NCBI GenBank assembly: GCA_018653365.1
Contig: JABIAG010000001.1
Span: 64,001 to 128,000, forward strand
Direction of reading: 5' to 3'
Length of the DNA: 64,000 bases
Source: Candidatus Woesearchaeota archaeon
GTDB taxonomy: Archaea > Nanobdellota > Nanobdellia > Woesearchaeales > JABIAG01
In this document: one piece after another, positions 1 through 64,000 of the stretch
How positions within the stretch are numbered: the stretch's first letter is position 1
Layout of the letters: each line of letters begins with the position of its first letter
Notes under the pieces: generated by a model
What the model was told of the DNA's origin: nothing
What the model saw: only the letters and a program-made list of their open reading frames with translations
Database searches by the model: none
Translations under genes and position numbers: made by a program

Positions 1-1
1 T

Positions 2-3000
2 GTAGAAACTTTTAATCTAATAATTGATAATAAAAAACCAGACATAACTATATATAAAAATACAAACATCTTTGATGACTTTACTGAAACAAACGCAGGT
101 CCACCTCAAGAATTACTAACAAACCCCAGTGTAAAATCCTCAGACACATTTACTTTAAAATGTAGAGACATAAGACAAAGAGTGCCCCAACCAAGCGCAA
201 CAAAATGGTTCTCTCAATCAGACCCTGCAACAGGAAGCTCAAGCGTTGATACAATTTCATTAGATCGAACAGTGTTCCGAGATCAAATAATCATTGTACC
301 AATATATTCTTATGAAGTAATGATAAGCCAGAAAGTTGGAAGTTGTAATTATTTAACTGAAGTATACGAATCTGGAAACAAAATAGCAGAATCTCTAATT
401 TTAAAAGATTCACAAATAACCGTAAACCAATTCAATAATTTCATATTTGAAAATCTAGAAATGAACGGAGAAAAATCATACACTTTCAAAATCAAAAAAC
501 AAGGAACTTGTACTGGCGTAATTAATGGCGAACCAGATTCAAAAGTAGTTTTAGCAGACGATTCACATCTTCCAACCGAAGCAGGATGCCCTGAAATATT
601 ATACAGCAAAACAAACGTAGCAAGCCTAACACAGTTCATAGAAGGAATTGATGATTTTAGTTTAGGCACAACAAGAGTTGTTTATACCAGTGCAACTGAC
701 TTAGAAGGCAATGTAAATGCAATAAATTTCAATTTTCAAGACAAAGTAGATAGTAAAGCACCAGTAATAGGAGAGCCAGTAATTAGCGTACCAAACGATC
801 CTGATAATTACATACAATCATCCGTAGACGTTACAGGTGTAAGTGTAACAGTAACAATAAAAGATGAAAAAGCACTATTAACCCCAAAACCAACTGCCTG
901 GATAAGAGTAATAAATTATACGAATCCTGCAGAAGCAGGACTGCCAAAGCACTGGAATCAATACCCCTTAGCAACTACAGATGCATTCTTAGCAGATCAA
1001 CCAATGACTTACACAGGAACAATAACCCTACAACCTGGACGAAATAAAATATTTATTTTTGCACAAGACGACATTGGAAGAATACAACAAAAAGAGGCAA
1101 CACTAATTTATTATGTGGATGAAATAGCACCCAACTTAGCAGAAAACGGAATATTTATTGAAAATACAGATCCGTTAGGAAGCAATGCAGATTATATTCC
1201 TGCTGAGAATAAATTCATATTAGAAAAGAAAACAAATTATACCTTCACAATAGAGGGTGAAGATGAAAATTATACTCGTTTGATTAGTTCAATCAGGGTT
1301 GAATTCCCTGCAAATCCAGGATTCGATTTCGACCTAGTAGAAGATGATAATATTGTAACTCTTAACACATTTGAAGAAAACTTAACTCAAGAGGTGGGAA
1401 GTTTCATACCTGTTGGAGATGCATACACCTTTAATGTACTCATAACAGACGCCGCAGGAAATGTTAAAACAGAAACATTCAATTTTGAGGTCGTAGATAC
1501 GTCTGCACCAGTAATATTAAGCGCAGAAATAATTTGTACTGACAGATGTGTAGATGAAAGTACAGCTACCGATCAAATATACCGACTTGGAAAAAGACCT
1601 GCAATACATACAATACGAGTTGTGTTTGACGAACCAGTAACTAGAAATATAGAAGAATTTGAGTATTTAGTAAAACGTGGAAGTTGGCAATCAAAAGCAC
1701 CCCCTGCAATCGCACAATTCAGAGATGCAGACGTAGCTAAAACAGAAAGGTATTTCCAATTTACCATTTTTGGAAGTCCTGACGAAACAGAAGCAAAAAT
1801 AGAATTACGAGGAATACACAGTGCAGATTCAGCAACGCCCTTAACATTTGATTCAACAGAATACTTTACACTAATAAAAGATTTAGAAGTACCTTCACAA
1901 CCAACAATTGAAACTCCTCAAGACAACACGTTTTATCAAACTGGTCAAACAGTAAGTTTTAGAGGAATAGCAAGTGACTCAAAATATTTAGAAATAAGAC
2001 GAACCAACGAACTAGATTTCTTTAATGATGATCCGTTTGATCTAAATCCCAAATTAAATCCAAACACTATAAGCGTATCAGAATCAAATATAGTATATGA
2101 CGCAAGTCAAATTTGCATACCTTATACTACTTTGTTAACAAGAATAGCAGATAAACAAACATTGCACGATAATAGTGGAAGTTACCTCTCAATTGGAGGA
2201 AGTACATATTATTACCAATACACGTTTGACCAAACACAAACCAAACCATACGACCAAACAGCATGTGGCGCAACAGAGGATACAGATGTCTACCACACAA
2301 TCAATTTGGTCGGGGGACCAGCAACACTTCCAACACAAAATGGAGTTGTAAACCTAGACATATATACAAATGAGGACCCTGCAGGATTATTCGTCTTTAG
2401 CAATGACACAACCCTGCTTCCACAAGATACTTATGTGTATGAATTTGTAGCAATAGACTCAGTAGAAAATAAGGCAGACCCAAAAGAATTAACCTTCTAT
2501 GTAGATAAAACCCCTCCTTCATTTCATATAACCCCCTTACATAATTCCCGTTCAGACCTAAAATATGATGCTACCGTAAACATTTTTGAAGACTTTGACC
2601 TAGATTCAATAGGACAATACAACTCCTTGGATTTGTCAACAGTAGAATTAAATTTAACTAATGCCGTGACTAGCAAATCATTAATCATAACAGATATAAC
2701 TCCCGGAAGCCAAACATACACTCCTTTCGCAGGTGCAATTCAACCCTCAACAAACGTACAAGTACAAACTGAAGGAGAAATAACACATATAAGTATTCCA
2801 AAAGAGGTTTTTAGAGAGTCAGACATAATCGCACAAAGAGAGTGTACTGGAAGTACAGGAAATTCAGACTTGGTAAAAATCCAGGTAATTAATGCTGTTG
2901 ACAAAGCAGGAAATGCAGCAAGCTCGATTCCTAACCTATTTACTTACGATCCTTGCTCATATGGAATAACAATAAATCTAGATCAAGCATTACAAGGAAG

Positions 3001-6000
3001 AACGGTACCCGAAGCTTATGAACCAAATAGATTTCAGGGAGCAGCAAAAGCATACGAACGACATTATTATGTAAATAATGATGGAATGGATGTGGATTTA
3101 AACGTAATTTATGATGTAAGTAGTATACCTGGGTTTAAGGCAGGAATCTCATCAGCAAAAGCAGAAGCAGTATATCAAGACCCTGGAACAGAGATAGATG
3201 CAATATCAATAACAGAAAGCGTAGTTAATAATCACGTTGTAAGATTCCATGGATTAGAAAATGGAAAAGACTACCAAATTGAACTAACATCAAACTTAAT
3301 AGATATAAACACCCCCACAAACGTGGGAGAAGACTACTTTCATTACTTGTGGATCCATGTTGATAATGAGGCACCAGTAATAAATAGCATATCCTCGCCA
3401 GATTCAGTGTTATCCCCAAGAATAATACAAGAAGCATACGTGAATGAAGAGAATGATGTATTAAATTTAAATGTCGAATTTGTAGAAGTAAGCAACACTC
3501 CTCAAGAGACAGGATATAAACTTAATACAACTACCTTAACATTAAACGAACCAAGTTTTGATGAAACACAAGAAGTACTTTATTACGATGCAAGCGGAAA
3601 CAGTCTGTATAATATTGAAGAACCTAACTTAGTTCTAAAAATAGATCCTTCCGAAGCACTAGCTCATGATGGCTGGTTAAACAAACCAATAGAAATAAGA
3701 TTAGAAGATAAAGCAGGAAATGAACATTTCATGACCTACATTAATTTTTACATAGATTTAAACAAACCGACTATAACTGCACAAGCAGATAATCAACCCG
3801 AAGCGTGGAAACAACACTTGCCAGATACAGGGGATGATGTAATCATACTTTGTGAATGTACTGATAATGATGAATCAGGATGTCAAAACGAATTAACATA
3901 TTATGTAAGTGAAAAACTAAGTCAAGAAGTATATGAAGATGATGAAAGAGTATCCGAATTAATTAATGATTCTTATAGACTTAGTTCAACCTATTCTACA
4001 GGTCAAATAGAAAATCTAGATAATTTTGAAGAAGGAGATGAAGGTTATTACGCAATAGGATGTTACGGAGTAGATAATGCAGGAAATGTAAACTATTCAG
4101 TAACTCGAGCACACATAGATAACAAAGGCCCATCAATCTTACCCCAATCAAATCCAACAGCAGCAAGCTCATCATTCTATCATGTTGACAGAGGAGAAGA
4201 CAAATACTTTACAATGTATGATAATCCAGAAATATACTTTAAAACAAATGAGGAATCACGATGTGGAATAGCATTTGATTACTCAATAAATCCTCCAGCA
4301 ACCATTCCATTAACTGAGGTAACATCAACAAAAGAACACAGATTTACCATAAATCCTCCTTCGGGAATTTTAGCACCTCAAGGAAATAGAGTTCACATAA
4401 AATGTCAAGATATTAAATCTAATTCTGAAACAAAAACCCTGGAAATATTGAAAAAATCACAAAGTTATACTCTGGATCTAACTATTAGTGGGGTGAATAC
4501 AGGAAAAGTATATACTGAACAAAGTATTCCAAGTCAGTTTGACCTAAGAGTAACAGAACCTACTGGTCGATTTAAAGTGGGGTGTGAATACGACTTTGTA
4601 AACCCTGCAGACACTTTAATGTTACAAAACATTTATGCAAATTTAACTAAGGATTCAGAATTTAGTACAACACAACAGGTAAGATACTCAGATTTTAAAG
4701 ATGCAACAGGACCCTTTACAGGATTGCCTGGAACCGGCGGACAATATTCAGTAGATGTAACTGCCAATTGTATGAATTTCTATGGTAAAGAACCAAGTCC
4801 TGCTGTAACTGGCCAGTTCGCATATCAACCAAATACTCAATTAGATGTAGTGTTAGTTGAACCTGTAGACGGACAAAAGTATAATAATCTAGACGATGTA
4901 TTCATTAGAGCAGATACAAACATATTCGGAAATCCTACAGGTCTTACTTGTTTTTTCTCAGTAAGTTCACCACAGTTCAATCCAAATCAGAAAAACATGG
5001 ACAGTTCAGCACTAATCTCTCAAACTTTTTCAGGATATTCATCTGTGTTTGTTCATGACGGAATACCAAATTATTTAATTGGAGAGGTTGGAGAAACTTA
5101 TCAGGTTGCAGTAACCTGTATTTTTGGATCACAAGCAGCATTCTCACCTCCTTCAATAAGTATATTAATCGATGACACTCCTCCACAAATAACTGGATTA
5201 ACAGTATATGATAAACGTTGTGATGATGTCACTAAACAAGTCTTACCTCTTTATGATCCTGGAACCGGAGCAGTATACTATGCAAAAGAAACAGAAATTT
5301 GCGTAGAATCAGAAATAACCGAAGCATTAACAGAAATAGAAAGTGTAGAATTAGAATACCCAAGTAGTACAAGAGATATAACTGCAAATTTTAAAAATAC
5401 AATTCCAGGAAACGGCATATTAATAACAGCAACAACCCTAAACTTAAATTTACGTGAAGGAGACGAAGAAGAAATAATCTTACGAGCACAAGATACAATA
5501 GGAAATGCACCCTCAACATTCACAAGAAAAATAATTTTAGACCAAACCCCTCCTGTTATTGACTCAATAATAATTAACCCCACAGGCAGTTTAGGAACAC
5601 CATTAATGAAAGATAACAAATATATTTACAAGGTAGCAGATGACGAACCTTTAGAAATATCTGTAACAACCGATGAACCAGCTTTGATAAAACTATTTGA
5701 ATTCAGCGAATTAGATGCATCTTCAGATTATGTAACTACTGATTTTTTAAATACCTTATTAACAATAGGGGAACACACATATAAAATAAATGCAACCGAC
5801 AGAGCAGGAAATTTACAAACATCTCAAGAATTAGAAATTGTAAATGATCACATCGCACCACGAGTAGATGCTGTTGCAAATAATAAACCAAGTTATTTTG
5901 AAATAAGAGGTCAAAACTTTGGAGTTTTAACACCCACTCTAGAATTATATTTCAGAGATGCAACCGGAATAAAATATGGAAACTTTACAACCTACCGAAT

Positions 6001-9000
6001 GTTTAGGAGTGGGCCAAATGTAGATCAAGCAGAAAAATTAACACATGAATGGTTAGAAGTAGTCCCTGAAAATTTAGGTAACGACCAATACAAATTTACC
6101 TTAGATGTTGCATCAGATTTAATACCCAATGAGGTATATTGGGATGACTTCCATTATTATATTGCATATGATGTGATGGATAATCTTACAAACACAGGGG
6201 GAGAAAACAATTCCAATCATTTTAACTTTGGGGTGAATGAAGAAGCACCACAACTTCATTCAGCAAGTTTAGAAAACCAATATTGGCAAAACCCAAAACA
6301 AACACTGATATTAACCTACAACGATGAACCAACAAAAAGGGATCAACACGTTAAAATAAACCGGTTTGAAGTAATCGAAAATTCATTTACTGCAGCAGCT
6401 ATGGCAAAAGTTGATTTTGAAAACTACGATGCATATTTGGAAGGAGAAGTTATTCCTAATGAAGGGACTGGAAGAAGACAGTTTACCATAACTCCTAACA
6501 CTGAATGGACTTGCAGCCATTGTATATTTAGGTTAGAGGAAGCAAGAATTGTATTGCCTACGGGAGAACCTGCAAATTCAGCATTCCAATTCGGAGAGAT
6601 ATTATTCTATATTGACAAAAATGATTCAGAAATAATGGAAATAGAATTAGATGCAGATACAAACTTGTTGTATAATGCTGAAGACTTAAGATTAAATGCG
6701 CATATGACTGAACAAACCTTAAGTGGTATAAGAACTAAAGATGACACAATCACATTATTGGTCAGATTCAAGGATGAAAAAATAATTGATGGAAGAGAAA
6801 CTAGAAATCTAACAATAAAACTTGACGGAACACCCATATTTAATGGAGAGGTAGAATCAGACAGAGATGAAGACACACACTCAGTATACGAAAAAACACA
6901 AGAAATAACATTAGTTCCAGGAACTAACACAATTACCGTACAATCAACAGACCTATCTGGAAGACAATCAACAACATTCACAAGAACCCTTTGGTTAGAT
7001 GAAGAAGAACCAACGTTATCTAATCTTGGTTTTGTTTATGAAGATAATATTGTAGATTTGTCAACAACAGAACTAGTATTTAAAACCAATCTGGTCGACT
7101 TTGATTTAACAGGAACTTATACTACAGATGATGATGCAACAATATACTTAGATGGGACAAGTTATACAACAGATGGAGTGCAACCTAGTGGAGCATTCAC
7201 AATACCAAATATAGTTCTAGATCAACCATCTATTGGAAACGAACAAGAAAACAATTTTGACATAGTAATTGAGGACAGTGTTGAAAATAAACAAATAACC
7301 CCTTTAAAGGTAATAGTAGATAAGTTAGCTCCTGAGTTAATATTAGTAGATACCACAAATACTGAATTAGACTTGGTTGGGGGAAACCAAATTTACTATC
7401 GATACTTAAGTGATGATATTAACTTAACTGTAAAAAGCACAACTGAAGGATTAGCTGGATGTAAAATGTACTTCGGAGGATTACCTGCAGCAGATATGAC
7501 AGAAACAATAACTAATGAGTTCTTTTACGAAACTGGAACTCTAGTTGGAAATTATGACTTCTATATAGTGTGCGAAGACAATTTTGGAAATCAAAATCAG
7601 TTGGATAGCAGTTTATGGCAGTACACTGATCCTGTAATAACTGGAATCAACCCAGTATTAACACAAACACTATTTATACACCCCGAAGACTTTGAAAACG
7701 AATTTGACCTAAGAATAACCCCTGTACCAAATACAAATGAAATAAAATGTAAATACGATTTTATACTTGATGAAGGAGCAAGACCCAAATTATTAGATTC
7801 AAACCAGAATCCAATAAAGTTAACATACGAAGAAATGCAAGAAGATGATGAATGGGAACAAATAGCATTCTTACCTTGGGGAGGAAAAGGAAAAAATACT
7901 CTACGTGAAATAATTGGGGCAGGATATACTACAAATTATTTATCTGTAAATGTAACGTGTAAAGATAGAAGCGGAACCGAAATAGACCAAAAAGTTGATT
8001 TTGAAATTGATGATGACTTTAATCTACAATTCAAATTTGATTACCCTCCAACACACGAAGAAGTAAATTGGGTGGCAGATAAAAAAATAAGAACTGGTGA
8101 AATGTTCTCAATAATTGTAAATAGGCCAGATGCACAATGTAGTGTTGAGGGCACACCCGACATTGCATTATTAGGAAATCCAACAACAATTAACGATCCT
8201 GATTATAAATTAGCAACAAGATACGAATTTGAACAAACAATTGATTCAGGGGCATCAGGAAGACCAGCAAGCGTAGCATTACCTGATGATGCACAAGAAT
8301 TTACAGTAAACTGTCAAATACTCGGACAACCAATACAAACAAAAACACTAGAATTCATTGGAGACAATACCGCACCCGACGTACCACAATTAAACTTAGT
8401 TCAAACAGGCTATAATAAAACCACACAAACTGTAAGATTTACAATTGACAACCTAGAAAACGTTCTCGAAAATAATATGAATGATTCTGTTATAAAACTT
8501 CAAGCAGATAATATTAATGGAGGACCAATTTATCAAGATGTTGAGTATAATGTAAGTCCAGATACACTAAACAATTATGTATTTGAATTCGTATTTGAAG
8601 ATTTAATAAAAGAAACACTAACTGGTGAGGTAGAAGAAAAATACAACTTCTGGGTACAAGCATGGGATGACCTGGAACTAGGCCCTGTTTCAAGTAACAT
8701 ACTTGAATTAACTTATGATAACAAAAGTCCAACAATAGACTCATACGTAATAGAAAACTCAGTACAAAACGGAAATATATACTATGTTGGAAGCGATCCA
8801 ACTATAACCGGGACTGTAAGTGAAGTTGACTCTATTATAACCTTTGACGCGTTTACAACAACAGGAACAACAACCGGTAATGACTTTATAATAACAAAAA
8901 CACTAATTGACAATGCAGATATAATAATAAGTTTAAGATCAAAAGACGCATTAGAAAATATTGGAGAAGAAACATCAGAAATAATACTCCACAAAGATTT

Positions 9001-12000
9001 AACAGGGCCAACATTTGTAGATGCAACAGGTTCACTTAGTGAAGGAACTGGTTTTGAAGTTACAAAATTCAAAGAATTAAGTCAACTACTAATCACTTTT
9101 GAAGACAATTCAGGATTTAGCGCCGGACAACAACCAGTTTTAGCAAAAGCTGAAAGAGATAGTGCAGATGTAACTGGTGAGACCACAATTAGTTATTATG
9201 GTAGTTTAGATGAAAATTCTAATGGTTTTGACGAAAGGATAATCTATGAAATTGAGTTAGCAAGCGGATTTACTTCCCCTTCAGCAACAGAGGCATCACA
9301 ATATGAATTCGAAGTAGATGTAAAAGATTCATTTGGAACCCCAACAACATTTAATTTTAAATTTACAATCGATCCAAGAGTACCAGAAATAACTGTAGAA
9401 ACAGAAGGAAGAACCAGTATTAACGAATTCAAATTTAATATCAGCGACGATTCCAACAACATAGAAACAAGCACACTGACAATAGAACTTGAAGGAAACG
9501 AAGAGGGAATAACAAATTACGATTATGCAGATGGTTGTGTAATTAGCACACCCGTAACTAAACACGAATGTACTTTAACAACCCCCTTTACACAATCACA
9601 AACTGTAACCTACGAAATTTATGTGGAAGACGATTTAGCAAATTCAAATGAGCTAACTGGACAATACGAACATGATCTTACACCAATAAGCATAGACGAA
9701 TCAACAATACTTATTGAAGGAGAGGATTCAAGCTATGATATATTAGCAGATGGAAAAACAAATATTACTTTTGAAATCATAAATAACGAACCTCTGGAAG
9801 AAATCACTTGCAGTTATAGTTTAGATACTGACGCAACATATCAACAAATGATTGATGCAGGAACAAGCGAGGTAGTAACAATCATTTCAGACAACTTAAT
9901 CAAATTCTTAGACATTTTCAATTCTGTGGGATCCACAGAAGGAGCACACACACTATATGTTTCTTGTAAAGATGAATCAGGCAATGTAAATGAAAGTATA
10001 GACATACCTTTCACTGTAGACACACAAATTCCGGCAATCACCAATGTAGAGCTTACAACTGTTGGACCACATCAAGGCGGACGAAGTGGAGAAGACTTCT
10101 TATTCGAAACAGGAAACAATGTGTTAACCATAAGTGGAACATACACAAGTAACGATGGAATAATCGTGACTACAGAAGCTATGGGACAAACATACACCCA
10201 TACAGATGTAGTAAGTGATGGACAATTTAGCTTAACAACTGTTGTATTAGAAACACCAAGCTCTGGAGATGCAAAAGAAATCAATGAATTAATACTAAAT
10301 ATTACTGACAGTGCAGGAAACGTAAATGATACATTAAAAGTAAACATAACCCTAGATAAAGAAAAACCAAATTTAGAAATTGTTGAAACAAGTAATGCTT
10401 TAGTTGGAACCGTAGGAAATGATTTAGTATACTGGACAATTGCAAATGCTGATGTAAACTTAGCTGTTGAAGCAAACGAATACCTTGAAACTTGTGCAAT
10501 ACACTTTTCAGGATTAGATGAAACACTAACAACTAAACCCGCAGACAACAAATTCACTTATTCACTAGCTAATTTCGGAGGAATATCATGGGACTTTGAA
10601 ATAACCTGTACTGATCGATATGATAATGTAGAAACCTTATATTCAACTCTAAAAAAATATACTGAATCTTCCTTTGACGAAATTGAACTAAGAGTAAGCC
10701 CATTAATAATCGATAGTCCAATTTCTGATAATTTCGCTTTAGAGGTTCTCCCAAAACGGGCAGGATCCTACTTAGAAGACCAAGAATTACATGGAATACA
10801 ATGTGAATACGATTTCATAGGTTTAGGCGCACTATCTGAACAAAGTCAGTTCATAATTAATAAAGAAGAACTATATGATAATGGTAAGTGGGAATTACCT
10901 GCAAACTTACCTCGAAGTGATGGAAGAGGAGGAAACAAATTAAATACTCTGACAAACGCACAATACATAGTAAACGCTACTTGTAGAAATTTGAGAGGAA
11001 CTAAAGTAAACGCTTCCGCGAAGTTTGGAATAAATACTGAATATGATGCAAATTTCAAATTTATCTCACCAGGTGTAAACGAAGATGCAGTACATTGTGA
11101 AGACTGTCATGCAGCAAGAAAAGTTGTTGGCGGAGAAACAATAATAATCCTCGCAAACAAGGGAGACCTATCCTGTAATCTTGATGGTACAACTCCTTTA
11201 ACAGAGGGAGTACTAAACGGAGATGTCGACTTCCCACTAGGAGTAGAATTCTATTTCACACTACCTAATACTGGAGCAGATGGAAGTAGTGAAAACACTT
11301 TAGAGGTAACTTGTATATCTAACGCAGACATAAGTGACAACCAACCAAAAAGACTGTATTATTATGAAGATAATCAAGCACCACAAGAAGATCCAGTTAT
11401 AATCTTACCTTCTAACCGATTCAATAAAACAACACAAACAGTAACTGTAGGAATTACTAACCTGGCAGCATTAACAGAACATAACCTTCATGATGCATTG
11501 TTTATTATACACGCAAAAGACCTAAGTAATAATAACGAATATGAAAAAGAATTCCAAATTAATATCACAACAACAGAGATAACATTCGAATTTAATGAAC
11601 TAATAACTGACGATCCAGGAATGGACGCAGAAAAAGAGTACGAACTTTGGGCAGAAGCCTGGGACGATGTAAGTAATGGACCCGTAAGCTCAATAAGTGC
11701 ACCACTAACAATGTACTTTGATAATTTAGATCCTGTATTAAGTTTAGAATACACTGGAGTAGAGGGAGTTAATAGTTTAACTGCAAGGAATATTGCAATT
11801 AGATTAACTGAAGAAAGTAATTTGGATGTAACAGATGGAATCACCCCATTAATAACTTTGACAGGCGCTCAAGATGGAGATGGTTATGTATTTACTCCAA
11901 CAGAATACAAAACTTACATTCTAAAAGCAGAACCAACAGACCTAACTGGAAATAAAGGGGAATGGTCAAATACAATCAGTTTAACATATAATGATGAAGC

Positions 12001-15000
12001 ACCAGAATTTAGGGATGAATTACCCTCAGATAATGCGATTGTTGGCGGAACACAGGTAGACTTCAGCATAAGCGTAGAAGATGAAAATGGCTTAGATACA
12101 AGTACACTACAAGCATTCATAAATGGAACACCAATAACTCCTATACCAATAATTACAACAAGTAATGTAGGAACAAGAGGAATAATAACATTTACTCAAT
12201 TAGGAATGGCAGCAGAACCCTACAACATAACTGTATATTTGGATGACATGTTAGGAAATCAGGGAGAATTTGAGTGGACAGTAAACACCAACAATGATGC
12301 ACCAACACAACCCACCTGGACAGTACCACAATACACAAATAACAAATTACAACCTGTAACAATAACCTTTAACGAATTAGTAGTAATTGATGCTGCTGAC
12401 GCGGTAACTATTAATGGAGAAGTAATTACTGTACCTGCAACCCCTGCAACAACATTTACATTTACACCAACTGTTGACTTAATGGGTGATGACGAAGAAA
12501 AAACAATTAATGTTGTAGTTAACGCACACCTAAGTGGCGGAACTGGCGTGGACTTCCCATTCACAAAAACGTTTACTGTAGATACTATCGAACCTGTAGT
12601 AAACACGTTTGAATCAATACCTCAAGAAACAACAGTAGACTTAAATGAAATAACCCTTCTTGGAACGTTCACAGAAACCAATCTAGAAAAAATAGAAATA
12701 AACAAATCAACAAGAATATATGCGGCTAAAACTTATGCACTAACTTCATTCATAAACGAAAGTATAGAATTAGACCCAGAAGAAAATTCATTCAGTGTAA
12801 TAGTTTATGACAAAGCAGGAAATGAAGGGACTGCAACAATCTCAAGATATTACGATAATACTGTTCCCGAAATAAATGCTGCATCTTTACAAATAATTGG
12901 AGTAACTATAGAACAAGACGGAACCTGGATAGTGAGTGTTGAGGAAGGAGAAACAATCACATTAACTGGAACATACACATCAACAGAAGAGGTAACAATA
13001 ACAACGGATATAAATAATGGTGTGGTTACCGTTCCTCCTAATGCAGATACCTTCACAATAGTTGGAGAGTTAGATGGCACCGATGGAGCAGAAGAAACAA
13101 ATACGATCACGATAACTATCGATGATGGAACACACATAACCACAACAACATTAACAATTATTAATGATCGACAGGCACCAACAGCAACACTAGTACTGCC
13201 TGAACTTGGATTTACAAATGATGCAACCCCTGAAATAAAAATTTCTACAGATGAACTTGCAACCTTATGTAACATAACCTATCAAGCAAGTGAAACCGAA
13301 ATGACTTCTTCAGGCGCAGACTTTAGTTACACTTTCACAACAGCATTAGCAGAAACAGCCCATACTGTATTAATTGGATGTGAAGATGAACGAGGAAATT
13401 TCGAAACAACCCCTCTAGAGTTTACTGTAGATTTAACCTCTCCTGACTTTACAACATCTTTTGTAAACGCAGAATTACAAACTACAGACAATTTCCTATT
13501 ATTTAGTACAGACACAACACAATTACATATAGAAACGTTTGATGTAATCAAATGTAAATACAAACTTAGTACAGAAACACCTTATACGCCAATGAGTGTT
13601 AATTTTGGAAACAGCCATACTTCACAAGATTTAACCTTAAATAATGATGAATACATATACAACATAACTTGTGAAGATAGAGCAGGAAATGAAAAAGACA
13701 AAGAAGTAAACCTAACTGTAAATACTGCATTACAAATCCAGGCAACAGCTAACCTAAACGGAGAATCAATTAAGAATAATCAACCACAAGTATTTATAAT
13801 TACTGACAGGCCAGCAACTTGTACGCCAACAGGAAATGGCGCATATCATACTCTGGATGATACGGGAATTGAAATAACTGAATTCACAACTGCTGATGCT
13901 ACAACACATATTGCATACTTATCAAGCTTAGCAAGTACTCCCGCACCACTAAATGATGGAACCTACGCCTTACCCGTAACCTGTCAAGCACAAACTACTG
14001 GAATTAATGATGGAAGCATAAACGTACAATTCACTGTAGATACAAATCTTGATGCACCAGTAATAACTAATTTTGATGATTCCACTACAATCCCTATAGT
14101 TACAGCATACCCTGATATACAATTCACTGTAAATGAAGAAGTAAACGCAACAATATACGTTAACAATAATTTTAAACAAGTTTTAGAAAATATTCCTGCA
14201 GGAACCATTCATACATTCTCTAATGTACACTTAGCAAATAAAGGAGTGAACGTTATAACTATAAAAGGTGTTGATGCAGCAGGTAATGAAAATGCTGCCA
14301 GCGTATTAATAAATTTATCAACTGACAATCCAGTAATTGACGAAACCAAAGTCAGACACCCTGAACACAATGCGCTTTATGGTGGAATAAATGAAACATA
14401 TGTTTACTTTAATTCAGACCTTGCAATAACTAATGCAGAAGTAACATTGATCGGAGATCAAGGACTAATATACAATTCGGGAACAATAATTATTGATAAT
14501 GAACAAAGAAAAATAATTTACAATGAAACAGGAAGTTTGATAAGTGATAATTATACGTTCCAAATAAACATAACTGATTCTGCAGGAAGAAAAAGCGAGA
14601 ATAACCTAATTAGATTTGAAATTGATACAGAAGCACCAGTAATAACTGTACTAAGTCCAAACGGGGATGAAGTAATCACATCAACAACCACAACAGTGAC
14701 TGCAATATCAAATAAAGAATTAGAAAAAGCAACATTTACACTTAATGGACAAACACAAACACTAGCTCCAGTAATCCCTCCATTCACATTTACTACACAA
14801 AACTTGCCTGAAGGCAGACACGAATACGAAATAAATGGAACTCGATACTGTCCAACCACAAATTGTGGATTTAATACAGGAACATACAAAAATAGTTTCA
14901 TCATAGACATAACCGGACCAACATATTCAAACATAGAATACTCTGGAGGAATCAATCATCTAGTACAAATCATAAACGAAAACGTAGATGGATACACATA

Positions 15001-18000
15001 CCAAGAATACGAATCAGTTCCACAATCAGAAATGCATCCTGATCTACGAACCCTTGGTTTAGAAAATCAACTAATTGCAATATATGAAAATAATTCTAAC
15101 TCTGAAGAGGTTGAAATAACAATACTAGAATTTGAAACCGCACAAGGAGTACAAGAATATTTAACACTAATTCAAACATATAATTCAGACTTAACAAGTC
15201 AGAATTGGGCAATAAGAAGTAATGTAATAATATTATCTCTTAATACAGACATAATACAAAAAGGATATGTTCTTGGAGCACCCTTCTCCGCAGCAAGCGT
15301 AGTGGACCACTTAATAAGAGATGTGACCCCTTCAATAACGTTCTTCTTCGACGAACCAACAACAATTACTTATGTATTACAAGATGACTCAAACGCGCCA
15401 AAAGCAACATCAATGGTTCAAAATGCAGCAGGAACTAGCTTTACAATAACTGCCACAGAAAACTTAATGGAAACTAATCACAAAATTATTTTGACTGCTT
15501 CAGATGTGTATGGAAATCCAAATACGCAAGAATTTTCTTTTAGTATTTTGGCAGAACCTTTTGCAATAGAACTAAAAGAACCATTATTTGGATATACAAA
15601 AGAAGACGCAACCAAAGTAGTTATCGAAACATCCAGACAGGGAGATTGTAAATGGACAACCAACTTAGACTGGAACTTTGATCAAGCAATTGCATTTGAT
15701 TCCGCGAGTTCAACACAACATAATATTACTGGGTTTAATAGATACAACCAAGATCTAAAAATATTATGTAACGATACAGGTTATTCAGGAACAGAAATAA
15801 CTGATATGTTTAGAATCACAAGAGATACCGCAGAACTAACAGCGGAATTATTTATGGATAATGTTGAATCATTAACAGGTACATTACAAGCAGTAAGTAC
15901 GGTAAGTGGCAAGACCATGATTTGTTACTACAATGAATCTGGAATTTGGAACATTTTTGATGGACTAAATGAAAGAATAGAAGATAGTTATCAAGCAATA
16001 CAAAGACAAACTTTTACTGTTGGTGATTATTTAGTTGATGGCCGTGTAAATGAAATTTCTGTGTTATGTAAAGATAAAGCACAAAATGCCTGGACTGGAT
16101 CCATTGATATAACCGTAAACACCAGTCGAGACTTCGGACTAGAATTAATCAAACCAGTAGTCGGATTTAAAACAGCAGAATCAGAAGTTGAAATACACGC
16201 AAAAACAAATCGAGATGCTAGCTGTAAGTATAGATTAGACTCAGGAAATTTATTAGGATTAGCGACAGCAAATGATAAAGACCACACAAGAACTAGGGGA
16301 CAATTAGACAGCGGAACATATAATTTACAAGTTACCTGTGAAGAAATGGGATCGGGAACACCTGCCGCAGAAAATAGAACTTTCTACATAGATACAACTG
16401 AACCTGAGATGGCATTAGTCCAAATAAGAAATTTAATTGATGACGAATATTCATATTATGAAAATGAAATATATTTTTATGTTTCAGCATATGATAATGA
16501 ATCAGGAATTACCCGATTCAACATAACTCTTTATGAATCTGGAGAGGATGATCCACTAACAACATTAACTTTCTCCAATGTAGATTCAAAAGATGTTGCA
16601 GATGACTTGGCAGATTGCCTTGCAAGTGCAGATGAAGATGAAGATGAACGAGAAGAGTGTTATGACGAAACAACACTAACTGGAAATGAAATAGATGATG
16701 TTGAAAATTGTTTAGAAGATGAAGACGAAGATTTCAGAGTAAGTAAGTCTGAAGCAAAAGCTTGTGTCGAAGAAAGCTTACCTGATCAAGAATACGACCT
16801 AACATATTACATAGAAGATGATCTAAGAGAAAGAGATCTTGAAAACGATACCGAATACGTATTAGAATCAAGAGCAATGAATGGAGTGGGAATTTGGAGT
16901 GATGCAATCGAATCTGACGAATTTACAGTAAACTGGGACATGACCCCAGCATCATGTAATGATGATAAACAAAATGGAAACGAAACTGATGAGGATTGTG
17001 GTGGAAACGAATGTCGATCATGTAGAGTAAGTGAAACCTGTACTGATGATGATGATTGCTTATCTGATAATTGTGTTTTAGGTGTTTGTAAAACCCCTAG
17101 TTGTACTGATAATAAATTAAACGGAGACGAAACTTCTAAAGATTGTGGTGGAAGTTGTGTTGGATGTGACGTAGATGAACAATGTTTAAGAAATTCAGAT
17201 TGTAACTCAAATAAATGTGATATTGCAAACGAATTATGTGAAGAAGATCCTTGTAATAATGGAATAAAAGATCTGGGAGAGGCATATATTGATTGTGGAG
17301 GATCATGTATTCCAATAAGATGTGCAACAGGTAATCCTTGTACCCAAAATGGGGACTGTCTAAGTGGAAATTGTAAAGACTTACAATGTGTAACCACATC
17401 AAGCGATACTGATAATGATGGAGTAACCGATCTAGATGATAATTGCATGTCTGTAGCAAATACTGATCAAACAGACATAGATGGTGATAACAAAGGAGAT
17501 GAATGTGATAATGACATTGATGGCGATAGAATGGACAATGACTGGGAAATAAGATATGGATTAAACCAAAGATTCATTGGAGACGCAAATGGCGACATAG
17601 ACCAAGATGGATTAACCAATGTACAAGAATACGATGAAGGAACAGACCCCACAAATATAGATAGTGATGGGGACGGAATGAGTGACGGAGAAGAAATAGC
17701 AAAAGGAAGAAATCCAAGAGTAGCAGACTCTTCAATATTAAAAACAATCTTAATCATACTTTTAGTTTTGGCAGCTCTGGGTGTAGTTGGGTTCATAGCT
17801 TACAAGAAATTCGCTAAGCCACCACTTTCCCCACCCTCTACACCACGAGCGCTAAAACCATTACCTAAAAAATTACCTCCTTTAAAGAAAAAATTACCCC
17901 CAATGGGCTTGCGACCTTTAAGGCCAGCTTTAAAGAAGAAAATAAAACCTCTAACAAAAAAACCAATAGTTAGAAGAGGACTCCCACCAAAACTAAAAAC

Positions 18001-18235
18001 CCTAAAAAAACCAATTCCAAACAAAAAACCTGTTAAGGAATACGTTAATTTAAATGAATTAGGTAAATCGGATAAGTCTATAAAGAAACCGGCTAAAAAA
18101 CAAGACGCATTATCTAAACTTAAAGAACTAGGACAAAAAACTCCAAGTGCTAAGACCAAACCAACAACTAAAAGTTCAACACCACAAAAAGATCCTTTTT
18201 CAAAACTAAAAAAGATGAAAAAAACAAAAAAATGA
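2..18235 (+). CDS. Giant membrane-anchored surface protein (>6,077 aa, 5'-partial): tandem Ig-like repeats, Cys-rich DCGG repeats, TSP3-like Ca-binding repeats, one C-terminal TM helix, Pro/Lys-rich tail
   Basis: The frame is open from base 2 (VETFNLIIDNKKP...) through the GTG at 182, so the true start lies left of the window. Recurrent 'D..GN...D..[AP]P' Ig-like motifs; ETDEDCGG repeats at ~16955-17390; DxDxDG repeats at ~17405-17725; TM ILKTILIILLVLAALGVVGFIAY; basic tail. Confidence 0.9.
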   Translation, partial: VETFNLIIDNKKPDITIYKNTNIFDDFTETNAGPPQELLTNPSVKSSDTFTLKCRDIRQRVPQPSATKWFSQSDPATGSSSVDTISLDRTVFRDQIIIVPIYSYEVMISQKVGSCNYLTEVYESGNKIAESLILKDSQITVNQFNNFIFENLEMNGEKSYTFKIKKQGTCTGVINGEPDSKVVLADDSHLPTEAGCPEILYSKTNVASLTQFIEGIDDFSLGTTRVVYTSATDLEGNVNAINFNFQDKVDSKAPVIGEPVISVPNDPDNYIQSSVDVTGVSVTVTIKDEKALLTPKPTAWIRVINYTNPAEAGLPKHWNQYPLATTDAFLADQPMTYTGTITLQPGRNKIFIFAQDDIGRIQQKEATLIYYVDEIAPNLAENGIFIENTDPLGSNADYIPAENKFILEKKTNYTFTIEGEDENYTRLISSIRVEFPANPGFDFDLVEDDNIVTLNTFEENLTQEVGSFIPVGDAYTFNVLITDAAGNVKTETFNFEVVDTSAPVILSAEIICTDRCVDESTATDQIYRLGKRPAIHTIRVVFDEPVTRNIEEFEYLVKRGSWQSKAPPAIAQFRDADVAKTERYFQFTIFGSPDETEAKIELRGIHSADSATPLTFDSTEYFTLIKDLEVPSQPTIETPQDNTFYQTGQTVSFRGIASDSKYLEIRRTNELDFFNDDPFDLNPKLNPNTISVSESNIVYDASQICIPYTTLLTRIADKQTLHDNSGSYLSIGGSTYYYQYTFDQTQTKPYDQTACGATEDTDVYHTINLVGGPATLPTQNGVVNLDIYTNEDPAGLFVFSNDTTLLPQDTYVYEFVAIDSVENKADPKELTFYVDKTPPSFHITPLHNSRSDLKYDATVNIFEDFDLDSIGQYNSLDLSTVELNLTNAVTSKSLIITDITPGSQTYTPFAGAIQPSTNVQVQTEGEITHISIPKEVFRESDIIAQRECTGSTGNSDLVKIQVINAVDKAGNAASSIPNLFTYDPCSYGITINLDQALQGRTVPEAYEPNRFQGAAKAYERHYYVNNDGMDVDLNVIYDVSSIPGFKAGISSAKAEAVYQDPGTEIDAISITESVVNNHVVRFHGLENGKDYQIELTSNLIDINTPTNVGEDYFHYLWIHVDNEAPVINSISSPDSVLSPRIIQEAYVNEENDVLNLNVEFVEVSNTPQETGYKLNTTTLTLNEPSFDETQEVLYYDASGNSLYNIEEPNLVLKIDPSEALAHDGWLNKPIEIRLEDKAGNEHFMTYINFYIDLNKPTITAQADNQPEAWKQHLPDTGDDVIILCECTDNDESGCQNELTYYVSEKLSQEVYEDDERVSELINDSYRLSSTYSTGQIENLDNFEEGDEGYYAIGCYGVDNAGNVNYSVTRAHIDNKGPSILPQSNPTAASSSFYHVDRGEDKYFTMYDNPEIYFKTNEESRCGIAFDYSINPPATIPLTEVTSTKEHRFTINPPSGILAPQGNRVHIKCQDIKSNSETKTLEILKKSQSYTLDLTISGVNTGKVYTEQSIPSQFDLRVTEPTGRFKVGCEYDFVNPADTLMLQNIYANLTKDSEFSTTQQVRYSDFKDATGPFTGLPGTGGQYSVDVTANCMNFYGKEPSPAVTGQFAYQPNTQLDVVLVEPVDGQKYNNLDDVFIRADTNIFGNPTGLTCFFSVSSPQFNPNQKNMDSSALISQTFSGYSSVFVHDGIPNYLIGEVGETYQVAVTCIFGSQAAFSPPSISILIDDTPPQITGLTVYDKRCDDVTKQVLPLYDPGTGAVYYAKETEICVESEITEALTEIESVELEYPSSTRDITANFKNTIPGNGILITATTLNLNLREGDEEEIILRAQDTIGNAPSTFTRKIILDQTPPVIDSIIINPTGSLGTPLMKDNKYIYKVADDEPLEISVTTDEPALIKLFEFSELDASSDYVTTDFLNTLLTIGEHTYKINATDRAGNLQTSQELEIVNDHIAPRVDAVANNKPSYFEIRGQNFGVLTPTLELYFRDATGIKYGNFTTYRMFRSGPNVDQAEKLTHEWLEVVPENLGNDQYKFTLDVASDLIPNEVYWDDFHYYIAYDVMDNLTNTGGENNSNHFNFGVNEEAPQLHSASLENQYWQNPKQTLILTYNDEPTKRDQHVKINRFEVIENSFTAAAMAKVDFENYDAYLEGEVIPNEGTGRRQFTITPNTEWTCSHCIFRLEEARIVLPTGEPANSAFQFGEILFYIDKNDSEIMEIELDADTNLLYNAEDLRLNAHMTEQTLSGIRTKDDTITLLVRFKDEKIIDGRETRNLTIKLDGTPIFNGEVESDRDEDTHSVYEKTQEITLVPGTNTITVQSTDLSGRQSTTFTRTLWLDEEEPTLSNLGFVYEDNIVDLSTTELVFKTNLVDFDLTGTYTTDDDATIYLDGTSYTTDGVQPSGAFTIPNIVLDQPSIGNEQENNFDIVIEDSVENKQITPLKVIVDKLAPELILVDTTNTELDLVGGNQIYYRYLSDDINLTVKSTTEGLAGCKMYFGGLPAADMTETITNEFFYETGTLVGNYDFYIVCEDNFGNQNQLDSSLWQYTDPVITGINPVLTQTLFIHPEDFENEFDLRITPVPNTNEIKCKYDFILDEGARPKLLDSNQNPIKLTYEEMQEDDEWEQIAFLPWGGKGKNTLREIIGAGYTTNYLSVNVTCKDRSGTEIDQKVDFEIDDDFNLQFKFDYPPTHEEVNWVADKKIRTGEMFSIIVNRPDAQCSVEGTPDIALLGNPTTINDPDYKLATRYEFEQTIDSGASGRPASVALPDDAQEFTVNCQILGQPIQTKTLEFIGDNTAPDVPQLNLVQTGYNKTTQTVRFTIDNLENVLENNMNDSVIKLQADNINGGPIYQDVEYNVSPDTLNNYVFEFVFEDLIKETLTGEVEEKYNFWVQAWDDLELGPVSSNILELTYDNKSPTIDSYVIENSVQNGNIYYVGSDPTITGTVSEVDSIITFDAFTTTGTTTGNDFIITKTLIDNADIIISLRSKDALENIGEETSEIILHKDLTGPTFVDATGSLSEGTGFEVTKFKELSQLLITFEDNSGFSAGQQPVLAKAERDSADVTGETTISYYGSLDENSNGFDERIIYEIELASGFTSPSATEASQYEFEVDVKDSFGTPTTFNFKFTIDPRVPEITVETEGRTSINEFKFNISDDSNNIETSTLTIELEGNEEGITNYDYADGCVISTPVTKHECTLTTPFTQSQTVTYEIYVEDDLANSNELTGQYEHDLTPISIDESTILIEGEDSSYDILADGKTNITFEIINNEPLEEITCSYSLDTDATYQQMIDAGTSEVVTIISDNLIKFLDIFNSVGSTEGAHTLYVSCKDESGNVNESIDIPFTVDTQIPAITNVELTTVGPHQGGRSGEDFLFETGNNVLTISGTYTSNDGIIVTTEAMGQTYTHTDVVSDGQFSLTTVVLETPSSGDAKEINELILNITDSAGNVNDTLKVNITLDKEKPNLEIVETSNALVGTVGNDLVYWTIANADVNLAVEANEYLETCAIHFSGLDETLTTKPADNKFTYSLANFGGISWDFEITCTDRYDNVETLYSTLKKYTESSFDEIELRVSPLIIDSPISDNFALEVLPKRAGSYLEDQELHGIQCEYDFIGLGALSEQSQFIINKEELYDNGKWELPANLPRSDGRGGNKLNTLTNAQYIVNATCRNLRGTKVNASAKFGINTEYDANFKFISPGVNEDAVHCEDCHAARKVVGGETIIILANKGDLSCNLDGTTPLTEGVLNGDVDFPLGVEFYFTLPNTGADGSSENTLEVTCISNADISDNQPKRLYYYEDNQAPQEDPVIILPSNRFNKTTQTVTVGITNLAALTEHNLHDALFIIHAKDLSNNNEYEKEFQINITTTEITFEFNELITDDPGMDAEKEYELWAEAWDDVSNGPVSSISAPLTMYFDNLDPVLSLEYTGVEGVNSLTARNIAIRLTEESNLDVTDGITPLITLTGAQDGDGYVFTPTEYKTYILKAEPTDLTGNKGEWSNTISLTYNDEAPEFRDELPSDNAIVGGTQVDFSISVEDENGLDTSTLQAFINGTPITPIPIITTSNVGTRGIITFTQLGMAAEPYNITVYLDDMLGNQGEFEWTVNTNNDAPTQPTWTVPQYTNNKLQPVTITFNELVVIDAADAVTINGEVITVPATPATTFTFTPTVDLMGDDEEKTINVVVNAHLSGGTGVDFPFTKTFTVDTIEPVVNTFESIPQETTVDLNEITLLGTFTETNLEKIEINKSTRIYAAKTYALTSFINESIELDPEENSFSVIVYDKAGNEGTATISRYYDNTVPEINAASLQIIGVTIEQDGTWIVSVEEGETITLTGTYTSTEEVTITTDINNGVVTVPPNADTFTIVGELDGTDGAEETNTITITIDDGTHITTTTLTIINDRQAPTATLVLPELGFTNDATPEIKISTDELATLCNITYQASETEMTSSGADFSYTFTTALAETAHTVLIGCEDERGNFETTPLEFTVDLTSPDFTTSFVNAELQTTDNFLLFSTDTTQLHIETFDVIKCKYKLSTETPYTPMSVNFGNSHTSQDLTLNNDEYIYNITCEDRAGNEKDKEVNLTVNTALQIQATANLNGESIKNNQPQVFIITDRPATCTPTGNGAYHTLDDTGIEITEFTTADATTHIAYLSSLASTPAPLNDGTYALPVTCQAQTTGINDGSINVQFTVDTNLDAPVITNFDDSTTIPIVTAYPDIQFTVNEEVNATIYVNNNFKQVLENIPAGTIHTFSNVHLANKGVNVITIKGVDAAGNENAASVLINLSTDNPVIDETKVRHPEHNALYGGINETYVYFNSDLAITNAEVTLIGDQGLIYNSGTIIIDNEQRKIIYNETGSLISDNYTFQINITDSAGRKSENNLIRFEIDTEAPVITVLSPNGDEVITSTTTTVTAISNKELEKATFTLNGQTQTLAPVIPPFTFTTQNLPEGRHEYEINGTRYCPTTNCGFNTGTYKNSFIIDITGPTYSNIEYSGGINHLVQIINENVDGYTYQEYESVPQSEMHPDLRTLGLENQLIAIYENNSNSEEVEITILEFETAQGVQEYLTLIQTYNSDLTSQNWAIRSNVIILSLNTDIIQKGYVLGAPFSAASVVDHLIRDVTPSITFFFDEPTTITYVLQDDSNAPKATSMVQNAAGTSFTITATENLMETNHKIILTASDVYGNPNTQEFSFSILAEPFAIELKEPLFGYTKEDATKVVIETSRQGDCKWTTNLDWNFDQAIAFDSASSTQHNITGFNRYNQDLKILCNDTGYSGTEITDMFRITRDTAELTAELFMDNVESLTGTLQAVSTVSGKTMICYYNESGIWNIFDGLNERIEDSYQAIQRQTFTVGDYLVDGRVNEISVLCKDKAQNAWTGSIDITVNTSRDFGLELIKPVVGFKTAESEVEIHAKTNRDASCKYRLDSGNLLGLATANDKDHTRTRGQLDSGTYNLQVTCEEMGSGTPAAENRTFYIDTTEPEMALVQIRNLIDDEYSYYENEIYFYVSAYDNESGITRFNITLYESGEDDPLTTLTFSNVDSKDVADDLADCLASADEDEDEREECYDETTLTGNEIDDVENCLEDEDEDFRVSKSEAKACVEESLPDQEYDLTYYIEDDLRERDLENDTEYVLESRAMNGVGIWSDAIESDEFTVNWDMTPASCNDDKQNGNETDEDCGGNECRSCRVSETCTDDDDCLSDNCVLGVCKTPSCTDNKLNGDETSKDCGGSCVGCDVDEQCLRNSDCNSNKCDIANELCEEDPCNNGIKDLGEAYIDCGGSCIPIRCATGNPCTQNGDCLSGNCKDLQCVTTSSDTDNDGVTDLDDNCMSVANTDQTDIDGDNKGDECDNDIDGDRMDNDWEIRYGLNQRFIGDANGDIDQDGLTNVQEYDEGTDPTNIDSDGDGMSDGEEIAKGRNPRVADSSILKTILIILLVLAALGVVGFIAYKKFAKPPLSPPSTPRALKPLPKKLPPLKKKLPPMGLRPLRPALKKKIKPLTKKPIVRRGLPPKLKTLKKPIPNKKPVKEYVNLNELGKSDKSIKKPAKKQDALSKLKELGQKTPSAKTKPTTKSSTPQKDPFSKLKKMKKTKK

Positions 18236-18741
18236 AAACGAAGGCACAAACACAAATGGTATTTGTATTCATACTAATTGCAATAGTAATCGGATTGATA
18301 GTTCTATTCGCATATAAAGGAATAAGTAGTACAGTAAATACTTCAGAACAGGTCGTGGGAGCAAAACTAGTAACATCAATAAAGGCAGATGTTAGTTCAC
18401 TAAGACGATCAAGAGGAAGTTCACAAATATTCGAGTACCAAGTTCCCGGCAAAATAACAAATATTTGCTTTATACGAAGTTGTTCTGGAGACTGTAGTAC
18501 ACTTTATTCTGGATCACTGCCCATCGCGCTAAGTTCATACTCTGCAGACGATCCCCAAAAAAACATGTTCTTATTGGGAAAAGGGGATTTTGTTCTAGAA
18601 GCAATATCTTTAGGAAGTTTAGACGTGGATTATGACCGAGATGGAATCACAGATGATTTTCACTGTTTTAAAACTCCTGGAAGATTAAAAATAAGAATTC
18701 TAGGAACTGGCGCTAATGCAACAATTCAAAATGCTCAATAA
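18232..18741 (+). CDS. Class III signal peptide (type IV pilin-like) protein
   Basis: MKTKA|QTQMVFVFILIAIVIGL; ATGA overlap with the giant gene's stop. Confidence 0.8.
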   Translation: MKTKAQTQMVFVFILIAIVIGLIVLFAYKGISSTVNTSEQVVGAKLVTSIKADVSSLRRSRGSSQIFEYQVPGKITNICFIRSCSGDCSTLYSGSLPIALSSYSADDPQKNMFLLGKGDFVLEAISLGSLDVDYDRDGITDDFHCFKTPGRLKIRILGTGANATIQNAQ

Positions 18742-19735
18742 AAAAGGAATGACCTCTACAGTTTTCAACTGGGTATTTATAGCAATAGCTGGAGCACTAA
18801 TAATGCTATTCTTCTTTAAAATTATAACAACACAAACAGAAATAAGTGAAAACGAAATAACCGCGAGAATAGTAAAAGACATGGAAGATATATTAGTTGG
18901 AAAAACAATATCTACGGATTCGGCATCTGAAGTAAAAATATCTGAAAAAGACTTTGAATTCAAATGTGAAGAACCCTGTAATGAATTAACAGGGTGTAAT
19001 TCTTGGCTTGGAATAAAGAAAGCAGAAAATAGAATAGAACTCAATACACAACCTGTTTTTACAATAGAAAACTTACGATCTAGCAAAATATATGCATTTG
19101 CACAAGGATGGGATGTACCATTTCATACAGCAAACTTTCTTTACATTGCAGCACCAGGAGAAAAAATAGTTTTCCCAACAAATTGCAATACAAAACCCCT
19201 CTGTAATAAAATTTTTACACTAATACCTCAAAAATTAAAAGATGCAAGAATTGTAATAAAGGGCGAGGATGATAAGTTATCACGATTTAAAAAATACATA
19301 GAATTCGAGGTTCCATCAGGGAATCCAACTCGAAAAAAAGAGGTAGTAATTGATGAAGCAAATCACCAAATACATTTTTATGAAAACGGACGACTTCAAG
19401 CATCAGAATACTATTTTCTAGAAGAAGCAATAATTGGGGCAGCATTCACACAAGATCATAAAACATACTCTTGTAATATGAAAAAAGCATTCTACAAGTT
19501 AAGAAATTTAGCAATAGTTTTAGAAGGCAAAAGAAGTTATCTAGAAATTAATGCCCCCGCAGATCCAGCATTTTGCAGATCGCATTTCCTAACTACCCAA
19601 AACCAAATTGCGAGCTTTAACACATTATACAAAGACTTAGATACTGCAAAATTAGTAGAACTTAACACAAGAAAACAAGAATTAGAACACGAAAATAACG
19701 AGTTACGCAGAGGATCTTGCGCATCAGTATACTAA
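18731..19735 (+). CDS. Class III signal peptide pilin-like protein with helical C-terminus
   Basis: MLNKKG|MTSTVFNWVFIAIAGALIMLFF; start moved to ATG 18731. Confidence 0.8.
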   Translation: MLNKKGMTSTVFNWVFIAIAGALIMLFFFKIITTQTEISENEITARIVKDMEDILVGKTISTDSASEVKISEKDFEFKCEEPCNELTGCNSWLGIKKAENRIELNTQPVFTIENLRSSKIYAFAQGWDVPFHTANFLYIAAPGEKIVFPTNCNTKPLCNKIFTLIPQKLKDARIVIKGEDDKLSRFKKYIEFEVPSGNPTRKKEVVIDEANHQIHFYENGRLQASEYYFLEEAIIGAAFTQDHKTYSCNMKKAFYKLRNLAIVLEGKRSYLEINAPADPAFCRSHFLTTQNQIASFNTLYKDLDTAKLVELNTRKQELEHENNELRRGSCASVY

Positions 19736-19737
19736 AA

Positions 19738-20301
19738 ATGAAAAATAAACAAAGTCGAAGATTTTCAAAAGGACAACTGCACCTAATGGAATCAACCGTG
19801 GTAATGTTCGTATTTTTCTTACTCATAATGGTTGGGCTAACAGTATATTCTAATTATCAAAATGCAAAAGTAGAACGAATAAGAATTGAAACAAATGAAC
19901 AAAAAGCAACACAAATAGCGAAAAGAATGTTATTCGCACCCGAATTAGAGTGTTCCAACAATAATGCACGAACACTAGATTGTATAGAAATCCAAAAATT
20001 ACAACCCTTTGTGAATCGCGTAAAACAAAGTCCTGCATATTATAGACAAGAATTTGGAAATTCAAGAGTGAGCATAAAATGGGTTTACTCCCCAGGATTT
20101 ACAGGAACGTTTTCAGCACCTGAATTTTTTAGAGCAAACCCTACCGATATATTAGTCACTTCACCACAAAAAGAACTGTTTAATTTTAAAGCAGGAGGCG
20201 AAAGTCATAAAACGTTTACTTTCCCGATCCTATTATGGGATAAAAGACAGGTACCTGAATGGAGCTATTTCGGATGGTTGGAAGTAGAGGTAAACATATG
20301 A
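19738..20301 (+). CDS. Class III signal peptide pilin-like protein
   Basis: MKNKQSRRFSKG|QLHLMESTVVMFVFFLLIMVGL; ATG 19738 follows the upstream stop. Confidence 0.8.
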   Translation: MKNKQSRRFSKGQLHLMESTVVMFVFFLLIMVGLTVYSNYQNAKVERIRIETNEQKATQIAKRMLFAPELECSNNNARTLDCIEIQKLQPFVNRVKQSPAYYRQEFGNSRVSIKWVYSPGFTGTFSAPEFFRANPTDILVTSPQKELFNFKAGGESHKTFTFPILLWDKRQVPEWSYFGWLEVEVNI

Positions 20302-20849
20302 ACAAACGTGCTCAAATGGAAATATTTGGACTCGCCATAATATTTGTAATATTTATACTTGGATTATTGATTTTCTTAAAATTTAGTGGAGATGAACCGA
20401 TAACTACTGCAGAAGATTTTGTAATGAAACAACTACCCACGCGAATGCTTCAAACCATGATGAAAACAACAACAGGATGCAGAGAACAAGAAGTAGAAGT
20501 TCTAGTAGTTGATATTGCTTCGCATGTAAACCCTACCCCTCCTGATTATTGTACTGATATAAATGTTAATTCACAAATAAATTGTAATGGACACACAAGT
20601 TATGAAGAATTATTTGGAATAGGCAATGTAGTACCTTCAGTGTTTGCAAATAGTTTAGATATAGAAAAGAAAGATTACGAATTTATAATAAAAATGAAAG
20701 GCGGATGCGAAATTTACGCAATTAACTCAACCAATAGTTGTGCAAGAGCAAATAAGATAAGTGCAGAAACTTTTTATTTAACTTCCAATAGAGGGAAAGT
20801 AGAAATGATTATGAAAGTATGTGAAAATGTGGGGTATGCAAATGAGTGA
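20298..20849 (+). CDS. Class III signal peptide pilin-like protein
   Basis: MNKRA|QMEIFGLAIIFVIFILGLLIFL; GAGGT SD and ATGA overlap at 20298. Confidence 0.85.
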   Translation: MNKRAQMEIFGLAIIFVIFILGLLIFLKFSGDEPITTAEDFVMKQLPTRMLQTMMKTTTGCREQEVEVLVVDIASHVNPTPPDYCTDINVNSQINCNGHTSYEELFGIGNVVPSVFANSLDIEKKDYEFIIKMKGGCEIYAINSTNSCARANKISAETFYLTSNRGKVEMIMKVCENVGYANE

Positions 20850-20946
20850 TATAGTGGGACTGCCAATGTCAAAGTTTATTATACTAATAGCAAGTATAAT
20901 TTTTATTACTTTAATACTTGTAGTTGTAGTGGGAATACTTAAATGA
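20842..20946 (+). CDS. 34-aa single-TM micro-protein (not in ORF track)
   Basis: MSDIVGLPMSKFIILIASIIFITLILVVVVGILK*; overlaps the upstream stop, and its TGA overlaps the next ATG (ATGA), filling the gap exactly. Confidence 0.65.
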   Translation: MSDIVGLPMSKFIILIASIIFITLILVVVVGILK

Positions 20947-21737
20947 AATTATGCAATAAAAAAGGAAGTAGTTTAGTACAAACAACCCTGGCTAAAGTAC
21001 TCATAACCATATTAGTTTTAATAGTGTTATTAGCAATAGTCTATGTCTGGCAAGAAGAAATAACTGGCGGGGCAGATTCTAAAAAATGTAAATTTGAAGT
21101 AGTCAGAGTATCACAAACCTCAAAGATTCCAGGAATCAAAGACAAATACTTAACAGCCTATTGTCCATCCAAGGAATTGGGAATTCTAAACTTAGGAAAA
21201 GATGGGGAACGAGAAATGAGGGGCTTGGCCATAGACTTAGTAAGTGAAATGGTAGATTGCTGGGACAAATTTGGAGAGGGCAAATTAAATCCGATAAAGG
21301 GGGAGACAAATACACAAAAAACACACTGTTTTGTATGTGCATCATTTAGCATGCCAGAGGAGTTACCCTCGGCAAAGTGGGGCGAGTTTGGAAAAGAGTT
21401 AGATATAGTATTAAAAAATAATGACAATGCAAGAAAGTTTTTAGCAGACACACTATCAAAGAAAAGTATAGATCATTATGACCATCATATGCAAAAAGTT
21501 AGTGTGGATAATAATCTGATCCTCGCAGATAAAATTAAATATACTTATTTCTCCAACTTTCACCTACAAGCAGATAAAAGTTACCATCTAATAAACATCT
21601 TTGTTGTAAATAAAAAACAATTCCTTACAAACGCAGTACAAGAAGGAAAGCCAATAAACGAATATGAAACAGTAGCACGTTTGGCGTTTGTAGAAGAATC
21701 AAATTTTGAAAACGTATGTACACAATTAGAAAACTAA
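20943..21737 (+). CDS. Class III signal peptide protein, Cys-containing domain (paralog of next gene)
   Basis: MKLCNKKG|SSLVQTTLAKVLITIL; EMVDCWDKFGEGKLN...CFVC motif. Confidence 0.8.
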   Translation: MKLCNKKGSSLVQTTLAKVLITILVLIVLLAIVYVWQEEITGGADSKKCKFEVVRVSQTSKIPGIKDKYLTAYCPSKELGILNLGKDGEREMRGLAIDLVSEMVDCWDKFGEGKLNPIKGETNTQKTHCFVCASFSMPEELPSAKWGEFGKELDIVLKNNDNARKFLADTLSKKSIDHYDHHMQKVSVDNNLILADKIKYTYFSNFHLQADKSYHLINIFVVNKKQFLTNAVQEGKPINEYETVARLAFVEESNFENVCTQLEN

Positions 21738-21738
21738 A

Positions 21739-22623
21739 ATGGAATTCCTACAAAACAAAGCAGCACAAGCAATACTAGCACTAATAATCATGGCATTATT
21801 AATTGCCATGGTTGTAGCAGTAAAAAATGCATCAGAAGAAGCAGCAGCTGCCAAATCCTGTGAAGCAAGCATAAAAATACACACAGATCTTATAAAATTA
21901 GGAGTGCCAGCAAGACATAATGAAATTGATTGTCCTGCAAAAATGATAGAAATAAACGAAAAAAACGCACAATTTGAGTTAGCAGAATCAATGAGAAAAT
22001 GCTGGAACCAATATGGTAAAGGCAATTTAAACATGTTTAATGGAGAGGGCATATTTTGTTCTATATGCAATGTAATTACGGTTGACGAACCAGTAGTTGT
22101 AGAAAACTTCGTTGAGTATTTAGCAAGCGCGTACGTACCTGGAAAAAGAACAAAATATTTAGCAGACATGGCCGATGTACAAACCGACAAGGCCTATGCT
22201 CTAGAGGGATATGAGGAGGCAATACTTCGAGATTCAGCACTAGAAGATTTTACAATAACAAAACAACAACCTTATGGAGTGATATTTGTTCAAGTAAAAG
22301 GATATGATAAATTAGGAAAGTATGTACGAACAGCTACAAATGTGTTGGGAGGGGCAGCAGTGGTTGGAACAGGCCTTTTAATAATGAAAGGGTCTACAAC
22401 ATTAAACATAATTCCTGGTTTTGGGACGTTAGCAAGTTGGATAGGCTATACTGTTGGTGGAGTACTGGTTGCAGGGGGAACAGTAACCACAATTGTTGCA
22501 GAATATTTTAATGTCTTAAATTTTGAACGTTATTCAGAAGTCGTATTGAGGCCATACACCGAAAAAACTTTAAATGAAACAATTGGATGTGACTACATAC
22601 CTGTAAGAGTAATAGAAAAATGA
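21739..22623 (+). CDS. Class III signal peptide protein with internal Gly-rich hydrophobic hairpin
   Basis: QNKAA|QAILALIIMALL; ESMRKCWNQYGKGNLN...CSIC motif shared with the previous gene; VLGGAAVVGTG...GGVLVAGG insert. Confidence 0.75.
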   Translation: MEFLQNKAAQAILALIIMALLIAMVVAVKNASEEAAAAKSCEASIKIHTDLIKLGVPARHNEIDCPAKMIEINEKNAQFELAESMRKCWNQYGKGNLNMFNGEGIFCSICNVITVDEPVVVENFVEYLASAYVPGKRTKYLADMADVQTDKAYALEGYEEAILRDSALEDFTITKQQPYGVIFVQVKGYDKLGKYVRTATNVLGGAAVVGTGLLIMKGSTTLNIIPGFGTLASWIGYTVGGVLVAGGTVTTIVAEYFNVLNFERYSEVVLRPYTEKTLNETIGCDYIPVRVIEK

Positions 22624-22772
22624 AACTAATAAACAAAAAAGGAAATTTTGGGTTCTTATCCAAATCCGCAGTATTATTCATTATAATTATGGCATTAGTG
22701 GCGATAATAGTTTACTTCTTAGTAAAATTTTTACCTAGAGGAATAGCCTTCGCGAGGATGTTCGGCAGATGA
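22620..22772 (+). CDS. 50-aa minimal pilin-like protein (not in ORF track)
   Basis: MKLINKKG|NFGFLSKSAVLFIIIMALVAIIVYFLVKFLPRGIAFARMFGR*; ATGA overlaps at both ends. Confidence 0.8.
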   Translation: MKLINKKGNFGFLSKSAVLFIIIMALVAIIVYFLVKFLPRGIAFARMFGR

Positions 22773-23143
22773 AATCAGGAATATTAACAGCAGCAGTAAT
22801 TATTTTAGTATTGGTACTGGCAATGGTAATGTTTGTTATTAATGGTAAAGTTGGGGGCGGACTTACAAGAATACTCGGAACATCAGAAGATTACCAATAC
22901 TGTGAAGAAACAAAAACAACAGCAAATGAGTTCAATTCAAATTTACAGGTGAAAATAAATGATGGCGATGAGGCCAGAAACTATTATGAATTTCATGCAA
23001 ATGAGGGTTGTTTTAAAGATCCGTCAAATATAGAGTTAGATAAACAATTAAAATGTGATTTTTTTTGTGAAAATGAAAATTTTAGAGTGAGTGAAAGTAT
23101 ACAAAAAAGAATAACTCGCTTTTGTAAAAGTTGTAGAGGATAG
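22769..23143 (+). CDS. Small pilin-like membrane protein, Cys-rich
   Basis: MKSG|ILTAAVIILVLVLAMVMFVI; six Cys in the soluble part. Confidence 0.7.
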   Translation: MKSGILTAAVIILVLVLAMVMFVINGKVGGGLTRILGTSEDYQYCEETKTTANEFNSNLQVKINDGDEARNYYEFHANEGCFKDPSNIELDKQLKCDFFCENENFRVSESIQKRITRFCKSCRG

Positions 23144-23145
23144 AA

Positions 23146-23290
23146 ACATTTATATAACATAAATCTTTGATTTATGAATATAAATGTCCGAAAAATGGGA
23201 TTAAGTTATTGCACATTTATATAATAAACTTAGTTATTTAGGAGCATAGATATTCAAAAAATAAAAATGGTTTTTCGATACATTTATATA
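23146..23290 (+). promoter_or_regulatory. Three TATA-like ACATTTATATA boxes at 67-bp spacing plus one inverted copy
   Basis: Copies start at 23146, 23213 and 23280; inverted ATATAAATGT at 23178-23187; SD GAGGTG at 23331 before ATG 23343. Confidence 0.7.
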
Positions 23291-23342
23291 GGAGAAAGGG
23301 GATAGAAAACATAATACCTAAAAAAAACTCGAGGTGTCAAGC

Positions 23343-23609
23343 ATGGAAAAAGGTCAAGGTTTATCAATAACAACAATTGTTGTAGCGGCAATAGCATTAT
23401 TAATTCTAGTTGTATTGGTTGCAGTATTCACAGGACAATTCGGAGGATTTACACTCGGAGTTCAAGATTGTAACGCTAAAAGTGGAGCATGTTACGATTC
23501 CTGTCCAACAGGAACTGCAGTATTACAAGGAAGAACATCATGTAGCAAACTACCTTCTGTAGATGGTGAAGGAAAACAAGTTTGTTGTATAAGCCCAGAA
23601 GGGATATAA
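23343..23609 (+). CDS. Small pilin (candidate major pilin) with 6-Cys domain
   Basis: MEKG|QGLSITTIVVAAIALLILVVLVAVF; strong SD; C-x6-C-x3-C-x12-C-x13-CC. Confidence 0.85.
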   Translation: MEKGQGLSITTIVVAAIALLILVVLVAVFTGQFGGFTLGVQDCNAKSGACYDSCPTGTAVLQGRTSCSKLPSVDGEGKQVCCISPEGI

Positions 23610-23616
23610 ATATAAA

Positions 23617-23898
23617 ATGAATAAAAACGGAGTAGCAATTGGAGTAACAACAATAGTAATTGTTGTAATTGCACTCTTAGTTCTAGTTGTGGTAATGGCC
23701 GCATTCTCAGGACAATTCGGCGGATTCGGACAAGCTGTAAGAGACTGTCCAAGCAAAGGGGGAGAATGTAAATCTGGTTGTCTTCCAGAAGAAACACGAT
23801 ACTTTGGGGTGGGGATTTGTAAAGATGCAGGAAATGATCCCGGTGATGATGGTGCAGCCAAAGATAAATGCTGTATAGATATAGCAAAAGTTGATTAA
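23617..23898 (+). CDS. Small pilin, tandem paralog of the previous gene
   Basis: MNKNG|VAIGVTTIVIVVIALLVLVVV; shares GQFGGF..V.DC..K.G.C with 23343. Confidence 0.85.
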   Translation: MNKNGVAIGVTTIVIVVIALLVLVVVMAAFSGQFGGFGQAVRDCPSKGGECKSGCLPEETRYFGVGICKDAGNDPGDDGAAKDKCCIDIAKVD

Positions 23899-23902
23899 AA
23901 AT

Positions 23903-23917
23903 TATTTTTTCTTTTTA
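23903..23917 (+). terminator. Probable oligo-T terminator after the pilin pair
   Basis: T-rich tract right after the stop; a new TATA-like TTTAAATA follows at ~23945. Confidence 0.45.
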
Positions 23918-23973
23918 ACTTTATTCTCTAAGCAGATAGAAATATTTAAATAGGGTTAAGAGAATAAAAAGGT

Positions 23974-24915
23974 ATGAAAAAGAAAGGGGCAATAGGTGCA
24001 GCATTAGTCTTAGTTGGTGTGATGATTGTGGTTATAATTGTGCTGGTGGTTGTTGGACCTTCTTTAATAAAGCAATTTAGAGGATTAGACGGTTATTTAA
24101 GAGGTATAGAAACCACAAACAAATTCTGTGATCAAATCGCTAAAGAAGTAACATTGAAAGATGTATCATTACGAGATGGTGATCAAAAATATACTGGACA
24201 AACAGTACCAAAACCCGGAGCGTGTGAAGTATTAGCACGGGAAAAAGGAGAATTTCGAAAAGGTAGAGACGGAAAAGGACAACAAGAATTCAGATGGACC
24301 TTCTCAAAAGAATCTAATCCTGAATATGGAAATGAGTTCTGTTGCTTATTCATAGTTAATGTAGGTGAAAATGGAGAAGACCTACCTCCTACAAGAACAG
24401 GTACTTCTGGAAGCAATACTGGTTCTGATGATGCAACTGGCGCTTCAGATGGGGTAATAATTACAACCAATGCAGCTGGAGATACAATAAAAACATATCC
24501 TGATGGAACTGTTGAAACTATTTATAAAACTCCCATAGATTTGATAGATCTAAACGATTTACCTCAAGAAGCAGAGGTTCCTGCACAATGTAAAAATTAT
24601 AATAAAGACGTAAATGAAATCAATATAGATTGTGGCGGACCTTGTGCTGTTTGTGAATGTGTTTTTGAGACTAATCGTTTTGTCTATTATGAACAACCCG
24701 ATTCGATTTTTTATTTTGCATTTTTTGATTTGAGTTGGAAATTTACCCAATCAGGGGATGGAACCCCCTCTGACGTTGGAAATTTAGCTCTTGGAACGTA
24801 TTCAAATGAACTCAAGGAACTAGGACGAGAATTAAGAACAAAAAATGAAACTGAAGGGCGTCAATATCTTGAAAACACTTTTTGCATATTTAAAACGATT
24901 ACTAAAACATCTTAA
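23974..24915 (+). CDS. Class III signal peptide protein with Thr/Gly linker and DCGG Cys module
   Basis: MKKKG|AIGAALVLVGVMIVVII; EINIDCGGPCAVC. Confidence 0.8.
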   Translation: MKKKGAIGAALVLVGVMIVVIIVLVVVGPSLIKQFRGLDGYLRGIETTNKFCDQIAKEVTLKDVSLRDGDQKYTGQTVPKPGACEVLAREKGEFRKGRDGKGQQEFRWTFSKESNPEYGNEFCCLFIVNVGENGEDLPPTRTGTSGSNTGSDDATGASDGVIITTNAAGDTIKTYPDGTVETIYKTPIDLIDLNDLPQEAEVPAQCKNYNKDVNEINIDCGGPCAVCECVFETNRFVYYEQPDSIFYFAFFDLSWKFTQSGDGTPSDVGNLALGTYSNELKELGRELRTKNETEGRQYLENTFCIFKTITKTS

Positions 24916-24917
24916 AA

Positions 24918-25481
24918 ATGAAACAGAATAAACTAATAAACCAAAAAGGAGTACTGGGAGAGGGAGGAGTAAGATTAATGGTAATAATCGTACTTGTTCT
25001 TTTAATGGCAGCAGTAGTTGGGTGGTGGGCAATAACCTCAACAAGCGAATCAGGAACAAGACTAACAGAATTAGGAGAGTGTGAAAGAGGTTTTGAAGGA
25101 ATGTATGGAATGTGCTCACAAGTGCAATGCGAAGCAACAGGGGGGGATTCAGTAGTTTCAAGTATGTTAAAAACATGTCCATCAACAAGAGTAAGATTAG
25201 CATTTCAATTACAAGGAATACAAAAACAAGAAGTTAACAAATACAAATATTGTTGTATAGTAGATCATTGTTCAGATATAACCGATCACGGAGTACCCAG
25301 AGTTCAGGGCTGTTTTTACGGTGAAGAAGATCAAGACTATTCGCTTTGTGCAACAGACAAAGGACATAAAACAGGTTATACTGAAGATCTCTGTTTAGGT
25401 TATGCAAAAGATTGCTTGCCTGAAGACGGATGTTGTTGTGTAATTCCTGAATCAAAAAACGCATTAAGAAAAAATAAATAA
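24918..25481 (+). CDS. Class III signal peptide protein, Cys-rich
   Basis: NQKG|VLGEGGVRLMVIIVLVLLMAAVV; two Cys clusters ending in CC and CCC. Confidence 0.75.
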   Translation: MKQNKLINQKGVLGEGGVRLMVIIVLVLLMAAVVGWWAITSTSESGTRLTELGECERGFEGMYGMCSQVQCEATGGDSVVSSMLKTCPSTRVRLAFQLQGIQKQEVNKYKYCCIVDHCSDITDHGVPRVQGCFYGEEDQDYSLCATDKGHKTGYTEDLCLGYAKDCLPEDGCCCVIPESKNALRKNK

Positions 25482-25486
25482 TAAAA

Positions 25487-28039
25487 ATGAAAAAAAGAGG
25501 GTTCTTAAGTCATGTAACTAATCTAATTCTCGCAGCAATAGTCATATTAGTAATAATTGTAATTGTAGCTAAATTCATGCAAGGACTCGGCGGAAACGAA
25601 TTTCATCCCGGAAGTGAAATGACCCTGGAACGAGTAAAAGAACAAATTGACATTCTCATGGATTCTGAAGAAGCTTTTGCAGAAACCACTCTCAGATTTA
25701 GCATACACGAAGATTATTTATTTATGGCAGGAGACAAATCATCAATTAAGGGCATGCCGTTAATCCAGGCAATGCTAGAAAACATTCCTAATCAGTATGC
25801 AGCATATAATCACGCAGAACCAAAATGCAAGGACCGATCTTGTGTTTGTATATTAAATCAAGATAACAAACCATTATGCAAAAGTTTTCTTAATGAAATA
25901 ACTTTTGTTGGAGAGGAAGGAAAAAATCCGCGTAGTCCACCATACCTGGGCTCACAAATTAGAGGCAGTCCGAATGGAAATGTAGCTCTTGCCAAATTTA
26001 ACTTAACCACACTTTATGTTGCAAAAATAGTAATTGATGATGACAGATCTGGAAAACAAACATTTGTTTACATCACTCCCATAATGAGATCTGGAACCTG
26101 GGGACTGACCATAGAACAAATCAGGGCAAAAATGGCCACGTTTAAAGAAAAAATAGCAGCTGCAGCCTACGAAAAAAACTACGAACTTGTTTCATGCAGT
26201 ACTGGCGCAAACGGATTTTATAGATCAACAGATGAAGAATGTTCACGATTATATCTGTCAGAAAATCATCAACAACCCTTTTATCCCTCGCCATCATCAC
26301 AAATAATAAGTTTAGGAAAACTAAAAGATTTCTATGAAGCAGAAGATAGGCTGTCCAAACCATATTGCTGTCAGGTAATAAATGCAGATACTGAATGTAC
26401 TTCTCAAGCATTACAAGGTTATGCAACCTGTTCAGACACCCTAAGTTGTAGCAGCATAAAATACACTAATCCCCATAATGGCAAAGAATTCCCCTCAATT
26501 TCAATAGGTTCAAGAGGGTGCGATTTTACTTGCTGTTACGCATACGGAGCAAAACCTCGAATATTAGAATTTAACTCAGCAGTATATTGTGAAGATGAAA
26601 TTAAAAACTATGAAGAAACTGATGTTGACTGTGGCGGAACAAAATGTGAAAAATGCGAATTAAACAAACGATGTGAAGAAAATACCGATTGTGCTGAAAA
26701 TTTAGTCTGTGAAGAAAAAAGAGATTACGAATTAGATGGGCGCGGGAGAAGATTAACCATTCCCGGCGGGTTCGTTTTTGAATGTAAAGGAGAAGAAAAT
26801 CAATCATGTACTAATATTGCTGATTGTAAATTCGGATTAAAATGTAAAGATGAAAAATGTGTACTAAAAGAAGAGGGAGACCTATGCGAAGCACCAGAAC
26901 ATTGCGGAGAGGGATTAATCTGTGAAATGCGAAAGTGTGTAGATCTAGAAAAAAGAGAGGAAGAAGCTAGATATAAACTATATGAAATCCAAATTCAGAA
27001 AGATTTTAACACATTTACTGCGGCTCCAATATATGCACCAGTAATTCTTCCTCAGGGTGAACAATTACCTAGTAATTATCGAGCACTAGGAATAGATTAT
27101 TTTGAGCCAACAAAACCGTTTAGTTCAATACTCGATGGTGAATTAGTTTATCAAGATGGAACAATATGTGAAAAAGAGGGGTTATGTTTAAATGAGCTAA
27201 CTTCTTGTGGTGAGGGATGTGAAGAATCAGAGTATTGTTGTTCATTTTTTGATAAGTGTATGAATTCAGAAAGTATAATTGATACATCACTCTATTATCA
27301 GTTTGAAGCGCCATTTTTAGATCCAGTTTATGTCAAGTTAGAAAATACGTGTTTACCAAAAGGGTACACTCCAGTGTTAATTTCAAGAGCGCCCTTTTTT
27401 TCTGTAAAAGAATATTCTGAAATAACTGATGCAGAATTTTTATTTAATGAAGATGAAATAAGAACCAAAGAAAGTTTAGAACTGGGAGAGGGAGGAAAAT
27501 TATACTACTTTTTTAAAAAATCTAAAGATGGAAATGAATATGCCCCAATATATGTTGACGCAACTAAAATTGCAAATTTACACTATACCTTGGAACAAAT
27601 AAAATATGGTAGTCAGGCATTATCAATATATTATAAAGATATTAAAGATGGAGAATTCATTTTTGAACCTAATCAGGGAGCATGTCCAAAAGGGTATGGT
27701 TGTCATGATATTATGGAATATAACTGTAAATCTGAATTAACTTGTGAAGGAGACGAATGTTGTTCAACAGATAGTTATTGTTGTGAATTTTCAGGAGAGT
27801 GCATTCCAAAAACAGCCTTTCAAAGTACTGATGAGTTTTATAGTTATGCCGGGCCATCAGAAGGATTCTTTTCAAAAATTGGAGAAAGATGCATTCCTCC
27901 CTTATCTTTAAAAACAAAAAGTTCAGAACCCTACTTCATAAAAAAAGATTATTCACAAATCTTAGGTTCAGAATTTGTTTTTTATCAAGGGGATGATTCA
28001 ATACAAAAAGCTACAATTGAGGAACAACAAAGTGAATAA
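25487..28039 (+). CDS. Large Cys-rich class III signal peptide protein with internal duplication
   Basis: MKKRG|FLSHVTNLILAAIVIL; ETDVDCGG module; duplicated ~150-170 aa C-terminal unit. Confidence 0.8.
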   Translation: MKKRGFLSHVTNLILAAIVILVIIVIVAKFMQGLGGNEFHPGSEMTLERVKEQIDILMDSEEAFAETTLRFSIHEDYLFMAGDKSSIKGMPLIQAMLENIPNQYAAYNHAEPKCKDRSCVCILNQDNKPLCKSFLNEITFVGEEGKNPRSPPYLGSQIRGSPNGNVALAKFNLTTLYVAKIVIDDDRSGKQTFVYITPIMRSGTWGLTIEQIRAKMATFKEKIAAAAYEKNYELVSCSTGANGFYRSTDEECSRLYLSENHQQPFYPSPSSQIISLGKLKDFYEAEDRLSKPYCCQVINADTECTSQALQGYATCSDTLSCSSIKYTNPHNGKEFPSISIGSRGCDFTCCYAYGAKPRILEFNSAVYCEDEIKNYEETDVDCGGTKCEKCELNKRCEENTDCAENLVCEEKRDYELDGRGRRLTIPGGFVFECKGEENQSCTNIADCKFGLKCKDEKCVLKEEGDLCEAPEHCGEGLICEMRKCVDLEKREEEARYKLYEIQIQKDFNTFTAAPIYAPVILPQGEQLPSNYRALGIDYFEPTKPFSSILDGELVYQDGTICEKEGLCLNELTSCGEGCEESEYCCSFFDKCMNSESIIDTSLYYQFEAPFLDPVYVKLENTCLPKGYTPVLISRAPFFSVKEYSEITDAEFLFNEDEIRTKESLELGEGGKLYYFFKKSKDGNEYAPIYVDATKIANLHYTLEQIKYGSQALSIYYKDIKDGEFIFEPNQGACPKGYGCHDIMEYNCKSELTCEGDECCSTDSYCCEFSGECIPKTAFQSTDEFYSYAGPSEGFFSKIGERCIPPLSLKTKSSEPYFIKKDYSQILGSEFVFYQGDDSIQKATIEEQQSE

Positions 28040-29030
28040 AAAAGGAACTAGCGATGTATTTTTAGTAATATTACAAATGCTAATTGTGGGACTAGTACTA
28101 GCATTTATGATAGCAAAAGTTGGAGCAGTAGATATAAGTTTTCTCAAACGTACAATTGTAGTGCAAAACTTAGGGATGGTAATGTCCGCAATCTCATTTC
28201 TACCTGGAAGTTTTAGTTATGCCTACCTAACAGAATATGACGAAAAAATGGCAGACTGGTTAAAATTTCCAGCAAAAATAAATGATAAAGATATTTTTTA
28301 TGATGAAAAAGCTGAAAATGTAAATTCAGGAAATGTAAAATATCAATTATTTATGAATGACATTCAATACGACCAATTAAACAGACTGGTGATGCTCAAG
28401 AAAAAAGCAATATTCATAGAAAAAGCAAATAAATTCATTACTTCAGATAAAGTAAACGAAGATCTCAGAAAGTTAGTTTGTGAAAAAGTAACTTATGATT
28501 TGAAAGTTAAATCACTAAATGGAGGAGATGAAACTAAGTTCTACACTGCAGAAGGCGAAGAAGTTACAAACGTAAATGAAAATTACGTCAATATGGAAAA
28601 ACAATACTTCCAGGAACAAAATCGCGTTTATCCGGGAAATAGGGGTTTAAAAAATGAAGACCAAGACGAGGCAACAATAACACAAAAACTAGCTGAACTA
28701 ATTAATCCAGTAACTGATGTATTAATACAACCCGAAACACTTAGCGAAAAACATATCTTGTTAACTGTGGGGGAATATGAATCCACTAAAAATTTCATGA
28801 TCATTTACGCACCAATAACAACCTTTGAAGACGATTATAAAATTGGATGCAACATACTAAATAATGTTTTAGACACAGAATTAAAAGATCAAATAGACGG
28901 AATAGCAATAATTCCCAGTTTAGGAAACCACATTATATTTGAAGTTGGAAACATGGCAAAACCAAACAACCCCCTTCTAATAAGTGAAGACAATCTAATG
29001 TTAATTGCAGAGGGAATAAAAAATGAGTGA
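28032..29030 (+). CDS. Class III signal peptide protein with degenerate Amidase_3-like C-terminal domain
   Basis: GTG start (M)NKKG|TSDVFLVILQMLIVGL; LLTVG...IIYA...KIGCNILNNV...IIFEVGNM follows the order of Amidase_3 motifs. Confidence 0.65.
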   Translation: MNKKGTSDVFLVILQMLIVGLVLAFMIAKVGAVDISFLKRTIVVQNLGMVMSAISFLPGSFSYAYLTEYDEKMADWLKFPAKINDKDIFYDEKAENVNSGNVKYQLFMNDIQYDQLNRLVMLKKKAIFIEKANKFITSDKVNEDLRKLVCEKVTYDLKVKSLNGGDETKFYTAEGEEVTNVNENYVNMEKQYFQEQNRVYPGNRGLKNEDQDEATITQKLAELINPVTDVLIQPETLSEKHILLTVGEYESTKNFMIIYAPITTFEDDYKIGCNILNNVLDTELKDQIDGIAIIPSLGNHIIFEVGNMAKPNNPLLISEDNLMLIAEGIKNE

Positions 29031-29541
29031 TGACGCACTACTTTACGATCAAACAATGTATATCATAAAAATGATTTTTCTAGCAGCAACAGTAATCACA
29101 ATAGTAGTCTTAACCTATGTTTTTTCATTTCAAACAATAAAAACAGACGTATTAGAGATACAAACATTAATCGAAGAAACATATTCGTCCCCCCAAGTAT
29201 TTGCATATCAAGACACATTAACAAAAAGAGCATATCCGGGCATTATTGATCTAGAAAAGTTCAAAACATTAAACCTCAATGAGATAATACAAACAAATAG
29301 AAATGACATCATAATGAAAGTACGCTTACTCGATGATGCTTCTGAAGAAGTAACCATAAAATACTTCATTCCTACTAAAGAGCCAACAGCCGAAGTTTTT
29401 CAAATAGCAGAGACACTAATTAAATACCCAGAAAGAACAACAACATTAACAGATTATCCTTTATTAAAACCTGTAACAATACTGAAAGATGGAGAAATGA
29501 AAAGAGGAACGCTAGAGTTTTATGCTATCAAACAAAAATGA
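29023..29541 (+). CDS. Single N-terminal TM protein of the pilin cluster
   Basis: TM MYIIKMIFLAATVITIVVLTYVF; no basic leader; overlaps both neighbours. Confidence 0.75.
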   Translation: MSDDALLYDQTMYIIKMIFLAATVITIVVLTYVFSFQTIKTDVLEIQTLIEETYSSPQVFAYQDTLTKRAYPGIIDLEKFKTLNLNEIIQTNRNDIIMKVRLLDDASEEVTIKYFIPTKEPTAEVFQIAETLIKYPERTTTLTDYPLLKPVTILKDGEMKRGTLEFYAIKQK

Positions 29542-30179
29542 GAATGAATAAACGAGGAGGGGGACCCTCAGATACAATAGTGTCTGTGTGGAGCGGGATA
29601 TTTTGGGTATTTGTAATTCTTATATTTGTATTGTTATTCAATTTAAGATCTTGCGTGTCAGGACACGAAGCAGGAGAACAAGCAATAGAAGGACAATTAA
29701 GCGAGATGGTAGATCAACATGACATCATGTTAACATATTTAACAACATCATTAGATTATTGTGACAGTTTAGATGCAAAAACTAAAACATTAACACACGC
29801 AGAACTGATAACGTTTTTTATGAAAGGTGTTCCTAAATCTATTACTGAAAGGCAAGTAGAAAAAAATGATTATGAAAAAAGATTTGAAAATAAGGAGTAC
29901 GCAAGATACCTCAAAATTTGGTATGACTGCAACAAGCAATATTTTGGACCTGAAAAAACACTAAAAATCTTAGTAAACAATTATTACAAGTACCCTAATA
30001 GTTTTAAAACAAAACTGCCCTTTGAAAATAAATTAATTAATTTAGAACTAGTGTTTGATAAAGGGTCAAAATTAGTTTTTGTCTTAAGTGAAGAAGAATT
30101 ACAAAAAATACTTGATCAAGAAGACGCCGCAGAAGAAGAATCAACACTTGATTGGGCAGTTATGCACGGAGCACCTTAA
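29538..30179 (+). CDS. Class III signal peptide protein
   Basis: MRMNKRG|GGPSDTIVSVWSGIFWVFVILIFVLLF. Confidence 0.75.
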   Translation: MRMNKRGGGPSDTIVSVWSGIFWVFVILIFVLLFNLRSCVSGHEAGEQAIEGQLSEMVDQHDIMLTYLTTSLDYCDSLDAKTKTLTHAELITFFMKGVPKSITERQVEKNDYEKRFENKEYARYLKIWYDCNKQYFGPEKTLKILVNNYYKYPNSFKTKLPFENKLINLELVFDKGSKLVFVLSEEELQKILDQEDAAEEESTLDWAVMHGAP

Positions 30180-30187
30180 ACATTAAA

Positions 30188-39289: not shown

Positions 39290-40285
39290 TTATGAAACTC
39301 GAGCATTTAAGTCAACTATTCTATTATTAGTTGTACTTTTTAATTGGGCATTAGAATAGTGCGTATTTTGTTGTGAGATAACAAAATTCTGTAAGTTAGT
39401 ATCCAAAGAACCAACCCAGTAAATTTTCTTACCTGTCATAATTGGCTTGTAACCATTATAATTAGTGTTATCTAAAAATAATAATGGCGAATTAGAATAG
39501 GCAGCAAATAAAGCAGCTAATAAAGCATCATCTTCATTATCTGGATCAATTACAACAACGCTAGAAATTGCGGTCCAAAAATCAAAATAAGCATTTTGAT
39601 CTTGAGGGTTCAAATGCTCACGCAACCCTGCAGAAACTTTGTTTGTTTCAGTAATATACCCAAAACTATTGCCTTTCATTAAATTAGTTAACTCAGTAGC
39701 AGAAGGAACAGATTTAAAGTTATACGCCCTTAAAGGGTAATGAGTTAAAGAGTTATCTTCACTCCAAACAGCAAGAGGAATAATCTTATGAAGGTTCTCC
39801 CAAGCAATACCTCTTGAAGAGGTAGCAGGAGTTAAAAATATGGGATTTTGAGAATACTTATTCATATTTTTTAAGTTCTTAGAATAAACATGAAGCAATA
39901 TGCTTTTTTCATCAGTGCCTGCAGGTCCAACAGCCTTTAATTCAATTTCATAATCCCCTGGCTCTTGATAAATATAACTAAAACTTGATCCTGTATGATC
40001 TGGAATTTCATCCCCATCAACATACCAAAAATAGTTGGTGACAGAACTATCTGTTTGAGCTTCAAAGAAAACTTCATTTCCTGAATAAGCAATGCTATTA
40101 TGAACGGGTGAGGTGATAGTGACCTGAGTTTGTACTGTAGAACTATATCGTTCAACTTGTTGAGAGGCATCGTCGGTTCTATCTCTAATAAAAAATAATG
40201 TTAAACCTATCATTATAATTGCAATAATTAGAACAACAATAAGAGTTGTACTAATACTTATTGATCCTTTTTTCATTTGTTTCAT
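39290..40285 (-). CDS. Class III signal peptide protein with PKD domain and CW_binding_2-like repeat
   Basis: MKKG|SISISTTLIVVLII; YFWYVDG...YQEPGDYEIELKA; DALLAALFAAYSNSPLLFL...IYWVG. Confidence 0.7.
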   Translation of the reverse strand: MKQMKKGSISISTTLIVVLIIAIIMIGLTLFFIRDRTDDASQQVERYSSTVQTQVTITSPVHNSIAYSGNEVFFEAQTDSSVTNYFWYVDGDEIPDHTGSSFSYIYQEPGDYEIELKAVGPAGTDEKSILLHVYSKNLKNMNKYSQNPIFLTPATSSRGIAWENLHKIIPLAVWSEDNSLTHYPLRAYNFKSVPSATELTNLMKGNSFGYITETNKVSAGLREHLNPQDQNAYFDFWTAISSVVVIDPDNEDDALLAALFAAYSNSPLLFLDNTNYNGYKPIMTGKKIYWVGSLDTNLQNFVISQQNTHYSNAQLKSTTNNRIVDLNARVS

Positions 40286-42444
40286 CTTAATATAATCTCC
40301 AGGTCATAAAATAATGTGTTTTGAGATGATTCTTCAACCCATTTTCCACTTACACAACTTCCTCCAACATCAAAAATATCTAACACTTTTGAATCTGAAA
40401 TGTAGGTCCAGGTCTCTCCTGAATCATCACCACAACAAGGCGCATTAACCGTTCCAGTCGGAGAGGTTTCAGCCCAACAATATTGCTCGTTATCAGTATC
40501 ACAAATTCCTGAATCTGCAATTCCTACTTGTGTTCCTTTCCAGGTACAATGTCTAGGATCATTATCTGGATTATTCGCACAATTAGCATAATAATTACAA
40601 CCATTCAAATCAGGAGTACACTGCAAAGGAGTGTTGGTACAATCATCATTACAATCAGCAACACCATCTAAATCAGCATCAATAACATTTCCCGAAATAT
40701 CACAATCTGGGTCTAAACCAAAACATTCAGCATCAGAACAAATATTGTCACAAGTTGTAGAGCAAAAGTCTTCTTCAACACAAAACTGAGACACTCCTGA
40801 ACAGATAAGATCCGCAGCACAATAACTTTGTTCACCTAAACAATCATCACATAAACAAGATTCCCCAACATCACAAGTGTTATCATCATCACAAGTTTCA
40901 ATCTCATCACTTCCACACTCATCATCACAAGTGCCATCTAAACAACGACGCGTCTCACTAGGACAACCACCAAATCCAACTTCTACAATAAAGGATTGTT
41001 CAACATAACGTTCTGAATCACTCACGTTTAATGTAATCCTCTCAGAACCCTGCCACAATAAAGGCGCGGTAAAATTAACGATGGATGTGCTTGGATTATA
41101 TTTAACTTTAATAGTATTATTTCCTCTAAATTTAATGCTTAAACTTGAAAAGGCGTCATCTACATCAGAAACATACCTAGAGATGTTTAAGGCATAATGC
41201 GCACCTTCATTAAACGTAATCTTTGGAATTGTCGTAATTGTTGGAGGTAGGTTAGTAATGTTAACAAAAATAACTTCTGAGTTAAAATTGCCTTGTGTAT
41301 CATTAACTAAAATATCGAGCCAATATACTCCTTTACTAAGCGCAGTTGAATTTAGACTACCTGAACAGTTAATTTCAAATCGAGAATCATTCACATCAAA
41401 ACAACCCACTTCACTAATTACATCCTCCGCAACAATAAGGGATTCAACACTTTCTTGACTAGTAAAAGTCAAATTATTGATCGTTGTAAAAATTGGGGGT
41501 TGGGTATCCTGCGTAAGCGTAAATTCTTTATTAACAACATTGCCTGCAACATCTTTAGCCCAAATAATAACTGTATTAAGTCCTTCTAAACCTGGAAAAA
41601 CAAAAGGGTCATTACAATTAACCGAAACTGTTGCATCAAGAGTGTTTACATACCAACAAGAATCTAGGTTTTCATCAGCAACAATCACAGTAAGTTCTTG
41701 GGATTGCGCCGAGTAATGATAAGACGTAGCAAAAACAGGATCTACGGTGTCAATTGAAAATGCGATAGATTCATTAATCTCATTATTAGCTAAATCCCTA
41801 GCAAAAAAAGTAAAATTATAGTTTCCATCTGCTAACGTAATTGTTGTAGCTGTTGTGTAAGTAAAAGAATCAGTCCCATTAGAATACCATAGTGTGTTGC
41901 TAGCATCATCTGAAGAAAAATCAATTAAAATATTATTCTGATTGTAAGATGTATTTTCAGGAGAGGTCACGGTTAAAATTGGGGGAGTGTTATCAAAAAC
42001 ACAACACACCTTGTTTGTGTAAGCAGAACAATCTCCAACATGAGCATCCTCTGTTCCAGATAAAGACATAATACACTCATCACTTCCACACGTAGCATCC
42101 ATATAACAACTATTTACATTACCCAAACAAACATCATTTACATAATTAGTCGAATCACCAGCATGTTGATTAAATGGAGTTGTAGAAACAGTTCCTGATA
42201 ACGAGATTAAGTACGTGTCAGAACAACCATCACTAATGCTTGCAGTAATTCCTTGACAACATAGGTCAAGACTTGTTTCAGAATATCCATAATATGAAAC
42301 ATGAGAATTTGTTAAAGAATAAACTGATAAAACTCCCGTTTCACCACTGTCACATTCAGACTTAAACGAACAAACATCCGCAAGTGCAGGAGCAGCAGCT
42401 AATAAAACAAATACAAAAATTAAAAAAATATTTATTCTTTTCAT
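40282..42444 (-). CDS. Secreted Cys-rich protein with Ig-like/cadherin-like domains
   Basis: Sec signal; three S.S..N.H repeats; Ig-like D..GN/D..PP units; acidic Cys-rich C-terminus. Confidence 0.8.
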   Translation of the reverse strand: MKRINIFLIFVFVLLAAAPALADVCSFKSECDSGETGVLSVYSLTNSHVSYYGYSETSLDLCCQGITASISDGCSDTYLISLSGTVSTTPFNQHAGDSTNYVNDVCLGNVNSCYMDATCGSDECIMSLSGTEDAHVGDCSAYTNKVCCVFDNTPPILTVTSPENTSYNQNNILIDFSSDDASNTLWYSNGTDSFTYTTATTITLADGNYNFTFFARDLANNEINESIAFSIDTVDPVFATSYHYSAQSQELTVIVADENLDSCWYVNTLDATVSVNCNDPFVFPGLEGLNTVIIWAKDVAGNVVNKEFTLTQDTQPPIFTTINNLTFTSQESVESLIVAEDVISEVGCFDVNDSRFEINCSGSLNSTALSKGVYWLDILVNDTQGNFNSEVIFVNITNLPPTITTIPKITFNEGAHYALNISRYVSDVDDAFSSLSIKFRGNNTIKVKYNPSTSIVNFTAPLLWQGSERITLNVSDSERYVEQSFIVEVGFGGCPSETRRCLDGTCDDECGSDEIETCDDDNTCDVGESCLCDDCLGEQSYCAADLICSGVSQFCVEEDFCSTTCDNICSDAECFGLDPDCDISGNVIDADLDGVADCNDDCTNTPLQCTPDLNGCNYYANCANNPDNDPRHCTWKGTQVGIADSGICDTDNEQYCWAETSPTGTVNAPCCGDDSGETWTYISDSKVLDIFDVGGSCVSGKWVEESSQNTLFYDLEIILR

Positions 42445-42446
42445 TC

Positions 42447-45400
42447 TTATTTAGGTATCCAACAACGGAATTGGTTAGAGGCTGTATCTGCGCTGAACCA
42501 CAAAAGACTCTTTCCACTGGCCGCTTTATATATAGTTCCTCTATAACTTCCGTGGTAAGCAGAATCACTAAGCCATTCACGTTGTAAATCTCCATCTATT
42601 CCAGTAAGTTGAGTGTTAAATCTCGCTGCGCTAATATGCCATTCTTCTTGAGTTGGAAGACGTCCACCAAATTCATCAAAGCAATACATAGTTGCATCAT
42701 ACCAATCTTTGGTAGTTCCAGAACCTTGATTAATTTGCATACAGCCTAATTGTCTATTTTGTCCGCCTTCAATACTTACAAATTCGGCAGGACAATTAAT
42801 TTTCAAATTGTTAACAATAACTTTCCCTGCATCCACTTTAAGTGCACTTTTAGGAGTATCAAATAGTAATTGAAAGACCAGATCTAGGTCTGCACTACTT
42901 GAATGTCCGTCAGGATACGCATTATTCTGGTTTGCTTTGCAACTTCCTCCTATAAGATGAAAGGTATACGTTTGATCTTTAACTAAATTGAATGTTCCAA
43001 AAGAGGAAATATCATAATTAATCCAACCATCCGAGGATTTAACACCGACAACATCTTCATACAAAAAGGATCCAACCCCATTTTGATTAGTTTGAATTCC
43101 ATTATAAAGAATTAATTTAACTGATGAAGGAGTAGTTGTTGGAGCATAGACTCTTAAAGTTTTCAACGCATCATTTGTTGGTGCTTTAAATGTTTGCTCG
43201 AGACCTCCGGCAGCATTAGTTTCCGCATGCTCTTCGTTTAATCCTATGGTAAAATCGCTTTTTACATCAAGAATTCCCTCAGGTTGACTGGTCCCAATAC
43301 CCACATTGCCGCCCATAATTGCCATGGTGTTGTCCTGTGTTACAACAGTTCCGGTTTGATCATTTAATCCTATTGCAATTGAATAGTCACCTTGTGCTTC
43401 TATTCCTCTACCTGTTGCTATTGAATGAGTGCCTGAAGCAATTGTATAATATCCTAGTGCGATTGAGTCACTGCCTACTGCACGGGTGTTACTTCCTATT
43501 GCTGTTGATGCACCTCCTACGGCAGTTGTTTGATATCCCATTGCGATGGAGGCTTGACCTACTGCTATTGTGTTATGTCCCATTGCTGTTGAATAAGGTC
43601 CTTCGGCTCGTGTTTCTTTACCCATAACGGTTGATACACTACCTATTGCCCATCCGCCTTGACCCATTGCAGTTGAATACGGTCCATACGCATGTGATAA
43701 GTGTCCCATTGCGGTTGAAAAGTGTCCTGTACCATATGTTACGCCTCCCATTGCAGTTGAGGCACTTCCTGTGGCAGTGGTTTGGAGACCCATTGCTGTT
43801 GAAGCTTGTCCTTCCGCTATTGTTTCACTACCCATTGCTATTGCATAATCTCCGGTTGCTATGTTATCAGAATGCCCTATTGTTGCAGAACCTCCTGTAT
43901 CTCCTTGAACTGCCGACGATCCAGAATCTACATCTAATCTTACTGTGGGATTAGGTGTTCCAATTCCAACATTTCCATCAAGATTTACATTAAACGTTGT
44001 TTCTGCGTCATTTACTATCCTAAAATCTCCAAAAACATCAAGTTTGGTAATTGGTGTATTTGTACCAATTCCAATCCTTTCTTCAAATTCAATAATTTGT
44101 CTAAAAAATGAAGCTGAAGTAAACGTCTGACCAAACATATCAAATATATATTCTCTTATTTCTTCTTCAGATCTTGCAACTAAATTCAGATCATCCATGT
44201 CTTCACCACGTAAATATCGAGTAAGAACAATCAAATCCCCAAAATTAAATTGCCCATCTCCATCAAGATCTAAATCGTCATAAATAAGCTCGACAGCATC
44301 TACCATTTCTTGGGGGGTGTTTGTTGCAAACGTAAGATCATCTACATAATTACCAATCAAATCTTCTGGAGATCCTAATCCCTGTGATATTAAGGGTAAG
44401 TAAACATTTTCATAATTATAAATGATATACATGTCCGTTATGGTGAACACGCCATTGCCATCAATATCTAATTTACTCCCCATCACAAATCCATCAACAT
44501 CTAATTTACCTTTTGGCAAAGTAGTTCCAATTCCGACATTTCCATCATCATCTACATAAACTACATCTACGGGATCTCCATCTGCAGAAGATAATGAATT
44601 ACTGCTTAAACTATCTAAACAGTTTCCATTTCCATCACATATAGTTCCTGTAGTAGTTAGGTCTCCTGCTGCATTTATATTTCCATTGACATCAAGTGCT
44701 TCAGTTGGATTCTGATTGTTTACTCCTACTCGGTTATCTGAAGTTATAGATAATATATCTGAAAAAAATCCTTTGTTAATGCCTAATCGGTTTTCTGTAG
44801 CATCAGCAGAAATTGTCCAATCATTATTTGCATTTTTGAGTTTTAAACCAGTTCCCTGACTATCTACTGTTTCTACCTTAATGTAATTTCCGTGATTAGC
44901 TCCCTTAAGATGAAGAAGTTCTTCTGGATCTGTAATCGCTCCAATTCCCACCTTTTCATTATAAATAATTCCGTTAGTAGTGCCATCGTTCCATTTTCCT
45001 GTTTCAATTCCTGTAAGTCTTGATCCATCTCCAATGAAGTAATCTGCATACATCTCACCATCTAATAAAATCTGTGTTGGAGATGTGGGTTCATCATTAC
45101 CAATCTGAAGAACTCCGCCATCATTTAATAAATTAACATAATTACCTAATCCTCCCCTGCCATTATTATCATGCAATATTATTTCGGCTTCATTATTTGA
45201 GATTACTAGATTTCCTGAAAGAGTCATGTTAGTTCCAACAAAATTGTTCTGAGTTATTACATCTGCTTGAGAATAAAAGTAGTCTGGAATTAATAACTCA
45301 TTAATTTGAACATGGTTGCTAAAAAGTGCTTCTCCTGAAATTCGAAGTGCAAGATCTGAAGGGTCAGCAGCAGTCAGAGTTAATCCACGTCCAGAAATAT

Positions 45401-48400
45401 TTCCTTCAACAGATAATGCTTTTGAGTTAGTTCCCAAATTTCTTATATTAACATCACCTAAAAAATCAAAGTTTCTGTCTTTATCTATAATTAAAAAATT
45501 ACGTCCTGAATAAGGTACTGCTGGATTAGCATCATTATTTCCTAATATGAAACTATCTCCTGCAGTTTTAAATAACCAATTATTGAGACCGTTTTTAGAA
45601 AAAGCTAGGATGCTATCTTTAGCACTATCAATTTTTATAGCACTAAAGTCTTCTATTCCTGTTCCTGCATCATACACGTGAAGGTTTGCATGAGGTGAAG
45701 GTGACGTAGTTCCCATTCCAACATTTCCCTCATTTGTTACTGTAAGAAGATTTTCATCGCCTCCTGTAGCTTCTTTTACTATAAAATTACTATCTCCCAT
45801 TCCTCCTATTTTTACAATTACATCTTGATCATTATGGCCTTGTAATTCTAAATTATTACTTACTGCAGGAATGATTCCCCCATATCCTGCTCCTGATCTT
45901 AAAATTATTCCATCTGTATTTGTACCTACTGTTAAGGTTCCATCTTCAATATATACTTCGTGTTCTCCACCATATCCATCACCTTCTATGTGGAGCATTG
46001 CATTAGGGGTTGGTGTTCCAATTCCCACATTTCCATTTTTCTTAATTGCTAGCCCTGAGTTCCAAGTTGCATCATCAAAATAATCAAACAAAAGAGTTCC
46101 TGGGTCTGACATGTCCTCACCATATGCTGTAATCATCCAACCTTTGTTACCTGAACCCGCATTACTTTCTTCAAGGGTTTTTGTTGTATCTGGACGTGCA
46201 GTGTATAATTTTATTGCATTATTATCATTTGAATTGCCAGATAATACTAACTCTGAAGCGCCAGTAGGATTGAAGATGTCTAATTTTTGAAGAGGTGCAT
46301 TGATGCCAATTCCAACATTACCATTATTATAATAAACTTCTGCACCTGCAGCAGCACCAGCATCATTATACACTAGTTGGCCATCAGTTCCTGCAATCGG
46401 ACCCGGTTCACCATTACAAATATTTTCCTCAGCAATAAACGTATCCGCACCAGTGTAAGCGCCATCAGAATCAGTATCCTCATAAATAAGAACGTTAAGT
46501 CCGTCAAAAGGACAACTTCCTGATGTACCTGAAGCGGTTGTGTAAACTCCCATGTTAATTCCATCAAGTCCTGGAAAACCTTGGGGGCCTTTAAGATTAG
46601 TGAAAAGTGCCCAGTTAAGTGAGACCCTTTTATAAACATCTCCTGTCGAACTATCTAAATAAAAATCTCCGTCTTTTCCAATGTTAGCAGCTGTTGGAGC
46701 AGCGTTACCACTAATCCAGGTAACGCCATCTGCGCCAATTAATCCTGTTGGAGAACCAATCCAGTTACCTGCGTCATCAATAACATCTATTCCATTTATT
46801 CGCAATGAATTAGCAAAGTTATCTATGTTCATCGAGTTAGTATTTGGAAAGACTGCTAAATTAACTATTGCATGAGTTCCACCGATTGTTTGAATACGTA
46901 ACTGCTCTCCTCGGGTTATATCCCCAGTTGAAAGCCAGGCTCCGCCACTTCTTCGGAATACTGAAGCAGATCCACCTGTAGCAGTATCAACACGGTTTTT
47001 AATAACATTAATAGCAAGAGGGTCTCCTGCCCAAATAAACCCATTCATTTTTTCAGCCACAACTTCTACAGAGTATTCTTTAACAATGCCTGTAAGTTGT
47101 GAACCATCACCAATAAAAGAGTTAGCAGTAATATCTGCAGTAGTTGTAGAACCTCTTCCAGCAACTGTAGAAAGAGTATCTGCTTCTGAATTAAGAGTCG
47201 CAATTGTATCTGGATGAATGTCATCCGCAGTAATAGTTTCATCTAAAATTTTATCAGAAGTAACTGAATTTGCAGCTAGTTTTTCAGTTGTAACAGCTAA
47301 ATCATCAATTTGATCTGTGTTAATTGTATCTAATAACGCTAGAGCACCAAGCCCAACAATGTTGGCAGGATTAAGATTTGTTAACGCAGCACCATTTCCT
47401 GAAAAGAAATCTGCAGTAACGGTTCCAACTATGTCTAAAGCAGTACTTGGAACTTTTCCAATGCCCACCCAGGTGTTAGCAGAATCGTAATTAACATTAG
47501 CGCCTGCAGCAGCGCCAGCATCATTGAAAACAAATTGACCATCTGTTCCTGCAATTGGGCCTGCGGGGCCATCCGCACCAATAATTGTAGCAATAACTTC
47601 AGTCCAGGTTGTAGCATCTGTTTTTTTGAAAACTTTACCCGAAATAGTATTTAAATAAAGATCATCAATAGTACCAACTGTACTAATTGGTTCTATAATT
47701 CCGCTAAGAACTGCTTCACCTTTCGGACCAGTAATATCATTTGTTGTTTGATTTGAACCATCAACATAATTAATTGTTAAAGAACCATCAGTCTCATGAT
47801 CTATGGAAACAATTCCTTTTCCATGACAAGCATATGTTTCACCAATTAATTCATCAGTTCCAGATTGATATCCTGAAGTTGAGCCTTCTTCAGAATAAAA
47901 GGTAATCTTTTTACCGCCAGCATCACAATTAGGTCCAACGGGTTCATCATCAAAATGAGTTAAAGGAACAATTCCTGTAGAAGGACCGACCCATTCACCA
48001 TTAAAATCAATAATTTTTATTCCATTAAGTGAGATACTACCGTCATTGCTAATAATAAAATCATTTAATTTAAGAAGATCACCCTCTCCTGCTTGAGTTC
48101 CCCAAAGTAAAGGAATTCCTGTCACACTAGAAAAAAAGCTTTCCATACCTGTTTGAAAAGGGCTTGGATTTGAGGTACATTCACATCCCTGCATAAATCC
48201 GCCAGGGAAACCACCAATTTCACAAGCATCATTTTCTTGAACTTCACAACCATCAGCATCAAGTTTATCTCCTCCATTGTTACAAGCATAAAAGTTAGGT
48301 TCACATTGAAGATTTTCTGCAGTTTCCGAACAACTAGAACCATAGATTACATGGTTAGCATTAAAAGCAGTTGAACTAAATTGAACTTCGCAACCATCTC

Positions 48401-48857
48401 CTGCATCACCATTACAATCTCCAAAGTCTTCTACGCTATCTCCATCTATATCTTTACAAGTTCCACAAGTTGCGTCACCCCAAGCGTTAGCTGTACAGAT
48501 GGTTTCAAGATTGCCTTCTTCACAAGATTGTTTTGGACTACACCAAGCTTGTCCGCCATTATCACAAGGAGCGTCTGTTGCATCATTGCTATAACAGTCA
48601 ACAATAAATCCTCCACTTGATGGAGCACCAGCTATTGGTTGGGATGCCGTCTCAGAATCTGTTGGTGCGAAGACCAAATCAGAAACATAACAAATGTATT
48701 CACCACAAATGTGTTCATTACTGCCTGCAGCATCGCAAGAGACTGCCCCCTGTGTTGAGGGACAGGCCGCAGGATTAGCTGCCCATAATTGTTCGCTTGC
48801 ACTTACAAAACTAGTGAACATTAAAACTACAAATATTAGAGTTAGTATTTTCATCAT
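42447..48857 (-). CDS. Large secreted fibre/adhesin: Cys-rich N-terminus, collagen-like and GNVGIGT tail-fibre repeats, dockerin-like pair, YadA-head repeats, C-terminal C-type-lectin-like domain
   Basis: GGAGGT SD before ATG 48857; repeated GNVGIGT..P; 14-aa STAMG repeats; WYDATMYC...GGRLPT.EEW...EW...FRC. Confidence 0.8.
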   Translation of the reverse strand: MMKILTLIFVVLMFTSFVSASEQLWAANPAACPSTQGAVSCDAAGSNEHICGEYICYVSDLVFAPTDSETASQPIAGAPSSGGFIVDCYSNDATDAPCDNGGQAWCSPKQSCEEGNLETICTANAWGDATCGTCKDIDGDSVEDFGDCNGDAGDGCEVQFSSTAFNANHVIYGSSCSETAENLQCEPNFYACNNGGDKLDADGCEVQENDACEIGGFPGGFMQGCECTSNPSPFQTGMESFFSSVTGIPLLWGTQAGEGDLLKLNDFIISNDGSISLNGIKIIDFNGEWVGPSTGIVPLTHFDDEPVGPNCDAGGKKITFYSEEGSTSGYQSGTDELIGETYACHGKGIVSIDHETDGSLTINYVDGSNQTTNDITGPKGEAVLSGIIEPISTVGTIDDLYLNTISGKVFKKTDATTWTEVIATIIGADGPAGPIAGTDGQFVFNDAGAAAGANVNYDSANTWVGIGKVPSTALDIVGTVTADFFSGNGAALTNLNPANIVGLGALALLDTINTDQIDDLAVTTEKLAANSVTSDKILDETITADDIHPDTIATLNSEADTLSTVAGRGSTTTADITANSFIGDGSQLTGIVKEYSVEVVAEKMNGFIWAGDPLAINVIKNRVDTATGGSASVFRRSGGAWLSTGDITRGEQLRIQTIGGTHAIVNLAVFPNTNSMNIDNFANSLRINGIDVIDDAGNWIGSPTGLIGADGVTWISGNAAPTAANIGKDGDFYLDSSTGDVYKRVSLNWALFTNLKGPQGFPGLDGINMGVYTTASGTSGSCPFDGLNVLIYEDTDSDGAYTGADTFIAEENICNGEPGPIAGTDGQLVYNDAGAAAGAEVYYNNGNVGIGINAPLQKLDIFNPTGASELVLSGNSNDNNAIKLYTARPDTTKTLEESNAGSGNKGWMITAYGEDMSDPGTLLFDYFDDATWNSGLAIKKNGNVGIGTPTPNAMLHIEGDGYGGEHEVYIEDGTLTVGTNTDGIILRSGAGYGGIIPAVSNNLELQGHNDQDVIVKIGGMGDSNFIVKEATGGDENLLTVTNEGNVGMGTTSPSPHANLHVYDAGTGIEDFSAIKIDSAKDSILAFSKNGLNNWLFKTAGDSFILGNNDANPAVPYSGRNFLIIDKDRNFDFLGDVNIRNLGTNSKALSVEGNISGRGLTLTAADPSDLALRISGEALFSNHVQINELLIPDYFYSQADVITQNNFVGTNMTLSGNLVISNNEAEIILHDNNGRGGLGNYVNLLNDGGVLQIGNDEPTSPTQILLDGEMYADYFIGDGSRLTGIETGKWNDGTTNGIIYNEKVGIGAITDPEELLHLKGANHGNYIKVETVDSQGTGLKLKNANNDWTISADATENRLGINKGFFSDILSITSDNRVGVNNQNPTEALDVNGNINAAGDLTTTGTICDGNGNCLDSLSSNSLSSADGDPVDVVYVDDDGNVGIGTTLPKGKLDVDGFVMGSKLDIDGNGVFTITDMYIIYNYENVYLPLISQGLGSPEDLIGNYVDDLTFATNTPQEMVDAVELIYDDLDLDGDGQFNFGDLIVLTRYLRGEDMDDLNLVARSEEEIREYIFDMFGQTFTSASFFRQIIEFEERIGIGTNTPITKLDVFGDFRIVNDAETTFNVNLDGNVGIGTPNPTVRLDVDSGSSAVQGDTGGSATIGHSDNIATGDYAIAMGSETIAEGQASTAMGLQTTATGSASTAMGGVTYGTGHFSTAMGHLSHAYGPYSTAMGQGGWAIGSVSTVMGKETRAEGPYSTAMGHNTIAVGQASIAMGYQTTAVGGASTAIGSNTRAVGSDSIALGYYTIASGTHSIATGRGIEAQGDYSIAIGLNDQTGTVVTQDNTMAIMGGNVGIGTSQPEGILDVKSDFTIGLNEEHAETNAAGGLEQTFKAPTNDALKTLRVYAPTTTPSSVKLILYNGIQTNQNGVGSFLYEDVVGVKSSDGWINYDISSFGTFNLVKDQTYTFHLIGGSCKANQNNAYPDGHSSSADLDLVFQLLFDTPKSALKVDAGKVIVNNLKINCPAEFVSIEGGQNRQLGCMQINQGSGTTKDWYDATMYCFDEFGGRLPTQEEWHISAARFNTQLTGIDGDLQREWLSDSAYHGSYRGTIYKAASGKSLLWFSADTASNQFRCWIPK

Positions 48858-48858
48858 T

Positions 48859-58529: not shown

Positions 58530-59214
58530 TGACGCAATAAAAACAGACAAGATGAAGTATACCGCAGTCTTCGCAATAACAACACTAATATTTGTAATAG
58601 GCTTTCTTTTAGGAAGTTATGCATCTGGAGTTAAAGCAGATAAACTTAACATGTTAGAACAAGAATTCAGATCAGATATAATGGCACTAGAACTCCAATA
58701 TGAAATAATAAAAGAAAATCCGTGTGACTCAATTTCTGTTGCAGGTCTTAATGAACAACTTTATGTGTTGGGCGCAAAATTAACCCACTTGGAAAATGCA
58801 GAAGGGGAAAATCCTCAAACAATAAATCATCTAAAAAGTTATTACTCAATTTTACAAATACGTCATTGGTTAATTACTCGAAAAATAACAATATCTTGCG
58901 ATACCCCTTTTAAAACCGCACTTTACTTTTATTCTAATAAAAACTGTGATAATTGTGATAAACAAGGATATGTATTAACTTTTTTACGAAGAAAATATCC
59001 ACAAATAAGAACTTACACGTTTGATGTAGATGTGAATAATGTGGCATTAGATTCGCTTAAGGAACTATATGGAATAGAAAATGAAGAGGTGCTACCCATT
59101 TTAATTATAGATGGGGATGTTCATTATGGATTTAAAGATTCTGACGAATTAGTTAAAATAATGGACTTAGATATCTCGGTAAATGTAAGTACGACTAACC
59201 TATCAAATACTTAA
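58522..59214 (+). CDS. Membrane-anchored thioredoxin-fold protein
   Basis: N-terminal TM; YFYS..CDNC...QG.VL; LP.LII cis-Pro motif. Confidence 0.75.
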   Translation: MNDDAIKTDKMKYTAVFAITTLIFVIGFLLGSYASGVKADKLNMLEQEFRSDIMALELQYEIIKENPCDSISVAGLNEQLYVLGAKLTHLENAEGENPQTINHLKSYYSILQIRHWLITRKITISCDTPFKTALYFYSNKNCDNCDKQGYVLTFLRRKYPQIRTYTFDVDVNNVALDSLKELYGIENEEVLPILIIDGDVHYGFKDSDELVKIMDLDISVNVSTTNLSNT

Positions 59215-59298
59215 GCAATTATATTAATTGAGAAATTAATCAAAACTAGAGAATTAAGTTCAAATATCTTTTTAAAACAAGTTTAGTTCTTATATTAT

Positions 59299-60594
59299 AT
59301 GAAGAAATGGATCTTTCTTTTGATTTTTGTAATATTTCAAATAATTATAATTTTTAATACCCCGTTAGTTAGCTGGGACGAATCAGTATATCTTGGAATG
59401 GGCAAGTTTATCTATTCTAATGGTACTGTGGGGCTGTTTGAATCATTTAGACCAACTATGTTACCCTTATTATCTGGAATGGGTTGGAAACTGGGGTTAA
59501 ATACAGTTACTTTTGGAAGAAGCTTAGCACTAATTTTCAGTGTTGCAAATTTAGTTGCTTTTTACTTTGTTAGTAAACAATTCTTTAAAAAAAGAATGGC
59601 AATGTTGGCAAGTCTACTATTAGCAATCATGCCAACATACTTTATTTATACAACTCAGGTATTTACAGGCATAATTGCAAGCTTCTTCGTACTATTAGCA
59701 TTTTATTTCTATTTGAAACGAAAATATTATTGGATGAGTGTTTTTGCAGGAATTGCAACAATAACACGATTCCCTGCAGGAATGTTTTTTGTACTGTTTC
59801 TTATTTTCATGATAGTTAAAAAAGAGAAATTGGCAGTTTTGACTAAATCAATCCTATGTTTTTTAGTATTTATTTCCCCATATTTTATCATCAATTATTT
59901 ATTCGGAAATGGATTGCTATCTCCAGTGTTATCTGCACTAATACACCAAAATAATTATGTGTTTCAACAAGATTTTGGATTTTACATAAAAGAGATGATA
60001 ATGCAAGCCTTATTCTTGATATTTACCTTACCTGGCATTTACTATGTTATAAAAAATAAAAAATGGGATTTATTGCTCTTATTCTTAGTGCCATTAATCT
60101 ATTTTACATACATTGTGAATAAACAAGCAAGATTCATGAACTTATTCCTCCCTTTTGTTATCTTAGTTGCAGTTTATGGATTTTATGAATTATTAAAAAA
60201 TCTCAAAAAAAGTAAAGTAAACACTTTTGCATTATTAGCATTTTTATTAATATCAATGATTCTTTCAATTTCCGTGATTGTAAACGATCTAAAGTTGGAT
60301 ACTAGTATAGAAGAGTTTAAGATTGATTTTGAGGGGACAATTCTTACAACAGACCCAATATTTAGCGCATACAATGATAATAAATTCCTTCCACTTTATT
60401 TTGATATTAGTTCAGGAAACAACGCCTTAAACTTTTTTGAGGATGATGCAGAACTAATAATATACTCTGATGTTTATCCTTGTGAGGTTTATGAAAATTC
60501 TCTCGAGTGCGAACAATTGAAAAACAAATTAGAAAAAAATATATTTGCCAAGAAGTTAGTGAAAGAAACAATACACTACAAATTCTTTAAGTAG
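59299..60594 (+). CDS. ArnT/PMT-family (GT39/GT83-like) glycosyltransferase
   Basis: WDESVY first-loop motif, RP..LP, multiple TMs, KQARF. Confidence 0.85.
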   Translation: MKKWIFLLIFVIFQIIIIFNTPLVSWDESVYLGMGKFIYSNGTVGLFESFRPTMLPLLSGMGWKLGLNTVTFGRSLALIFSVANLVAFYFVSKQFFKKRMAMLASLLLAIMPTYFIYTTQVFTGIIASFFVLLAFYFYLKRKYYWMSVFAGIATITRFPAGMFFVLFLIFMIVKKEKLAVLTKSILCFLVFISPYFIINYLFGNGLLSPVLSALIHQNNYVFQQDFGFYIKEMIMQALFLIFTLPGIYYVIKNKKWDLLLLFLVPLIYFTYIVNKQARFMNLFLPFVILVAVYGFYELLKNLKKSKVNTFALLAFLLISMILSISVIVNDLKLDTSIEEFKIDFEGTILTTDPIFSAYNDNKFLPLYFDISSGNNALNFFEDDAELIIYSDVYPCEVYENSLECEQLKNKLEKNIFAKKLVKETIHYKFFK

Positions 60595-60647
60595 AATAAC
60601 AAGAAAAATAACTTAACTTTTTTATACTAGAACATATATTTCTGATT

Positions 60648-61655
60648 ATGGTGTTAACAAAACTCAAAGCCCTTATAATTGGATACGCCCCAAAAGATAG
60701 AAATTATGCTGGGGCCATGAAAAAAATAAATGCTGCACACAGTTTAATAAAAACAAATAAAACATTAGATGCTGCTAAAAAATTAGGAATTAAAGAACGC
60801 ACACAAAAAATATTTAACAAAAAAGAATTAAATCAAATACTAAAAATAATTCTTGCTACGGGATTTGATAATGTTGTCAAAACTTCAAAAAATTTTGACT
60901 GGGTCTTCAAAAGAAAAGTCAAATCCTCGGATAGTATAAAACAAGCTAAAACAAAATCAATAATTCTAAAAGGAATAAAGAAAATGAAAGCAAGCAATGA
61001 CCCTGCACATGATTTTTCTCACATAATGAGATGTTTGCGATTTTCAGAATTTATGTTAAATAATACTCGATTAGAACTAGATTGGGGCGTTTTAGTAACA
61101 GCAATAGTTTGGCATGACATAGCAAGGGTTGATAATCAAGGAATTTTATACCAAAAACGATTCCGATGGTTTAGAAAAACACCTGTAATTAGAGATTTAA
61201 GCCTGTTTGGGATTTACATACGCGATGCATATGAAAGCGTGTTAATAGTACATAAAGAATTCAAAAAAGAAAAACTGGATAAAAAGTTCATAAAGTCAGT
61301 TAGTCATGCAATATATGGATCAGATAATAAATTCTTATTTTATGACAAATACGCTTTTAAGAAAAAATATCAAAGATTTATTGCAGATTTAGATAATTTA
61401 GACATGGTAACAATTGCAAGATGGGAAGATCTAAACCGAAACGTGTTAGATAAAAAAATATGCGATAAACATTTTTTAAATAGAGTCGCATTACTGAATT
61501 TTATCTTTAATGTAAGAAGAGTAGAAAGAAAACTAAATTATAACATATCAAAACAACTTATACAGGTAATAAAAGAGTCAACATTACTGCATTTTGAAGA
61601 GTTTTATAAAACTGATTTAAAGTTTATAATAAAAGCGTTAAATAAAAGTAAATAA
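60648..61655 (+). CDS. HD-domain protein
   Basis: AHDFSHIMRC...IVWHDIAR...DLDNLD. Confidence 0.8.
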   Translation: MVLTKLKALIIGYAPKDRNYAGAMKKINAAHSLIKTNKTLDAAKKLGIKERTQKIFNKKELNQILKIILATGFDNVVKTSKNFDWVFKRKVKSSDSIKQAKTKSIILKGIKKMKASNDPAHDFSHIMRCLRFSEFMLNNTRLELDWGVLVTAIVWHDIARVDNQGILYQKRFRWFRKTPVIRDLSLFGIYIRDAYESVLIVHKEFKKEKLDKKFIKSVSHAIYGSDNKFLFYDKYAFKKKYQRFIADLDNLDMVTIARWEDLNRNVLDKKICDKHFLNRVALLNFIFNVRRVERKLNYNISKQLIQVIKESTLLHFEEFYKTDLKFIIKALNKSK

Positions 61656-61702
61656 ATAAAATAACCACTACATTTTTAAAACAAAGTTTATTCTTTTTGA
61701 TC

Positions 61703-63448
61703 ATGTTAAGAAAACCAATCGTAACAGTGGTGGGACATGTAGACCACGGAAAAACAACCCTTCTAGATTCAATTAGACAAACCACTGTAACCGAGGGCGA
61801 AGCAGGAAAAATAACACAAGCAATTGGTGCATCAATCATACCGGTAGAAACCATACAACGTGTTTGTGGAAACTTAATGAAAGAAGAACTAAAATTACCT
61901 GGACTTCTCTTCATAGATACTCCGGGGCACGCAGCGTTCTCAACTTTAAGAAAAAGAGGGGGAAGTTTAGCAGATATAGCAATCGTAGTAGTAGACCTAA
62001 ATGAGGGATTCATGCCCCAAACAGAAGAAGCAATAGACATACTTAAAAAATCAAAAACTCCCTTTTTAATCGCAGCAAATAAAATGGACTTAATACAGGG
62101 CTGGGAGAAAAAAGAGGGAACAATTCTAACTGAAATTAACTCACAACACCCAAAAGTACAACAACAATTAGAAACAAAAATGTACGAATTAGTTGGAAAA
62201 TTACACGAAAAGTTTGAATTAAACGCAGATCGATTTGACAGAGTACAAGACTACACATCACAAATAGCAATCGTACCTATTTCTGCATTCACACAAGAAG
62301 GATTGCCCGAAGTACTAATGGTACTTATTGGCCTGGTACAAAAATATTTAGAAAAGTGTTTAGAATGCGATGTTACTGGAAATGCAAAAGGAACCATCCT
62401 TGAAGTAAAAGAACAAAAAGGAGTGGGAAAAGTATTAGATGTAATAATCTATGATGGTTCGTTAAGACCTGGTGATCCAATAACCATAGCAGGACTGAAT
62501 GGGCCCATTTCTACAAAAATAAGAGGGTTGTTTGAACCAGCACCCCACTCGGAAATGATGGAAAAAAAAGCAAAATACAAATCAGTTAAAGAGGTATTAG
62601 CAGCAACAGGTGTGAGAATCTTAGCACCAAATGTTGATGATGTAATAGCAGGAATGCCAATAGTATCCTGCAGAGATAGCGAAGCTAAAGTTTGTGAAGT
62701 AGACGTACAAGAACAACTAAATGAGGTGTTAATCACATCAGATTCTGAAGGAATCATAATTAAGGCAGATACGCTGGGGAGCCTAGAAGCACTAATCAGT
62801 TTAGTTAAAGACAAAGAAATACCCATAAGAAAAGCAACACTTGGCGAAATAAATAAAAAAGACCTAGCAGACGCAGAATCAAGTTATGAAAAAGACAAAC
62901 TCAAATCAGTAATTTTAGCATTTAATGTCGAAGGAGAAGAATCCACAGACAAAGTAAAAGTAATACGATCAAACGTAATCTATAAAGTAATAGAAGAATA
63001 CGAACTCTGGACTGCAGAAATGAGAAAAGACGAAGAAGAAAAAGAACTGGGAGAACTGATTAAACCTTGTAAAATAGAAATAATGAAAGGTTACGTATTT
63101 CGACAATCCAACCCTGCAATTTGTGGAGTTTCAGTAGAAGAGGGAGAAATAAAAACACAAATGCCCCTTATGAACAAACAAGGAAAAGATATTACTGTAG
63201 TTAAAGCATTACAAGAAGAACAAGAAAACATTTCAGTTGCAATTAAAGGCAAACAAGTAGCTTGTTCAATGGGTGGTGTGACAGTAGGAAGACAGGTAAA
63301 TGAGGGAGATACATTGTATAGTTCCATTCCTGAAGAGGACTTTAGAAAACTAAAAGAACTAAAACACTTACTGGCAAAAGAAGAATTAGCAGTACTAAAA
63401 GAAATCGCATTAATCAAACGAGAAATAAACCCAATGTGGGGAGTATGA
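61703..63448 (+). CDS. infB: Translation initiation factor aIF5B/IF-2
   Basis: LRKPIVTVVGHVDHGKTTLLD, ITQAIGA, DTPGH, NKMD. Confidence 0.97.
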   Translation: MLRKPIVTVVGHVDHGKTTLLDSIRQTTVTEGEAGKITQAIGASIIPVETIQRVCGNLMKEELKLPGLLFIDTPGHAAFSTLRKRGGSLADIAIVVVDLNEGFMPQTEEAIDILKKSKTPFLIAANKMDLIQGWEKKEGTILTEINSQHPKVQQQLETKMYELVGKLHEKFELNADRFDRVQDYTSQIAIVPISAFTQEGLPEVLMVLIGLVQKYLEKCLECDVTGNAKGTILEVKEQKGVGKVLDVIIYDGSLRPGDPITIAGLNGPISTKIRGLFEPAPHSEMMEKKAKYKSVKEVLAATGVRILAPNVDDVIAGMPIVSCRDSEAKVCEVDVQEQLNEVLITSDSEGIIIKADTLGSLEALISLVKDKEIPIRKATLGEINKKDLADAESSYEKDKLKSVILAFNVEGEESTDKVKVIRSNVIYKVIEEYELWTAEMRKDEEEKELGELIKPCKIEIMKGYVFRQSNPAICGVSVEEGEIKTQMPLMNKQGKDITVVKALQEEQENISVAIKGKQVACSMGGVTVGRQVNEGDTLYSSIPEEDFRKLKELKHLLAKEELAVLKEIALIKREINPMWGV

Positions 63449-63454
63449 TTGTTA

Positions 63455-63997
63455 TTACATGGTTTTTTGTTCTCTAACTAATAAATGATCTTTATCTACC
63501 GGAATTGTTAATGGAAGCCAATCCCAATCTAAGTTTTTTTCAAAGACATCTCTTTTCATAAATACTGCATAATTAGCAAGATACACTCCGCCACGTTCAT
63601 TTAGCGAAATTCTTTCATAACCCGCTCTTTCTTCATCTGAAACAACTACATCAAGTCTCGCACAACCCCTATCTGAGTTTAATATTTCATCAGACGTAGA
63701 AAAAGTACAGGTATCATAAATCGAACAACCTTCTGGACACGTTTCTGTTCTAGCACACATTGGGTTGGGGAGTATGAATTCATCGCCTCTTTTGAAATAA
63801 GCAAGGGCGGAACTTACAAAAGAATGATATCTGGCCTCTTGAAAATTTGTTTCCCAATCATCTAATCCCCATACTTGTTTTAATGCACTAATGGATCTTT
63901 TGGACAGGTTGTTAAAACAATAAACATAACCAAACTGTCCCCCAGAATCCATTTTAGTAATTGGAAGGTTAAATTTAAAAACATCTGTGAAACCCAA
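63455..63997 (-). CDS. Hypothetical protein, probably 5'-truncated by the window edge
   Basis: Frame is open to base 64000; contains a small Cys cluster. Confidence 0.55.
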   Translation of the reverse strand: MGFTDVFKFNLPITKMDSGGQFGYVYCFNNLSKRSISALKQVWGLDDWETNFQEARYHSFVSSALAYFKRGDEFILPNPMCARTETCPEGCSIYDTCTFSTSDEILNSDRGCARLDVVVSDEERAGYERISLNERGGVYLANYAVFMKRDVFEKNLDWDWLPLTIPVDKDHLLVREQKTM

Positions 63998-64000
63998 ACA

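Follow-up and report, generated by a model that had tools for sequence, protein, structure and literature searches.

A predicted prepilin-type protein carrying a catalytically degenerate Amidase_3-fold domain in a Woesearchaeota archaeon

Gene organization and leader sequence

We analysed a 64,000-nucleotide stretch (hereafter the window) of contig JABIAG010000001.1, positions 64,001 to 128,000, from the genome assembly of a Candidatus Woesearchaeota archaeon (GCA_018653365.1). The genome is 1.09 Mb in size and approximately 95% complete. The window has a G+C content of 31-40% and encodes archaeal RPA and RadA. Its DNA was matched only in marine metagenome runs, possibly those from which it was derived, and the organism is uncultured and marine.

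The gene under study, here called the amidase-carrier gene, is the only member of its family in this genome, and look-alikes of its product in the protein atlas fell exclusively into unnamed Woesearchaeota/Nanobdellota clusters. The gene belongs to an array of pilin-like genes in the same orientation; a surface protein of more than 6,000 aa is encoded upstream. The features of the locus are as follows (window coordinates, strand, description).

28019..28023, +: GAGGA, a Shine-Dalgarno-like sequence 8 nt before GTG 28032, read from the sequence, with putative function
28032..29030, +: amidase-carrier gene, 332 aa plus stop codon (the stop ends at 29030)
28032..28046, +: class III (prepilin-type) leader M-N-K-K-G, predicted to be cut after G5
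28047..28127, +: hydrophobic alpha-1 helix, residues 6-32, a helix in the AF2 models and a putative membrane or filament-core anchor
28128..28481, +: N-terminal carrier domain, residues 33-150; a second helix (~35-55) and then beta strands, ending in the invariant Cys150
28488..29027, +: catalytically degenerate Amidase_3-fold domain, residues 153-332 (VIA-align, hhalign)
28518..28520, +: Asn163, at the position of the first zinc-binding His (DPGHG motif), from alignment with intact relatives
28527..28661, +: beta-rich, clade-specific insertion of ~45 residues (166-210), placed after strand 1 and before helix 1 and flanking the former active site
28668..28670, +: Glu213, equivalent of the zinc-binding Glu, retained (alignments, hhalign)
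28764..28766, +: Thr245, at or next to the second zinc-binding His (SxH motif), in an LLTVG segment lacking His
28848..28850, +: Cys273 in helix 3, near-invariant in the alignments
28941..28943, +: Glu304, equivalent of the catalytic Glu (xxExG motif), retained; FEVGN aligns with LEIGN
29023..32215, +: three co-directional genes on the downstream side (172, 213 and ~676 aa), found together with the amidase carrier in relatives (phmmer synteny)

The best start codon is GTG at 28032, which overlaps the stop codon of the upstream 850-aa pilin-like gene as GTGAATAA. The gene shares an eight-base overlap with each of its neighbours, at 28032-28039 on the upstream side and at 29023-29030 (ATG..TAA) on the downstream side. 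These overlaps are consistent with translational coupling along the array.

The N-terminus reads MNKKG followed by TSDVFLVILQMLIVGLVLAFMIA, with the predicted cut preceding TSD, and continues into a hydrophobic stretch of more than 20 residues. This is the archaeal class III signal pattern. G5 was invariant in family alignments A2/A3, and a K/R-G motif was present in nearly all relatives. The alpha-1 helix spanned residues 8-31 in the full-length AF2 model and residues 6-32 (pLDDT 92-97) when the carrier domain was modelled alone. We infer that the MNKKG leader is cleaved by a prepilin peptidase.

The C-terminal domain is related to Amidase_3 enzymes

An AF2 model of the full-length protein, built from a 17-sequence alignment, reached a mean pLDDT of 73, with values mostly of 78-92 over residues 150-300. 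When this model was compared with 48,161 PDB chains using VIA-align, ranks 1-9 were all MurNAc-L-Ala amidases (Z 7.2-8.8), with 127-145 residues aligned at an rmsd of 2.9-4.2 over model residues 153/155-332. The leading matches were 4rn7, CwlD (7rag), CwlV (1jwq), AmiB (8c0j), LytH (7tj4), 3czx, Cwp6 and AmiC (4bin). A Z near 8 is not decisive alone, but the uniformity of the leading ranks decides the matter: in the model, residues 153-332 have the Amidase_3 fold, as judged by their likeness to solved members.

Conventional searches were far less sensitive. PF01520 gave no match to the protein even at E values up to 1, and the Pfam output was only noise (Mab-21, E 0.68). Searches of PDB sequences by phmmer and hmmsearch with the protein, the 17-sequence family or a 5-sequence subfamily returned nothing meaningful. 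Foldseek against the PDB gave nothing below E 0.03 for either model, and the amidases surfaced only in the exhaustive VIA-align comparison. Few close relatives of the protein were detected in sequence searches.

Three distant family members scored slightly short of the PF01520 threshold, in matches spanning positions 18-174 of the 174 in the model. Across 401 genomes of the phylum, PF01520 had a match in 43, above the curated cut-off in 35. Many of the positive frames were ~330-370 aa long, and the positional orthologs scored 42-66 bits against a cut-off of 27. The 401-genome tallies for PF01520 and for the carrier described below include a few genomes flagged as unpublished (G242, G243, G321, G332 and G395). 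These were excluded from, or unused in, the tree, the counts of catalytic state and the synteny and M23-neighbour examples that are named, and none of the conclusions depends on them. The intact frames matched our protein in architecture, with a K/R-G leader, a hydrophobic helix and a carrier with the same landmarks ending in Cys, followed by a canonical amidase with the motifs DPGHG, a Glu, SxHxG, a KLAC-ILN helix and LEIGN.

The two forms were then linked by profile comparison. With hhalign, the degenerate family matched nine intact pilin-type amidases at a probability of 99.6% (E 3.5e-24, 275 columns), which rules out a chance resemblance. When the C-terminal domains alone were compared, degenerate against intact, the probability was 97.7-98.3% (E 2.5e-12 to 2e-14), and the intact C-terminal domains matched ordinary non-pilin amidases of the same phylum at E 1.6e-21. 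Direct comparison of the degenerate C-terminal profile with the ordinary amidases was weak (72.5% over 30 columns), so the homology of the degenerate domain to amidases rests on the intact intermediates and on the structural model. The domain shares common descent with Amidase_3 through these transitive profile links, backed by the structure.

A first-pass annotation, made by eye from the sequence, had proposed an amidase-like fold from five short motifs. All five lie in one open reading frame, and the span given for them, 28490-29030, corresponds to residues 154-332, the range that the structure search aligned to Amidase_3. Each of its motif pairings held against the intact relatives: KSLNGGD with DPGHG, Asn standing at the His position; ILLTVGEY with ISLHVGNY; NFMIIYAP with NIVYAYVP; KIGCNILN with KLACLILN; and IFEVGN with LEIGN. 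Among the checks it had named were the predicted fold and orthologs with intact H-E-H-E. The nine top VIA-align ranks answered the former, although Foldseek against the PDB missed them, and relatives of the latter kind were found in the same cluster slot. The amidase likeness is thus confirmed as real and far beyond chance.

Both zinc-binding histidines are replaced and the groove is remodelled

In the four catalytic columns of the HMM alignment, the protein has N-E-(T or gap)-E where the intact relatives have H-E-H-E. At the second His site, the ungapped register gives Thr245, and the HMM and hhalign registers give a gap. The His-Glu-His set of zinc ligands is accordingly missing (N163, E213, T245/gap). 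These columns, together with E304, bear out the earlier proposal that both zinc-binding His were lost and the last Glu kept; the zinc-binding Glu E213, absent from that annotation, is also retained. The domain is very probably not a zinc amidase, judging from these residues, and we infer that it has no enzymatic activity.

The surroundings of the former active site have also changed. The ~45-residue insertion corresponds to a gap in all intact relatives, contains strands at 182-201 in the AF2 model and is the least conserved region of the protein. Two loops were lost in the clade to which the protein belongs: one is the strand-2/Arg loop, the other a long loop preceding the last strand. Cys150 was invariant and Cys273 was found in all but one of 45 sequences; a disulfide between them, predicted from this conservation, probably ties the carrier to the amidase fold.

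Two further features were observed. His300 (window 28929-28931), four residues before Glu304, occurs in 8 of the 12 degenerate-clade members aligned but in none of the intact relatives, and would share a strand face with Glu304. In a same-genus genome (L034) and in protein P0006, the dead amidase contains an extra Cys-containing insertion of ~80 residues between helix 3 and the next strand.

The carrier domain and candidate pilus machinery

Modelled alone, the carrier domain formed a long broken helix (6-32 and ~35-56) followed by strands. Its best fold matches were type IV pilins and pseudopilins, which made up 13 of the first 42 rows; the matches were weak (Z 2.6-3.6) and included 7b7p (Z 2.6). 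The carrier module was present in 267 of the 401 genomes of the phylum.

The genome encodes a prepilin peptidase (Peptidase_A24, 51 bits) and a T2SSE ATPase (52-53 bits). No T2SSF platform protein (PF00482) was found in the genome by Pfam. On contig 3 (L081:4587-9102 in G000), the gene for a 756-aa T2SSE-type ATPase precedes one for a 747-aa protein that has approximately nine hydrophobic segments and no Pfam match; both lie far from the pilin array. The 747-aa protein is a candidate for a diverged platform protein of the assembly machinery.

The first-pass description of the protein as pilin-like was upheld by the class III leader, the conserved array of such genes and the prepilin peptidase. 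Since the leader, the array, the peptidase and the ATPase were all found while the likeness of the carrier fold is weak, "pilin-like" is well founded as a label for the leader and the operon.

Possession of such a leader does not in itself imply a filament subunit. The sugar-binding "bindosome" proteins of Sulfolobus provide a precedent for class III leaders outside pili, and by analogy the amidase carrier could be a membrane-tethered surface protein, with the leader serving only for processing and anchoring and the cluster encoding a surface complex. The failure of Pfam to find T2SSF and the weakly pilin-like structure of the carrier favour this possibility, as does a recent survey reporting that type IV filament systems are scarce in DPANN (PMC13705601). 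Against it stand the prepilin peptidase and the T2SSE ATPase, next to which a polytopic membrane protein is encoded, along with the small major-pilin-like genes that occur in the same cluster, here and in relatives. We therefore treat exclusive tethering as a distinct possibility, but one that we lean against.

A conserved cluster with murein hydrolases in relatives

The organization around the amidase carrier is conserved. Homologs of the 172-aa gene directly follow both intact and dead versions, and a homolog of the large gene comes next. Upstream of the carrier, relatives have small major-pilin-like genes and homologs of the first four genes of the array. In several genomes, with intact as well as dead versions, the cluster ends in genes for RPA and a YdjM-family protein. 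The adjacency of RPA and this YdjM-family membrane protein to the pilin-like cluster (window 32250-33666; L051-L056) was unexpectedly stable.

The cluster was also associated with a second type of murein hydrolase. A comparison of the coordinates of carrier and M23 matches showed that at least 16 genomes have a Peptidase_M23 match in the same orientation as the carrier and 1.7-3.6 kb downstream of it. An M23 domain scoring well above the Pfam cut-off often follows the dead form of the amidase carrier in relatives. In one genome whose amidase is intact, the large downstream pilin-like protein (homolog of window 30185-32215) contains Peptidase_M23 (L056:12083-14674, +), a domain missing from the copy in the window. 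In two related genomes (L078:830-1711, +; L079:589-1524, -), the leader and carrier are joined directly to a Peptidase_M23 domain, whose HxxxD and HxH motifs are intact, in place of the amidase fold. As either M23 or an amidase occurs on the same carrier, the carrier is a modular holder for murein-hydrolase domains.

The occurrence of intact Amidase_3 and/or M23 in the same cluster of relatives points to a murein-directed ancestry, and the cluster looks built to deal with bacterial walls. In the cluster of our genome and in those of same-genus and same-family genomes, however, no M23, SLT, Amidase_2 or intact Amidase_3 was detected. Neither SLT nor Amidase_2 was found anywhere in the genome, and PF01520 had no match in it. 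Its sole Peptidase_M23 gene lies outside the window and far from the cluster (L077:1204-1794, G000 contig 1) and encodes a 196-aa protein without a signal peptide, leader or membrane helix. A family search of the genome found no Mur ligase (Mur_ligase_M), and thus no murein or pseudomurein of its own, in keeping with the earlier statement that archaea lack murein.

The first-pass annotation had interpreted the protein as a pseudo-enzyme that binds bacterial peptidoglycan at a pilus tip, hinting at a bacterial partner or prey. Its pilin-like nature, Amidase_3 fold and replaced zinc-binding His all stood, and the interpretation as a whole is partly supported. The non-catalytic PGRPs of animals offer a comparison for a dead amidase that would act as a peptidoglycan- or muropeptide-binding module. 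Such a role would fit the murein-directed ancestry, the 14 relatives with intact H-E-H-E in the same slot, the M23 fusions and neighbours, and the retention of E213 and E304, which line the substrate groove. With no Mur ligase in the genome, any murein bound would be foreign. Published work also counts in its favour, with the proposal that Woesearchaeota target the walls of bacteria (PMC9723730) and the demonstration that bacteria are killed by archaeal peptidoglycan hydrolases (PMC12352652). The side of the groove, however, has been remodelled by the insertion after strand 1 and the two loop deletions, and nothing places the protein at a pilus tip. Furthermore, as the clusters of its own lineage contain no hydrolase, this lineage may have given up murein as a target. 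We consider murein recognition at a pilus tip a tentative and rather unlikely explanation for the protein in this organism.

Degenerate forms are widespread and conserved

To place the protein among its relatives, we compared the 27 best-scoring full-length loci from published genomes; 14 had intact H-E-H-E and 13 were degenerate. The degenerate patterns were K-E-H-E, H-E-R-E, F-E-S-E, R-E-R-E, G-E-S-E, Y-P-R-E, D-A-T-E, I-S-N-E and I-M-G-E, to which metagenomic homologs added L-K-Q-E and N/Y/K-E-gap-E. In a tree built without the four catalytic columns, our protein fell in a clade of 13 sequences, all degenerate, with a support of 100; elsewhere, dead and intact forms were interspersed. Parsimony gave eight changes of catalytic state, of which well-supported branches force only one. 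Because the replacements differ, repeated loss of the intact state is likely.

Twenty related genomes (L057-L076) encode proteins of ~280-335 aa in which the same carrier precedes a C-terminal domain too decayed for Pfam to detect; these proteins still keep the KLxC helix and a C-terminal ..EYY motif. We looked for another hydrolase domain in place of the amidase in the sampled ~300-aa relatives, and for a second, intact paralog in our own genome; neither was found, the latter in line with the single family copy. Dead forms appear to outnumber intact ones in the order.

Within the target clade, the amidase core is the best-conserved region of the protein. Identity to the two closest homologs, which are 64-69% identical to the protein, was 74% and 67% in the core, compared with 57% and 50% in the insertion. 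Cys150, Cys273, N277, P295 and E304 were invariant or nearly so across very divergent members, and the reading frame was intact in every genome examined. This conservation of the core favours a retained non-catalytic function over decay. That the C-terminal domain is a functionless relic, drifting since activity was lost, might be argued from the many ~300-aa relatives with an even more decayed C-terminal domain, but it is improbable given the conserved core, the (near-)invariant residues and the uninterrupted frames.

Least probable is a working enzyme with a rebuilt site (for example, E213, E304 and His300 or His241) acting on murein, pseudomurein or some other glycan with amide linkages. 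Nearly all members retain E213 and E304, and His300 recurs in the degenerate clade, but both canonical His are replaced by residues so variable (N/Y/K/H/F at site 1; T/S/N/gap at site 3) that a conserved new site is not what they resemble. Neither His241 nor His300 is invariant, and no Amidase_3 is known to work without its two histidines.

Discussion

The fold, homology, metal-ligand loss, synteny and conservation described above characterize a dead member of a family of pilin-anchored amidases. We interpret the protein as a prepilin-type surface protein with a dead Amidase_3-derived domain that has a binding or structural role in a complex, and assign this reading a probability of roughly 70%. 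In the proposed sequence of events, the N-terminal prepilin leader would be cut by the genome's prepilin peptidase, and the N-terminal helix would then most likely anchor the processed protein in the membrane or bring it into a type IV pilus-like assembly. The amidase-fold module would then be displayed as a non-enzymatic unit, kept under purifying selection for its binding or structural role. The protein is the positional ortholog of the intact pilin-anchored amidases, occupying a fixed slot in a conserved pilin-like cluster.

Candidate ligands for such a module are murein fragments, a different glycan and a partner subunit. Both the descent of the module and the hydrolases of relatives point to the bacterial cell wall as the ancestral target. 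In its own lineage, the remodelled groove and the lack of a hydrolase in the cluster call for caution regarding murein recognition. The retention of E213 and E304, together with the clade-specific His300, leaves room for unusual residual chemistry.

Compared with the minimal Amidase_3 murein amidases CwlD (7rag, 4rn7), CwlV (1jwq) and LytH (7tj4) and the AmiB and AmiC domains (8c0j, 4bin), the C-terminal domain has the same fold over ~130 residues (Z 7.9-8.8), with the same order of elements and with the positions of the zinc-binding and catalytic Glu kept. Like LytH and CwlD, the protein would be membrane-tethered by an N-terminal helix. It differs from the minimal enzymes in that both zinc-binding His are replaced, 45 residues are inserted after strand 1 and two loops are deleted. 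Its leader is of class III rather than Sec type, its host is an archaeon without its own murein, and it is missed by PF01520. Another comparison is with the intact pilin-anchored Amidase_3 proteins of related DPANN archaea (for example, L022, L024, L026, L029 and L038), which share its length, leader, carrier, Cys pair and cluster slot and are homologous to it from end to end. Unlike our protein, these keep H-E-H-E, pass the Pfam threshold, lack the 45-residue insertion and keep the two loops. Full-text literature searches returned no account of pilin-fused amidases in DPANN.

Grafting of a foreign domain onto a pilin has bacterial parallels. The modular type IV pilins PilB (von Willebrand A module, vWA; 7b7p) and PilC (lectin module) of Streptococcus sanguinis share with our protein a pilin-type N-terminus carrying a grafted domain. 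They belong to another domain of life and carry other modules, and for the archaeal protein incorporation into a filament is a possibility. Reuse of dead hydrolase folds for binding or regulation is likewise established: non-catalytic PGRPs have the Amidase_2 fold, and the degenerate LytM factors EnvC and NlpD control AmiA/B/C. Common to these and our protein is a murein-hydrolase fold that has lost its metal ligands and is nevertheless conserved.

In a broader scheme, a common carrier would present interchangeable murein hydrolases (Amidase_3 or M23), the cluster would be a bacterial-wall contact apparatus and the widespread dead versions, including ours, would be its murein-recognition or regulatory subunits. 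We regard this scheme as speculative and unlikely. If it were true, the dead amidase carrier paired with M23 in relatives would be the mirror image of the EnvC-AmiB pair in bacteria, in which a dead LytM factor accompanies a live amidase; the cluster of our own genome has no M23 partner.

The family is a natural series for the change from enzyme to pseudo-enzyme. It would be missed by surveys in which an archaeal peptidoglycan hydrolase must have a known wall-binding domain together with a Sec/Tat signal (PMC12352652). The prevailing view of DPANN archaea is that they live on other cells. In the conserved pilin-like cluster, a fixed slot is taken by a bacterial-wall amidase fold, with an active form in some lineages and a dead yet conserved form in others, and M23 peptidase modules occur on the same carrier or in a neighbouring gene. 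For the partners and contact machinery of the large Woesearchaeales-type groups, this arrangement offers a concrete, testable handle on whether such archaea touch bacteria.
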